DNA of 64,000 bases from an uncultured candidate division Zixibacteria bacterium. GTDB taxonomy: Bacteria > Zixibacteria > MSB-5A5 > UBA10806 > 4484-95. Both the position numbers and the translations under genes were made by a program. The stretch is taken from positions 128,001 to 192,000 of the forward strand of contig CAXXKA010000010.1 in the NCBI GenBank assembly GCA_963668625.2, read 5' to 3'. Below, piece by piece: positions 1 through 64,000 of this stretch. The notes under the pieces are model-generated. The model made no database searches, was not told the DNA's origin, and saw only the letters and a list, made by a program, of their open reading frames with translations. Positions within the stretch are counted from its first letter, which is position 1. Every line of letters starts with the position of its first letter.

Positions 1-499
1 TGACAAGGGTGCCAGAGAAGCCATTGAAATAGCCAGGACATGCAATAAAAAGCTTATATTAGCGGGAATCATTCAGGATGATACCTACTATCACCAGTAC
101 GTCGAATCGTATCTGGACAACGTTAATGTTGTTTATGCCGGTAGCGTAGGGCCTGACAAGCGTAACCAACTTCTGGGCAAGGCAAGCGCTCTTTTGCATC
201 CCATAAATTTCAATGAGCCTTTTGGCCTGTCTGTCATAGAATCCATGGCTTGCGGTACTCCGGTAATTGCTTTTAACAAGGGCAGTATGCCCGAAATTAT
301 AGAAACCGGTAGTAATGGCTTTCTTGTTAATACAACAAGTGAAGCAATAGATGCTGTTGCACATATAAGTGATATTGACCGGGCGAGCTGCCGTCGCCGG
401 GTTGAGCAGCATTTCACCAGCAGTCACATGGTTGAACAATACATTCAGGTTTATGAAAACATTATCGAGAAGAAGATAATAGAGGAGCACAGGAGCTGA
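1..499 (+). CDS. Glycosyltransferase family 4, C-terminal part (5'-truncated by window)
   Basis: Frame is open from base 2 (DKGAREAIEIA...) into ORF 194..499; GT4 motif EPFGLSVIESMACGTPVI. Confidence 0.9.
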   Translation, partial: DKGAREAIEIARTCNKKLILAGIIQDDTYYHQYVESYLDNVNVVYAGSVGPDKRNQLLGKASALLHPINFNEPFGLSVIESMACGTPVIAFNKGSMPEIIETGSNGFLVNTTSEAIDAVAHISDIDRASCRRRVEQHFTSSHMVEQYIQVYENIIEKKIIEEHRS

Positions 500-501
500 C
501 T

Positions 502-1443
502 ATGGCAATTAAAGATTCTATCGTAAAACGCTATAATAAAAATCCGATTCTCACCAAAGATGATGTTCCTTACCCGGTAGCCACGGTTCATAATGCCGGT
601 ATCGTCAAACATAACGACCGCTACATTATGCTATTCAGATCACACCAGTATAACGGACGCTCCATCATCGGCAGAGCTGATAGCGAGGATGGTTTCTCCT
701 TTAAGGTTCACCCCAAACCTTTTCTCACACCCGCAACGGATCATATATTTGCGGAATATGAGGAGTTCGGAATCGAGGACCTAAGGATCTGTCCGGTAGA
801 GGACGACTATCTGCTTACCTATAGCGCGTATTCACGTCACGGCGTCCGGATTGCTCTTGCGCGCACCGGGGATTTTGAAAAAGTTGAACGAGTTGCGTTA
901 ATAACCCAGTCCGACCTTCGCAATGTCGTTATTTTTCCAGAAAAGTTTGATGGCCGCTATGCGCGTCTTGACCGGCCGCATTCCGAAATTTCGCCCTGGT
1001 CTATCTGGATTTCCTATTCTCCCGATCTGGTTCACTGGGGCGATTCGCGGGTGATTATGAAACCGGTTCCTTATCACTGGGATGAAATGAAAATCGGGCC
1101 GGGCGCACCGCCTTTCAAAACTGATAAGGGCTGGCTGCATATTTATCATGGAGTATTTAAAACTATGGCCGGTTCGGTGTACCGTCTTGGAGTGGCTCTG
1201 CATGACCTTAACGATCCTGCGAAAATCATCGGTGTTTCCGATCAGTGGATATTACAGCCTGAAGACCTCTGGGAAGTGAGCGGCTATGTGCCCAATGTTG
1301 TTTTTACATGTGGGGTTGTTCCTGAAGCCGACGGTACAGTGAAAATATACTGGGGCGGCGCTGATACGGTCATGTGTGCCGGTACGGCAACGATTGATGA
1401 TTTTGTACAGCTATGTCTTACAAATACAAGGTCAGCACTATAA
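502..1443 (+). CDS. GH130-family glycoside hydrolase/mannoside phosphorylase
   Basis: NPIL, HNAG, GIEDLRI, KIGPGAPP and GYVPNVVFTCG motifs. Confidence 0.9.
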   Translation: MAIKDSIVKRYNKNPILTKDDVPYPVATVHNAGIVKHNDRYIMLFRSHQYNGRSIIGRADSEDGFSFKVHPKPFLTPATDHIFAEYEEFGIEDLRICPVEDDYLLTYSAYSRHGVRIALARTGDFEKVERVALITQSDLRNVVIFPEKFDGRYARLDRPHSEISPWSIWISYSPDLVHWGDSRVIMKPVPYHWDEMKIGPGAPPFKTDKGWLHIYHGVFKTMAGSVYRLGVALHDLNDPAKIIGVSDQWILQPEDLWEVSGYVPNVVFTCGVVPEADGTVKIYWGGADTVMCAGTATIDDFVQLCLTNTRSAL

Positions 1444-1512
1444 TAAAGTAAATGGACATCTCTAAATTGGATTATTTATCAAGGAACCCCGGATGATGAC
1501 CGAGACAGTACT

Positions 1513-2976
1513 ATGCATCTAAAAATCAAACGTAAGAAGAAAAAAATCCTGGGTGATTCCTCACGCGTCATTACCAGGCTTCATATGCCCGACAGCGCAC
1601 ATCGTATACTTAAAATCATTCAACGCATAGTTGACTTGCCTGACACGACGGCTGAAAATCTGCTTGAACAAATAATGCTTGATTTTTCCGAACGGCACAG
1701 AGACATCAAACGCGTTTTTAGGCATCACCTGAATAAGTTAAAGGATTATATTCCCCCAAATGCCGAGATCAGCGAAACTAAAAGAGCTCTTATCGGAGCC
1801 TATTTTACCATGGAGTACTCCATTGAATCGGCCGCTCTTTTTAACCCTTCCATCGTTCCGCACCCCGATCAGAGCCAACTTGACAAGGGCAACATGCGCT
1901 TTATCATGAGCCTCAGGGCAACCGGCGAAGGTCATGTATCTTCTATTGTATTTCGTAGCGGCCGTCTTGACCGGGATAATACGATTCTCTTTGACCCTAT
2001 CAGCGATTATGTTGAAACACCGGATCTTCGATTAGATTCGGTTTACGACCGGCATCTATTCCGGCTAAAGATTGACGAAATGGAGGCCTGCAACGAGATA
2101 ACAGCTTATATACTCGGCCGTCTGCCGGAAACCTTCACCTATAATGAATTAAGGAAACAGATTGGGGACCTTATCTTACAGCCTGTTTTCTCCGAGGCGC
2201 GCCAGAATGAGACATTCGAGGTCATGTTCTGGCTTATTAATTCCAACTATGAGGTGAGTTTTCGATCCGATCACCGAATTTCCGAACGAGTTATCTTTCC
2301 GGTTTCGAAAAACGAAAGCCGAGGCATTGAAGACGCCCGATTCGTGCAATTCACTGATGATAACGGTGAGGTTACCTATTACGCGACCTATACGGCTTAT
2401 AATGGTTACAATATCCTTCCACAGCTAATTGAGACAAAGGATTTTATCAAATTTAACATATTAACTCTAAACGGCAAGGCTGCACAGGACAAGGGTATGG
2501 CTCTTTTTCCGCGTAAGATTGATGATCGTTACGTTATGCTCTCTCGCCAGGATGGTGAAAATAATCACATCATGTTTTCAGATAATATCCATTTCTGGCA
2601 AGAGTCCAAAATTATACAGGAACCGACATTTCCCTGGGAATTTATTCAAATCGGCAACTGTGGTTCGCCCCTGGAAACCGATGATGGATGGATTGTACTT
2701 ACTCACGGTGTCGGGCCTATGCGCGAGTATTGCATTGGTGCCATGCTACTTGACCTGGAAAACCCGGTAAAAATGATCGCACGCTTGGAAGAACCGTTAC
2801 TTGCACCGCGTGAGGAAGAGCGCGAGGGGTATGTTCCTAATGTTGTTTATACCTGCGGCGCTATTATACATAATAATGAGTTGGTCATTCCCTATGCCAT
2901 GTCTGATAACATGTCCGGCATAGCGACCGTTAAAGTAAGTGATTTAATCAATTGTATGCATACGATTAGGGAGTGA
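1513..2976 (+). CDS. GH130-family glycosidase (long form)
   Basis: LFNPSIVPHPDQ, GIEDARF, IGNCGSP and GYVPNVVYTCG motifs. Confidence 0.85.
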   Translation: MHLKIKRKKKKILGDSSRVITRLHMPDSAHRILKIIQRIVDLPDTTAENLLEQIMLDFSERHRDIKRVFRHHLNKLKDYIPPNAEISETKRALIGAYFTMEYSIESAALFNPSIVPHPDQSQLDKGNMRFIMSLRATGEGHVSSIVFRSGRLDRDNTILFDPISDYVETPDLRLDSVYDRHLFRLKIDEMEACNEITAYILGRLPETFTYNELRKQIGDLILQPVFSEARQNETFEVMFWLINSNYEVSFRSDHRISERVIFPVSKNESRGIEDARFVQFTDDNGEVTYYATYTAYNGYNILPQLIETKDFIKFNILTLNGKAAQDKGMALFPRKIDDRYVMLSRQDGENNHIMFSDNIHFWQESKIIQEPTFPWEFIQIGNCGSPLETDDGWIVLTHGVGPMREYCIGAMLLDLENPVKMIARLEEPLLAPREEEREGYVPNVVYTCGAIIHNNELVIPYAMSDNMSGIATVKVSDLINCMHTIRE

Positions 2977-3435
2977 GTCCTTACATCACAATACGAATGT
3001 AGGGTTCGATCCGCTGACCTTCAATAGAAATTTAATATATGGATTTTGAAATGCTGCTATAAAAATGGGATAAAATTCTCTCGCAATTACCGTCTGCCCC
3101 AGTTCTCAAGGCAATATAAAATGATATAAATATTCAAACATTGCCTGATATTGCAACTTCTATACAATAGTTTGCTATCAATCATGTAATATTCTATAGC
3201 GTTTTAAGACAGTGCTTAAATATCTGACCTTCGGGTTCGGGGAGGCACTAAAACGCGCGGTTACCTGATTTAAGAAAATCATAAATTTTAATTCGTTGTT
3301 TATCAATGAATTGGATTTTACTAGCCATCAAAGAAAACTATGTGTTTAGAATTAGCTGTTAGAAAATCCGGTATCCGAAGGTAATCCCGTCAAAAAAGAA
3401 ACTCCCGAAATTTATAAACCTCAGGAGTTTAGTAT

Positions 3436-3512
<77 letters not shown>

Positions 3513-3798
3513 TCGTGTTTTAAGTTGTCAACAATGTAGTGCGAAATCGTCAGCCGGTAATTTACCTCGATAAACTAACGTTTCGCCCAACGTTGCAAAA
3601 CTCCAATATATAGAGCTTTTATTGATTGTCAAGACCTAACTGGATTTATATAATATTATTTACCTTATGTCTACTATTGCGGACATATCACAAACCATAC
3701 GTTTCTAGAATTGCGAAAAAGCTTGTCTAATGAATACTTTTTGATTTAAAATACACCAAGTTCGTTACTATCCACAATGCGAATAGTGAGATAAACCC

Positions 3799-5106
3799 AT
3801 GAAAAAGTTTTTTGCATTCGATAAACTCGGTACTAATTATCATTGCGAGACACTTGGCGGTATAACCACTTTTTTCGCTATGGCCTATATTGTCATAGTC
3901 AATCCCGCTATCCTTGAAAACGCCGGTATCCCACGCGAGGCCTCTATAACCGCAACTATTATTGCAGCTATTGTCGGTACTTTATTGATGGCTTTCTATG
4001 CCAGGCGGCCGTTCGCTATCGCGCCATACATGGGCGAGAATGCTTTTATTGCGTTTACCGTATGCCTGGGGATGGGCTATCCATGGGAAAAAGCTCTGGG
4101 CGCGGTGTTTATCGGCGGTGTCGTATTCGTTATAATAACAGCGCTCAAAATTCGATCCTGGATTGCCAGGGCTATACCTGTATGCCTCAAACGAAGTTTC
4201 GCGGTTGGTATCGGTTTTTTTATCATGTTTATTGGTTTCAACGAAACCGGCCTGATACGTCTCGGTATTGAGGGCGCTCCTGTCAAAATAGGACTTCTAT
4301 CCTCGACCGGCCCGATTCTAGCCATAGTATGCGTCGTGCTCATATGCATACTCATGATATTGAAAACGCCCGGTGCGATTCTTATCGGTATTATAGCTAC
4401 TACGATACTGGCTTATATTTTCGGCGCCGCCGAATTGCCCTCGCAATTATTTTCAATGCCTCCCTCGCTTAAGCCGATATTGTTCAAACTCGATATCAAA
4501 GGCGCGTTGAGTATTGATTTCTGGTCGGTTATCGTGGTTGTTTTCATACTCGATTTCGTCGATACGATGGGCACGTTAATTGGCGTCTCGGCCAGGGCAA
4601 ACCTTCTGGATGACGAATACAATCTGCCTGATATCGAGAAACCCATGATGGCTGATGCTATCGCTACCGTGGTCGGATCGCTGGTCGGAACCTCTACTAC
4701 CGGTACCTATATAGAGTCCTCAGCCGGCATCGAGGCCGGCGCTAAAACCGGATTTGCCTCGCTCGTAACCGCGATAATGTTCGTACTTTGCCTGTTTATC
4801 GCGCCGGTGTTGGTTTCCGTACCGCCGGCGGCATATGGCTCGGCATTAATAGTTGTTGGTTTTTTAATGCTTTCGCCAATCAAAGAAATTCATTTCAACG
4901 ATTACTCGGAGCTGTTTCCCTCTGTGGTAACTATCGCGTTGATGAGTTTCACGTACAATATCGGTCTCGGGATGGCTGCCGGATTTTTCTTATATCCGAT
5001 ACTGAAAGTGATATCAGGGAAAAGCCGCGAACTATCGGCCGGGGTATGGCTAATGTTCATTATTTCCATAATGCTATTCGTATTCTATCCCTATGACAAG
5101 TTGTAA
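3799..5106 (+). CDS. NCS2/AzgA-family purine permease
   Basis: TTFFAMAYIVIVNP, APYMGENAF, DFVDTMGT and YIESSAG motifs; multi-TM. Confidence 0.92.
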   Translation: MKKFFAFDKLGTNYHCETLGGITTFFAMAYIVIVNPAILENAGIPREASITATIIAAIVGTLLMAFYARRPFAIAPYMGENAFIAFTVCLGMGYPWEKALGAVFIGGVVFVIITALKIRSWIARAIPVCLKRSFAVGIGFFIMFIGFNETGLIRLGIEGAPVKIGLLSSTGPILAIVCVVLICILMILKTPGAILIGIIATTILAYIFGAAELPSQLFSMPPSLKPILFKLDIKGALSIDFWSVIVVVFILDFVDTMGTLIGVSARANLLDDEYNLPDIEKPMMADAIATVVGSLVGTSTTGTYIESSAGIEAGAKTGFASLVTAIMFVLCLFIAPVLVSVPPAAYGSALIVVGFLMLSPIKEIHFNDYSELFPSVVTIALMSFTYNIGLGMAAGFFLYPILKVISGKSRELSAGVWLMFIISIMLFVFYPYDKL

Positions 5107-5315
5107 GCCATGCAAAGTTTATCTCCCGCCTTTGGCAATAAACGAGCATCGTACATAACTCTACCCAATATTATATTATAGCAATATAATAATCAACTAT
5201 TTAGACCTATTTCAATAATAAGCTTGATTTACCGGACCTGTTTCGTTTAATTATTGATTCATGGGGTGAATTTCAGCAGGTTCGTGTAACTCTTTAATTA
5301 TTCGCATCATAGGCT

Positions 5316-6248
5316 ATGACAAAACTGAAAGAAAGAATAAAAGAGAAAGCCAAATCCCTGGGCTTCGATCTGGTTGGTATCGCCCCGGCCGAGTACAGCC
5401 CAATGAGCCATGATAAGTTAATTCGATGGTTGGAGTTGGGCTATAATGCCGACATGGAGTACCTGGCCCGTGCGCCCAGAAAACGTCATGATCCGCGGCT
5501 TTTTTACCGGGATGCCAAATCTATTGTTGTGGTTGGAGCTAATTACTATAAAAAGCCTGACTATAATGACAATCAGCCATATATCTCTATCTATGCCCGG
5601 GGTAAAACATACCAGACCGTAATAAGGCAGAGGTTGGAGAAACTGCTGGATTTCGTGAAACAAATCGAATTAACCGCAGATGGCAAGATCGCCGTCGATA
5701 CCTCGCCGACAGCCGATAAGCTCTGGGCTGTTAATGCCGGTATCGGCTGGCGGGGCAAGAATACTCTGGTGGTCAATAAGAAAGTGGGCAGTTTTATTTT
5801 TCTGGGTGAGCTATTCCTCAATCTCGAACTCCAACCTGATACGCCTGAGGCAGACCATTGTGCTAAATGTGAGGCATGTGTCGAATCGTGTCCAACGGGA
5901 GCGCTGGAGCAACCGTATAACCTGAATGCGAGTAAATGTATCTCCTACCTGACAACCGAATGCAAAAGCGATATTGCCAACCCGGAAATGATAGGCAACA
6001 ATCTGTTTGGTTGCGATATTTGCCAGCTCGCTTGCCCGTTCAATAATAAGGCTATAGAAACGAATTCACCGGATTTCGTGACACAATATTCCCAATCTCC
6101 CGATATCGATCATCTGAAAAAACTAACCGAGATAATTTTTAAAAGTAGATATCAGGGAACTACTATAGCAGAATATGGTTATAAGATAGTATACAGGAAT
6201 GCCAATATTGTTCTCAGTAATTTAAAGGCAACACATAATAGGTCTTAA
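5316..6248 (+). CDS. queG: Epoxyqueuosine reductase
   Basis: LGFDLVGI, GIGWRGKN, CxxCxxCxxxCP, CISYLT and GCDICQLACPFN. Confidence 0.92.
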   Translation: MTKLKERIKEKAKSLGFDLVGIAPAEYSPMSHDKLIRWLELGYNADMEYLARAPRKRHDPRLFYRDAKSIVVVGANYYKKPDYNDNQPYISIYARGKTYQTVIRQRLEKLLDFVKQIELTADGKIAVDTSPTADKLWAVNAGIGWRGKNTLVVNKKVGSFIFLGELFLNLELQPDTPEADHCAKCEACVESCPTGALEQPYNLNASKCISYLTTECKSDIANPEMIGNNLFGCDICQLACPFNNKAIETNSPDFVTQYSQSPDIDHLKKLTEIIFKSRYQGTTIAEYGYKIVYRNANIVLSNLKATHNRS

Positions 6249-6322
6249 TTTCTGAAAATACTTGACAAGACTGAATACTTTATTTAATAGATTAACAGCT
6301 AAGTTAATACCAAAAGAAAGAG

Positions 6323-6775
6323 GTGGGTATGCAGATTTCCAGAAAAGCTGATTATGCTATTCGCGCGCTAATCTACGTGGCTGCAATTAACGGGCGAAGG
6401 ACGTGCAGTATCAACGAGATAGCCGAAAACGAGAAAATTCCGCGTGAATACCTGGCCAAAATCCTGAAAGAACTCACGCAGAAAAGCTTTTTAATCAGCT
6501 ATAAGGGTGTCAATGGTGGCTACAAGATTGCCAAACCACGTGAGGAAATATCCTTCTTAGATATTCTTGAGGCTACTCAGGGACCGTTCGTGCTCAGCTC
6601 GTGCAATCAGGACTATCATGACGAACCCGGCTGTAAAGGCAAAGAAGATTGCGCCTCATTCGCATTCTGGGATGGCCTTCACGGCAAGCTCAAAAGTATC
6701 ATGGCCGATATGAATCTGGGCAAGATCGATTATAGTAAATATTATAATTTTGATCAGGAGAAAGCTCAGGCTTAG
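6323..6775 (+). CDS. Rrf2-family transcriptional regulator (three C-terminal Cys)
   Basis: ADYAIRAL, YLAKIL and KGVNGGY winged-helix motifs. Confidence 0.9.
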   Translation: MGMQISRKADYAIRALIYVAAINGRRTCSINEIAENEKIPREYLAKILKELTQKSFLISYKGVNGGYKIAKPREEISFLDILEATQGPFVLSSCNQDYHDEPGCKGKEDCASFAFWDGLHGKLKSIMADMNLGKIDYSKYYNFDQEKAQA

Positions 6776-6863
6776 TTCTCGGATTGATTTCGCTCGTTTC
6801 CCGGTGTGAATACACGCTTTGTTCGGGCGATAAAGCCAATTCTTGTGTGGTAGAAAATATTAT

Positions 6864-7868
6864 ATGAGTACACCGAAAGCCGTAGCGCTTTATTCGGGCG
6901 GCCTCGATTCCACCCTGGCCATTATCGTGATGGCGAAACATGGGGTGAAAATCGAGGCCTTACATTTCTATACCGATTTAATACCCGAAAAATATCTTTC
7001 GGATTTCAGTGTGCGCCTGGAAGCCGATGCCGCGAAATTCGGCTTTAGCCATCACAGTATCCATCTGGGGGACAAATTCTACGATATTATCAAAAATCCC
7101 AAACACGGCTATGGTAAAAATCTAAATCCCTGTATCGATTGTAAAATCCTGATGATACGCGAGGCGGGTCGGTACATGCGCGAAACCGGCGCCGATTTCG
7201 TTATCTCCGGCGAGGTGGTCGGCCAGCGGCCCATGTCGCAGATGCGTCAGACTATTTACATGATTGAAAACCGCGCCGGGATGGAGAACCTGGTCGTTCG
7301 GCCGCTTTCCGGCAGAATACTGGAACCGACTATCCCGGAGGAGAACGGTTTAATCGAGCGTGAGTGGATGCTGGATATTAACGGTCGTTCCCGAAAGACT
7401 CAATTCGAGATGGCGGCAGAGTATGGCCTGGAGGATTACGAGTCGCCTGCCGGGGGATGTCTTCTGACCGACTGCAATTACGCTGTCAGGCTCGAAGACT
7501 TAATGGCGCACAATATCCCGATGACATCCGGCGAAATGTTCTTGCTTCGCCTTGGACGGCATTTCCGTTTATCGTATACGACCAAGCTTGTGGTAGGACG
7601 GGATGAGCCGGATAACGATGCTATCGAGGAGCTGATACGACCGGAGGACTATGTGATTGAGGTTAAAGATGCCGGTTCCCCTATAGCAATCCTTCGCGGA
7701 AAACCGACCGAAAGCGAGATAGAGCTGGCGGCCGCGATAGTGGCGGGTTACAGTTCTGTCAGAAAAGATACTACCGTGACTGTCGATATCGATCGGGGAA
7801 ATACCGGTCATAAGGTAGAGGTAGTGCCGGTTGGCCAGGATATCCGGAGCAGGTATATTATCCAGTAA
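6864..7868 (+). CDS. PP-loop tRNA sulfurtransferase (ThiI/MnmA-like, DUF814-type C-terminus)
   Basis: SGGLDS PP-loop, NPCIDCK, GEVVGQRPMSQ, PAGGCLLTD, GRHFRL; ATG at 6864 preferred over the track start. Confidence 0.8.
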   Translation: MSTPKAVALYSGGLDSTLAIIVMAKHGVKIEALHFYTDLIPEKYLSDFSVRLEADAAKFGFSHHSIHLGDKFYDIIKNPKHGYGKNLNPCIDCKILMIREAGRYMRETGADFVISGEVVGQRPMSQMRQTIYMIENRAGMENLVVRPLSGRILEPTIPEENGLIEREWMLDINGRSRKTQFEMAAEYGLEDYESPAGGCLLTDCNYAVRLEDLMAHNIPMTSGEMFLLRLGRHFRLSYTTKLVVGRDEPDNDAIEELIRPEDYVIEVKDAGSPIAILRGKPTESEIELAAAIVAGYSSVRKDTTVTVDIDRGNTGHKVEVVPVGQDIRSRYIIQ

Positions 7869-7971
7869 GTTTTTAGATTTACGAGTTTTTCTCTAGCATC
7901 CTTTTCTAACATATAAATTTATAATATAGCGTTGATGACGATATATTTGACTTGAACTAATTATCCGCAAT

Positions 7972-8196
7972 ATGATCATATCGATACTAACGACTGATGT
8001 AGCCGGTAATTCTATGATAATAGCTATATTCGACAGTTCTGGCAATAACCTCTCCGAAAGCGGCAGCGCACCGGGTGACCAGATTACCTAAACCGGCCGC
8101 GAGTTTGGTTATTACTACTACCGCGCCGGATACTACGACTTGATAATCGGCAGATTCACCGCTGCTGAAATAAATTGCAGGATCAGACAATCTTAA
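7972..8196 (+). pseudogene. Degraded fragment resembling a PPC (pre-peptidase C-terminal)-like domain
   Basis: Reads ...IAIFDSSGNNLSESGSAPGDQIT*TGREFGYYYYRAGYYD... with an in-frame TAA at 8089-8091. Confidence 0.35.
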
Positions 8197-8451
8197 AATT
8201 GTGGTTCAAGCCATACCCGAGTGACAATGAGCTAGTCGACTATGTACGATAAGAAATAGTATTTGAAAAATATTAAAACAGTGGCAGTATTAAAACGCAT
8301 ATTATTTCTAAACTAAAAGAATTTTTTTTAAAACAACGGTTTGGCTGTCGGTGATATCGTATGCTCTTAGTCTGTGGGCGTTTATTGGCGTTATAATAAA
8401 TGCTCCCCATAAAACCATGCAGTCCAAAAGAGATTTGGTTTGAAAATAGAT

Positions 8452-8480
8452 TTGCAAATTCTAAAAAACTAAAATATAAT
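8452..8480 (+). promoter_or_regulatory. sigma70 promoter for the riboswitch-nrdDG unit
   Basis: TTGCAA-N17-TATAAT. Confidence 0.65.
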
Positions 8481-8564
8481 TGCCCCGAGCTAAGTAATGA
8501 TGGAAGTTGAAATCGCGGGAGCGCTTAGAGATAAGTTAATATATCATAAATAGTTATAAATCCT

Positions 8565-8740
8565 TTCAGGTTCTAGTATAGATTAATAGGGAATTCCGTG
8601 CGAATCGGAAGCACACCCGGTGCTGTGATGGGGAACGAAAGATAATAAGTCCGTATTCGGATGAAAAGCCACTGTTCCGGTTTAACGGTATGGGAAGGCT
8701 TATCGAGTAGAATGATCCCAGAGCCAGAAGACCTGCCGAA
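8565..8740 (+). ncRNA. Cobalamin (AdoCbl) riboswitch
   Basis: AGGT...ATAGGGAA-TTCCGTGCGAATCGGAA, CTGTGA, GCCACTG, GGGAAGG and B12 box AGCCAGAAGACCTGCC, upstream of a B12-independent RNR. Confidence 0.93.
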
Positions 8741-8807
8741 GGGAATATAGTCATTTTACATGCGGTGATCTGATAAAATGAATCGAGTGCCAAGTAAAAC
8801 GGGTGCA

Positions 8808-8840
8808 GCCTCGTTCATAAAAAGCGAGGTATTTTTTTTT
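8808..8840 (+). terminator. Riboswitch expression-platform terminator
   Basis: GCCTCGTT/AGCGAGGT stem followed by a T9 run before the nrdD start. Confidence 0.75.
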
Positions 8841-8857
8841 CAAAAAGGTAGATAGAA

Positions 8858-10957
8858 ATGAGTGTAACTGTTCAATCAATAGAAAAAATAGCTAAAAGAA
8901 ACGGACAGGTGGTACGTTTTAATCCACGAAAAATAACCGGCGCGATCCTTAAAGCCGGCCAATCCACCGGCGAATTCGGCGATGAAATGGCCAAACGATT
9001 GACTATCAAAGTGCTGGTTTGTCTGGAGGAGATCACAACCGACGTGCCGATCGATGTTGAGGATATCCAGGATGTGGTAGAGACGGTGTTGCTGGAATCG
9101 CCGTTTAAAAAAACAGCGCGGGCATATATAATCTATCGTGATCAACGTGCCAGGTTGAGGGATATATCCTCTCGGTTCAATGTGCAGTTGATCGATCGGT
9201 ACTTGAATAAATCCGATTGGAAAGTTAATGAAAACAGTAATATGTCGTATTCTCTTCAGGGCTTAAATAATTACATATCATCCGAGATATCGAAAACTTA
9301 CTGGTTGAATCAGATATATCCGGAAAAAATAAAAAAAGCTCATATTGATGCGGATCTGCATATTCATGATTTGGGCATACTGAGTGTTTACTGTGTAGGC
9401 TGGGATCTTCAAGACCTGTTGCTGAGTGGATTCCGAGGAGTCAGCGGAAAAATCGAATCACATCCCGCCAAGCATTTCAGGAGTGCACTGGGGCAGATAG
9501 TAAATTTCTTCTATACTCTTCAGGGAGAGGCCGCCGGAGCTCAGGCATTTTCGAATTTCGACACGCTATTAGCTCCGTTCATTCATTACGATAACCTGGG
9601 TTACGATGAGGTTAAACAGGCGCTGCAGGAATTTTTATTCAATATCAACGTGCCCACACGGGTTGGATTCCAAACCCCGTTCACCAATGTCACGTTCGAT
9701 CTTCGCGTACCCAATATCTATAAAGATCAAAATGTTATTATAGGAGGCCGGGCACAAGATCGCACCTATGGTTGTTTCCAAAAAGAGATGGATATATTTA
9801 ATCACGCGCTCTGGTCAGTTATGCTGGAGGGGGATGCCCGTGGTAGAGTTTTTACATTTCCTATCCCAACTTATAATATAACGAAGGATTTCGATTGGAA
9901 TAATGCTAATATGAGTTTACTCTGGCAGATAACCGCTAAATATGGAATCCCCTATTTTGCCAATTTCGTGAACTCTGATATGGACCCCGATGATGCCAGA
10001 AGCATGTGCTGCCGCCTGCGCATCGATAACCGCGAGCTAAGAAGACGTAATGGTGGTCTGTTCGGCGCGGCGCCGCTGACAGGTTCTATTGGCGTCGTGA
10101 CTATCAATTTACCGCGTATCGCATATAAGGCGAAATCGGAGGATGAATTTTTCGCGGAACTGAAAATCATAATGGAGCTGGCCGAGCAGAGTCTCGAAAT
10201 AAAAAGAAAACTACTGGAACGGCTGACTGAAAATAATTTGTATCCGTACACGACCTATTATTTGCGTCAGATAAAACAACGGTTCGGTAAATATTGGAAA
10301 AACCACTTCTCGACTATCGGCGTGATAGGTATCAACGAGGCATGTCTTAATCTGCATAACCTGGATATCGGTTCCGACCGCGGAAACCGGTTCGGTAATG
10401 ATATCCTGGATTACATGAAAAACGAGCTATTGGCCATACAGCAGCGGACGGGTAACAATTACAATCTCGAGGCTACCCCGGCCGAGGGTGTTACCTATCG
10501 ATTCGCCAGGGCCGACAAAAATAAATTCCCTGATATCCAAACGGCCAACTCTACAAATTGCCCCGATGATGCGTTTTATACGAATTCATCTCACCTGCCG
10601 ATCAACTACACCGATGATGTGTTCGAACTGCTCGACTTGCAGGATGACCTTCAGACAAAATACACCGGCGGTACGGTCGTACATCTATATCTCGGCGAGC
10701 AAGTAGATGATGCGCAGGTAGTTAAAAAGCTAATTCGAACTGTCTGTTCCCGGTATCGAATGCCGTACTTTTCGATTACGCCTACATTCAGTGTTTGCCC
10801 CAACTGCGGCTATCTTAACGGTGAAGTAGAGCTATGCCCAAAATGTTCGAGTATCTGTGAAATCTATTCGCGGGTTGTCGGATATTTAAGGCCTGTTAAC
10901 CAGTGGAATGAAGGCAAGAAAGCTGAGTTCAGAGAACGAAAGGTGCTGCAGCTTTGA
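8858..10957 (+). CDS. nrdD: Anaerobic (class III) ribonucleoside-triphosphate reductase with ATP-cone
   Basis: ATP cone (KRNG...FNPRKI), HIHDL, SMCCRL, EATPAEG, two CxxC pairs, glycyl-radical YSRVVGYL. Confidence 0.96.
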   Translation: MSVTVQSIEKIAKRNGQVVRFNPRKITGAILKAGQSTGEFGDEMAKRLTIKVLVCLEEITTDVPIDVEDIQDVVETVLLESPFKKTARAYIIYRDQRARLRDISSRFNVQLIDRYLNKSDWKVNENSNMSYSLQGLNNYISSEISKTYWLNQIYPEKIKKAHIDADLHIHDLGILSVYCVGWDLQDLLLSGFRGVSGKIESHPAKHFRSALGQIVNFFYTLQGEAAGAQAFSNFDTLLAPFIHYDNLGYDEVKQALQEFLFNINVPTRVGFQTPFTNVTFDLRVPNIYKDQNVIIGGRAQDRTYGCFQKEMDIFNHALWSVMLEGDARGRVFTFPIPTYNITKDFDWNNANMSLLWQITAKYGIPYFANFVNSDMDPDDARSMCCRLRIDNRELRRRNGGLFGAAPLTGSIGVVTINLPRIAYKAKSEDEFFAELKIIMELAEQSLEIKRKLLERLTENNLYPYTTYYLRQIKQRFGKYWKNHFSTIGVIGINEACLNLHNLDIGSDRGNRFGNDILDYMKNELLAIQQRTGNNYNLEATPAEGVTYRFARADKNKFPDIQTANSTNCPDDAFYTNSSHLPINYTDDVFELLDLQDDLQTKYTGGTVVHLYLGEQVDDAQVVKKLIRTVCSRYRMPYFSITPTFSVCPNCGYLNGEVELCPKCSSICEIYSRVVGYLRPVNQWNEGKKAEFRERKVLQL

Positions 10958-11688
10958 TTATCGGCGGTTTTCAAAAACTATCTTTAATAGATTACCCGTC
11001 AAAATTGGCGGCGGTAATTTTCACTCGGGGATGTAATTTTAGATGCCCCTATTGCCATAACCCGGAGTTGATCGGCCACCGGGGTTGTGAGCAGTCCATA
11101 TCCGTGGAAACCGTATTTGATCATTTAGCCAGGAGAGTCGGCCTGCTGGAGGGCGTGGTGATCACCGGCGGGGAACCTACACTGCAGGCTGATATGATCG
11201 ACTTTATGGAACTTATAAAAAACCTCGGTTATTCGATCAAGTTGGATACCAACGGCAGCAATCCGAAAGCCGTATTGAAACTAATCGAAAATAACCTGCT
11301 GGATTATATCGCGATGGATATAAAAGCGCCTTTTGATAAATATCACCGGGTTGCCGGGCAGTCGGTGGATATCGAATCAATCAGGCGCAGCATAGAAATA
11401 ATAACGAATTCCGGAATTGATTTCCAGTTCAGGACAACTCTAGCGAGACCGTTTCTGGATTATCAGGACGCCACGATCATTAACGAAATGATCAAACCAT
11501 CCAGGCTGCATCTTCAGGAATGCCAGGTTGAAAGTGCGTTGAATAAATCGCTTCGCTTAATCCGGCAATTCTCAGGTGATGATATCCGGGAGTTTCAATA
11601 TATGCTGGAAAATGAGCCATCGAGCATGGCAGCCCCCGACTCGAAAGAATTAAAATTCCCATTTTCATTTTCCGAAATCGCTTTGTAA
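10954..11688 (+). CDS. nrdG: Anaerobic RNR activating radical SAM protein
   Basis: GCNFRCPYCHN, TGGEP and LDTNG; start overlaps the nrdD stop. Confidence 0.92.
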   Translation: MIIGGFQKLSLIDYPSKLAAVIFTRGCNFRCPYCHNPELIGHRGCEQSISVETVFDHLARRVGLLEGVVITGGEPTLQADMIDFMELIKNLGYSIKLDTNGSNPKAVLKLIENNLLDYIAMDIKAPFDKYHRVAGQSVDIESIRRSIEIITNSGIDFQFRTTLARPFLDYQDATIINEMIKPSRLHLQECQVESALNKSLRLIRQFSGDDIREFQYMLENEPSSMAAPDSKELKFPFSFSEIAL

Positions 11689-11701
11689 AGAGGTGTTGTA
11701 T

Positions 11702-12012
11702 GCTGTCGGGTTGCCCTGCCCGACAGCGCTATTTTTCTGTCCCGGCTCAGGCGTAGCTGGCAGCCTCAGGCTGTCGTTCCGTCCGCGCTGAGGCATGTGG
11801 AATTACCCGCTCAGTAAATCCATGCTATTTACGTTTGATATTATATGCGCGGGTTAGTCTCGCCCCGAGTAGGCTTGATCTTTGTTACTACGGCGCGGCA
11901 TATTCCCCTCATCCCCCGTGGACAGTACAGGTGTGGCTGTCGCTACGTCTCACCTAATGTGTGTGTCTGAGTAGCCGAACCTCAGGATGTTGTTTGGCTT
12001 TTCATGCTGAGG
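11702..12012. repeat. Cluster of REP-like palindromes, including a ~125-bp unit repeated at 13742-13869
   Basis: GCTGTCGGG..CCCGACAGC and two CCTCAG..CTGAGG hairpins; 11885-12012 aligns with 13742-13869. Confidence 0.7.
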
Positions 12013-12131
12013 TATATGAAAAATACAAATACTAATTGAGGATTTGTGTTTAGTTTATTATCTTGTAAACTATGAGAAAAGATCTTTCATGGCGGTATTT
12101 TCAACTGAAAACTTTAAAAAGCAATTAATAT

Positions 12132-13478
12132 ATGGGTAAGATAAGCAGAAATGACCCCTGCCCTTGCGGTAGCGGTAAGAAATATAAAAACTGCTGTATG
12201 TTGAAAAGAAAACCGAAACAGGAGTTGGAAAGCTCTATCAAGGAGAGGCTTGTTAGAGATATAATCAAGTTCTCCGAAAAGCATTATTCGGATATTTTAG
12301 ATGATGCTTTTAATGAATTCATGTTCGATTTTGATCCTGAAGATATTATCGGGAAACATATTGAATATGGAAGAATCTTAGAAATCAATTTCATGGAATG
12401 GATTATTCATGATTGGGGTATCAAAAAACATGACGGTAAAAATCTAATAGGACTATATATAGAAAAATCATCTCGCCTTAAAAAAATAGAGCTGGATATT
12501 CTCGACAGAATGCAAAACTCTTTTCTGAGTTTATATGAAGTGCAAGAGGTTTTCTATCGAGAGGGATTTATTTTGAAAGATTTGCTCATGGATCATGAGT
12601 ATTATGTCAAGGAGAAAGCCGGAACCGAAAACTGCTGCAAGTGGGATTTATTAGCCGCACGTTTGATTGATCTCGATGACGAAATCGTTATTAATGGAGG
12701 TATATATTCATATCCTCTTTCCGAAAAAGGTAGAATGCTGAATCATTTAAAGGAAAGCTATGAGTTATTCAAAACCGAATTTCCGCAATGTACCATGTCG
12801 GAATTTCTTAAAGTATGGGGCAGCCTTTTTAACCTGTATTGGTGCGATTGTATCACTAAACCTTTCATGCCGGAGCTTAGAACTCCGGACGGTGATCTAT
12901 TGGAGTTTTGCTCGGCCGAATATGAAATTAGGAATATTAGTAAAGCCTTAATTATGTTAAGTCAAATGGATGATATCCAACAGGAAGAGGATAATACTTA
13001 CGATTGGCTTGAAGAATCGTCTGAAGATAGCTTTAACAGACTTCGAGGAAATATTTCGATTGATGATGGAATTCTTATACTCGAATGCAAATCAAAAAAT
13101 CAATTGGAGAAGTGCAAAGAGGAGCTTGAAAAAAAACTGGGTGATTCTATTACTCATACGGAAGATTTTATCGAATATCCTCATGAGCTCATGATGACAG
13201 AGCGGTCTGCAAAAAAAAATGTCGAAAGCGAGGTGCCTCTCGAAATCCAGCAGGAAATATACGAGAAATTCATGCGAAAGTCTTACGAGGACTGGCTACA
13301 CGAAAATATCCCTGCGCTTGATAATAAAACACCTCTGGAAATGGTTAAGACTCCTGAGGGCAGAGGACGAGTTGAGACTATTATAAAAGAAATTGAGAAT
13401 ATGGAAGAGCGCAACCAGGACGAGGGCAGGCCCTATACCGATTTCACCTGGCTGCGTGAGAGGCTGGGGCTGGATTAA
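12132..13478 (+). CDS. SEC-C motif protein with C-terminal MbcA/ParS/Xre antitoxin-like motif
   Basis: RNDPCPCGSGKKYKNCC at the N-terminus; WLHENIPALDNKTPLE at the C-terminus. Confidence 0.8.
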   Translation: MGKISRNDPCPCGSGKKYKNCCMLKRKPKQELESSIKERLVRDIIKFSEKHYSDILDDAFNEFMFDFDPEDIIGKHIEYGRILEINFMEWIIHDWGIKKHDGKNLIGLYIEKSSRLKKIELDILDRMQNSFLSLYEVQEVFYREGFILKDLLMDHEYYVKEKAGTENCCKWDLLAARLIDLDDEIVINGGIYSYPLSEKGRMLNHLKESYELFKTEFPQCTMSEFLKVWGSLFNLYWCDCITKPFMPELRTPDGDLLEFCSAEYEIRNISKALIMLSQMDDIQQEEDNTYDWLEESSEDSFNRLRGNISIDDGILILECKSKNQLEKCKEELEKKLGDSITHTEDFIEYPHELMMTERSAKKNVESEVPLEIQQEIYEKFMRKSYEDWLHENIPALDNKTPLEMVKTPEGRGRVETIIKEIENMEERNQDEGRPYTDFTWLRERLGLD

Positions 13479-13493
13479 TCAGGCAGCAGGTTA

Positions 13494-13873
13494 TGGCTGA
13501 GCCTCAGGATGTCGCTTCGCTTTTCCTCCTGAGGCAGGGGGATGATAATCAAAATCGTCGCGTAGGGGATGGTCTAAGACCATCCCGCTAAGCTGGTAAA
13601 CAATTCAGCAATAGATGATATTTCCAGACAGACTACGGAGCGATCTTAGATCGCCCCCTACGGCTACATACGTGAGGACGCAGCCTATCAGTCAAGCCGT
13701 AGTGACAGATCACTGATCTATCAGTCACCCGCGCCGGGTATTGGCAACTGCTGTGGTGTATTTCCCCATCCCCGCGGACAGCACTGGTGTGGCTGTTCCT
13801 ACGTCCCCGCGCGATGTGAGTGTCTGTGTGGCCGAGCCTCAGGATGTCGCTTCGCTTTTCCTCCTGAGGCAGG
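13494..13873. repeat. REP-like palindrome cluster
   Basis: Two copies of GAGCCTCAGGATGTCGCTTCGCTTTTCCTCCTGAGGCAGG; inverted GTAG-type pair CGTAGGGGATGGTCTAAGACCATCCC / GCGATCTTAGATCGCCCCTACG. Confidence 0.75.
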
Positions 13874-13895
13874 TGAAACTTGCGGTATAGAAATA

Positions 13896-15824
13896 TTAAA
13901 TTGATTTTATTAGATTTGTATCTATACATTCAATAAAACTAGAGATTTTTTTATCTTTTGTATGAATGAAATATATACGTTTTTTCGAGCGAGTTAATGC
14001 TACAAACATTTGATAAATTTCGCTATCAGCAACTTCAGATTTTTGTGGTATTCTCTCTTGATCAAAACCAATTAAAAAAACTATATCGGCGCCCATTCCC
14101 TTAGATTTTAAGATATTGCACACTGTTATATCTATATTAGCTAATGGTCGAGGTAGATAAGAATTGTTATTTACTAATTGTTCGATAAGAATTTCTTTAA
14201 ATTCTTTTTTATCCTCAATAATTCTTTTTACTAATTTATCAATTGTTGATTGAGCTATTCTATTCCTTTCTGATTTTGGTCTATTTAGAATTTTCTGTAA
14301 TACCTTAGCATTTTTTGTGTGCTCATCCTTAAACTCATCAGGTAATGCTTCAATAATGGCATCAGCATTATTATAATTTGTTGAAATAATGGTAGTTTTT
14401 ATATCATTATCTATTTCATCTAATAAAATTCGCCAAGCTAAGATTTGATTACTCTCGTTGGAAAGGAATTTATATGCGGATACAATATTACTTTTCTCGG
14501 AAAAGAAATTTTCGTTATCACCAGTAAAAGTTACATTTTTAAATCCTGATTCTTTTAAATGGAATGCAATGTTGCCTAGCAATGTAGAACAAGACCGCGC
14601 TTCTCCAATCACTAAAACAGATTTAATTTTTTGAGTCTTAAGAATTTCCTCCAATTCCGATTTTATTTTTCTCGGAATTAATGCGGGAGAGCAATCATTT
14701 ATCAACATAATTTCAGGATTTAGCTCGTTATCCTCTTCTTTATCAGGATAAAAACAAATATATTTTTTTTCATTTATTCTTTCTTTAAGCTTTCCTTTAC
14801 CTTGATAATAATTTAAAATATTTTCAAAAGTTTTTATTACGACTTCAGTGCAACGTGAGCAATACTTGAGTGTATGACTTTCATAAAGGTCATTTGCTTT
14901 ATTATATTTTTCTCTTCACTAGTGTCCGGTGTTTTTCGTTAAATTTTAAATTTCTCCTTTGAATTGTTAATGAAAAATATTTTCCGATATAATTATTTTA
15001 TTCAGCGTATCATTCATCCTGACATATCCTGCCGATGTTAGGCTTGGTTTTCTGGTTTCCAAGCGCTGCTTGGAAACCTTCTTGAATCATGTAGAATGCG
15101 CATTCTGCCGGCAAACAAGCCACGTTGCGAAGCAGCGCTTCGCAACGAGATGAAAAGACCGGACAGTAGTGTTTTCTCTTATAAAGTTAGGAGAGGAGCC
15201 TTTAAATTCGTACAAAGCTTGGTCATCATCCCCAACAATTATTATATTATTTTTACTTGCAAGTTGATCTATAAACTCTGATTCGGTCTGATTAAAATCT
15301 TGATATTCGTCAACTAATATTAAGTCATATATTGGTATTTTTTCCGGATGTTTTTTGCAAAATTGAACTGCATAGAAAACTACATCGGCATGGCCTACAG
15401 CCTTATAAAAATAAGTCCTTTCTTTATAAGCTTCATCTCCTATTACGTAATCATTTATTTCCATTATTTTAAGATCATCCTCAATTAACTTATGAATATC
15501 TGGATAATAATTAAAATCTGGACAGTTTTTTTCTACGAATTCCTTTGCAAAACTATGAAGTGTAGTAGTTTTTGCTAATCCCGCAAGATCATCAGCAAGA
15601 TCATCACATAATTTGCCAATAAAGGTAATAGCTAAAAAATCTTTTTTACCTCTATTTTTTTCACTTTGGATTAATTGTTTGAATAAAAAACTTTTGCCAG
15701 TGCCTGGACCTGCTACAACAACTTTCCTTGGATGATTTGAATCGATAATTATATCTACATCCTTTTTTCTTTCTTTTTCATGGTCTATTATCGGTTTATT
15801 GGCTTGTGATTTATTGCTAGTCAT
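13896..15824 (-). pseudogene. UvrD/SF1A-like helicase disrupted by MITE insertion
   Basis: GPGTGKS, DEYQD and GDDDQ in the 5' half; SKGMGAD and VALTRSK in the 3' half; removing the MITE plus one TSD copy (264 bp) restores a single 554-aa frame (..FIREKYNKANDLYESHTLKYCSRC..). Confidence 0.9.
14917..15171. mobile_element. 255-bp MITE, copy 1
   Basis: TIRs CACTAGTGTCCGGT / ACCGGACAGTAGTG; 9-bp TSD TTTTCTCTT; near-identical inverted copy at 46110-46364. Confidence 0.95.
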
Positions 15825-16108
15825 AATTACCGCTTATCTAAAAAGAATTGAAAACAACCAAAACGTTCTATATTAATAAATTAATACTTTTTCCCCTTCA
15901 AAGCTATATAAAAATACAAGTGACTAAACCTTTTGTCACTATAACACATCCATTTTATCCTCTTGACAGCGTATTTAAAAATTATTAATTATCCCCTGTA
16001 TGTCCCGAATCGGCCGGAAACCATATTTCATTTCCCGCCGTTTCAGGAGTATTGATGATATAACGAATAAGTCCCATCCAATACGGGATTCGGAAAGAGG
16101 TTGATAAA

Positions 16109-16987
16109 ATGTTTGAGGATAAAGAATTCAAAGTAAAAGTCGGGCTGGCCGAGATGCTCAAAGGTGGCGTTATCATGGATGTCACCAACGAGGAGCAGGC
16201 CAAAATCGCCGAGGAGGCCGGCGCCGTGGCAGTGATGGCGCTCGAGCGCGTGCCCTCGGATATCCGCAAGGATGGCGGCGTTGCCCGTATGGCCGATCCC
16301 GATATTATCGCGAAAATCAAGAAGACTGTCAGTATCCCGGTTATGGCCAAGGCTCGTATCGGGCATTTCGCCGAGGCTCAGGTACTCGAGGCGCTCGAAG
16401 TTGACTATATCGATGAGTCCGAGGTGCTTACCCCGGCCGATGAGGCCAATCATATCGATAAAACGATGTTTAAAATCCCGTTCGTTTGCGGCTGCCGTAA
16501 TATCGGCGAGGCTCTTCGCAGAATTGGCGAGGGCGCGGCTTTAATCCGCACCAAAGGCGAGGCCGGTTCGGGCAATATAGTCGAGGCCGTCCGTCACATG
16601 CGCATGGTGCAAACCGCGATCAAGCAGATCGGTATCTTAGATGACGCCGAGTTGATGAATTTTGCCAAGGAATGGGGCGTGCCGTTCGAGATGGTCAAGT
16701 GGGTAAAAGCAAACGGTAAGCTGCCGGTTCCGAATTTCGCCGCCGGTGGTATCGCCACCCCCGCGGATGCCTCGCTTATGATGCAGCTCGGGGCCGAGTC
16801 GGTGTTCGTCGGTTCGGGCATATTCAAATCGACCAACCCGCCCGAGAGGGCCAAAGCGATCGTACAGGCCACCACCCATTACACCGATTTTAAACTGATC
16901 GGCGAGCTTTCGCGTGGTATCGGCGAGGCGATGAAAGGACTCGAGATCAGGGATATCCCCGAGGATCAACTTCTGCAAACACGATGA
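16109..16987 (+). CDS. pdxS: PLP synthase lyase subunit
   Basis: [18 protein letters not shown] and GGIATPADA. Confidence 0.97.
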
Positions 16988-17532
16988 CACACGGGATATT
17001 AGCGCTTCAAGGTGATTATTATGCTCATGGCCGGGTTTATGATAAACTCGGCCTTAAGTATTTATATGTTAAAAAGCCCGATGAGCTTGAGCGTGTCGAT
17101 ACGCTTGTCATTCCGGGCGGTGAATCGACCACCATACGCAAGCTGGCCCGGTCTATCGGTTTATGGGATATGCTGAAAGAATTCGACCGTCCCATGATGG
17201 GAACTTGCACCGGTATTATCCTGATGGCGCACGAGATCGAAAACGACGACGAAGAGACATTAGACCATCTGGATATTACGGTTTCCCGCAATGCTTACGG
17301 TTCACAGATCAACTCCGCCACGCAAACAGGGATATATCTGCCTGATAATAATGAAATCGAGATGGTTTTCATACGTGCCCCCAGGATTATTGAAACCGGT
17401 GACAGAGCAGATGTCATCGCCAGGTACCAGGGAGAGACGGTGGCGGTCAGGCAGGGCAACAAGATTGGCCTGACATTTCATCCCGAACTTTCGGATATTT
17501 CGCTTTTTCACAAAATACTTACCGATATTTAG
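16984..17532 (+). CDS. pdxT: PLP synthase glutaminase subunit
   Basis: LALQG, PGGEST, GTCTG and FHPEL. Confidence 0.95.
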
Positions 17533-17559
17533 CAACTTTTATGCTATAATACTGTAGGA

Positions 17560-18441
17560 TTGAACATGCTTATATATCTTGCGAAATATCGCGGCTTTTG
17601 TTCGGGTGTAAAACGCTCCATCCGGATGGCCGAAAAGGCGCTGGCGGATAACCAGGCGCCGGTCTATATCTTGAATGATATAGTGCATAACGAAGCCGTA
17701 AACGATGAGCTCGAATCGAAGGGCCTGATTAAAGTCACCAGCCCGGATGATGCCGATAAAGGTACGCTCATTATCTCGGCTCACGGCGTACCACGAACCG
17801 TAATCGATCAGGCCAAAGCCCGTGGTTTGAACGTGATCGATACCACCTGTCCGTTAGTTTATAAGATACACGAAACCGCCAGGGTACATACCGGGAATGG
17901 CTATAGCGTCGTGCTTTATGGCGAGCCAAAGCATGATGAGATAAAAGGTATAGTGGCGGTCGATCCGGAGAATATTCATGTTTTGAACTCCGCCGAGGAT
18001 ATCGATAGTTTGCCTGAGTTCGATAACTCGATCGCCTTCATCTCGCAAAGTACTCGCAATGTCGATAAATTCCACGAAACAGCCGAACGCTTGATGGATC
18101 GCTATGGTTCGATTCATATCGAGAATACTATCTGCCGTGCTACCCGTAAAAGGCAGGAGTCGATACGCGAGCTGGCCGAGAGTGTCGAACTGGTTATCGT
18201 GGTGGGATCGCAGACCTCGGCCAACTCCAACCGCCTGGTGGAGGTTGCCGAGGAGAACGGCGCGATAGCCTACCTGATAGAGAACGCTGATGGTTTCGAT
18301 GATGATTGGCTGGATGATGTCGATACTATCGGTATAACATCCGGCGCCTCTACACCCGATAACCTGGTGCAAGAGGTACTCGACTCTATCCGCGAATACT
18401 GCGAGGATGAGGAACTGGCATTCGACCTGATCGAGCGATGA
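17560..18441 (+). CDS. ispH: 4-hydroxy-3-methylbut-2-enyl diphosphate reductase
   Basis: GFCSGV, SAHG, DTTCPLV, TICRAT, SANS and GASTP. Confidence 0.96.
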   Translation: MNMLIYLAKYRGFCSGVKRSIRMAEKALADNQAPVYILNDIVHNEAVNDELESKGLIKVTSPDDADKGTLIISAHGVPRTVIDQAKARGLNVIDTTCPLVYKIHETARVHTGNGYSVVLYGEPKHDEIKGIVAVDPENIHVLNSAEDIDSLPEFDNSIAFISQSTRNVDKFHETAERLMDRYGSIHIENTICRATRKRQESIRELAESVELVIVVGSQTSANSNRLVEVAEENGAIAYLIENADGFDDDWLDDVDTIGITSGASTPDNLVQEVLDSIREYCEDEELAFDLIER

Positions 18442-19496
18442 ATATTTCCAGACGTAAATCACGAGTTATCGATATCGGCGGCGTCTCTATCGGCGGCGAT
18501 AATCCCATAGCCGTGCAAAGTATGTGCTCCACCAAGACACATGATATAGATTCGACACTGGCACAGATAGAGCTAATGGTATCTGCCGGAGTGGATATAG
18601 TCCGGGTGGCGGTGCCCGATAGCAAAGCCGCTGAAGCCCTGCCGAAGATCGTAAAAGGCTGCCCCGTGCCGCTCGTGGCCGATATTCATTTCAACCATAA
18701 CCTGGCCTTAACCGCCGCCGAGGCCGGTGTGGCCAAGCTGCGATTGAACCCGGGGAATATCGGGGATGAGGGTAAGATAAAACAGGTGGTTGACAAAGCC
18801 AAAGCGCATGGTATTCCGATTCGTATAGGCGTAAACCAGGGCTCGGTCGAGCGCGACCTGGTGGATAAATACACCGGGCCTCGTCCGCAGGCGATGGTCG
18901 ATTCGGCGGTTCGCCATGTGCGCATATTGGAGAGTCACGATTTTTACGATATCGCTATCTCGCTGAAGGCCTCCACCGCCTGGGATACGATAGAGGCTTA
19001 TCGCCTGATAGCTGATAAATGCGATTACCCTCTTCATCTGGGGGTAACCGAGGCCGGCCCGGCCTTTCGAGGCTCGATAAAATCAGCCGTAGCGATGGGC
19101 GTGCTTCTGGCCGAGGGGATCGGCGATACCATACGGGTATCGTTAACCGGGGATGTTACCGAGGAGATAAAAGCTGGCTGGGAGATATTGCGTTCGCTGG
19201 AGTTAAGACGTCGCGGCCCCGACCTGGTATCGTGCCCGACATGCGGTCGCACCGAAACCGACCTGGTATCGCTGGTAGCGAAAGTAGAGAAAGCGCTCGA
19301 GGGCATATCCGCGCCTATTAAGGTTGCCGTAATGGGCTGTGTGGTTAACGGTCCGGGCGAGGCGGCCGAGGCCGATATCGGTGTGATTGGCGGCAAGGGA
19401 CACTATTTGATTACGCGCAAAGGTAAAAAAATCAGCAAAGTTACCGAGGATGAAATAGAGGGGGCAATACTAGAGGAGTTGGAGAGATACAGGTAA
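18438..19496 (+). CDS. ispG: HMBPP synthase
   Basis: VQSM, ADIHF, RLNPGN, HLGVTEAG, SCPTCGR and MGCVVNGPGE. Confidence 0.97.
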   Translation: MNISRRKSRVIDIGGVSIGGDNPIAVQSMCSTKTHDIDSTLAQIELMVSAGVDIVRVAVPDSKAAEALPKIVKGCPVPLVADIHFNHNLALTAAEAGVAKLRLNPGNIGDEGKIKQVVDKAKAHGIPIRIGVNQGSVERDLVDKYTGPRPQAMVDSAVRHVRILESHDFYDIAISLKASTAWDTIEAYRLIADKCDYPLHLGVTEAGPAFRGSIKSAVAMGVLLAEGIGDTIRVSLTGDVTEEIKAGWEILRSLELRRRGPDLVSCPTCGRTETDLVSLVAKVEKALEGISAPIKVAVMGCVVNGPGEAAEADIGVIGGKGHYLITRKGKKISKVTEDEIEGAILEELERYR

Positions 19497-19575
19497 AATT
19501 GATAATTGTTGACAAGTTGTGGCATGTTGATTATATTTTATTAAAAATAATTTTGCAATATAGGAAATCTTTGAA

Positions 19576-20781
19576 ATGTCTAAGTCTGTAGAAGCAATAG
19601 TAACACCAGAAATATTAAAATGGGCACGTGACACTTCTGGTTATAATATTGATACAATAGCTAATAAGATGAAAAAGTCCTCAGAGATTATTAAAAAATG
19701 GGAGAATGGCGAATTAAAGCCTACTATTAGTCAACTAAGAAAATTGGCAAACTATTATAAACGCCCATTAGCTATTTTTTATTTAAGTGAGTTGCCAGAG
19801 ACGATAAAACCTCTTGCTGATTTTAGAAGGATCGAAATTGAGGAAATTTATAAAGAACCTGTTAAATTACAATATGAAATTCGACGTGCGATATTTAGAA
19901 GGGAAGCTGCTTTAGAATTATTGACCGATCTTAATGAAAAGCCTATTGAATTCATGGAAAGAATTAGTGTTAAGGATGATCCCTCAAAAGTTAGTAAGAA
20001 AATTAGAGAATTTTTAATTATTTCAGCAGACAAACAATTTGGTTGGAAAGATAAATATGAAGCTCTCAATAATTGGATTACTTCTGTAGAAAATTTAGGA
20101 ATTTTTGTATTTCAAGCAACAGGGATAGATATTGATGAGATGCGGGGGTTTTCTATATGCGAATTTCCTCTTCCTATAATTGGGTTAAATATAAAAGATC
20201 ATCCACATGCTAGAATTTTTTCCCTAATACATGAACTAGTTCATATAATGCTTGATGTAAGTGGTATATGCGATATATATGAAGGCCTTAACTTTAGGAG
20301 GCATGAAGAATATGACAGACATGAAATATATTGCAATAAAGTTGCTGGCTTAACACTTGTACCAGATAATGATCTGCTAATGGATGATATAGTAATTAAC
20401 AAAGGAAGTAATAAAGAATGGTCAGATTATGAAATCGGTTCACTATCAAAAAAATATCGTGTTAGCCGCGAGGTAATACTAAGAAGATTATTAGATGTTG
20501 ATAAAACATCTAAGAGATTTTATAATTCAAAAAGAAAAGATTTTCTTAAATTTTATGATGATTTTAAATCTAAACAAGAGACAAAACGACTAGTTCCACC
20601 TTATAGAAAAGTACTCAGCTACAATGGGGTATCATTTACTAATTTAGTTATTGATGGTTACTATAGGGGAGTGATTACATCAATGGATTTATCCAATTAT
20701 CTAAATACAAATGTTAAACATCTTCCTAAAATAGAAACTGAGTTGGTCTCTAAAGCGCAAAAATACGGAGCTTCGCTTTGA
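19576..20781 (+). CDS. XRE-HTH plus ImmA/IrrE metallopeptidase
   Basis: N-terminal HTH (LKWAR...KWENG..KPT), HELVH zinc motif; own TTGACA-N17-TATATT promoter at 19509-19537. Confidence 0.88.
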   Translation: MSKSVEAIVTPEILKWARDTSGYNIDTIANKMKKSSEIIKKWENGELKPTISQLRKLANYYKRPLAIFYLSELPETIKPLADFRRIEIEEIYKEPVKLQYEIRRAIFRREAALELLTDLNEKPIEFMERISVKDDPSKVSKKIREFLIISADKQFGWKDKYEALNNWITSVENLGIFVFQATGIDIDEMRGFSICEFPLPIIGLNIKDHPHARIFSLIHELVHIMLDVSGICDIYEGLNFRRHEEYDRHEIYCNKVAGLTLVPDNDLLMDDIVINKGSNKEWSDYEIGSLSKKYRVSREVILRRLLDVDKTSKRFYNSKRKDFLKFYDDFKSKQETKRLVPPYRKVLSYNGVSFTNLVIDGYYRGVITSMDLSNYLNTNVKHLPKIETELVSKAQKYGASL

Positions 20782-21269
20782 AGTATTGCATCGATACAAA
20801 TGCTCTAATTGATGCATGGAGAGGGGCCTATCCGAAGGATGTATTACCTGATCTATGGAATAAGTTTGAGGAAATGATAGATGATGGAAGTTTAATCGCT
20901 ACAGAAGAAGTATTTAATGAACTAAATAAGCAGGATGATGAACTTGTATTATGGGCAAAAAGTAGATCCAAGTTATTTATACCTATTGACGAGGATATTC
21001 AAAATACTGTTAGAGACATATTATATAAATACCCTAAAATGATAAACGTAAAAAAAAGCAAATCTATGGCTGATCCGTGGGTAGTAGCACTTGCTATTAT
21101 TAATAAAGCAAAGGTTATATCTAGCGAAAAATACCAACAATCTAAAACTAAAGCACTTGATCAAACAAGTACAGTTAAAATCCCTGACGTTTGCCGAGTA
21201 TTTAATATAACTTGTTTTGATGTTGTTGGTTTTTGCCGTGATTTAAACCTCGTTTTTCATCTTAGATAA
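20778..21269 (+). CDS. DUF4411-type PIN-domain protein
   Basis: YCIDTNALI, ADPWVVALA and KIPDVC; 4-bp overlap with the ImmA gene. Confidence 0.85.
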   Translation: MKYCIDTNALIDAWRGAYPKDVLPDLWNKFEEMIDDGSLIATEEVFNELNKQDDELVLWAKSRSKLFIPIDEDIQNTVRDILYKYPKMINVKKSKSMADPWVVALAIINKAKVISSEKYQQSKTKALDQTSTVKIPDVCRVFNITCFDVVGFCRDLNLVFHLR

Positions 21270-21274
21270 TATAT

Positions 21275-21787
21275 ATGAGCATATATTCATTAATCACACC
21301 CGTCGAATTCATCAACCTTATTTACAACCACGTTGATAATCCCGAAATCACGATTAACCGTCATATCGAGATTAGCGCGCCGGCAGAAAGTGTTTTTCAT
21401 CTGGTAGAACGCATAGGCGGAGATAACGGCTGGTATACTTTCAACTGGATGCTGAAACTTCGCGGAATGATGAGCGGCAAATTCAAACCCTATCAGCGGG
21501 AGTACAAAATCCTCACGGTCGGGGATGATGTCGATTTCTTCAAGGTGGCAGATATCGAGAAAGATAAATACCTGCTACTTAAATTCAACGATAACCGTCT
21601 TGATGGCGTGTTCGGGTTTTACCTCGAGAAACGAGGAGTTCAAAAAACCATGCTTTATGCCTGTACCTATTTCGGTTTTAAAAATTCCTCTGGAAAATTA
21701 TACTGGCGTTTCGTCAATCCATTCGATAAATTTCTTCAGAAACGAATGTTGAGCAATATCAAGAGACTATCGGAAAATATGATTTGA
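21275..21787 (+). CDS. DUF2867/SRPBCC-like protein
   Basis: IGGDNGWY..W..RG and G.LYW...PF motifs. Confidence 0.65.
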   Translation: MSIYSLITPVEFINLIYNHVDNPEITINRHIEISAPAESVFHLVERIGGDNGWYTFNWMLKLRGMMSGKFKPYQREYKILTVGDDVDFFKVADIEKDKYLLLKFNDNRLDGVFGFYLEKRGVQKTMLYACTYFGFKNSSGKLYWRFVNPFDKFLQKRMLSNIKRLSENMI

Positions 21788-21887
21788 TAGTTACATGGCG
21801 GACTAAGCAACCCGTCTAAATGCTTGGTATGGTTCGCAACACACGAACCAGAAAGCGAAAGTTTTAATCTCTAATTCAGGAGGCCTT

Positions 21888-22265
21888 ATGGAGGGCTCGA
21901 TATATTTGTGGATTGGTGGATTTTACAATCTGGCGTTTCTCGTATTTCACGATTTCTTCTGGGTGATATTCAAATGGAAAGATGACCTGCCAAAACTCAC
22001 CCCGATCAACAAAGCGATAATGCAGGTATTGAACCTGATGCTGATTTTCACATTCCTAATTTTCGCCTACGCGTCGCTTTTCCACATGAGCGAGATGCTT
22101 ACCACACCGCTGGGAAAATCGCTGACATTGCTCATCGCAGTATTCTGGCTTATCCGCGCGATACTTCAGCTTGTATATTTCAGTCGCGTGAAACTGATCT
22201 CGTACATCATGTTTATTATCTTCCTGCTGGGCAGTTATTTGTATTTGATGGCATGGCTGGGGTAG
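21888..22265 (+). CDS. Hypothetical 4-TM membrane protein
   Basis: AGGAGG RBS; hydrophobic helices; FWLIRAILQ. Confidence 0.75.
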   Translation: MEGSIYLWIGGFYNLAFLVFHDFFWVIFKWKDDLPKLTPINKAIMQVLNLMLIFTFLIFAYASLFHMSEMLTTPLGKSLTLLIAVFWLIRAILQLVYFSRVKLISYIMFIIFLLGSYLYLMAWLG

Positions 22266-22510
22266 ATTAGTATATTCTGTTCGAGTAAGCATAGTTAATA
22301 AAATCCTTAATTTCATTACTAGGGGCGTATCGCGTACGCCCCATGTAGAAAGCTTGAGATGCAAAAGCAAACTTAACTGCGCTCTCGTAATATCCCACCC
22401 TACAGTAGTTGAGGCGGGGCACCCTGTATTAGTAGTAAAGTATTGAAACATATATTTGCTACAAATAGTAATATTATATATTGGTTTCAAAAATAAAGGG
22501 TCATAATGCC

Positions 22511-23251
22511 ATGCTTGATAGTAAGAAAATAATAGAAATCTCAATTGAAAATGAGAATGAAACTAAAGAGATATTTGAGCAACTAGGTTTTAGGGTTTTT
22601 AAGCTGGATTGTATTAAACGTTATACTAATAGTAGCAAATGCCCGGATTATCTGCTTGATAAAAGTGAATTAAAGATACTTTGTGAAGTTAAAACAATAT
22701 TTTCATCTGGTCAAGTAGAAGTAACGCGTGACCTACCTGATGGTACGGAAGAAAAATCCAACGAACAGGTTTCATTTTCTGCTGGTGAAATGAAGTATAA
22801 TGCATCATTCCCTATTGATGCTTCGCATATAGTAAAAAAAACATGTGATGCAGCATTAAACGATTCAATTGCTAAGTATAAAAGTATTACTCAGAATCAT
22901 GATGAGTTTAAAAGGCTGCCATACTTAGTAGCTTTATATTGCGACTTTTATGCTGATTCATTTGATTTTCTTGATATTGAAATAAAGAGATTTCCACAAA
23001 TCAGCTTAGTCATAAAAAAATATGATAATTGTTCAATGAAAAATATACTTGACATGTACTCCACTCACCAACTTGAAGTATTTATTAAAGCTAAAGAGAT
23101 GGGCTATAACGGCCCGGAAATTCCTGATTTTAAATTATTTAGAGATTCTAAACACTGGCATTATGTTATTAATCCAAATGCCCTTTTTCCAATTAATCCC
23201 AAAATAATAGGAGTGTGTCCTTTTGATCCCCGCGTTAAAACGATTGATTGA
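22511..23251 (+). CDS. Hypothetical protein, PD-(D/E)xK nuclease-like
   Basis: CPDYL...ILCEVKT motif; AT-rich; ATG at 22511. Confidence 0.55.
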   Translation: MLDSKKIIEISIENENETKEIFEQLGFRVFKLDCIKRYTNSSKCPDYLLDKSELKILCEVKTIFSSGQVEVTRDLPDGTEEKSNEQVSFSAGEMKYNASFPIDASHIVKKTCDAALNDSIAKYKSITQNHDEFKRLPYLVALYCDFYADSFDFLDIEIKRFPQISLVIKKYDNCSMKNILDMYSTHQLEVFIKAKEMGYNGPEIPDFKLFRDSKHWHYVINPNALFPINPKIIGVCPFDPRVKTID

Positions 23252-23397
23252 ATACTTCCTCTGTAATATTACATATGTTAGGTGAATAGGTTCGATTTAC
23301 CTCTTGTCGCAAAGCCCTGCTTTGTAACGAACAAGTAATTCCGCTAATTTCCCTCAATCCCCTTGACCATCCCCCATATCTTCGCTAAATTCACCTT

Positions 23398-24066
23398 ATG
23401 CTGTTAATTAAAAATGTACGCAAAGTTTACGGTAACTCGCCGCCGGTGCTGAGAAATGTATCCATGAAACTGGGCAGAGGCGAGATGGCTTTCCTGGTCG
23501 GCAAATCCGGGGTCGGGAAAAGCACGCTTATCAAGATGCTGTACCTCGAGGAACGACCCACCTCCGGCGATATCACCCTCGGCTCGGCTCGGCTTAACTC
23601 AATAAAAGATAGCGAAATACCAAAACTCCGTCGCCAGTTGGGAGTGGTTTTTCAGGATTTCAAGCTGATTTCCGAACGAACCGCCTACGAGAATATCGCT
23701 TTAGCGCTGGAGGTAGTCGGCAAATCCAAGCGGGATATATCCAACCGGGTGACCGAGTTGTTGAAACTGGTAGGGCTACTACATCGCAAAAACAATTACC
23801 CCGATCAGCTATCCGGCGGTGAATGCCAGCGTGTGGCGGTTGCCCGCGCCCTGGCCAACGAGCCGTTGTTGCTATTGGCAGATGAGCCGACCGGTAATCT
23901 CGATTGGGAGAACTCGAAAGCATTAATCGAGCTACTGAATAAAATCAACGTGCAGGGCTGTTCTGTCCTGATGGCGACCCATAACATGAGCCTGATAGAA
24001 AACTTGCCACAGCGTAAAATATATCTCAAGGATGGCATAGTCGAGGGGGGAGGCGAGATAGAATGA
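23398..24066 (+). CDS. ftsE: Cell-division ABC ATPase
   Basis: GKSGVGKST, VFQDFKL, LSGGE and DEPTGNLD; precedes ftsX. Confidence 0.92.
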   Translation: MLLIKNVRKVYGNSPPVLRNVSMKLGRGEMAFLVGKSGVGKSTLIKMLYLEERPTSGDITLGSARLNSIKDSEIPKLRRQLGVVFQDFKLISERTAYENIALALEVVGKSKRDISNRVTELLKLVGLLHRKNNYPDQLSGGECQRVAVARALANEPLLLLADEPTGNLDWENSKALIELLNKINVQGCSVLMATHNMSLIENLPQRKIYLKDGIVEGGGEIE

Positions 24067-24920
24067 ACTACTTCTTCTCCTCGATGCGAGAGGCGACACG
24101 CGCGGTCGGACATCAGTACGGAGCGTTTTTAGGCTCGGTGCTGACCGTGTTCCTGGCGATGCTGGTGGCGGGCTCGTTCGCGCTGATAATCAAGAATACC
24201 AATATCGCGCTGGAAAAACTTCGCAACGAGGCCATCGTAGAGGTGTATCTCGACACCGATATCGACTCGCTCGGCCGGGAAAGTCTACGAGATGAAATAG
24301 TGGCGAGCCGGTTCGTGCTGGGCGTCAAATTCATCTCCAGGGAAGCCGCGCTTTACCGTCTGAGAGAGACTTTCGGCCCGGAGATGGTGGCCGGCCTGAA
24401 AACAAATCCACTGCCGGAGTCATTCGAGATATCGCTCGATCCTGATGTTTTCGAACAGGAGAATTTCAATTCATTGATAGAGGAACTCGCTAAACTCGAT
24501 GGTGTGGATGATATCGGTTACGTGCCGACAGTTATCACCAAACTTAAAACGTTGTTTAACCTGCTTACGCTGCTGGGCTTGTTGATGGGATTACTGGTGG
24601 CGTTGGCGACCGGTTTCATAGTCGGCAACACCATTCATGTGAAGATAGCGGATCGTCGCCAGACTTTCTATATAATGCGTCTGGTTGGCGCCAGCACGAA
24701 TTTTATCCGCGCGCCTTACCTGATGATAGGCACTTTAATCGGTTTATTCGGTAGCAGCATGGCGATACTGTTTGCCTGGTTGGCCCAGCTTTATTTTTCG
24801 GGTTATATAATCCAGACAGAATTTTTAACTACTATCGAATTGGTATGTTTTATCACGTCGGGTGGACTGTTCGGGTTTATCGGTAGCTATTTCGCGTTGA
24901 AAAGATTTCTAAGGGTGTGA
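24063..24920 (+). CDS. ftsX: Cell-division permease
   Basis: NPLPESF, NTI...IMRLVGA...IRAP motifs. Confidence 0.9.
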   Translation: MNYFFSSMREATRAVGHQYGAFLGSVLTVFLAMLVAGSFALIIKNTNIALEKLRNEAIVEVYLDTDIDSLGRESLRDEIVASRFVLGVKFISREAALYRLRETFGPEMVAGLKTNPLPESFEISLDPDVFEQENFNSLIEELAKLDGVDDIGYVPTVITKLKTLFNLLTLLGLLMGLLVALATGFIVGNTIHVKIADRRQTFYIMRLVGASTNFIRAPYLMIGTLIGLFGSSMAILFAWLAQLYFSGYIIQTEFLTTIELVCFITSGGLFGFIGSYFALKRFLRV

Positions 24921-24921
24921 T

Positions 24922-26088
24922 ATGAGAGTTCTGTTCGCGCTCGTTTTAATCATATACATTTCTCCCCCGGTTTTTTCCCAGGTTACGCAGAAACAAACCG
25001 ATCTGGAAAATACCATACTGAACCGTCAGCAAGAGTTGGAGCGAATACAAACCGAGCTGATCGAGAAGAGAAAAAATATCGAGGGCCTGAAATCTCGGGA
25101 GAAACAGTACCTTAACGAGCTTTACGCGCTGGATGAGAAGCTGAATCTCAACGCCCAGTTGACCGCCAATATCACCAGACAGATTGCTGATATTAACAGG
25201 CTGGTGGAGGAGATGGAAGCTCGCTTGAAATTAAACGAGCAGGATCTCGAATATCGATACGAGGTGTTGAACGACAGACTGGTGTGGATATACAAACGCT
25301 CGCGGGTATCCTCGCTGGCGGCGGTGTTAAGCGCGGATGGCCCGGTACAGGCGGCGAGACGGTTATACCTGTTTTCTCTGCTCAATCGTTACGACCGGGA
25401 GACCTTGAACCGCATAGACTCACTAATTGTCAGTATCGAAAGCCAGAAGAGCGATTTGCTCGAGCGCAAGGGTGATATAACGGACCTGATGAGAGAGAAG
25501 CGGCAACAGACGCGGTTGATAAAAGCTGATAGAACGGTCAGAAACGGTTTGTTGAAGAAAGTCCGAACGGAGAAGGATTCCGAGCAAAAGGCAATCCGTC
25601 AACTGGATGAGGACCAGGAGCGAATAAACAGCATAATCGAGACACTGCTCGAGGATAGAAAAATAATGGATACCGAGGCGGCGGCGGAGTTCGAAAACCT
25701 GAAAGGGAAACTTCTGTGGCCGGTTTATGGCAAGGTGATACGCAAATTCGGTAAGATAAAAGATAAGAAATACAATACGACAGTCAGCAACCCCGGTATC
25801 GATATCAAGGCCGATGCCGGCTCGGAGGTTGTCGCCTCCACCAGCGGCGAGGTGGCTTACATTTCGTGGTTGCGCGGCTACGGCAGCTTTATCATATTGG
25901 ATCATGGCGGTGGTTACTACACGCTGTACGCGCATCTGGATGATATCAACGTGGAGGCCGGGCAGTTTATCACCGCCGGTGAAAATATCGCTACGGTAAG
26001 CGAAACCGGTGATCTCACCGGCCCAATCATTCACTTCGAACTACGATACGGCAAGGAGCAATACGATCCGTTACCATGGTTACGTTAG
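24922..26088 (+). CDS. envC: EnvC-like murein hydrolase activator (coiled coil plus M23)
   Basis: Long coiled coil, WPV.G, YTLYAHL, HFELR; follows ftsEX. Confidence 0.8.
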   Translation: MRVLFALVLIIYISPPVFSQVTQKQTDLENTILNRQQELERIQTELIEKRKNIEGLKSREKQYLNELYALDEKLNLNAQLTANITRQIADINRLVEEMEARLKLNEQDLEYRYEVLNDRLVWIYKRSRVSSLAAVLSADGPVQAARRLYLFSLLNRYDRETLNRIDSLIVSIESQKSDLLERKGDITDLMREKRQQTRLIKADRTVRNGLLKKVRTEKDSEQKAIRQLDEDQERINSIIETLLEDRKIMDTEAAAEFENLKGKLLWPVYGKVIRKFGKIKDKKYNTTVSNPGIDIKADAGSEVVASTSGEVAYISWLRGYGSFIILDHGGGYYTLYAHLDDINVEAGQFITAGENIATVSETGDLTGPIIHFELRYGKEQYDPLPWLR

Positions 26089-27233
26089 ATAAAATATTAG
26101 GACAAACTAAGCCGTTAGAGGCTATAGACCAGATAATAAAGCAGGGCAAACGCGGTCAGGCGATTCTATTAATCGGCAGGCCCGGGCTGGGTAAGTATGC
26201 CCTGGCGAATTATACGGCGATGAGGTTTTTATGCAGTCGGGATAACGTGGGCTGCGGCCAGTGCCCGAGCTGTAAAACGGTGATGAGCAATAATCATCCC
26301 GACTACCTGCTGTTGTTTCCGTTTCCGAATGTCTCCAGCGAATCGAAAAAGAACACGCTGTTTCATTTCTCCGATCCGACCAGCTCCGATGCCCGCTTCT
26401 CCGATCCTACCGCCGAGGAGGTCGCGCGTTTTCTATCCGAAAAAAGGGATGATCCGTACCGTATTATCGGATTCAAGAAGAAAGGCAATATCCCTGTCAG
26501 CGTGGTCAGGGATCTGATTCGGTCTACCTCGAAACGTCCTATGATGGCTGAGAGACGCGCTATTATCGTCAACGATATAGACCAGATGGCTTTTGGCGCG
26601 GCTGACCTGTTTTTGAAAACTGTCGAGGAACCGCCCGAGGATTCGCTTATCATACTCACCACCTCACAGCCGCATACGCTTTTGCCGACATTGCTCTCAC
26701 GGGTCAATAAAATTACGCTTTCGCCCATAAGTGATGATAGTATACGAAAATACCTCGATCGCTACCAGCTTAACGGTAACTCCGATTTCTACATTCGCTA
26801 TAGCGGCGGTAGTCCGGGCCTGGCATTGAAAGCATACGAGAACGACATGCTAACCGCCCGGGATAATATGTGGAAGATAGTCTCCGGGTATCTGGAGGGT
26901 AAGAAGGTCGGTTCGGTTATAGAGAAATTCAGGATGAAATACCCGTGGGGAGGAAATTTCGAGGAAATACGACGTGATTTCGATATATTGGAAAAAATAC
27001 TCCGGGATGTATATATGATGAAATTGGGGCTTGATAATACGCTTGTAAATATCGATATTAAAAACAAAATACAGGCGGCTGCGAACACGGCCCCTTCACC
27101 CGAGGTTTTAAGAAGATGGTTTGCCATACTGGGCAAAGCCTCCCGGGTGAACAGGATAAATAATGTCTCAGCTGATATTGCGTTTTGCGGGGCGTTCATA
27201 GAATTCGACCGCGCTAAAGCGCAATTCAATTAG
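26076..27233 (+). CDS. holB: DNA polymerase III delta' subunit
   Basis: GRPGLGK, C..CGQCPSC..HPD, LKTVEEPP and LLPTLLSR. Confidence 0.85.
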   Translation: MVTLDKILGQTKPLEAIDQIIKQGKRGQAILLIGRPGLGKYALANYTAMRFLCSRDNVGCGQCPSCKTVMSNNHPDYLLLFPFPNVSSESKKNTLFHFSDPTSSDARFSDPTAEEVARFLSEKRDDPYRIIGFKKKGNIPVSVVRDLIRSTSKRPMMAERRAIIVNDIDQMAFGAADLFLKTVEEPPEDSLIILTTSQPHTLLPTLLSRVNKITLSPISDDSIRKYLDRYQLNGNSDFYIRYSGGSPGLALKAYENDMLTARDNMWKIVSGYLEGKKVGSVIEKFRMKYPWGGNFEEIRRDFDILEKILRDVYMMKLGLDNTLVNIDIKNKIQAAANTAPSPEVLRRWFAILGKASRVNRINNVSADIAFCGAFIEFDRAKAQFN

Positions 27234-27245
27234 TTAGGTGGTAGT

Positions 27246-28142
27246 TTGTTTTATGTAATAGAATTTAAAGGCAACCGTCGCCAGGTATATGCGGCAACCA
27301 AAGAACTCGAGCTGGACGTTGGCAGGTATGTGATTGTACAGGCGGAGCGGGGCGAGGATATGGGCAAGATTAAGAGCCGCTCCGAGGAAACCGACTCCGA
27401 AATTCCAGATGACTGTTATAAAATCGTCAGAATGGCTACTGACACCGATCGAGATCGCCTGAAATTTAACCGTCAGAAAGAATCAGAATCGAAAGCCGAA
27501 TGCCAGAGGTTTATAGATAAACACGGCCTTAAAATGAAGCTCGTTGATGTCGAGTACCAGTTCGATTGCAACAAGATTACGTTTTATTTCACCGCCGAAA
27601 AGCGGGTGGATTTCCGTGAACTGGTCAAAGACCTCGCCGCTACCTTCAAAACACGTATCGAACTTCGACAGATTGGCGTACGTGATGAGGCGAAGCGCCT
27701 GGGTGGTTTCGGTATTTGCGGTAAGGAGCAGTGCTGCTCGAGTTTTCTGGATGATTTCGAGACTATATCCACCCAGATGGCGCGAACACAGAACCTGGCT
27801 TTAAATCCGCAGAAGATTTCCGGAAATTGCGGTAGACTTCTATGCTGCTTGAAATACGAGCAGGAATTCTATGAGAAAACGTTACCGGAATATCCTCAGG
27901 TAGGATCGAGATACCTGTTTAAGAACATCGAGGGTACGATCGATAAGTTCAATATTTTCTACGAGAATATTACTATGAGGTTGGAGGATGGCACATATAG
28001 GACAATCAGCCTCGATGAGTACAAAAGGGCATTGCAACGCAAAGAATACAAACTGCTCAGGCATGCCGAAAGACGCGAGAGGCCGGTAAATCATAACGGC
28101 AACAACAGGAACAATCAAGAAGGTAACGGTAATTCCGATTAG
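27246..28142 (+). CDS. ricT: PSP1/RicT (YaaT) family protein
   Basis: RVDFRELV, IELRQIGVRDE, GICG..CC and SGNCGRLLCCL. Confidence 0.9.
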   Translation: MFYVIEFKGNRRQVYAATKELELDVGRYVIVQAERGEDMGKIKSRSEETDSEIPDDCYKIVRMATDTDRDRLKFNRQKESESKAECQRFIDKHGLKMKLVDVEYQFDCNKITFYFTAEKRVDFRELVKDLAATFKTRIELRQIGVRDEAKRLGGFGICGKEQCCSSFLDDFETISTQMARTQNLALNPQKISGNCGRLLCCLKYEQEFYEKTLPEYPQVGSRYLFKNIEGTIDKFNIFYENITMRLEDGTYRTISLDEYKRALQRKEYKLLRHAERRERPVNHNGNNRNNQEGNGNSD

Positions 28143-28247
28143 ATAATAATATATTCCTGATGTTGAACCGTCGCCGGACTATCGTATGTCGTTAGTCGGT
28201 GATGCTTTCATGAAACGTTTGTTATGATAAACCAGAAGGATACGAAT

Positions 28248-30170
28248 ATGAATAAGTTTTACATAACTACTCCCATTTACTACGCCAACGGCGAGCCGCA
28301 TATTGGCCACGCCTATACTACAGTGCTGGCGGATGTTCTGGCGGACTACCATCGGATATTCGGGCATCCCACGTATTTTCTTACCGGCACCGATGAGCAT
28401 GGACAGAAAGTACAGGAAACCGCGGCCAGGAATAATATCACAGCACAGGAGCAATGTGATATTTATTCGAAGAAATTCCGCGATGCCTGGAGTGAGCTTA
28501 ATATCAGGAATGATGATTTCATTCGTACCACCGAGGATCGTCATAAAAAAGTAGTTCGGAGTATTCTGCAAAAGGTCTACGAGGCCAAAACCGAGGATGG
28601 CCGGCCGCTGATATATACCTCTAATTACGAGGGTTGGTACTGCAAATACGAGGAACGCTACTGGACCGAGAAAGACCTCATCGACGGCAACTGTCCCGAT
28701 TGCAACAGGCCGGTAGAAAATCTTTCGGAGAAAAACTACTTTTTCAGGATGAGCTATTACCAGAAATGGCTTGTCGATTATATCAACGAGCATCCCGAGT
28801 TCATCCAGCCCGATTTCCGGCGCAACGAGGTGCTGGGATTTTTGAAACAGCCGCTGGGTGACCTGTGTATCAGTCGACCCAAAAGCCGCCTCTCCTGGGG
28901 GATCGAGCTGCCGTTCGATTCCGATTACGTTTGCTATGTCTGGTTCGATGCTCTCATTAATTATATCTCGGCGGTTGGTTATAATGCCGGCGATGATAAG
29001 TTCGAATTCGAGGGACAATGGTGGCCCGCTGTTCATCTCATGGGGAAAGATATCCTTACCACTCACGCCGTTTATTGGCCGTGTATGCTCAAGGCTATGG
29101 GCGTTGATATGCCGAAAACGATATACGCGCATGGTTTCTGGATAAGTGACGGCACCAAGATGTCGAAATCGCTGGGTAATATAATCAGCCCGCTCGATCT
29201 GAAAGATAAGTACGGCGTCGATCCTTTCCGTTATTATCTGGTGCGCGAGATGACATTGGGGCAGGACTCGTCCTATTCCGAGGAGAGCTTCATCCAGAGA
29301 TATAACTCTGAGCTGGCTAACGATCTGGGAAATTTGCTTTCACGTATAATGAAAATGATTATTTCTTACTGTGAGGGAAAAATACCGGAGGTTACCGGTG
29401 ATGATGACTCAGGTATTGCCGATGATGTTGCCGTACTCAATAAATCGGTCGAGAGCGACCTAGCTAATTTTCAGTTGAACTCCGCCACCGATAAGATAAT
29501 GGCTTTCATTCGCTCGGTGAATAAATATATCGAGCAGAACAAACCCTGGGAACTGGCGAAAAACAATGAAACCGGTAAACTCAACCGTGTGTTGTTCAAT
29601 GCCGCTAACGCTCTGGCTCATGCAGCTTACCTGCTAAAGCCGATCATCCCCGAGAAATCGGCGGAGATATTCAAGCAGTTGAATTTTACGGTTGAAAATG
29701 ATAAAGCCAATGACGTTCGCGATATCGACGTATATCCCAAGCTTGAATCCGGCTCCGAGATTCATAAAGGAGATACCCTGTTCCCCCGTCTGGATAAGCC
29801 TAAACCGAAACAGGAGCAGAAGAAGAAAGAGAAACCCACTGCGGCAGTCACCGTCAAGTATGATGATTTCGCGAAGATCGATTTGCGAGTAGCCGAGATC
29901 AAGGAAGCCGAGAAAGTGGAAGGCGCCGATAAACTGTTGAAACTCCAGTTGGAGATAGGCCAGGAGAAACGCCAGATCATCGCCGGTATTGCCAAGCATT
30001 ATCAACCCGAGCAGTTAGTCGGTAAGAAGATCGTGGTAATATGCAATCTAGAACCGGCTACGATTCGCGGCGTGGAATCCAATGGTATGTTGTTAGCCGC
30101 CAGCAAAGGCAAGAAGCTAACGTTGGTAACGGTCGAGGATGATATCATCTCCGGGGCTAAGATAGGTTAA
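28248..30170 (+). CDS. metG: Methionine-tRNA ligase with C-terminal tRNA-binding domain
   Basis: ITTPIYY, HIGH, KMSKS and OB domain (GVESNGMLL); ATG at 28248 has an RBS. Confidence 0.97.
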   Translation: MNKFYITTPIYYANGEPHIGHAYTTVLADVLADYHRIFGHPTYFLTGTDEHGQKVQETAARNNITAQEQCDIYSKKFRDAWSELNIRNDDFIRTTEDRHKKVVRSILQKVYEAKTEDGRPLIYTSNYEGWYCKYEERYWTEKDLIDGNCPDCNRPVENLSEKNYFFRMSYYQKWLVDYINEHPEFIQPDFRRNEVLGFLKQPLGDLCISRPKSRLSWGIELPFDSDYVCYVWFDALINYISAVGYNAGDDKFEFEGQWWPAVHLMGKDILTTHAVYWPCMLKAMGVDMPKTIYAHGFWISDGTKMSKSLGNIISPLDLKDKYGVDPFRYYLVREMTLGQDSSYSEESFIQRYNSELANDLGNLLSRIMKMIISYCEGKIPEVTGDDDSGIADDVAVLNKSVESDLANFQLNSATDKIMAFIRSVNKYIEQNKPWELAKNNETGKLNRVLFNAANALAHAAYLLKPIIPEKSAEIFKQLNFTVENDKANDVRDIDVYPKLESGSEIHKGDTLFPRLDKPKPKQEQKKKEKPTAAVTVKYDDFAKIDLRVAEIKEAEKVEGADKLLKLQLEIGQEKRQIIAGIAKHYQPEQLVGKKIVVICNLEPATIRGVESNGMLLAASKGKKLTLVTVEDDIISGAKIG

Positions 30171-30191
30171 ACTAAATCAGAATAAATCCAT

Positions 30192-30224
30192 AAGCCGTCC
30201 TTAATCGTAGGGGCGGTTTTTTTT
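30192..30224 (+). terminator. Intrinsic terminator after metG
   Basis: GCCGTCCT/GGGGCGGT stem followed by a T run. Confidence 0.8.
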
Positions 30225-30358
30225 ATTGATCTTAAAATACACCGCTCTACCCGGTGTGTACGTTTAAAGCGAAGCATTTGTAGAAAAACATAGTTATCCA
30301 CAGCGACGGCTGATTCTCTCAATAGCGTCACTATCCTATATCTGTCATTACCTCGGAG

Positions 30359-30506
30359 GGGGTTGTTGAAAAAGCCATTTGCATGAGTCGCTGGGCGGAC
30401 GGAGTCCTTTGTTCATCCTTTCCCGTCGATATACCGCATGAAATCAGGTGTCAGGAAAGGATTCCCGACACCACCGTTATCCAACAAGGACTTTTTCAAC
30501 AACCCC
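30359..30506. mobile_element. 148-bp MITE with IS5/IS1182-like termini
   Basis: Perfect 16-bp TIRs GGGGTTGTTGAAAAAG / CTTTTTCAACAACCCC; 4-bp flanking duplication GGAG. Confidence 0.8.
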
Positions 30507-30984
30507 GGAGGAGGTAAACCAGTACGGCCTTCTCTTTTTATAACACTGGACTCTGTTCTATTAAGTTAGCTTATATGGAGGGGAGACAAAACGAAATATT
30601 TAGAATGCGGAGGGTTACAAAATCGGAGTTTTGTAACCAGTACAGCCCTTTCCCAACCCCCGGATCCTGAATCAAGTTCAGGATGATATTGCCGGCTCTA
30701 GCAGGCAGGATAAAAGCCACTTGCCTTGTGTCCGGTGGCAGTTTAATTATATTAAAAACCGCTGGTTTTGCCGGTAGGTACATTTAAAGCGAGGCGTTAT
30801 TTTAACATCAAGTACATGATATATCATAATAATCGGTGGCCGGCAGACAGAGGAAATCGATTATGGTTATTTCCCTGTTACCCGAGTTGATAAGAGATTA
30901 TATATGGTATTATGATTACGTGAATCTAAACAATCATTAATATGAAAGTAATATTGATTTACGATTAATTATCGACTCAATAAA

Positions 30985-31013
30985 TAAACCCCCTCCGCTG
31001 AGAAGGGGGTTTA
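30985..31013 (-). terminator. Terminator hairpin downstream of the giant surface-protein gene
   Basis: TAAACCCCCT..AGGGGGTTTA. Confidence 0.65.
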
Positions 31014-31111
31014 AACTCCTGATTCTTTTCAATGCCAGCTATTTAAGATGTTCGCTGCATCTTAAATAGTTGCTCTTCTACTTCGCTTGCTTCACCTCCT
31101 ATTTTAGAATA

Positions 31112-34100
31112 CTACTTGAGTAATACCAGTTTCTCCATACTAACATCAATATTTTCATTATCCGCTTTAAGTTTAGCGAAATATATGCCGGAGGCAATCT
31201 TGTCGCCGGCGCCGTTGGTAGCGTTCCATACTACCTGATGGTATCCGGCATCGAGATAGCCGCTCACCAACTCGGTTACCTTACGGCCGGTGACATCGTA
31301 AATCGTAAGCGATACGTAATCGGCCTCGGGCATGGTAAACTCGATATTGGTGACCGGGTTGAACGGATTCGGGAAGCAGTTGGCGATACCGAACGTCTCC
31401 GGCAGCGGCATCTCGTACGATACCACGGTGTTGGCCAGCGCACCCTGGGCGCTCGAAACGTAAAGCTCGGAGGGCGAGAGGTGGAATCCGGTAGCGTTGT
31501 CTATTCTCAGTATATCCGATGAACCGGCCGGCAATGTCGCGCCGTTCTCGCTGTAGACCAGTACCCTGACTTTATCGTTCATTTCGGTTATCTCGACATT
31601 CATTTCAAGTTCACTGTTGTAGGTGATCGAATGATTAGCCAGATCGGGTATCGGTATCTCCAGCAACAATCCGCCGACCTCATATTCGGCCTCGACCTGA
31701 ATTATCGCCGAACCATCGCTTTGATGGGCCACTACCAGGTCGGTAGGTGTCGTGGGCGGCGCTATCTTGCCGAGTGTCGTGCTGCCGTTAATAACGTTTA
31801 TCATCATGATCAGGTCGGCAACCGAGGCTTCGATCTCATCCTCGTTAACATCCGAGGCCGCCATCTGAGCATCACTGAACGAGTATTGCATCGGATCGAT
31901 AAGATGGTTGGCCAGCAGTACAACATCGCCTACCTCGAACGGCAGACGGTTCATGTTAAGATCGCCGAGTACCAGGTCACAGTCATTTATCACGATAATC
32001 GAGCCGCAGTACATATTTAGCTTCCAGGTTCCGAACTGGCTGCTATCGGGTTGATCGGAGCAGCCATCGCCCCACCAGACATGATACCCGGTGGAGTCGG
32101 CAACCGCGTTATCCTGGATTTCATCCTCGTTGGTGAAACAGATCGGTATAACGAAATCGGTCGGGTATTCGTCGGGCTCCAACTGGAACTCCAGGTAGAA
32201 TATCGGTTCGGTTGGATCGATATCGCATAGCGGTCCGTGATATACCTGATTGTTCAGGTCGGCGATATAGGTCAGTTTGACCGTGCCCGGCCCGAAAGCA
32301 TCAATGTGAATGTTGTGGTATTCCTCACCGAAATCGAGATTTGCGGCCGGGTAAACATCCACCAGGTTAAGTATTGAGGGATCCCAATCGATCGAGCTGG
32401 ATATACTTCCCACACAAAGACAATCGTAGGTATCGAGATAAACTCCGACCAATCCGGTCATGCCGGGCATTACGTATACGTTCTCATCCAAATGCATGTC
32501 GATATAACCGAGCACGGTTACCTCGTACACCATCAGTACGTCATCTATACATAAGCCGTCATCACACTCGATAACTATTTCGTACTGGTTATGCTCATCG
32601 CAATCGTAGTCCTCGGTGTAGAAACAGTAGAGTCCGAGCCAGTGGCCGGGTTCATCTATTATCGGTATCAGGCCGCCGTAATTGGTGGTCATCTCTATCA
32701 TGTCGCCGTCGGCATCGATAACCTCGATCGTATCGCAGAAATCCTCGTACACGCACACGGAGGTTGTGTCGCTAAGAGGTCTGACTATCTCCGGACAGGT
32801 GTTCAGGATTATCGTGATCTCGGTAGTACATTGTTCGTACAGGCCGCATTCATCGGTTACTGTCAGCGTAATCGTGTTCAAACCCTCGACAGGTGTGAAA
32901 CAGACCTCGGTTCCAGTAAGCGTACCGTTATCGACAACGGCGCTCTGTATATTATCATCAGCATCGGCATAGATAAATCCATCAACGCAGAGCTCTGTCA
33001 GCTCGCCCACCTGAATCACCGTATCGTTCGGGCAGATAACGGTAGGCGCGCTGTTAAGTGATATATTTACCTCGGTGAAACACTGATCGGCCTCGCCGCA
33101 GGCATCGGTAACTGTCATCGTTATCGTATTAATGCCTATCGCCGGTGTGAAACACACCTGGCTGCCAGTCAACGTACCGCCGGCAACTGTAACATCGGTG
33201 ATATTGTCATCGATATCAGTAGCAACGAATCCATCGAGGCAGATATCGTTAAGATCGCAAATCAGCATATCGAGATTACCGGGGCAGGTTGCCACAGGCG
33301 GCGTGTTCAGCGTAACCGTGATATCGGTCTGGCACTGGTTAACCTCGCCGCAAGCATCGGTAACCGCCAATGTGATAGTGTTAACACCCTCAACCGGCGT
33401 GAAACAAACCTCGGTGCCGGTTAGTGTACCGCCTGTCACCGTCACATCGGTAATATTGTCATCGGCGTCGCTGTAGCTGAATCCGTCTATGCAGATCTCG
33501 GAAAGATCGCACACCGACAGGTCTTCATCACCGGGACAGTTAACCACAGGTTGGGAGTTGAGAGCCACCGTAATCTCGGTAACACAGACATCCTGTTCAC
33601 CACAGGCATCGGTAACCGTTGCCGTGATAGTGTTTACGCCCTCAATCGGCGTGAAACAGACCTGACTGCCGGCAAGCGTGCCACCATCGATATCTATACT
33701 GGTTATGTTATCATCAGGATCGGTAAACGAGAACCCGTCAACGCATATCTCGGATAAATCGCAGACCAGGATCGCGTTATCGCCGGGACATGTCGCTACA
33801 GGCGGGTTGTTTAACGATATCGTGATATTAGTCGTGCACTGGTCTGTCTGGCCACAGGCATCGGTTACAGTCAGGGTGATAGTGTTGACACCCTCAACCG
33901 GCGTGAAACAAACCTCGGTACCGGTTAACGTTCCGCCTGTCACCGTCACATCGGTGATATTGTCATCGGCGTCGCTGTAGCTGAATCCATCAAGACATAT
34001 CTCCGACAGGTCGCAGACAGTCATCTGGTCATCACCGGGACAGCTTACGACCGGCACATCATTGAGATTAACCGTGATATTAGTAGTACACTGGTCTGTC

Positions 34101-37100
34101 TGGCCACAGGCATCGGTTACAGTCAATGTGATAGTGTTAACACCCTCAACCGGCGTGAAACAGACTTGGCTGCCGGCTAGAGTACCGCCGGTCACCGTCA
34201 CATCGGTGATATTGTCATCGACATCGCTGTAGCTGAATCCATCAAGGCATATCTCCGACAGGTCGCAGACAGTCATCTGCTGATCACCGGGGCAGGCAAC
34301 TACGGGTGCGTGATTGAACGCCACCGTTATATTGGTGGTGCACTGATCTGTCTGGCCACAGGCGTCGGTAACCTCAAGGGTGATAGTGTTGACACCCTCG
34401 ACCGGTGTGAAACAAACCTCGGTGCCGGTTAGTGTACCGCCTGTCACCGTCACATCGGTGATATTGTCATCGGCGTCGCTGTAGCTGAATCCGTCGAGGC
34501 ATATCTCGCCGGTGCTGCAAAGCAGGGTGTCGATATCGCCGGGACAGCTAACTACAGGAGCGTCGTTTAAGTCTATTGTTATGTTTGTCGTGCACTGGTC
34601 TGTCTGGCCACAGGCATCGGTTACAGTCAATGTGATAGTGTTGACACCCTCAACCGGCGTGAAACAAACCTCGGTGCCGGTTAACGTTCCGCCTGTCACC
34701 GTCACATCGGTGATATTGTCATCGGCGTCGCTGTAGCTGAATCCATCAAGACATATCTCCGACAGGTCGCAGACAGTCATCTGGTCATCACCGGGACAGC
34801 TTACGACCGGCGCATCATTGAGATTAACCGTGATATTAGTAGTACACTGGTCTGTCTGACCACAGGCATCGGTTACAGTCAGGGTGATAGTGTTAACACC
34901 CTCAACCGGTGTGAAACAAACCTCGGTGCCGGTTAGTGTACCGCCTGTCACCGTCACATCGGTGATATTGTCATCGACATCGCTGTAGCTGAATCCGTCT
35001 ATGCAGATCTCGGACAGGTCGCAGACAGTCATCTGCTGATCACCGGGGCAGGCAACTACGGGCGCGTGATTGAACGCCACCGTTATATTGGTAGTGCACT
35101 GATCTGTTTGGCCACAGGCGTCGGTAACCTCAAGGGTGATAGTGTTGACACCCTCGACCGGTGTGAAACAAACCTCGGTGCCGGTTAGTGTACCGCCTGT
35201 CACCGTCACATCGGTGATATTGTCGTCAGCGTCGTTGTAGCTGAATCCGTCGAGGCATATCTCGCCGGTGCTGCAAAGCAGGGTGTCGATATCGCCGGGA
35301 CAGCTAACTACAGGAGCGTCGTTTAAGTCTATTGTTATGTTTGTCGTGCACTGGTCTGTCTGACCACAGGCATCGGTTACAGTCAATGTGATAGTGTTGA
35401 CACCCTCAACCGGCGTGAAACAAACCTCGGTACCGGTTAACGTTCCACCGGTAACCGTCACATCGGTGATATTGTCATCGGCGTCGCTGTAGCTGAATCC
35501 GTCTATGCATATCTCCGACAGGTCGCAGACAGTCATCTGCTGATCACCGGGGCAGGCAACTACGGGTGCGTGATTGAACGCCACCGTGATATTGGTAGTG
35601 CACTGATCTGTCTGGCCACAGGCATCGGTAACCTCAAGGGTGATAGTATTAACACCCTCAACCGGCGTGAAACAAACCTCGGTACCGGTAAGTGTACCGC
35701 CTGTCACCGTCACATCGGTTATATTGTCATCGACATCGCTGTAGCTGAATCCGTCTATGCATATCTCCGACAGGTCGCAGACAGTCATCTGCTGATCACC
35801 GGGGCAGGCAACTACGGGTGCGTGATTGAACGCCACCGTGATATTGGCAGTGCACTGATCTGTCTGGCCACAGGCGTCGGTAACCTCAAGGGTGATAGTG
35901 TTGACACCCTCGACCGGTGTGAAACAAACCTCGGTACCGGTAAGTGTTCCGCCGGTGACCGTTACATCGGTGATATTGTCATCGGCGTCGCTGTAGCTGA
36001 ATCCGTCGAGGCATATCTCGCCGGGCTCGCACAGGAATATGGAGGTATCACCGGGACAGCTTACCGTTGGATTGCTGTTAAGCTCGACAGTAATGTTAGT
36101 CGCGCACTGTGATATCTCGCCGCAGCCATCGGTGACCGTGAACGTGATAGTATTCAAACCCTCAACCGGCGTGAAACAGACCTCGGTACCGCTAAGCGTA
36201 CCCAGGTCAACAACGGCCGAGGTTATATTGTCGTTAGCATCATAAGCCACGAAACCGTCCAGGCAGATATCGCCACCGGGCTCGCACAGGAAAATAGTGG
36301 TATCGCCGGGGCAACTTGCCTGAGGTGGGACATTGAGGCCGACATTGACTACGGTCTGGCATTGAGCGGTATCTCCGCAAGCATCCACTACCGTGTAGAC
36401 TATCGTATTAATGCCGGCTGCCGGCGTGAAGCAAACCGTACCGCCGCTTAACGTGCCCAGGCTGACAGTCTCGCTTACTATGTTATCATCATCATCGCTG
36501 GAGCTGAAACCGGTCAGGCAGATATTCGAGCCGGTATCGCACAGGAACAAAGCCGTATCACCGGGGCAGGTCGCCGTAGGCGGGGTGTTAACGAACACAT
36601 CGACCGTGGTAATAGAGGTATCGGCCTCACCGCAATCATCAACTGCGATCAGCATCAGCTCGTTTAAGCCCTCCACCGGTGTGAAACAAATCTCGGTACC
36701 GCTTAATGTACCGCCGACCGCCGTACAGGAGGCCAGGTTGTTATCCGGGTCGCTGCAGTAGAAACCGTCGATACAGATATCCTCGAGATCACAGAGGAAC
36801 ACCGTAGTATCGGCGAATACGCCGGGCTTGCTGCCATCGAACGGGCCGTGCGCCACCGGCGGGCTGTTTAGTACAATATCGATATTGGTGTAGCAGGTGT
36901 CCGCCACTCCGCATTCATCCGTGACAATGAGCGTAATAGTCTTGGTCGGACCCTCAGGGATGAAACAGACCGTGTCCTCGTGAATCTCGCAGCCGATTAT
37001 CTGCACCGATTCTATATTATCATCCAGATCGGAATAAGTGAATCCGGGGATACAAATCTCGGAGTAATCGCAAACGAAAATCGAGGTATCGCCGGGGCAA

Positions 37101-38842
37101 TTCACCTCAGGAGCGTGATTATAGTTCAAAGTAATGTTTGTTTCGCAAGTATCCGAGGCCCCGCAGGCATCGGTTACGATATACGTAATAGTCTTATTCG
37201 GCCCCTCCGGGGTAAAACAGACAGTGTCCTGGTGAAGCTCACAGCCTATCACCTGAACACCGGTTACGTTATCATCGGGGTCGGAATAGTTGAAACCGGG
37301 GATGCATATATCCTCGGTATCATCACAGACAAATAAAGTCTGGTCGCCGGGACAGATCGCGGTCGGCGGAGTGTTGAGCTCTACTGTCACTACTGTCTGG
37401 CTGGTATCGGAATCACCGCTGGTATCGGTGGCAATGAGTGTAATCGTGTATGCTCCGGCCGAGGTGGGCGTGAAACATACCGAACCGCCGCTTAACGTTC
37501 CCGGGGAAACCTCGCAGGATTCCAGGTTACCGTCAACATCCGAACAACTGAAACCGGGTATACATATCTCGCCCAGTTCGCAAACGAACAGGGTGGTGTC
37601 ACCGGGGCATTCCGCAACCGGGGGATTATTGCAGTATACGCCCAGTATCATATCGTTATGATCCCAGTTGGCCGAGGTATGATCGTCGTCGATATAGATG
37701 AGATAGTCGAAATCCCCCGAGGTAGTGTAATCCTCGGAGGGGCAGATAAACTCGTAAGTCGAGTTATTGCCTTTATAACCTCTAACATCGTAAACCATAA
37801 ACCACTGATGTTCATTGGCGAACGAGTTCCTCGTTAAGAACCTCTCCGAAAATAAATAGGAATCGTTGCCGTTGAAAACCTGATCGTTGTTCGTATCATT
37901 CAAAAGCCAGAGGCCGATCGAATCACCTCCGGGAATATTCGTAGTGAATGTATAACCTTCGGAGTCAGGGCCCCAGAATACCGTGCTCTGGTTCGTTCCG
38001 GTACCCGGATCGGTGTAATAACCCAGCATGTTTACATTCAACCAGTTGGTGTATTCTTTCAGAAGAGTCCAGGTCTGCCGGCTGTCACATAGCGATAAAA
38101 GTACATCGTTATGGTCATTGGCCATCGGCTCGATCTGCACGTCATCGACAAGCAGGTGCGGCCCGACCGTGGTTATGACATCCTCGTTAACCTCCCGGTC
38201 GCCGTCATACGCCTTGGAAAATATCGGCTGTCCGTTTTCGCCGATTATCATTTTCGGGAAAGCGTTGTTCATCAAGCTCTGCGCATCCGCCGCCTGATTA
38301 AAATAACCGGAAATATCATCATTTGAATCGAAATAAAAATCATTATCATTGTCAGCAAAAGCCCTTACCAGAGCCTCGCCCTCGAAACCTTCGATAGTCA
38401 TGGTTTTCGAGTAATAATCGATACCATCATACCGGAAAGCGTATTCCCAGTCGGTTCGATCGACTTTGCCTAAGTTCCAGAGATAGTATGGCGCGCTAAA
38501 GCCCTCAGCCAGTATCGCGTCTCCGCTTTCCTGTATTCTTTGTGATACTTTTCCGTTCACCAGCGCCTTGGCGCCTTTTTCGCCGGAAAGCGCCAGTACT
38601 ATATCATTGGCGCCAGAGATACTCTCGGAGGCGAAAACGGTTACTTCGGATGATCCATTCAGAACATCGGTGATAAAGAATTGTGAGTTTTCCAGGGATG
38701 AGCTCGTGGTTTCATTTACACCTACCAAAAGATCAACCGAACCGAAAGCGAATGAGGATAAGGAAAGAGTAAGAGTAAAAGCGCCAATCATTCTGGAGAG
38801 GCTAGAATGATTGAGGCTCTTGAAAAATCGTAACAAGTTCAT
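31112..38842 (-). CDS. 2576-aa secreted protein: DUF4114-like region, ~19-20 Cys-rich 84-aa Ig/HYR-like repeats, cohesin-like, dockerin and FlgD/T9SS-type C-terminal domains
   Basis: Signal peptide; repeats N.P...CPGD...EVCFTPVEGVNTITL.VTDACG; dockerin GDLNMN/SDVNED; CFPNPFNP C-terminal domain; TTGACA-N17-TATATT promoter at 39032-39004. Confidence 0.9.
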   Translation of the reverse strand: MNLLRFFKSLNHSSLSRMIGAFTLTLSLSSFAFGSVDLLVGVNETTSSSLENSQFFITDVLNGSSEVTVFASESISGANDIVLALSGEKGAKALVNGKVSQRIQESGDAILAEGFSAPYYLWNLGKVDRTDWEYAFRYDGIDYYSKTMTIEGFEGEALVRAFADNDNDFYFDSNDDISGYFNQAADAQSLMNNAFPKMIIGENGQPIFSKAYDGDREVNEDVITTVGPHLLVDDVQIEPMANDHNDVLLSLCDSRQTWTLLKEYTNWLNVNMLGYYTDPGTGTNQSTVFWGPDSEGYTFTTNIPGGDSIGLWLLNDTNNDQVFNGNDSYLFSERFLTRNSFANEHQWFMVYDVRGYKGNNSTYEFICPSEDYTTSGDFDYLIYIDDDHTSANWDHNDMILGVYCNNPPVAECPGDTTLFVCELGEICIPGFSCSDVDGNLESCEVSPGTLSGGSVCFTPTSAGAYTITLIATDTSGDSDTSQTVVTVELNTPPTAICPGDQTLFVCDDTEDICIPGFNYSDPDDNVTGVQVIGCELHQDTVCFTPEGPNKTITYIVTDACGASDTCETNITLNYNHAPEVNCPGDTSIFVCDYSEICIPGFTYSDLDDNIESVQIIGCEIHEDTVCFIPEGPTKTITLIVTDECGVADTCYTNIDIVLNSPPVAHGPFDGSKPGVFADTTVFLCDLEDICIDGFYCSDPDNNLASCTAVGGTLSGTEICFTPVEGLNELMLIAVDDCGEADTSITTVDVFVNTPPTATCPGDTALFLCDTGSNICLTGFSSSDDDDNIVSETVSLGTLSGGTVCFTPAAGINTIVYTVVDACGDTAQCQTVVNVGLNVPPQASCPGDTTIFLCEPGGDICLDGFVAYDANDNITSAVVDLGTLSGTEVCFTPVEGLNTITFTVTDGCGEISQCATNITVELNSNPTVSCPGDTSIFLCEPGEICLDGFSYSDADDNITDVTVTGGTLTGTEVCFTPVEGVNTITLEVTDACGQTDQCTANITVAFNHAPVVACPGDQQMTVCDLSEICIDGFSYSDVDDNITDVTVTGGTLTGTEVCFTPVEGVNTITLEVTDACGQTDQCTTNITVAFNHAPVVACPGDQQMTVCDLSEICIDGFSYSDADDNITDVTVTGGTLTGTEVCFTPVEGVNTITLTVTDACGQTDQCTTNITIDLNDAPVVSCPGDIDTLLCSTGEICLDGFSYNDADDNITDVTVTGGTLTGTEVCFTPVEGVNTITLEVTDACGQTDQCTTNITVAFNHAPVVACPGDQQMTVCDLSEICIDGFSYSDVDDNITDVTVTGGTLTGTEVCFTPVEGVNTITLTVTDACGQTDQCTTNITVNLNDAPVVSCPGDDQMTVCDLSEICLDGFSYSDADDNITDVTVTGGTLTGTEVCFTPVEGVNTITLTVTDACGQTDQCTTNITIDLNDAPVVSCPGDIDTLLCSTGEICLDGFSYSDADDNITDVTVTGGTLTGTEVCFTPVEGVNTITLEVTDACGQTDQCTTNITVAFNHAPVVACPGDQQMTVCDLSEICLDGFSYSDVDDNITDVTVTGGTLAGSQVCFTPVEGVNTITLTVTDACGQTDQCTTNITVNLNDVPVVSCPGDDQMTVCDLSEICLDGFSYSDADDNITDVTVTGGTLTGTEVCFTPVEGVNTITLTVTDACGQTDQCTTNITISLNNPPVATCPGDNAILVCDLSEICVDGFSFTDPDDNITSIDIDGGTLAGSQVCFTPIEGVNTITATVTDACGEQDVCVTEITVALNSQPVVNCPGDEDLSVCDLSEICIDGFSYSDADDNITDVTVTGGTLTGTEVCFTPVEGVNTITLAVTDACGEVNQCQTDITVTLNTPPVATCPGNLDMLICDLNDICLDGFVATDIDDNITDVTVAGGTLTGSQVCFTPAIGINTITMTVTDACGEADQCFTEVNISLNSAPTVICPNDTVIQVGELTELCVDGFIYADADDNIQSAVVDNGTLTGTEVCFTPVEGLNTITLTVTDECGLYEQCTTEITIILNTCPEIVRPLSDTTSVCVYEDFCDTIEVIDADGDMIEMTTNYGGLIPIIDEPGHWLGLYCFYTEDYDCDEHNQYEIVIECDDGLCIDDVLMVYEVTVLGYIDMHLDENVYVMPGMTGLVGVYLDTYDCLCVGSISSSIDWDPSILNLVDVYPAANLDFGEEYHNIHIDAFGPGTVKLTYIADLNNQVYHGPLCDIDPTEPIFYLEFQLEPDEYPTDFVIPICFTNEDEIQDNAVADSTGYHVWWGDGCSDQPDSSQFGTWKLNMYCGSIIVINDCDLVLGDLNMNRLPFEVGDVVLLANHLIDPMQYSFSDAQMAASDVNEDEIEASVADLIMMINVINGSTTLGKIAPPTTPTDLVVAHQSDGSAIIQVEAEYEVGGLLLEIPIPDLANHSITYNSELEMNVEITEMNDKVRVLVYSENGATLPAGSSDILRIDNATGFHLSPSELYVSSAQGALANTVVSYEMPLPETFGIANCFPNPFNPVTNIEFTMPEADYVSLTIYDVTGRKVTELVSGYLDAGYHQVVWNATNGAGDKIASGIYFAKLKADNENIDVSMEKLVLLK
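32810..37630 (-). repeat. Intragenic 252-bp tandem repeats
   Basis: Central units are near-identical at DNA level, with a higher-order 756-bp period. Confidence 0.9.
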
Positions 38843-39063
38843 GAATTCCCCCAGTGGAATGTTTGAACAACTCAGTTAACGGTTTAGTAATGGTTATACA
38901 AATGTTATTTTTACAGAATAATGCTTGGGGAAGCCGGTTGACCGACCTGACTGATTTCCTGAAGAACCCCAAGAAGTTAAGCGACTAATTTACACTCATT
39001 TAGAATATAAACACGGCAATCATGCTTGTCAAGTATATTTTTAGTTTTCCGATAACAAAAAAT

Positions 39064-39273
39064 ATGACAGTAGACTTTAGTTTAATATTAAATAATGCGG
39101 TCATTTCCGGGCGAAATATCGAATACCTGGAACTGAAATGGCAGGAAGAACTTTCGCCAAAACAGTTAGCCGGACGGTTCGATAAATGGCTTTATGATGA
39201 TGAGTTTATCTCTGAAAGTATGCCTGATTTGCTATCGGCCGGGAGATGTCTTCTAACTATAAATCCGCTATAA
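39064..39273 (+). CDS. Small hypothetical protein (69 aa)
   Basis: Protein-like composition; sigma28-like TCAAGTAT-N11-TCCGATAA ends 8 nt before the ATG. Confidence 0.5.
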   Translation: MTVDFSLILNNAVISGRNIEYLELKWQEELSPKQLAGRFDKWLYDDEFISESMPDLLSAGRCLLTINPL

Positions 39274-40443
39274 GTTTTCTATTGATAAAGCGATCCGAAG
39301 CGGTCTGGATTGCACGATATTAAGCCTTTCGAAAAGCTCCTGAACTTGTTTTATGGCTTTTGAGGATTCCTCATTTGATCTTATCAAGTATATGCCCTTA
39401 TTGGACTTGGAGAAATCGCTGGCGTTTTTTATCAGACCGTTTATCAGCTCTGCTTCCTCCAAGCCGGTAAAATCTATTACCGTATTAAAGTCCCTGATTT
39501 TCAGCCCCTTTATATATGCCAGCGAATCGGCATAAACCGGACTGGAGCCTAACTTTATGTAAGCCAGACGGTAATACTCTATTTGTTCCATCACAAGCTT
39601 AATCAAATCCCTGTCAGCCACAGCGTTGCTATCTGAGAAAAAATAGATACCGTCAAGTGTGGGAAATACACCGAATACCGCCCGTAAGTTACTGGCGGAA
39701 AATTCTATATCATCGATGTTTTTGGCCATTCGGTGAGCTTTTAAAATTAACTCCCAACTGTCTCGATCAGCGGGGATTTCCAATATGCACTGGCCCCGGC
39801 TGTTGGATAACGCTTTACTGATTTTATCACCGGGAATCTGATCGGGCTTGAGAATAAAACCGAACGGGATATCCATCCAGATAAGTTCTAATGCGTTTTC
39901 GATTTTGTAGTCGGCAAAATTATCGAATAAGAAGGCGATCGAGGACATCTCCGGTTGTGCCTGACGGCTCGATTTTAGAAGTATCTCTCCCAGCGTATCG
40001 GCCGATTGTGAATGGATCAGGTAAACCAGAAGTCTGTCAGCGTTATCGAGTTCTCCCGAGGTTATCGCCAAATTGTCGAATCCGGCCGAGTTTTGTTTCA
40101 GAACCGTATTGAACCATATGAACGGAAACTCCTCCGGCCAGATAGTCTTGAAACAGGGATGATTGGTTTTAATATTATGATAATCGAATAATGCTTTTTC
40201 TATTTCAATATCAAAAAGTCTGTGATCGTTTAGGGTTTTTCGTATAAGCGAGGCGATCTCAGATTCGGAAATTACTTTCTCGCCGGTGGATATCATACCG
40301 TATCTGACCAGTAAACTTTCGATATTATCATAATATTCATATAAGCATAACGAGACCGCTATGATCAATAACACCAGTACTATGATCGTTCCCCGATGGG
40401 ATTTGAATTGTTTGCGGGTATCTCGCTTTATCCAGGTCTCCAT
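39268..40443 (-). CDS. Membrane-anchored protein, weak similarity to divergent polysaccharide deacetylases
   Basis: N-terminal TM; IAFLFDNF...IPFGF pattern; last gene of the tatD-rsmA operon. Confidence 0.5.
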   Translation of the reverse strand: METWIKRDTRKQFKSHRGTIIVLVLLIIAVSLCLYEYYDNIESLLVRYGMISTGEKVISESEIASLIRKTLNDHRLFDIEIEKALFDYHNIKTNHPCFKTIWPEEFPFIWFNTVLKQNSAGFDNLAITSGELDNADRLLVYLIHSQSADTLGEILLKSSRQAQPEMSSIAFLFDNFADYKIENALELIWMDIPFGFILKPDQIPGDKISKALSNSRGQCILEIPADRDSWELILKAHRMAKNIDDIEFSASNLRAVFGVFPTLDGIYFFSDSNAVADRDLIKLVMEQIEYYRLAYIKLGSSPVYADSLAYIKGLKIRDFNTVIDFTGLEEAELINGLIKNASDFSKSNKGIYLIRSNEESSKAIKQVQELFERLNIVQSRPLRIALSIENL

Positions 40444-40445
40444 AA

Positions 40446-41042
40446 TTATCTGGCTATCGACTGATCCTCCCAGACTCTTACTCTCATCACTTCATCCTCC
40501 AGACGTCTCAATTTAAACACGGCCCAGCCATTGGCCTCGTACTGGGCGTAATTGTAATTCCCGGTTATATCGCGAAGAGAGAGGTAGAAATTGACATTCC
40601 AGACCTCCCAGACCTCGCCGGGATGATCGGGGTGGGTATCGGGTTCCGGTGTCGATCTAAGCGGTATCCAGGTATCCAGACGGATCTCATCGAATGTCTC
40701 GAATAACCGTCGGGTGCGATACAGGTCGCCCGATAAACCATCCCGGGGTATCTCCACTATCTCGATATCCCCGTAACGATCCTGGTCTATATAGATGAAA
40801 ATGAAGTTTTCATCAAGACAGTTTTCATAAACATCAATATCGTTGTTCTCGTAGGCGTACTTGAAATTTGTCATCACGTTGTAAGCGGCCGTCGAATCAT
40901 CAGCAACTTTTTGCGATAGTATAGGAGCTAAAAACTTGGTTTCGGCCTGTGTCGGGGCAAACGGATTAAAACAGGATAAGCAGATCGCAGAACATCCGGC
41001 CAATATCAAAACCACAACTATTTTAACCCGATTAATCATCAA
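40446..41042 (-). CDS. Putative lipoprotein, NTF2/SnoaL-like
   Basis: Lipobox CLSC-FNPF; NFKYAY..DI..YENCL..NFIF. Confidence 0.65.
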   Translation of the reverse strand: MMINRVKIVVVLILAGCSAICLSCFNPFAPTQAETKFLAPILSQKVADDSTAAYNVMTNFKYAYENNDIDVYENCLDENFIFIYIDQDRYGDIEIVEIPRDGLSGDLYRTRRLFETFDEIRLDTWIPLRSTPEPDTHPDHPGEVWEVWNVNFYLSLRDITGNYNYAQYEANGWAVFKLRRLEDEVMRVRVWEDQSIAR

Positions 41043-41644
41043 TTGCGATACTCCGCCTTCAAATCCGCCCAGTTGTCGTTAGAACCACTTACCGGTATTT
41101 CGCTCCACAGGTACAGGCTCCACCAGTTAAACATCGAACGACTGGCGCTGAATGAGGCTAATCCCTCGATAATGGTTGTATCCGCACTGAGCGAATCGAC
41201 ATCGATAATCCTGACAATGTAATCACGATACATCACTGCCAGCGAATCTCCGATACTGTCGGGGTTGTCTGTCGATGTGCTCAAGATCAAGTCGAGGCTT
41301 CGGCTTTCCGCAGCGAACGAACTGAACATGTTCTCCGTCGAGGAGACCTCGGCCGCCTTATCCCAGAAACGATACAAGTAACCGTTACCCTCACCCTCGG
41401 CCTCGATCGAATCCTGGGGAGAGGAAAACCTGAACTCATCGGATAAGCACAACTGGTAGTTTTGTATATTCATCTCACTAACCGCGAACATGAAATTCAA
41501 TAGCACGACCTCCGGTGTTGCCGGTGTCTCCCAGGTACCGCTGGAACCGGCCGGCGCCTGGGCGTCGCGAGTGCCAAACGGGTTTTTCAAACAGGCCGTT
41601 ATCGAGACCATCGCGATTAATATCATTAAAAAATATTTTTTCAA
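41039..41644 (-). CDS. Putative lipoprotein, paralog of 40446-41042
   Basis: ITAC-LKNPF; NFMFAV..NI..YQLCL..EFRF. Confidence 0.65.
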   Translation of the reverse strand: MKKYFLMILIAMVSITACLKNPFGTRDAQAPAGSSGTWETPATPEVVLLNFMFAVSEMNIQNYQLCLSDEFRFSSPQDSIEAEGEGNGYLYRFWDKAAEVSSTENMFSSFAAESRSLDLILSTSTDNPDSIGDSLAVMYRDYIVRIIDVDSLSADTTIIEGLASFSASRSMFNWWSLYLWSEIPVSGSNDNWADLKAEYRN

Positions 41645-43485
41645 AACATATACCTCACCGAGACATTGAAAAACTCCGTTATGTCTTTATCACGATCTTT
41701 CACTTCCCATTCTCGACGGCTGTATTTGAAATCGATATACTCGTTCGGTGACATCTGCCAGACAACCCGTAATGCGATTATATTTTTAGTATCGTGCAAA
41801 CGCTGCTCCCTCACGATATAGTCTTCTTCGATAAGCGAATCTGCTTGTTCGAGAACATGATTGTATTCTCTTTTAAGCTCCCAGCCGTATTCGGGTTCCA
41901 ACTGAAGCTCCTGGATCGGTCTGTAGTCTATTTTCAGGTGAGCATAGTGATAGCGCCTGTCCCAGCCGGTTGCCATCTGCCAGTTATCATCGTCGTAAAT
42001 CAACTTGCCGTAATCCTCGTAACGATAGGCATACGAGGGCATGAAATCGAGATTCTCCGATAACGCGATGGTTAACTTCGTTTCGGTCGAGGCTCGACGG
42101 AAAATCCTGTTGTTGGTCTCGAGTGGGTTAGGATCGTAGTCATAGATTATATAATTAGCTTGAATAGTGAATACCTGGTTGATTCCGAGCCTGCTGTAAG
42201 GCCTGTATTCCATCGAGGCTTGCAGTAAGTAAGTGTCGTTACGATTGTTACTGGCCGAGTTCAAACCGCTAATATATTTTTGATGGAAGCTGCTGTATGC
42301 TCCTCTTATCTCGGAATTGAAATAGTCACTGAATATCCGTTTTATCCGGCCGTTATAGATTTGCGTTTTAACATCGCGATCGTTCTGCTTTTCGCCGTGA
42401 AGACCGAAATATGAGGTCACGCCCAAGATGCCATCGAAAAAGACGGTGTCTGTTGGCGAAAGCCCGGCTATCAGTCCGAACGAAATCTCGCCGCCCTCGT
42501 TCCACTGATCGAGTACGCTGCTACGATAGTCGGCCTCGCCCCGGCTGTATTTATATCCCCCCTGAAGGTCGAACATATCTATAAAGGTTTTCTCGAAATT
42601 CACATCGTAGTTTCTTCCCTGATTGTAATTGTCGGCTTTGGTGAGCGTTGAGGTATTGCCGCCTCGATTGTAGATATACTTTAGCGTGCTGATATCGCCG
42701 GCCGCCCGAAATATCAATTCGTAAGGCAGAGTTATTTTAGCCAATCCCTCGGCGCGCCTATCGATTTTCACCTGCCTGACCACCAGAATCGAGTCAATTC
42801 CATTGGTGCTTGAACTGAGCCGATCGTAGTAGCGAGTGATGCTCTCTACATCCTCGATCCGCCAGGTCAGGCTGTCGTTGGTGTTGAACACCCGGCTGCC
42901 GTCAAAACCGAAATTGAACTCGCTGAACGGGATATTGTTGAGATCGTAGTGCTCGTATGATGCCCGCGAGTTCATATTATTACCCAACACTTTGATTTTT
43001 TTGGTTACGCCCGATATTCCCATGCCCATTCCTCTGTCCTCACCCTCGGGGGAGTCTCCCAGGCGATTGATAGAGCGGTTGGCTATGAATGGCGTGAAAT
43101 CGGCATAGCGCAGCTTTTTAAATGGCAGAGCCAGTTTTATCTCGGCGGTATATACTTTTCTATCCTGAAGAGCGTTGCGTGTGTGGTTTATATAAGGCGC
43201 GGCCGAGAAACCATCAATAATGCGATATTCGGCATTAAACGTGGCGCTCAGTTGTTCCTGCCATCTCTTATAGGGCTTTTTCAATAATAGGGAGCTGGCG
43301 TTAATATTCAAATCGCATTGCATCCTCTGGAAATCGAAATGCTTGCTATAGTTATTTTCCCAATTGTAGGTGTTATTGTTTTGAGAAAAATCGAGCATCA
43401 GTACCGATGGATTGGGATTTTCAGCCAATCCGGGAATAGTAAATATTATGGATATAGAAAGTACCGCAATTACAATGCGCACCAT
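41641..43485 (-). CDS. Putative outer-membrane beta-barrel protein
   Basis: Signal peptide, alternating amphipathic strands, C-terminal VSVRYMF. Confidence 0.7.
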   Translation of the reverse strand: MVRIVIAVLSISIIFTIPGLAENPNPSVLMLDFSQNNNTYNWENNYSKHFDFQRMQCDLNINASSLLLKKPYKRWQEQLSATFNAEYRIIDGFSAAPYINHTRNALQDRKVYTAEIKLALPFKKLRYADFTPFIANRSINRLGDSPEGEDRGMGMGISGVTKKIKVLGNNMNSRASYEHYDLNNIPFSEFNFGFDGSRVFNTNDSLTWRIEDVESITRYYDRLSSSTNGIDSILVVRQVKIDRRAEGLAKITLPYELIFRAAGDISTLKYIYNRGGNTSTLTKADNYNQGRNYDVNFEKTFIDMFDLQGGYKYSRGEADYRSSVLDQWNEGGEISFGLIAGLSPTDTVFFDGILGVTSYFGLHGEKQNDRDVKTQIYNGRIKRIFSDYFNSEIRGAYSSFHQKYISGLNSASNNRNDTYLLQASMEYRPYSRLGINQVFTIQANYIIYDYDPNPLETNNRIFRRASTETKLTIALSENLDFMPSYAYRYEDYGKLIYDDDNWQMATGWDRRYHYAHLKIDYRPIQELQLEPEYGWELKREYNHVLEQADSLIEEDYIVREQRLHDTKNIIALRVVWQMSPNEYIDFKYSRREWEVKDRDKDITEFFNVSVRYMF

Positions 43486-44255
43486 AACCCGTACAGCTCC
43501 ATGTACTCATCAAAGCTTAATTGCTCTGCTCGTATATCGATCATATGACCGGCTCTTTCGATCAAGCCCTCACATACATCTTTCGGTATATTCAGCCCGA
43601 TCTGCATCGAGTTGGCCAGGGTTTTTCTTTTTTGTCTAAAACAACCCCGGATGAATGTTTTGAAGTTCTCCAAATCATCGAAATTACCGTCAATAGGAAG
43701 GAGTTTTATCACGGAGGATTCCACTTTTGGTTCGGGTCTGAATGCTTTGGGAGAGATATTGAACAGATGGGAGGTGTCGAATCCGGCTTTCATTATCACA
43801 CTGAACGAGCCGTAATCGCGGCTGCCCGGATAGGCAATCAGGCGGTTGGCCACCTCTGTTTGGACCGTGAACACCGCCAGTGTAACCATGCTCTCGAACT
43901 CGTAAAGCTTCTCTATCAGCGCGGTCGAGATATTATACGGTAAATTGCCTATAATCTTGGCTTTATCCGGCAGATCACCGGCGGTTATTTTCATGACATC
44001 CCGGGAGACTATTTTCAGATTTTTATCACCACCGAAATTAGCCTCCAGCATAGGCACCAAATCACGGTCGAACTCGACCGCCGTTACGTTGCATTCGCGC
44101 TCGAGCAGGTATCGGGTAAGGGCGCCCATGCCGGCGCCTATTTCAACGACATTTTCTCCCGGATGAGGATCGATTGCCTCGACTATTTTAGCGGCGATGT
44201 TTTCCTTGACCAGGAAATTCTGCCCCAGTCGTTTCTTGGGTCTATACGGCGACAT
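43470..44255 (-). CDS. rsmA: 16S rRNA m6,2A dimethyltransferase
   Basis: KKRLGQNFL, VEIGAG, GNLPYNIS and F.PEPKVES. Confidence 0.96.
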   Translation of the reverse strand: MSPYRPKKRLGQNFLVKENIAAKIVEAIDPHPGENVVEIGAGMGALTRYLLERECNVTAVEFDRDLVPMLEANFGGDKNLKIVSRDVMKITAGDLPDKAKIIGNLPYNISTALIEKLYEFESMVTLAVFTVQTEVANRLIAYPGSRDYGSFSVIMKAGFDTSHLFNISPKAFRPEPKVESSVIKLLPIDGNFDDLENFKTFIRGCFRQKRKTLANSMQIGLNIPKDVCEGLIERAGHMIDIRAEQLSFDEYMELYGLWCAL

Positions 44256-45597
44256 ACTTTCTTATCCTTAAAGCGATTCCCATGCTATCGGCTATCTTGC
44301 GACATTTGCCAATATCGATCCGAGGGATATCCACCACGCTGAATGTAGTGGCAATACCGTTGTCTTTACATCCCGAGGCGAATTTAAGCATCTCATCATA
44401 GGCTTTCGCGCCGAACTGCGGTCGACATATTTCAGTGTAGACCTCGGCGTTTTCGGCATTCAAGCTGATACTCACCGAATCTATCAGGCCACTCAATTTC
44501 GCAGGCAGATCGGTTTTGTTAATCAGGCTACCCTGGCCGTTGGTGTCGAGACGAATCGGTATGTTCTTGGCTTTCAGTTTATCGGCGATGGAGATCATGA
44601 TATCAGCGCGAAGGGTCGGTTCACCCAGTCCGCAGAAAACTATCTCATCGTAACTATCATGGCTTTCTATCTGTTTTAGTATCGTCTCCTCATCCGGGTC
44701 GCTGTTTAGCAGAAGATTATGCCCGGCCACATGATGCCCTTTATGTTTGACACAGAAATAGCAGTTATTGGTGCATCTCATGGTGAGGTTTATATACAGG
44801 CTCTCCCCGATCGTATAGACTACCTCAGGAGTATCATCCAGGGGAAGTCCGAACATTCCGGCGGCGTTTTTTTCCGTGATCCGTTCGATATCCTCGTAAG
44901 TATAGCGGGGGAATACCTCTGTTAATTTCTCGATCACGTATTTGATATAGTCAGGTTGATTACGTTTGCCCCGGTAATTTTGGGGGGGGAGGTAAGGACA
45001 GTCGGTTTCGGTTACTATTTTCGATAACGGTATTTTTGCGGCAACCTCGGGTCGGTTCGATTTCGGATAAGTGATTGGCCCGCCGAACGCGATATAGTAG
45101 CCCATCTCTATTCCCTCGGCGGCGTAATTCTTGTCACCGGGGAATGCGTGAAGTACTCCCGCGTGATTGTTTCTTTTGCGCAGTATATCGTAAGCTTCAT
45201 CCATAGCCTGGCGGATATGTAACACTACCGGCTTGCCAAGCTCATCGGCTAAATCAAGCTGTCTCTCGAATACCTCTAGCTGAATATCATGGGGCGAGTG
45301 ATCGCGGTAATAGTCCAGGCCGATCTCGCCGATTGCCACTACTTTGGGATGCCCGGCCAGTTTTCTGATACGATCGTAGATATCATCGGTGAAATCTTTG
45401 GAATCATGCGGATGATAACCGACAGTCGCGTATATATAATCATATTTCTCAGCCAGTTCGATAGAGGCTTCAGAGGTCTCCAGGTCAACGCCGATATTCA
45501 CGATGTGCTTGACGCCGTTGCTATGGCAGGATTTAATCAAACTGTCTCTATCGTCATTGAAATTTGGAAAATCGAGATGAGCATGCGTATCGATCAT
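44242..45597 (-). CDS. tatD: TatD nuclease fused to a TatD-associated radical SAM domain
   Basis: IDTHAH, GEIGLD and ETDCP, then LYINLT.RCTNNCYFC and GLGEP; AAGGAGG before ATG 45597. Confidence 0.9.
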   Translation of the reverse strand: MIDTHAHLDFPNFNDDRDSLIKSCHSNGVKHIVNIGVDLETSEASIELAEKYDYIYATVGYHPHDSKDFTDDIYDRIRKLAGHPKVVAIGEIGLDYYRDHSPHDIQLEVFERQLDLADELGKPVVLHIRQAMDEAYDILRKRNNHAGVLHAFPGDKNYAAEGIEMGYYIAFGGPITYPKSNRPEVAAKIPLSKIVTETDCPYLPPQNYRGKRNQPDYIKYVIEKLTEVFPRYTYEDIERITEKNAAGMFGLPLDDTPEVVYTIGESLYINLTMRCTNNCYFCVKHKGHHVAGHNLLLNSDPDEETILKQIESHDSYDEIVFCGLGEPTLRADIMISIADKLKAKNIPIRLDTNGQGSLINKTDLPAKLSGLIDSVSISLNAENAEVYTEICRPQFGAKAYDEMLKFASGCKDNGIATTFSVVDIPRIDIGKCRKIADSMGIALRIRKYVAV

Positions 45598-45815
45598 GTA
45601 TCCTCCTTGCCCGATCAATATAACTTTTCTATGTGAAAGATCAAAACCATTTAGGATATTGAGGTACTAATAGTTGAGCTCAGTCAATACATTGTCTCCA
45701 TCAGGTTGATAATATCTGCCGGTTTACCGCGATGTTAATATGTTTGAACTTTGGGTTTATTTTTGATGTTTAATATAGCAGACAAGGTTAAATTTCATTA
45801 TATTGAGGTCAAGCT

Positions 45816-45947
45816 TTGATAACCGAATACGAGAATTATAAAGAGGCAGACCAGCTATGCGACCTCTGCGGCAACCCGATGGTGCAATGGCAATGTGAGC
45901 TAATGTGCCGTAACTGCGGCTACCGACGAGACTGTACCGATAGCTGA
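45816..45947 (+). CDS. 43-aa Cys-rich zinc-finger microprotein (not in the ORF track)
   Basis: GAGGT RBS plus TTG; MITEYENYKEADQLCDLCGNPMVQWQCELMCRNCGYRRDCTDS. Confidence 0.7.
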   Translation: MITEYENYKEADQLCDLCGNPMVQWQCELMCRNCGYRRDCTDS

Positions 45948-46046
45948 GCCCGGTTCGCTTAAAAGATTCCTTCGTTGGTGGCAATACGTATGGCTGAGTT
46001 TCGCCACCCGGCAAATCGTTCTCACCGGTGAAGGTTCTCCCAAGGG

Positions 46047-46079
46047 GGGCGTGGATTAATGTTCACGCCCTATTTTTTT
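46047..46079 (+). terminator. Intrinsic terminator
   Basis: GGGCGTGGA/TTCACGCCC stem plus T run. Confidence 0.8.
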
Positions 46080-46109
46080 CAGTTTATAAATAAATAACTT
46101 ATTGCTGAT

Positions 46110-46364
46110 CACTACTGTCCGGTCTTTTCATCTCGTTGCGAAGCGCTGTTTCGCAACGTGGCTTGTTTGCCGGCAGAATGCGCATTCTACATGATTCAAG
46201 AAGGTTTCCAAGCAGCGCTTGGAAACCAGAAAACCAAGCCTAACATCGGCAGGATATGTCAGGATGAATGATACGCTGAATAAAATAATTATATCGGAAA
46301 ATATTTTTCATTAACAATTCCAAGGAGAAATTTAAAATTTAACGAAAAACACCGGACACTAGTG
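46110..46364. mobile_element. 255-bp MITE, copy 2 (inverted relative to copy 1)
   Basis: Same TIRs; 9-bp TSD ATTGCTGAT (46101-46109 and 46365-46373). Confidence 0.95.
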
Positions 46365-46560
46365 ATTGCTGATAGTTACTAACTTTCCATGGCAGTCATT
46401 GCGAGGTAGCAAAGCGGACGAAGCAATCTTTCTGTTTATGGGATAACTCCTTCTAGCTGCAGTCGGTTTTAAGATATCAAAGCCGTTTTCACGTAAGTAT
46501 CAAAAACAGTTGCCCAATAATCTCAATCATAGTATCTATCGATAAAAAAAGGAGCCAACT

Positions 46561-47730
46561 CTGGATCAGGCTTTAGTCAACAGCTCTGTCGGGATATTAT
46601 TCATACTCGCCGGCAACTGCGCCTTGTGGTTCTATCTCGAAAAAAGCACTAAATGGAAATTGTTCAATTTCCTGCCACCGCTGGTATTTATCTACGCTGT
46701 CCCCGCTATATTTTCCAACACCGGACTGATTCCCGGCAAATCAGCCGTATACGACTGGATGGGAGCGAATCTGCTGCCTATCATTTTAACATTGCTTCTT
46801 CTGGATGTCGACGTACGAGCTACCGTTAAGGTGATGGGCAAGGGTGTATTCGTTATGCTATTAGGCTCCCTGGGCGTAGTTATCGGAGCGCCCATCGGTT
46901 ATTTTATCGTGAAAGGCTGGCTCGAGCCCGATGCCTGGAAAGGATTCGGCGCGCTGGCCGGTTCCTGGATCGGTGGAACCGGCAATATGGCGGCTGTATC
47001 CGAGGGATTGCATACCTCCGGTACCTCATTCGGTCTGGCGGTTATCGCCGATAACCTGGTATATCTAATCTGGTTGCCGATTCTCTTACAATCGAAAAAT
47101 CTGGCTAAATATTTCAATCGTTTTACGAGAGTTGATGATTCTCGTCTAGAAAGAATCAACAAAGCCTCTTCCGAGCTTGCCACGAAAAAAGGCAAATCCC
47201 GGATGAGGCATCTACTGTATTTGATAACTCTCGGCTCGGGCGTTGCTTATTTATCTTCTTTGATCGCCGGATATATCCCCGAAGCGCCACCGATACTTTC
47301 AACGAGCACGTATAAAATATTAATCGTTACCACGCTGGGTATCAGCCTGTCGTTCTCCCCGATGCGAAGAATCCCCGGTTCCTCCGAACTGGCGATGGCC
47401 TTACTGTATTTATTCGTTGCCAGGATGGGAGCTAAAGCGATCGTAAGCGGCCTGGCCGGACAAGCGGTTCCGTTCGTGGCAGGCGCTTATATTTGGATAT
47501 TCATACATGGCTTTTTCATACTAATCGCCGCCCGCATATTCAAAATCGATATTCACACCGCCGCTATATCTAGCGCGGCCAATATAGGCGGCGCGGCCTC
47601 CTCTCCCATCGTAGCGGCGTATCATGATGAGCGCCTGGTGCCGGTGAGCATCCTGATGGCTTTGGTAGGATATGCCGTAGGAACTTACGCGGCATTTTTA
47701 GCCGCCTGGCTGTGCAGCCTGGTGGCCTGA
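46561..47730 (+). CDS. DUF819-family membrane protein (probable CTG start)
   Basis: GSWIGGTGNM and SAANIGG motifs; AGGAG 6 nt before an in-frame CTG at 46561. Confidence 0.8.
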   Translation: MDQALVNSSVGILFILAGNCALWFYLEKSTKWKLFNFLPPLVFIYAVPAIFSNTGLIPGKSAVYDWMGANLLPIILTLLLLDVDVRATVKVMGKGVFVMLLGSLGVVIGAPIGYFIVKGWLEPDAWKGFGALAGSWIGGTGNMAAVSEGLHTSGTSFGLAVIADNLVYLIWLPILLQSKNLAKYFNRFTRVDDSRLERINKASSELATKKGKSRMRHLLYLITLGSGVAYLSSLIAGYIPEAPPILSTSTYKILIVTTLGISLSFSPMRRIPGSSELAMALLYLFVARMGAKAIVSGLAGQAVPFVAGAYIWIFIHGFFILIAARIFKIDIHTAAISSAANIGGAASSPIVAAYHDERLVPVSILMALVGYAVGTYAAFLAAWLCSLVA

Positions 47731-47812
47731 TAGATAGTGAACCTCAGTTAAAAAGCTAAACTGATACTATTCTAATAAGTATATGGATTTATTCAGAGTA
47801 ATCGAATATCAA

Positions 47813-48190
47813 TTAAAACGAACGAGCCAGCCCTACTCCGGCGAAAAGCGCCGCCAACCCCAGACCGTTCTGGATAAGGATATTTGCCATCGCCTGCATC
47901 CAGGCCGCCGATCTTGCCAACTCACCGGTTTCCAGGATAAACGCCGAAAACGTGGTGAATGCTCCCATGAATCCAACCAGTATGATCAAACGGGTTTGCC
48001 CCGAAACCGGCCACCGGTTTTCGAATAACACCCATAGCAAGCCAACCACGAAACATCCGAAAATATTGACCGCGAATGTACCCCAGGGGAAAGTGATACC
48101 ATCTATTTTGTTAATCAACGCGGATAAGCTGTAACGAGCAAGAGTGCCCATCGCCCCGGCTATCGCCAACAGTAGCATTTTTTGTATCAA
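47813..48190 (-). CDS. crcB: Fluoride channel Fluc/CrcB
   Basis: GA.G..ARY, PWGTF.VN and GFMGAFTTFS. Confidence 0.93.
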   Translation of the reverse strand: MIQKMLLLAIAGAMGTLARYSLSALINKIDGITFPWGTFAVNIFGCFVVGLLWVLFENRWPVSGQTRLIILVGFMGAFTTFSAFILETGELARSAAWMQAMANILIQNGLGLAALFAGVGLARSF

Positions 48191-48316
48191 CTCGGATGTC
48201 CTCTCTTATTACTGCTTGAGCGTTAGCCCAGGCTATTTTCGATAACTGGGAATTTATGAATTAGCCGGTCATTGGCAAGTAAAATTATCATCCCAGAATG
48301 TTAAAGACTGAATTTA

Positions 48317-48709
48317 TTACACGGCAGTTTCAGGATTAGTTTGAACGGAGGCTCTGCTTTTCTTTTTCTGTTCTATCATATAAACTAAAAAACGGCGATA
48401 CGGCGCGTGATAACATTCTGATTCGCAACCGGTTAACTGCTCAACATGAATACATCTACTACCGCAACCGTGTTCCTCGTACTCGCTTTTTTGCGGTAAT
48501 TTTTCCTGAATGAAATCGTCGAACAATTTGACATCCATAATAAAACTGGTGCCACATTCGGGTGTATTATGCTGAAAACAGTAAAACGAGTTAACCTCCT
48601 CCCGGCCATACAACATACCGATTATTTGGATATCAGGATCATGTATGATATCCTGGGCGGTTAGTTTCATCTTACACAGGTTACATTCTTTAATGAATTC
48701 ATTACTCAT
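48317..48709 (-). CDS. Small Cys-rich hypothetical protein A
   Basis: CxxC..HxxxxC and Cx3Cx8Cx3C; paralog at 49588-49974. Confidence 0.75.
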   Translation of the reverse strand: MSNEFIKECNLCKMKLTAQDIIHDPDIQIIGMLYGREEVNSFYCFQHNTPECGTSFIMDVKLFDDFIQEKLPQKSEYEEHGCGSRCIHVEQLTGCESECYHAPYRRFLVYMIEQKKKSRASVQTNPETAV

Positions 48710-48887
48710 TGCTTTTCCTTTATATTACATTAATACAATATATCGGTATTCAGAATAAAAGAGTAAGCGATGTATATTATTTTAAAACGACGGTGAACGA
48801 TATTGAGACGCATTTTCATTAAATAAACTTATAGTATTGAATAATAAACCATAATGTTATAGATATCATAGAAAAGAAAGGAATGTG

Positions 48888-49556
48888 ATGGCTGAATACG
48901 AATATACCGAACGGATGGTGTTAAACTGGGCCGAGAAATGCTACAGCGAATGGAACGCCGATTTTGCGTTTAACTCATCCGATACGGCGCTTCTGGTAAT
49001 AGATATTCAGGATGAATTCGTCAAACCCGGAATGACTCCATATTGGGCGCCACAGGCAACCAAGATAGTACCGGATATTAATGAACTTATCTCGTTTTGC
49101 CGTAAGGTGGAGATTCCGATTATTCATACGTTATTTACTAAAACGCATAATTATAAAGATCGTCCCCGAAGTGGCCGCTATATGCCCAATCGCTACCGCA
49201 ATCTCGATATCGATCAGTCGGGATTTTTCGTTGATAGTAAATTATACGATGAACTCGACTACCGCGAGGATGATATCCTCATTCGCAAGCCCTCTTACGG
49301 CGCTTTTTACGACACCCCACTCGAGACGGTGTTGAAAAATTATAATCGGGATACGGTGATAATAAGCGGCTGCCTGACAAACTACTGTTGCGGCACGACA
49401 GCCCGTCAGGCGTACGAGCGTGGCTATAAGGTCGTGTTCGGCTCGGATATCACCGCTACTGATTTACCCGAAATGCACGAGAACGAGTTGAAAGTGCTTC
49501 GCAAGGGATTCGCTCGTATTATGTGTAAAGATGATATAATCGAAGCGTTGAGTTAA
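48888..49556 (+). CDS. Isochorismatase-family cysteine hydrolase
   Basis: LLVIDIQ, K..YGAF and G.LTNYCC catalytic motifs. Confidence 0.9.
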   Translation: MAEYEYTERMVLNWAEKCYSEWNADFAFNSSDTALLVIDIQDEFVKPGMTPYWAPQATKIVPDINELISFCRKVEIPIIHTLFTKTHNYKDRPRSGRYMPNRYRNLDIDQSGFFVDSKLYDELDYREDDILIRKPSYGAFYDTPLETVLKNYNRDTVIISGCLTNYCCGTTARQAYERGYKVVFGSDITATDLPEMHENELKVLRKGFARIMCKDDIIEALS

Positions 49557-49587
49557 GCATCGAGCTTAATATTATCAGGAAAGTTGT

Positions 49588-49974
49588 CTACACTCTGGTT
49601 TTTGTTTTGGTTGCTTCCTTGGCTAAATCTTTTTGTGAGAGAACGAATTGCAGAAATTTCCTGAATGGCGCCTGCCTGCAATTTATATTGCAAATGCTTA
49701 AATCCTCTATATTCGTACAACGCTTTTCGCAAAGTTCTGTTTTGTGCTGGCTTACCACCGGGATGTAATCCTTTATCAGATGCTTGAACACTTCAGCGTC
49801 GATTATAAAACTGGTTTCGCAGTCGGGGATATCATGATGAAAAAAGTAATATGCTTTTTCGAGCTTTTCGATAAATGTCATACCGATTATCTTCAAGTCC
49901 GGATTGTAGATGAGATCATCAATTGTGAAGTTTCGTTTGCAAAGATCACAGGTTTTAACAATTTTATTATCCAT
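49588..49974 (-). CDS. Small Cys-rich hypothetical protein B
   Basis: Same motif set as protein A. Confidence 0.75.
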   Translation of the reverse strand: MDNKIVKTCDLCKRNFTIDDLIYNPDLKIIGMTFIEKLEKAYYFFHHDIPDCETSFIIDAEVFKHLIKDYIPVVSQHKTELCEKRCTNIEDLSICNINCRQAPFRKFLQFVLSQKDLAKEATKTKTRV

Positions 49975-50116
49975 TATATCCCCATATTTATAATATTAAT
50001 AGTATCGGTATCGACAAACTCGCTTCCAAAAATATATGCGATTGTTACAATTGATACTCAACATCAAGATGAACGGGGATGATATGGAATGTTTTAACTA
50101 TAGGTATGACTTTCGC

Positions 50117-51031
50117 TTAAGTCATATCAGTCTGTACCTGCGCTGAGAGTTTGTATTTGATGACCGCGTTTACGGCATCACAAACACGGTCTATGAATAT
50201 GCTGAGAAGCATCATGTAGAATAGCGAAAACAACATACCGATATATGGTATGGCCTGTATAACCGCGAATATACACAATGCTCTCACGAACCCCTCGGGC
50301 ATCTCGGTGGCGCTGATATTTCTTTCGTTTATATAGCGATTGAAATCCTCCGACCAACCCAGGAACGATTGAAATATCCAGTAGAAATTGTAGAACGGAA
50401 TGAACAGGTACCCCACTCCTTTGCCGGGCGTGGTGCGAGGTGCGCCATCCTGTATCGTGTTCCACATGGTGTGCACCAACATGGCAAAAATGACAATGCC
50501 GTAAGCGGCGATCAGAAAGCCGATGAGCCAGAAAACTACGGCCTCCTCCTCATCATTATCCATGACCAGCACTATGGCGATAACGAAAAAGATAATACTA
50601 ACGGTTGATGAGCCGAGTATAGAACCAAGATAGAATGGTTTTGAAAGTATCCTGGGCATACCCGGTACGTAATCGGCCCTACCCGGTTGCTGATAGCCTG
50701 CCGCGCCGGGCTCTTTTAGTGTTGGCGGTTTCAGTATGTTCTGCGGTTTAAGCGAGGGTAACTCGGCTGTCATAGCTATGGCCGGCATGATATACAGGGC
50801 ATAGAGAATAAAGCAGTAAGCCGCTAGAAATAGCAGGTCGAAAAAGACTCGCGCCCTGTACCATTCGACACCCAGATCCCATAACAGGCGTTGAAGCATA
50901 GGGATCAAAAATAAAGCCGCGAAACCGATGCCGCCGAATATCCCAACATGGGTATTGCGATATCTGTAAAATACTAATATACCGCAGGCGAGTATGGCAA
51001 GCTGGTTTAAGAAGAAAACAAAATCCGACAT
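50117..51031 (-). CDS. Membrane protein, DUF4328-like C-terminal half
   Basis: TPGKGVG.LFIPFYNFYW; multiple TMs; AGGAG RBS. Confidence 0.7.
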   Translation of the reverse strand: MSDFVFFLNQLAILACGILVFYRYRNTHVGIFGGIGFAALFLIPMLQRLLWDLGVEWYRARVFFDLLFLAAYCFILYALYIMPAIAMTAELPSLKPQNILKPPTLKEPGAAGYQQPGRADYVPGMPRILSKPFYLGSILGSSTVSIIFFVIAIVLVMDNDEEEAVVFWLIGFLIAAYGIVIFAMLVHTMWNTIQDGAPRTTPGKGVGYLFIPFYNFYWIFQSFLGWSEDFNRYINERNISATEMPEGFVRALCIFAVIQAIPYIGMLFSLFYMMLLSIFIDRVCDAVNAVIKYKLSAQVQTDMT

Positions 51032-51486
51032 GGTTCGTACTCCTGTGAATTATTTAAATCCGGAACTTTAAAGGTTAATGTTAAAACATCAATGCCCGGT
51101 GAATTTGAGAGTATATTCGTAATGTCATCCGAATAAGCGAGCTGTTTACAAAGATGATATCGGAACGCGTCAAGTATATTATGCCTCATGCGATTTGGCA
51201 ACAGGAAAAATGTTATAATGTTCGGCTATCAGGTTTATACATCGTTCATTGATACTGATATGATTTCCTGGTTTTAAAGCGTTTGAGGTAAACAGAGGTT
51301 TCGGCCCGTGAGAGATGATTATACGCCGAGGTCATCCTACGGTATTTACCATGATTTCATCGCCGAGCTATCCGCGCCGTAGACCGGCCTAAAAGTGTAA
51401 GCTTTTTATACTGTCGTAGATTTGCATGAAAGCGCAGATTTGTCATCCCGGACTTTATCCGGGATCCAGGGGAGGAGTGATTCGTT

Positions 51487-52014
51487 TTACTTATGCCGCA
51501 ACCACTCCACTGCCAGCACCTCATGCCTCTTCACGAAATCATCTTTCATATCGCAGTACTTCTCGCTGTCGTTTTCGCAGTCGCGGGCGCAACGCTTTTT
51601 CAACACGGCGTATTCCGCGGCAATCTCGGGATGCGCTATCAAGTAATCGCGGAATGCTATGTGACGGATTACTCCCTCGCTGCCGGCGTTAAAAGCATGC
51701 ACGTGATGGCTTCTATCCAATCCGCCCTTGATATAAAACCGTCTACCGGCAATACCAAGCTCGCCCCGGGGGATATAGCCGATCCCGATCATGGCTTCGT
51801 CGAAATCATCAAGCGCGATGACATCCCGCACCTCCAGAAGTATATCGATAATCGGCTTGGCCGCCAGTCCCGGCACGGCTGTGCTGCCTATGTGATGGAT
51901 ATCGATCACCTGCTCACCCAGTGTATCGCGCAAAAGCTGGCTCTCGGTATCGAACATCGCCGGCCAGTCGTGATCGTAATCGACCACCTCGATTATGCGT
52001 TTCCTGTATTGCAT
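51487..52014 (-). CDS. GrpB-family nucleotidyltransferase-fold protein
   Basis: HIGSTAVPGLAAKPIIDI, FRDYL and Y..LK. Confidence 0.9.
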   Translation of the reverse strand: MQYRKRIIEVVDYDHDWPAMFDTESQLLRDTLGEQVIDIHHIGSTAVPGLAAKPIIDILLEVRDVIALDDFDEAMIGIGYIPRGELGIAGRRFYIKGGLDRSHHVHAFNAGSEGVIRHIAFRDYLIAHPEIAAEYAVLKKRCARDCENDSEKYCDMKDDFVKRHEVLAVEWLRHK

Positions 52015-52163
52015 ATTAATTGCAGAATAGCTGTATCGCGCTGGAAAGTCAATTCCAACATCATACTTATTATGTTATAGTTTTTTCTAACAATTTAAAT
52101 CGTAGAGGGGAAAAGTCGGAGTATCGATAAATACTCCAACCATCTAATTTTGACTGAGTCGAA

Positions 52164-54611
52164 TTACTTGACCAGCGACATTTTCATACTGCTGGAATAG
52201 TCACCGGCTTCGATCATATAGAAATATACTCCCGATGATACATCATCAGCGTTCCAGACAACCTGATGGCTGCCGGCTTGCTGCGGTTCATCAACGATAC
52301 GGTCAACATATCTACCCAGTATATCGTATATTTGCAATGTAACATGACAATCATCAACCAGGTCATAATAAATGACAGTAGAGTTGTTAAACGGATTAGG
52401 GTAGTTCTGTGTAAGCTGATAAGTCTCTGGCAAGCCGGGCGAGCTTTCAATATCGACGGCAGGGATTTCGAAAGCAGCCACGAAGCAATTAGGCTGATCA
52501 AACATAACATTGCCGCTGAAGGTGGAATCATAAGCGTTATACATGGGAAAATCATCAGAGGTAGTATAACCGGTAATATATGTATTACCTGAATTATCAA
52601 CATCGATATCCTTCACATATTCTCTGTAAGTACCCCCAAAATAGCTGCTGAAATCTAAATAGGAAGCATCCGGGCTAAACACTGATATGAAAATATCGTA
52701 ATTACCATTTACGTTGTCATCGTAAGCATCGACAGTGGGAAAATCTGAGGAGTTAGTATTTCCACTAATATAAGCATAACCGGATTCGTTAACGACTAAA
52801 CCATAAGCTTCATCAGCACCTGATCCGCCTAAAAAAGTGCTGTAATGCAAGGAATCGCCTCCCGGTGTCATTTTACTCAGGAAAACGTCATGACTTCCGT
52901 TGTGGCTTGAATTGTAAGCGCTGCAAATAGGAAAATCTGTAGATGTGGTATTACCGGTTATATATATATTACCGGAATTATCAATATCGATATCCCTGCC
53001 ATAGTCATTACCAGTGCCACCCAAATAAGTGCTGAAAAGTAAAGCCTGGCTATCGATGGATAACTTTGCCACGAATCCATCATAATTGTCACCATAGCTA
53101 TCATCATAGGCATTAACCATGGGAAAATCATCGGAGTCCGTATATCCCGTTATATAAGCATTGCCTGAATTATCAGCGGCTATAGCAAGGGGATAATCAT
53201 GATCAGTGCCGCCCAGGTAGGTACAATACTCTAGTGAATTACCACTCGATGAAAACCTGGCGATAAAAACGTCTCTAATACCGCTGTGGCTAAGGCTATC
53301 GCAATAGGCATTAGCGGTAGGCAAATCGGAGGATGTTGTTTGGCCCAGTAAATAAACTTTACCGGAATTGTCTATAGCATGGTAATTGTAGTTCTCATCA
53401 GCGCTTCCACCAAAGTATGTGCTATACATTAGAGAGTCGCCCGCCGGAGACATTTTAGTAATAAAGCTATCGTAAGAGCCGCTATTACTGCTGCTGTAAG
53501 CGTTGGCAGTCGGGAAATCGCTGGAGTAGGTATAACCACTCACGTAAATATTACCTGAATCATCAACACTTATCTCAGATGGGTAATCATTATTTGATCC
53601 GCCGAGGAAGGTGCTATATGTCAGTGAACCGGTGGGTGAAAATTTAGAAATAAAAGTATCAACTCCGTTCATAGAATCATCATAGGGATCAACTGTGGGG
53701 AAGTCGCTGGAGTACGCTTCACCGCATACATATATATTGCCGGAATCGTCATGACTAACCGCGCAACCACGGTCATCGCTGCTACCACTGAGATAGGTAC
53801 TGAATACGAGTTCGGGATCGATAACTAATGTTTTTGATGCATCGTAATTTTCGATTTCGAAACCGAAGACGCCCGGTTCTATAAGGCGATAGTAGCCGGA
53901 GAGTGGGCTTTTACCGTCAACGGTTTCCTGGTATATCTCCGGGATGTTCTCATACACCAGCCCGAATTTAGTTTGTGCCTGAAGCTCCCCGGTGTTGGCT
54001 ATGGCTAGTTCGCTCACACCCTCGTAGCGGATTTTAATCCGGTCGATATCGGCGCCGGGGCTGATTACGAAATCGTATTTCATGCTTTTACCGTTGCCGT
54101 AGTATTTCACATCGATACCCGGCCAGACATCTTTGTAAGTGATAGTCGAGTAGCTGGGCACATACGTTTGCCAGTTGGCGGGGTCATTGCCGTAGAAATA
54201 GTTGGTATAGTGCGGTAAACGATCCTCGGCGATCACCTCCGGATTGTGGTTGGCATCGATGAACCGCGCTTTTATAAGCTGGTATTCTTTGCGGTACTCG
54301 ACAGGAGCGGAATGATCTGCTGCTATGCGCTCGTTATAAATTACCTCATCGGTATCGCGAACGAACAGGTACGATACCTCACCGCCGCCGAAATAGAATG
54401 TTACATTACCGGCCTCGGCTTTGAAAAGCGTACCGGCATCCCATTGGCCGTAGTTTTCCGTAAACGCTACGGGTTGCGAGGATTGATCGGGTATGGATAA
54501 TTGATTGGCGTACCAGTTATCGAGTGTCAACTGCGCGTTGATACCGCCGGCTGTTAATACTATCAGGATTGATATTATTATCATATTTCTTTTCATCTGT
54601 TTCTCCTGCAA
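52164..54611 (-). CDS. Secreted SBBP beta-propeller repeat protein with FlgD/T9SS-type C-terminal domain
   Basis: F.EN.GQW, repeated YSTYLGG..D/D.SGN.Y..G.T.S.DFP, and QNYPNPFN. Confidence 0.9.
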   Translation of the reverse strand: MQEKQMKRNMIIISILIVLTAGGINAQLTLDNWYANQLSIPDQSSQPVAFTENYGQWDAGTLFKAEAGNVTFYFGGGEVSYLFVRDTDEVIYNERIAADHSAPVEYRKEYQLIKARFIDANHNPEVIAEDRLPHYTNYFYGNDPANWQTYVPSYSTITYKDVWPGIDVKYYGNGKSMKYDFVISPGADIDRIKIRYEGVSELAIANTGELQAQTKFGLVYENIPEIYQETVDGKSPLSGYYRLIEPGVFGFEIENYDASKTLVIDPELVFSTYLSGSSDDRGCAVSHDDSGNIYVCGEAYSSDFPTVDPYDDSMNGVDTFISKFSPTGSLTYSTFLGGSNNDYPSEISVDDSGNIYVSGYTYSSDFPTANAYSSSNSGSYDSFITKMSPAGDSLMYSTYFGGSADENYNYHAIDNSGKVYLLGQTTSSDLPTANAYCDSLSHSGIRDVFIARFSSSGNSLEYCTYLGGTDHDYPLAIAADNSGNAYITGYTDSDDFPMVNAYDDSYGDNYDGFVAKLSIDSQALLFSTYLGGTGNDYGRDIDIDNSGNIYITGNTTSTDFPICSAYNSSHNGSHDVFLSKMTPGGDSLHYSTFLGGSGADEAYGLVVNESGYAYISGNTNSSDFPTVDAYDDNVNGNYDIFISVFSPDASYLDFSSYFGGTYREYVKDIDVDNSGNTYITGYTTSDDFPMYNAYDSTFSGNVMFDQPNCFVAAFEIPAVDIESSPGLPETYQLTQNYPNPFNNSTVIYYDLVDDCHVTLQIYDILGRYVDRIVDEPQQAGSHQVVWNADDVSSGVYFYMIEAGDYSSSMKMSLVK

Positions 54612-54688
54612 GATTGATTTGAAAAGTTGCTGAAAATCATTTTTAGGTAATTACAAAACGATTATTTACTAATTAACCTATAATAATT

Positions 54689-54715
54689 TTATCGGCACTG
54701 ATGGTATTCAGTTAA
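54689..54715 (-). promoter_or_regulatory. sigma28 (FliA)-like promoter
   Basis: TTAACTGA-N11-GCCGATAA upstream of the SBBP gene. Confidence 0.55.
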
Positions 54716-54829
54716 CTGCAAAGCATAGTTGTGTTTCAGATGGGTGTATGCTTTTAGCTGTATCGGTTAAAGTGCTGATTCCAGAGTGGAGTGGACGGTT
54801 GAAAGCTTAATGTCGCGGCCTCGATTAGC

Positions 54830-55354
54830 TTATACATCGCTTCGCCACTCATCCTCCAGTATAGACATACTGTGCCAGCTGATATACCCCGTGGAGGTCT
54901 TGGTGGCATCCCTCATCAAGCCCTCGGTTTTGAAACCGGCTTTTCGATAGCAAGCGATTGCCGGAGCATTGTCGTCATCAACGAAAAGCTGTACCCGGTG
55001 AAGATTCAACTGATCGAAACAGATAATCAGAAACTGCCGAATACTCTCGGCGCCGATTCCCTGCCCGCGCAGATTTTTATCGCCAATAACTATCTGCCCC
55101 AGATGCGCCAGGTTGTTTTCCCGAACCATGGTGGCGTGGATTACACCGATTAGCTTGTTTTCAGGCCGATACATGATACGATACCCCAGCGACACCGGTT
55201 CGCCATTGTCATAGGAAGGCAGCAACTGCTTGAGCTGCTCGATATCAACCGGCTCGTGGAATATACGGAACACCCGAGGATCGATCCACGGTACTATTGA
55301 TGCCAGATCCTCCGGCTCAAGCTCCTCGATTCGTATTTTGCTATCTTTGATGAT
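54830..55354 (-). CDS. RimJ/RimL-type GNAT acetyltransferase (probable ATC start)
   Basis: RGQGIG, N.PAI.CY.K.GF..EG and MSIL..EW; GGAGG before in-frame ATC codons; TTGACT-N17-TACAAT promoter at 55435-55407. Confidence 0.8.
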   Translation of the reverse strand: MIKDSKIRIEELEPEDLASIVPWIDPRVFRIFHEPVDIEQLKQLLPSYDNGEPVSLGYRIMYRPENKLIGVIHATMVRENNLAHLGQIVIGDKNLRGQGIGAESIRQFLIICFDQLNLHRVQLFVDDDNAPAIACYRKAGFKTEGLMRDATKTSTGYISWHSMSILEDEWRSDV

Positions 55355-55510
55355 TGAACGCCTCCGGGTTTGTTGATGCGGCTGTTATGCGAATAGTATC
55401 ATCATTATTGTAGTTTCGATATTGGGGATAGTCAAGAGTGGTTTGAGATACCTCTGTCATTCCCGAGGAAGCGGGAATCTGTATACATGGCTGATATGAT
55501 GATTGGCGGC

Positions 55511-56830
55511 GTTATTTATTCCTCAGGATGGAAAACGAAGTGACATCCTGAGGCGGCAGCGCGTCGGCGTTAGGATGTCGTTCTTTCTGTTCTGGTGGAT
55601 AAGGAATGCGGTGGGTTGCCCCGTGGGAATGGAGAGGGGGGCCAGGGTAACTCACCAGTAGGGTGAGTAGATGGAAATGATCTCCACAATAATTAATTAC
55701 GTCCGACTCATGCTTGGAAAGTTAATATGAAATATCTGCCCCCGCTTAAACTGTGCACACCCTACTGGTGTGTTACCTGTTATTTATTCCTCAGGATGTC
55801 GTTCCTTCTATCCTGATGCATAATGAACGAGGGATAGGGATGGGGAAAGGTAACTCACCTGTAGGGTGAGTAGATATAAATGATCACCGCAGTGAATTAT
55901 TCAGTCCGACGCATGTTTGGAAAATTTTATCCCTCAGGATGGAAAACGAAGTGACATCCTGAGGCGGCAGCGCGTCGGCGTTAGGATGTCGTTCTTTCTG
56001 TTCTGGTGGATAAGGAATGCGGTGGGTTGCCCCGTGGGAATGGAGAGGGGGGCCAGGGTAACTCACCAGTAGGGTGAGTAGATGGAAATGATCTCCACAA
56101 TAATTAATTACGTCCGACTCATGCTTGGAAAGTTAATATGAAATATCTGCCCCCGCTTAAACTGTGCACACCCTACTGGTGTGTTACCTGTTATTTATTC
56201 CTCAGGATGTCGTTCCTTCTATCCTGATGCATAATGAACGAGGGATAGGGATGGGGAAAGGTAACTCACCTGTAGGGTGAGTAGATATAAATGATCACCG
56301 CAGTGAATTATTCAGTCCGACGCATGTTTGGAAAATTTTATCCCTCAGGATGGAAAACGAAGTGACATCCTGAGGCGGCAGCGCGTCGGCGTTAGGATGT
56401 TGTTCTTTCTGTTCTGGTGGATAAGGAATGCGGTGGGTTGCCCCGTGGGAATGGAGAGGGGGGCCAGGGTAACTCACCAGTAGGGTGAGTAGATAGAAAT
56501 GATCTCCACAATAATTAATTACGTCCGACTCATGCTTGGAAAGTTAATATGAAATATCTGCCCCCGCTTAAACTGTGCACACCCTACTGGTGTGTTACCT
56601 GTTATTTATTCCTCAGGATGTCGTTCCTTCTATCCTGATGCATAATGAACGAGGGATAGGGATGGGGAAAGGTAACTCACCTGTAGGGTGAGTAGATATA
56701 AATGATCACCGCAGTGAATTATTCAGTCCGACGCATGTTTGGAAAATTTTATCCCTCAGGATGGAAAACGAAGTGACATCCTGAGGCGGCAGCGCGCTGG
56801 CATCAGGATGTCGTACCTTCCATCCTGATG
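55511..56830. repeat. 411-bp composite palindromic unit, 3 full copies plus a partial fourth
   Basis: CCTCAGGATGGAAAACG starts at 55521, 55932, 56343 and 56754; copies differ by single SNPs. Confidence 0.95.
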
Positions 56831-56883
56831 TATAAAAAAGGAGATGGTACGATAAAAGCATCTTGCTAATCTATTCTGTTGGT

Positions 56884-57056
56884 GTTAGAGCTTCGGTAAT
56901 GAATTTCTAACTGGAGCGGATAGGTTATAGGCTGAACTGAATGCTTGAGGCCAGACCTCGTAAAGGAGATTAATCAGACCTGTAACCGAATTGCCACCAT
57001 AAGGCAAAGACCTTGAATAGGAGTTTGGTAGGCGCCGACAGAGAGTCTGCTCCAGT
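56884..57056 (+). ncRNA. Putative bridge/seekRNA of the IS110 element
   Basis: Closing stem ACTGGAGCGGA/TCTGCTCCAGT; two loops each capped by an AGGC..AGACCT hairpin; loop segments match both IS junctions. Confidence 0.7.
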
Positions 57057-57081
57057 GATAACCATAGAATGGAGCAAGAAG

Positions 57082-58095
57082 ATGAGGTACTTAGGAGTAG
57101 ACCTTCACACAAACAGTTTGACCGTGTGTTACCTGACAGCCGGTGGTCGGGAGAGGATCAAGGAGTATCGGCTAAAGGATCTAAAGGAATTTAAACGAGG
57201 ATTAAAAAAGACGGATTGTGTAGCGGTTGAGGCCACTGGCAACACTCGTTATTTCGTTGATGAGATATCGCATTTGGTCAAGCGAGTTGTTGTCGTCGAT
57301 CCGAACAAATTTGAGATAATCAAATCATCAGTCAGTAAGACGGATGAAAACGATGCCAGGAACTTAGCCTATTTTATGAGCAAAGACATGTTGCCGAAAG
57401 CCCGATTAAAGACGAAAGATAAAGCGCAGATCAGTTCACTTGTTGGGACACGGGACAAGCTGGTCAAGTTACGTACAGCTTTGAAGAATAAAATACACAA
57501 CATACTCAATCATCATGGTATCAAGAGTAAAAAGGAGGCCTACTCCAGCAACAAGAGTTTGGAGCGGGTTCTAAAGATGAATTTTGATGAGGTTGTTTCT
57601 GTTGAGCTTGAGGTATTGGTTGATCAGATTCGCAGTTTGAATGAGGGGATAAAAAAGCTGGACAAACAGATAGAGGATCAGGGTCGCAAGTTGAACGGGC
57701 ATAAGAACCTGACCAGCATCAAAGGAATCGGCAGCAAATCAGCTACAGTGTTGCTTTCGGTAATTGGTGATGTTGCTGATTTTTCGGACAAAGATAAATT
57801 GGCCTCATATTTTGGCGTAGTGCCGCGAGTTTCCAATTCAAACGAGATTCAGCATCATGGTCGGATTACCAAGCGTGGTTCTAAGATTGGTCGGACTACA
57901 CTGGTGCAGTGTACGCTTGTTGCCATACGATATAACCATTACTTGAGTAAATATTACAATCGTATAAAAAACCGTCGTGGCAGCGGTAAGGCTATCATTG
58001 CCACAGCCAGAAAATTACTGGGAATAATCTATGACACCTTGAAAAATAATTGGGTGTTTGAAGATTTCCCTAACTTTGTGTTAGCAAACAGATAA
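57082..58095 (+). CDS. IS110-family DEDD recombinase/transposase
   Basis: YLGVDLH, VEATG, KTDENDA, GIG, and Tnp serine motif GVVP...SNS. Confidence 0.95.
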   Translation: MRYLGVDLHTNSLTVCYLTAGGRERIKEYRLKDLKEFKRGLKKTDCVAVEATGNTRYFVDEISHLVKRVVVVDPNKFEIIKSSVSKTDENDARNLAYFMSKDMLPKARLKTKDKAQISSLVGTRDKLVKLRTALKNKIHNILNHHGIKSKKEAYSSNKSLERVLKMNFDEVVSVELEVLVDQIRSLNEGIKKLDKQIEDQGRKLNGHKNLTSIKGIGSKSATVLLSVIGDVADFSDKDKLASYFGVVPRVSNSNEIQHHGRITKRGSKIGRTTLVQCTLVAIRYNHYLSKYYNRIKNRRGSGKAIIATARKLLGIIYDTLKNNWVFEDFPNFVLANR

Positions 58096-58195
58096 CTGAA
58101 ATTTGGAGTAGACTTTTATCATAGGAGTTTTTAATGTTTGCCGTTGATATGCTATCCTACCCCCGTAGTACCGGGGATGGGGCACCGGGCAAGAA

Positions 58196-59551
58196 CTACC
58201 AAACTTCCTTAGGTAAAATATCCGCGGCGAATAGATAAAACTCATTTACCCAATTGAGTCTGATATCATCTCGTTGATTTAAGGATTCCAGTATTCTATT
58301 CGTCAAATTTTCTAGATCCGAATATTGAACTTCCCTCAGCACATATAGAGCTTCAACAATATAGAAGAAGTTTTCTGATGATTTACTATTAATTATCCCG
58401 AGTAAAGCATCTATACCTTGTTCTCTGCTACCAAGCCTTATAACTGATTTTGCAGCCCCGAGAGCAACGTATGGATTATCGCTTTTAAGGAAAGGGAATA
58501 ATTCTTTGGCATCTTCTTTGTCTCCCAATATCCCCACTATTATTAATGCCACGCGCATTTTGGGACTATTTAAACCTTCCGGATTTAGTACTGGAATACC
58601 AGGTGTATATCCATCATATAAGATACTATCTTGGTGAGCAATGTTCCTCCGCCCAAGGCAGTAATCTAGTAAAACCGGTTCCCAGTTTTTATCAGGAAGA
58701 TTTTTTACGGGGAATTGACCTGGATAGTGCATTATAGGATTGAAAAGCGATTTATTTATAGTAACAAAGTTTTTTTCGTAGCGAACAAAAGCTTGATTTG
58801 CTACCTTTTCATTGTCGTCCTGTATAAGGTATTCAAGAATCTGCTTAGTCTCTGCGTCCCTTCTATCAAGATTACCTAAAAGAGAATATCTCGATTCCCA
58901 GCGGTCGCTTTTTAAACGCTCAATGAAATATGGTATTCGTCTTGTTATGTTAAGAGATTCTAAGTATTTACGGGCAAGAAGATTATTTCCCGATTTTATT
59001 TCATTATTATTAATTCCTTCAAGCATATTTTTTAGAATGTTAATTCTTCTATCATGTTCTTTGGTACGAAACGTGATTTCATTTAGTATCAGGGTTTTTA
59101 CTCGTTCTTCAATAGTTTCATCATCTAATTCCTTATTGTAATTCCAATTTGAAAGAATTGTCTGCGCTCCGCACACGGTTAGCATACGATATTCTGTGTC
59201 TTTGTTTTTATTTGTTATTTGTTTAAGAAATATGAGGTGGGTTGATCCACATGTGTATGGATTACTGATAGCTCCTTTTAAATCGTAGAGATGTGCTTTA
59301 ATTTGTGTATTGTATAAAATGTTCCCCTTAATTGTTTGCCTAATCGTGCATTCGTGCAAAGAGAATCCTGAGATACCTCCAAAATCTGACAAATTCTGGT
59401 CTACTTGTAAAATAACAATAGCATCTGCCTGGTTAATAAGCTTAGTAAGATCAATGTAAGAAGCGTTCTCTGCTGTGCATATTTCTCTGGTCCAGCCAAG
59501 TTGGTGTAATAATAGTACTAATAGAATATATGTGATGATTCTATTTTTCAT
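58196..59551 (-). CDS. Secreted protein: conserved N-terminal domain plus HEAT-like repeats (451 aa)
   Basis: GGAGG plus ATG at 59551 (the track's N-terminal extension is repeat-derived); signal peptide; L.SDNPYV.LGAAKS. Confidence 0.75.
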   Translation of the reverse strand: MKNRIITYILLVLLLHQLGWTREICTAENASYIDLTKLINQADAIVILQVDQNLSDFGGISGFSLHECTIRQTIKGNILYNTQIKAHLYDLKGAISNPYTCGSTHLIFLKQITNKNKDTEYRMLTVCGAQTILSNWNYNKELDDETIEERVKTLILNEITFRTKEHDRRINILKNMLEGINNNEIKSGNNLLARKYLESLNITRRIPYFIERLKSDRWESRYSLLGNLDRRDAETKQILEYLIQDDNEKVANQAFVRYEKNFVTINKSLFNPIMHYPGQFPVKNLPDKNWEPVLLDYCLGRRNIAHQDSILYDGYTPGIPVLNPEGLNSPKMRVALIIVGILGDKEDAKELFPFLKSDNPYVALGAAKSVIRLGSREQGIDALLGIINSKSSENFFYIVEALYVLREVQYSDLENLTNRILESLNQRDDIRLNWVNEFYLFAADILPKEVW

Positions 59552-59607
59552 TATAATTTCCTCCCAGAATATTATACAACGATAGGTGATAAAATATTCC
59601 ACTAATT

Positions 59608-59875
59608 TTTTATCCCTTAGGATGGAAAACGAAGTGACATCCTGAGGCGGCAGCGCGTCGGCGTTAGGATGTCGTTCTTTTTGTTCTGGTGGATAAGGAA
59701 TGCGGTGGGTTGCCCCGTGGGAATGGAGAGGGGGGCCAGGGTAACTCACCAGTAGGGTGAGTAGATATAAATGATCTCCACAATAATTAATTACGTCCGA
59801 CTCATGCTTGGAAAGTTAATATGAAATATCTGCCCCCGCTTAAACTGTGCACACCCTACTGGTGTGTTACCTGTT
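59608..59875. repeat. Isolated partial copy of the 411-bp unit
   Basis: Near-identical to the first ~265 bp of the array unit; lies between two paralogous genes. Confidence 0.95.
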
Positions 59876-60464
59876 GAATGTGATCAAGTCGATTGTATTT
59901 TCTTTTAATGTTATACTCATTGGGTCCCCTCATTATGCTATTTAAGAAATTCATTAGTTTTTTATGCTTTTTGTCTTGATAGTCAATCGAACTTTGTATC
60001 AAATTTTTAATTATCTCCTCAAGTGTTTGTCCTTCAGGCATTTTTTCAAGCCCGAATGGCGATAGCAATGTTTGCGCTCCGCAAAGCGTTAGCATTCGGT
60101 AATCTGTGGATTCATCATCCTGTTCTTTTTTAACAAGAAAGACTAAATGGTTAGATAAAGTGCTATAAGGTTCAGTGAAACTGCCTTCTAAATCGTATAG
60201 CATTAATCTTACCCGTGAGTTTTTCTTTAAATCTCCTTTTAATGTTTGGTAGATGAAACATTCGTGTTCAGAATAGAAAGTGTTCCTGCTTCGGGAATCA
60301 GAAAGATTTTGTTCAATCCTGAGAATGACAATCGCATCAGCCATCTCAATAAGCTTTGGCCAGCCTATAAATTGATTAGGTTCCATTGAGCAAATAGGAT
60401 CCGCCAAATTTATTTGAGGGATAAATAAAATTATCACGCTTGCTACGATAAAAATTTTTTTCAT
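59856..60464 (-). CDS. Secreted protein, paralog of the N-terminal domain of 58196-59551
   Basis: Shared ADAIVIL..QNLSD, HEC.I.QT.KG, LYDL.G and YRMLT.CGAQT.LS; stop codon lies inside the repeat. Confidence 0.8.
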   Translation of the reverse strand: MKKIFIVASVIILFIPQINLADPICSMEPNQFIGWPKLIEMADAIVILRIEQNLSDSRSRNTFYSEHECFIYQTLKGDLKKNSRVRLMLYDLEGSFTEPYSTLSNHLVFLVKKEQDDESTDYRMLTLCGAQTLLSPFGLEKMPEGQTLEEIIKNLIQSSIDYQDKKHKKLMNFLNSIMRGPNEYNIKRKYNRLDHIQQVTHQ

Positions 60465-60536
60465 TATAGAATCCTCCTATCTGAATTATATACCGTATAT
60501 ATGTATAGATTATTCCCCCAAAATACTATTTCAACT

Positions 60537-60564
60537 AAAAAAGCCGCCCAACCCGGACGGCTTT
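60537..60564 (-). terminator. Terminator after pruA
   Basis: AAAGCCG..CGGCTTT stem with an A run on the + strand. Confidence 0.7.
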
Positions 60565-60596
60565 CATACTAGTCAATTATCTTAGCAGGTTAAACT

Positions 60597-64000: not shown

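Follow-up and report, generated by a model that had tools for sequence, protein, structure and literature searches.

An IS110-family element in a Zixibacteria genome with a predicted two-loop guide RNA matching Shine–Dalgarno-like target sites

The non-coding region of IS110-type insertion sequences is described as lying upstream of the transposase gene, a position reported for a few IS1111-type members (PMC11187229). In the published account of IS621 the bottom-strand guide is 5′ and the top-strand guide 3′ (PMC11208160), and the handshake dinucleotides of the IS621-type layout are described as adjoining the top-strand guides (PMC11208158); in the seekRNAs reported for IS1111-type elements the top-strand match comes first (PMC11187229). 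Covariation between guide and flank and between guide and IS end has been presented as the signature that defines bridge RNA guides (PMC11208160).

Here we describe an IS110-family element that occupies positions 56839–58127 of a 64,000-nucleotide stretch of DNA from an uncultured candidate division Zixibacteria bacterium (herein referred to as the window), with AGGAG at either end. As a natural instance of a known mechanism the element is clear-cut, and the layout of its guides is unusual. We consider it highly probable that this is an intact, recently active member of the IS110/IS1111 superfamily, encoding an RNA-guided DEDD recombinase and operating by the guide and insertion scheme that we propose below. 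The element and its gene are arranged as follows:

56839–56843, + strand: left AGGAG core, the Shine–Dalgarno core of the target, identical in 11 of 11 copies, with flanks that diverge leftward
56844–58122, + strand: element body, 1279 bp (1284 bp counting one AGGAG)
57082–58095, + strand: gene for the transposase (bridge recombinase), 337 aa, from the open reading frame and its Pfam and NCBIfam matches
58123–58127, + strand: right AGGAG core, a ribosome-binding site restored 6 nt before the ATG at 58135

The encoded protein matches Pfam PF01548 (5.7e-13) and PF02371 (5.4e-22) and NCBIfam NF033542 (242.7 bits, against a cut-off of 140), and both the N-terminal DEDD (RuvC-like) domain and the C-terminal Tnp domain with its conserved serine are present. 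Visual inspection of the translation, and of its alignment with ISEc11, suggests as candidate catalytic residues D7, E50, D88, D91 and S253, the last of which closes a G-x-x-P-x4-S motif at residues 245–253. The transposase of ISEc11 aligns over residues 1–317 (26% identity, E 3e-24) and those of IS4321 and IS5075 cover 93–96% of the query, whereas the proteins of IS621 and ISCro4 align over residues 186–327 only (for IS621, 49.8 bits, E 3e-12), confining the likeness to IS621 to the C-terminal half.

The element is present in the genome as 11 identical copies (100%) whose flanks diverge exactly outside AGGAG...AGGAG, and this comparison of copies fixes its boundaries. An assembly unitig of 1290 bases has the same ends, at a depth of 51.1 compared with 5.6–6.4 in its flanks (roughly 8–9-fold). 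The left junction reads aaaaAGGAGatggtac and the right junction tatcatAGGAGttttt, with AGGAG at 56839–56843 and 58123–58127, respectively; terminal inverted repeats are absent, nothing of the target is duplicated apart from this short core, and related empty sites hold one AGGAG. GGAG is the sole block common to target and donor in all relatives, and the crossover, as placed by these alignments, is somewhere within the GGAG of the AGGAG core. The transposase gene has 243 nt of non-coding DNA upstream of it and a further 32 nt downstream. The family matches and the 11 AGGAG-bracketed copies bear out the IS110 element claimed in the initial annotation, and every string that it quoted was found where it had been placed. 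That annotation had also remarked on insertion beside a REP-like hairpin; a 411-bp tandem array ends in this hairpin, which occurs at the window copy only and lies outside the target, so it is not supported as a target feature. No Logan contig runs from the right end into the left end, as in a circle, or skips the element, as at an empty site, a result that is uninformative on activity. Among 18 runs listed, no RNA run contains the stretch.

Two features go beyond what the initial annotation claimed, namely that all copies stand before gene starts and that the order of the guides is opposite to that of IS621. The annotation had proposed comparing the flanks of other copies for an AAAGGAG target, and all 11 copies do lie in a Shine–Dalgarno-like (A/T)AAGGAG, co-oriented with an ATG that begins 5–7 nt after the GGAG. 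The target can be written in the form AAAGGAGT. Nine of the 11 ATGs open reading frames of at least 116 codons, and the other two precede open reading frames of 34 and 39 codons. Such an ATG context is found at 384 of the 1563 AAGGAG sites in the genome (25%), against which 11 of 11 has a probability of ~2e-7, and the base after the core is T in nine of the 11 copies compared with 20.8% of comparable sites (P 2.7e-5). Among relatives of the element (52–64% identical, from many phyla), an ATG lies within 3–10 nt at 57 of 65 distinct insertions, and a start codon with an open reading frame of at least 50 codons, or one running off the locus, follows at 45 of 65. Genomes of the same genus carry a single AAAAAGGAG, then 6–7 nt and an ATG, before the orthologue of the gene that follows one of the copies (L003). 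One lineage of relatives has been naturally retargeted, with the guide CACGGAG and flanks CCACGGAG, and no ATG follows its insertions. IS900 and related mycobacterial IS110-family elements have a larger IS110-subgroup transposase, encoded in the direction opposite to that of the target gene; their insertions share one orientation and separate a ribosome-binding-site-like AAGGNG from the start codon of a gene. Our literature search found no paper on an IS110-family element that targets Shine–Dalgarno sequences; the clade, target or layout may already be displayed in PMC11208160 (supplementary target motifs), in PMC11187229 (phylogeny and target logos) or in Fig. S12 of the 2026 preprint 10.64898/2026.10.21.760802.

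The 5′ non-coding end has an RNA fold z-score of −5.85, with 0 of 200 shuffles as stable. An alignment of 42 relatives (42 of 60 distinct leaders, the 18 omitted being further copies from genomes already represented) reveals a conserved two-loop RNA of 39 pairs, 23 of them with compensatory changes; 92.8% of cells are paired, compared with 31–46% when the partners are slid, and 0 of 500 shuffles reach any of these measures. The parts of this RNA, together with its predicted guides, are:

56884–56911, + strand: 5′ stem-loop of the leader (GTTAGA / TCTAAC), from the minimum-free-energy fold, in a poorly aligned region
56913–56920, + strand: closing stem, 5′ strand GGAGCGGA, pairing with 57046–57053
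56923–56934, + strand: outer stem of loop 1 (target-binding), 5′ strand, pairing with 56975–56987
56935–56945, + strand: 5′ side of loop 1, variable among relatives, the position expected for a right-target (top-strand) guide
56946–56960, + strand: inner hairpin of loop 1, motif NNGGC...GACCNN (helix 4, 98.4% paired)
56962–56968, + strand: left-target guide AAAGGAG, 3′ side of loop 1, covarying with the left flank
56969–56970, + strand: AU after guide 1, matching the dinucleotide with which the IS left end begins and not the target
56975–56987, + strand: outer stem of loop 1, 3′ strand, pairing with 56923–56934
56993–56996, + strand: right-donor guide GCCA, 5′ side of loop 2, pairing with IS left end +2 to +5
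57000–57015, + strand: inner hairpin of loop 2, same GGC...GACC motif (helix 6, 98% paired, both sides changed in four of six pairs)
57017–57023, + strand: left-donor guide AUAGGAG, 3′ side of loop 2, tracking the right IS end
57024–57025, + strand: UU following the donor guide, which may be a right-target handshake
57046–57053, + strand: closing stem, 3′ strand TCTGCTCC, pairing with 56913–56920

Both sides have changed in six of the eight pairs of the closing stem (helix 1, 95.5% of cells paired) and in eight of the 12 pairs of the loop 1 outer stem (helices 2–3), and pair 143/192 of helix 4 is AU in 20, GC in 20, CG in one and UA in one of the 42 sequences. The weakest helix is that around loop 2, which is 78% paired and whose 5′ strand doubles as the donor guide. 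Within loop 1 the hairpin GAGGCCAGACCTC (56947–56959) is followed by AAAGGAGAT (56962–56970), and within loop 2 the hairpin AAGGCAAAGACCTT (57001–57014) by ATAGGAGTTT (57017–57026). The two parallel loops noted in the initial annotation thus correspond to conserved hairpins within two internal loops, with compensatory changes in the 42 relatives. Searched against the genome that holds the window, a covariance model of the RNA (R1) recovers the 11 copies and nothing that stands alone, and a search of positions 55000–59500 against Rfam release 15, with E up to 1, returned no match.

The initial annotation had read the sequences that follow the hairpins as guides and had suggested an analysis of guide–target covariation; the guide letters do change with the flanks and with the IS ends under permutation controls. 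In the target loop, AAAGGAGAU (56962–56970) tracks the left flank and the first two bases of the IS. Guide 1 agrees with the left flank at −3 in 33 of 39 cases (permuted mean 18.2), at −2 in 41 of 41 (including three G–G) and at −1 in 41 of 41 (including one C–C and one T–T). The AU dinucleotide that follows agrees with the first base of the IS left end (+1) in 41 of 42 cases and with the second (+2) in 42 of 42 (including eight C–C, in at least two separate clades), compared with 13 of 36 and 3 of 36 for the same positions of the right flank, and in these alignments it behaves like a handshake dinucleotide. Most guide positions hardly vary, the target being conserved, and in places the independent events behind the covariation are few: a single clade in the case of guide 2 at −1, and two or more in that of the AU/AC dinucleotide. 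In cross-controls guide 1 tracked neither the right end nor the right flank, and guide 2 did not track the left flank; a mutual-information scan of all RNA columns against the flank positions returned, besides the guides, only scattered single matches at the right end, which we read as clade effects.

No counterpart for the right target was evident in loop 1, in agreement with the initial annotation, which had called the right-target guide match poor. When the 5′ side of loop 1 is set against the right flank, the longest stretch of complementarity averages 3.82, compared with 3.56 in permutations (p 0.02, 57 pairs), and the best of 48 fixed registers reaches p 0.013 with 1.6 against 1.3 of four pairs (31 families), a register that we discount because 48 were tried and shared AT-richness can explain it. 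A neat right-target match is seen only in the retargeted CACGGAG lineage (UGUG against CACG), which is one event. The predicted target reading is short, about 7–8 bp, and this short reading, together with the lack of a demonstrable right-target guide, would make any strong ribosome-binding site a potential landing pad.

Both sides of the donor loop covary with the element's ends. Guide 2 agrees with the right IS end at −3, −2 and −1 in 37 of 37 cases each, the four G–G at −1 forming one clade. On the 5′ side, column 238 is Watson–Crick with +2 of the IS left end in 39 of 42 (permuted mean 28.5), column 237 pairs with +3 in 42 of 42, column 236 pairs with +4 as 36 Watson–Crick and six G–U of 42 (permuted mean 19.7), and column 235 pairs with +5 in 12, plus 25 G–U, of 42. 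The initial annotation had placed the complement of the IS left end at ACCAT (56996–57000); that register shows no covariation at its three variable positions (p 0.71, 0.20 and 0.84), and the register 3 nt upstream, GCCA, is preferred. Its equation of ATAGGAGTTT with the right junction survives in part: ATAGGAG holds family-wide and the next T in nine of the 11 own copies, but the last TT is confined to the window copy. Across families the extension of guide 2 agrees with the right flank in 16 of 36 cases at +1 and in as many at +2 (p 0.07 for either position), which makes for a weak case that the UU is a handshake with the right target.

The initial annotation further predicted a promoter formed when the two ends are joined in a circle, and subterminal inverted repeats. 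The relevant features at the ends are:

56845–56853, + strand: TG (56845–56846) and −10-like TACGAT (56848–56853) at the left end, a consensus match only
56851–56858, + strand: left arm of the subterminal inverted repeat, GATAAAAG, partner of CTTTTATC at 58113–58120
58109–58114, + strand: −35-like TAGACT at the right end, which would act only once the ends are joined
58113–58120, + strand: right arm of the subterminal inverted repeat, CTTTTATC, overlapping the −35

Across a circle junction that keeps one AGGAG, TAGACT and TACGAT are spaced by 17 bp. In 47 distinct end pairs from relatives the match to TTGACA peaks at this −35 offset (mean 3.36 of 6, compared with 2.74 at the neighboring offset and 0.8–1.9 at the other offsets scanned); at the −10 place all 47 match TATAAT in at least three of six positions and 39 have the TG, and 28 of the 47 combine at least four of six at the −35 with at least three of six at the −10. 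The predicted promoter, a match to consensus, is conserved in position among relatives. The inverted repeats likewise stand: the longest exact end-to-end repeat is 8 bp here and 4–14 bp among relatives, with a mean of 8.3 compared with 4.7 for shuffled ends (47 end pairs).

We propose the following scheme. Excision would join the two ends of the element into a circle, and the junction TAGACT-N17-TACGAT would drive a leader RNA of ~200 nt and the transposase gene. In loop 1, (A/U)AAGGAG, 3′ of the hairpin, would read the target's bottom strand across three flank bases and GGAG, and the AU that follows matches the element's own left end. In loop 2, GCCA, 5′ of the hairpin, would read the top strand of the IS left end, and AUAGGAG, 3′ of the hairpin, would read the bottom strand of the IS right end together with GGAG. 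Recombination inside the common GGAG would then put the element into a ribosome-binding site, co-oriented with the gene, which would keep a ribosome-binding site at the same spacing, since an AGGAG comes with the right end.

As IS621 is described (PMC11208160, PMC11208158), the present element shares with it a DEDD and Tnp recombinase, an RNA in the left non-coding end, a promoter from the joined ends (here predicted), two internal loops for target and donor, guides that include the shared core, and extra dinucleotides that match the non-cognate partner. It differs from that description in that the bottom-strand guides lie 3′ and the top-strand donor guide GCCA 5′ of the inner hairpins; in that the handshake-like dinucleotide follows the bottom-strand target guide and not the top-strand one; and in that the top-strand donor guide lacks the core, a right-target guide is not evident and the target reading spans ~7–8 bp. 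Since bottom-strand guides are found 3′ and GCCA 5′ of the inner hairpins, the predicted order (top-strand guide 5′, bottom-strand guide 3′) is the reverse of that of IS621 and matches the one reported for IS1111-type seekRNAs, in an RNA upstream of the gene. Compared with the IS1111-type elements ISEc11 and IS4321, as reported (PMC11187229), the likeness extends to the top-strand match before the bottom-strand match (seen here in the donor loop, only a bottom-strand guide having been found in the target loop), to the presence of subterminal inverted repeats, to a transposase length inside the 330–350 aa range and to an end-to-end alignment with ISEc11. The differences from that account are that the non-coding region is downstream of the transposase gene there and upstream here, that the inverted repeats here are short (8 bp), and that the serine motif is GL-P-x4-S/T-G there and G-V-V-P-x4-S-N here. 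Searched against the ISEc11 and IS4321 loci, model R1 gave best E values of 0.23 and 0.18, respectively, in the wrong region or strand, and with no significant match in these loci homology of the RNA to IS1111-type seekRNAs is not shown.

That the leader carries guides in this arrangement has to be weighed against other readings of the same RNA. AAAGGAG and AUAGGAG are both perfect Shine–Dalgarno sequences, and the ribosome-binding site of the transposase gene looks, by eye, able to pair with the closing stem's 3′ strand, as would be expected if the two motifs were translational or regulatory elements (ribosome-binding mimics, decoys or a leader switch) and the protein itself recognized AGGAG DNA; we regard this as extremely unlikely, as the motifs change together with the flanks (CACGGAG, AGAGGAG, UGAGGAG, AAUGGAG and UAAGGAG against AAAGGAG) and both the dinucleotide after guide 1 and GCCA follow the IS left end. 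Alternatively, the RNA may follow the canonical layout of IS621, each loop having its bottom-strand guide 5′ and its top-strand guide 3′, and the secondary structure given here may be wrong. The non-coding region does lie upstream of the gene, as reported for IS110-type elements (PMC11187229), and the stem around loop 2 is the weak one; however, the inner hairpins and the loop 1 outer stem, with their many compensatory changes, lie 5′ of the bottom-strand guides, the sole top-strand guide found is 5′ of its hairpin and the protein aligns full-length with an IS1111-type transposase, all of which render such a layout very improbable.

How the copies came to stand exclusively before genes is a closer call. 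The guide may select (A/T)AAGGAG only, with the exclusivity arising later through loss of insertions within genes or through easier opening of AT-rich leader DNA, an account to which we give slightly less than an even chance. It is consistent with the failure of both tests to find a right-flank guide, the variable spacing to the ATG (4 to 9 nt), the retargeted CACGGAG lineage without an ATG after its insertions, and the two own copies that precede reading frames of merely 34 and 39 codons. Insertion sequences commonly persist within non-essential genes, and an association of 11 of 11 against a background of 25%, with 57 of 65 in relatives, is hence very strong for selection alone; the T after the core, moreover, shows some reading past the 7-mer. 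A gene-start association of 100% exceeds what a 7-nt guide explains, and either selection after insertion or a determinant not yet found must contribute. More tentatively, and with a probability well below even, the clade, which spans a dozen or more phyla, may represent a distinct bridge RNA architecture, with a single target guide of ~7 nt that mimics a Shine–Dalgarno sequence and reads the bottom strand, handshakes beside the bottom-strand guides, and regeneration of the ribosome-binding site. If so, the bottom strands would be exchanged first, the reverse of IS621, and the clade would home to gene starts in general, cutting genes off from their promoters and sparing their translation signals.

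Returning to the scheme that we favor, the element provides a natural, multi-phylum case of a bridge or seek RNA whose programmed target is the ribosome-binding site, a functional signal, and not a repeat, and such programming would explain why the elements pile up before genes. Covariation by itself shows that elements with an upstream RNA do not all share the guide layout of IS621: here the strand-specific guides come in the reverse order, one of the loops looks one-sided, and handshake-like bases adjoin a bottom-strand guide. Should experiments confirm them, these departures would bear on the order of strand exchange and on design rules for bridge recombinases, and would offer a compact system whose short target guide is easily re-written. 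For genome annotation, insertions of this kind part a gene from its promoter and leave its ribosome-binding site intact.

The transposase of the element matches PF01548 (DEDD_Tnp_IS110, E 5.7e-13), PF02371 (Transposase_20, E 5.4e-22), and the NCBIfam equivalog NF033542 "IS110 family RNA-guided transposase" (242.7 bits, cut-off 140), in agreement with the IS110 assignment of the initial annotation, and every sequence string quoted in that annotation was found where it had been placed. A search of the window's own genome returned 11 sites at 100% identity over ~1.3 kb, all of which share AGGAG-ATGGTACG...TTTATCAT-AGGAG, with the sequence diverging outside in the flank alignment. Because the 11 copies diverge exactly outside AGGAG...AGGAG, the element is delimited as 56844-58122 plus one AGGAG (1284 bp), and the AGGAG core proposed initially brackets every copy. 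In contigs of public runs from the same organism, the element forms a separate unitig of 1290-1291 bases with the same ends and a depth of 51.1 (5.6-6.4 for the flanks), and near-identical pieces with other flanks occur in two wetland metagenomes. The identity, boundaries, and copy number of the element are hence established. Its internal features are:

56844-56855: three-codon mini-ORF (ATG GTA CGA TAA) directly after the target's AGGAG
56848-56853: TACGAT, candidate -10 of the circle junction
56858 to the start codon: leader, 227 nt
56935-56945: variable stretch of 11 nt, 5' side of RNA loop 1
56962-56970: guide 1 (target guide), the segment after the first hairpin, AAAGGAGAU
56993-56996: GCCA, 5' of the second hairpin
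57013-58095, + strand: transposase ORF as listed; ATG with ribosome-binding site at 57082; 337 aa
57017-57023: guide 2 (donor guide), the segment after the second hairpin, AUAGGAG
58109-58114: TAGACT, candidate -35 of the circle junction

The element sits in ribosome-binding sites. The left flanks of the 11 copies are A-rich and close in AGGAG, reading AAAGGAG in eight, the target that the initial annotation had proposed looking for, and TAAGGAG in three. An ATG follows 5-7 nt past GGAG in the right flank of all 11 copies, on the strand of the transposase gene; nine of these ATGs begin ORFs of 116 codons or more, several of which start like a signal peptide, and the ORFs after the other two, the window's copy among them, have only 34 and 39 codons. 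Genome-wide and outside the elements, ATG lies at 4-9 nt in 384/1563 AAGGAG sites and 132/490 AAAGGAG sites, and the chance of finding 11/11 copies before an ATG is about 2e-7. T directly follows the core in 9/11 copies as compared with 20.8% of comparable sites (P 2.7e-5). The gene downstream of one copy (L003) has orthologues in two same-genus genomes (~70% DNA identity), preceded by a single AAAAAGGAG, 6-7 nt, and ATG, which is what an empty site should look like. As the right end itself brings AGGAG, the downstream gene would keep a ribosome-binding site at the same spacing. Insertion beside a REP-like hairpin, also claimed initially, is true of the window's copy, where the hairpin closes a tandem array of 411-bp units (55515-56814; 3.2 copies, 99% matches), but the hairpin is absent from the flanks of the other copies. 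Each 411-bp unit ends in such a hairpin (CATCAGGATG...CATCCTGATG at 56801-56830), the element adjoins the last unit, and another unit lies near 59600-59750.

A scan with one genome per species confirmed 160 loci of relatives, and the proteins of the 80 listed are 52-64% identical to the window's transposase and come from Acidobacteriota, Omnitrophota, Spirochaetota, Nitrospirota, Planctomycetota, Pseudomonadota, Bacteroidota, Verrucomicrobiota, and others. Their left ends begin GGAG-A(T/C)G... and their right ends close in ...CAT(A/G)-GGAG. The right flank was long enough in 65 distinct insertions: an ATG lies within 3-10 nt in 57, and in 45 a start codon leads into an ORF that has 50 codons or more or runs off the locus. 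Among those that miss are short ORFs, a duplicated right end (L044), and a lineage (L088, L094, L096) with flanks CCACGGAG / (A/G)CACGGAG and no ATG. This lineage and L098, all from Acidobacteriaceae genomes, represent a natural retargeting, with CACGGAG as guide 1, repeat flanks lacking a start codon, and UGUG in the 5' side of loop 1, complementary to right flank +2..+5. At L044 (2540-2590), the last 16 bases of the right end, AGGAG included, stand twice in tandem before the downstream ATG and may be the footprint or solo end of an earlier event. Reading a target this short (about 7-8 bp) is not enough in itself to account for insertion exclusively at gene starts; post-insertion selection or a further determinant must contribute.

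The two parallel loops read from the leader by the initial annotation recur as a conserved predicted fold with two inner hairpins and compensatory changes. The leader folds at -80.5 kcal/mol (z -5.85, 0/200 shuffles as stable). We aligned 42 of 60 distinct leaders, the 18 left out being further copies from genomes already represented (L058, L060, L061, L067, L068, L070, L071, L074, L076, L079, L081, L083, L090, L091, L094, L096, L109, L110). The layout, from RNAalifold and our own refinement, comprises a closing stem, an internal loop 1 that is closed by a 12-bp stem and holds an inner hairpin, and a loop 2 whose inner hairpin, like that of loop 1, is of the GGC...GACC type. Over 39 pairs, 92.8% of cells are paired, as against 85.6% in column shuffles and 31-46% with partners slid 1-3 columns; both sides change in 23 of the pairs (136 cells), 0/500 shuffles attain any pairing measure, and the weakest helix, around loop 2, is 78% paired. 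Rfam yielded no match to the leader RNA, and a covariance model of its core (152 positions, 36 pairs) matched exactly the 11 copies in the genome. The transposase ribosome-binding site (GGAG 57072-57075, in TGGAGC; region 57049-57075) can pair with GCTCCA (57049-57054), which doubles as the 3' strand of the closing stem; hairpins hiding this site are also visible by eye in relatives, and a switch between bridge RNA folding and transposase translation could operate here.

Tested position by position against each element's own flanks, three RNA segments show covariation, one with the target's left flank, one with the right end of the IS, and one with its left end, as the initial annotation had suggested checking. 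Guide 1, which had been equated with the left junction, matches the left flank at -3 in 33/39 (permuted mean 18.2), at -2 in 41/41 (three G-G), and at -1 in 41/41 (one C-C, one T-T), continues through GGAG, and matches the first two IS bases (+1 in 41/42; +2 in 42/42, including eight C-C cases, which the transposase tree places in at least two separate clades). Beyond this stretch the match falls to 0/42 at +3 and 8/38 at -4. Its perfect 9-nt match to the integrated left junction could favour excision. Guide 2 had likewise been equated with the right junction: AUAGGAG matches the right IS end at each of -3..-1 in 37/37 (four G-G cases at -1, one clade), but family-wide this part alone held, the two following bases matching the right flank in only 16/36 each (p 0.07). 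Both guides are in top-strand sense and therefore would pair with the bottom strand. As cross-controls, guide 1 was compared with the right end and the right flank, and guide 2 with the left flank; all were negative. Comparing every RNA column with every flank position revealed the third contact, GCCA, complementary to the top strand of the left IS end at +5..+2: 39/42 Watson-Crick at +2 (permuted mean 28.5), 42/42 at +3, 36 Watson-Crick plus 6 G-U of 42 at +4 (permuted mean 19.7), and 37/42, G-U included, at +5. The register first put forward for this guide, ACCAT against ATGGT, lacked covariation in the same test and was rejected. Pairing of the variable 11 nt with the right flank could not be shown, in keeping with the poor right-target match remarked on initially.

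With one core kept, TAGACT and TACGAT stand 17 bp apart across the circle junction, with TG one base before the -10, as had been proposed. Over 47 distinct end pairs, the -35 match to TTGACA peaks at precisely this offset (mean 3.36/6; 0.8-1.9 at other offsets, and 2.74 one base off, the 18-bp spacing of one clade); 28/47 combine a -35 of at least 4/6 with a -10 of at least 3/6, and 39/47 have TG. At this consensus level, the junction is a candidate promoter, such as those established for other members of both families (PMC11187229). The subterminal inverted repeats noted initially are short (8 bp here; mean 8.3 over the 47 end pairs vs 4.7 for shuffled ends). In one clade (L055-L061, L068, L074-L077 from one Robiginitomaculum chromosome, L082, L083, L086, L097, L100), the terminal TAGGAG opens with the stop codon TAG of the transposase; the element terminates inside its own stop codon, with the -35 within coding sequence. 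The left-end mini-ORF (ATG-NNA-TGA or similar in relatives) overlaps both the -10 and the site bound by the donor guide GCCA and may have no meaning of its own. In the right end, GGAGTAGA (58105-58112), which partly overlaps the -35, is identical to the consensus 8-mer of the closing stem's 5' strand; AGT[ATG]GA occurs within the last 50 nt of 38/47 end pairs.

By analogy with the established mechanism of these families, the element would be excised as a circle, the leader would be transcribed from the junction promoter, the recombinase-RNA complex would use loop 1 to pair with the target and loop 2 to pair with the joined ends, and strands would be exchanged inside GGAG. Relative to IS621, whose loops carry the bottom-strand guide 5' and the top-strand guide 3' (PMC11208160), the guide order is reversed. 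The handshake dinucleotides of IS621 are described as adjoining top-strand guides and pairing with non-cognate DNA after top-strand exchange (PMC11208160, PMC11208158), whereas the dinucleotide matching the non-cognate partner here comes after a bottom-strand guide. The protein's alignment with the solved proteins of IS621 and ISCro4 is confined to residues 186-327, and that with the transposase of IS1111-type ISEc11 runs end to end (26% identity, E 3e-24); IS4321 and IS5075 cover 93-96% of the protein. IS1111-type seekRNAs are described with the top-strand match before the bottom-strand match, and the elements with subterminal inverted repeats, transposases of 330-350 aa, and, in a few, an upstream non-coding region (Siddiquee et al., PMC11187229). 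The present protein, by these alignments, fits the IS1111 type in several ways, and the element carries short subterminal inverted repeats; the filing is not simple, however, since the RNA lies upstream and the serine motif ends S-N, and the covariance model found no match in ISEc11 or IS4321 loci. A 2026 preprint reports that many bridge RNA models covary with target and donor although their structure departs from that of IS621 (10.64898/2026.10.21.760802), and variant layouts are therefore to be expected.

RNA-guided IS110/IS1111 elements are already known. Homing of an IS110-family element to ribosome-binding sites is long known from IS900. No account of a bridge RNA directed at the Shine-Dalgarno sequence came up in the literature searched, and the preprint's supplementary figures may include this layout. 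What the present family adds is a layout in which the RNA lies upstream with its guides in IS1111-like order, the target loop has one demonstrable guide only, a handshake-like dinucleotide sits on a bottom-strand guide, and the top-strand donor guide, of 4 nt, leaves out the core. Judging from its anatomy, insertion would sever the downstream gene from its promoter and leave it with its ribosome-binding site.
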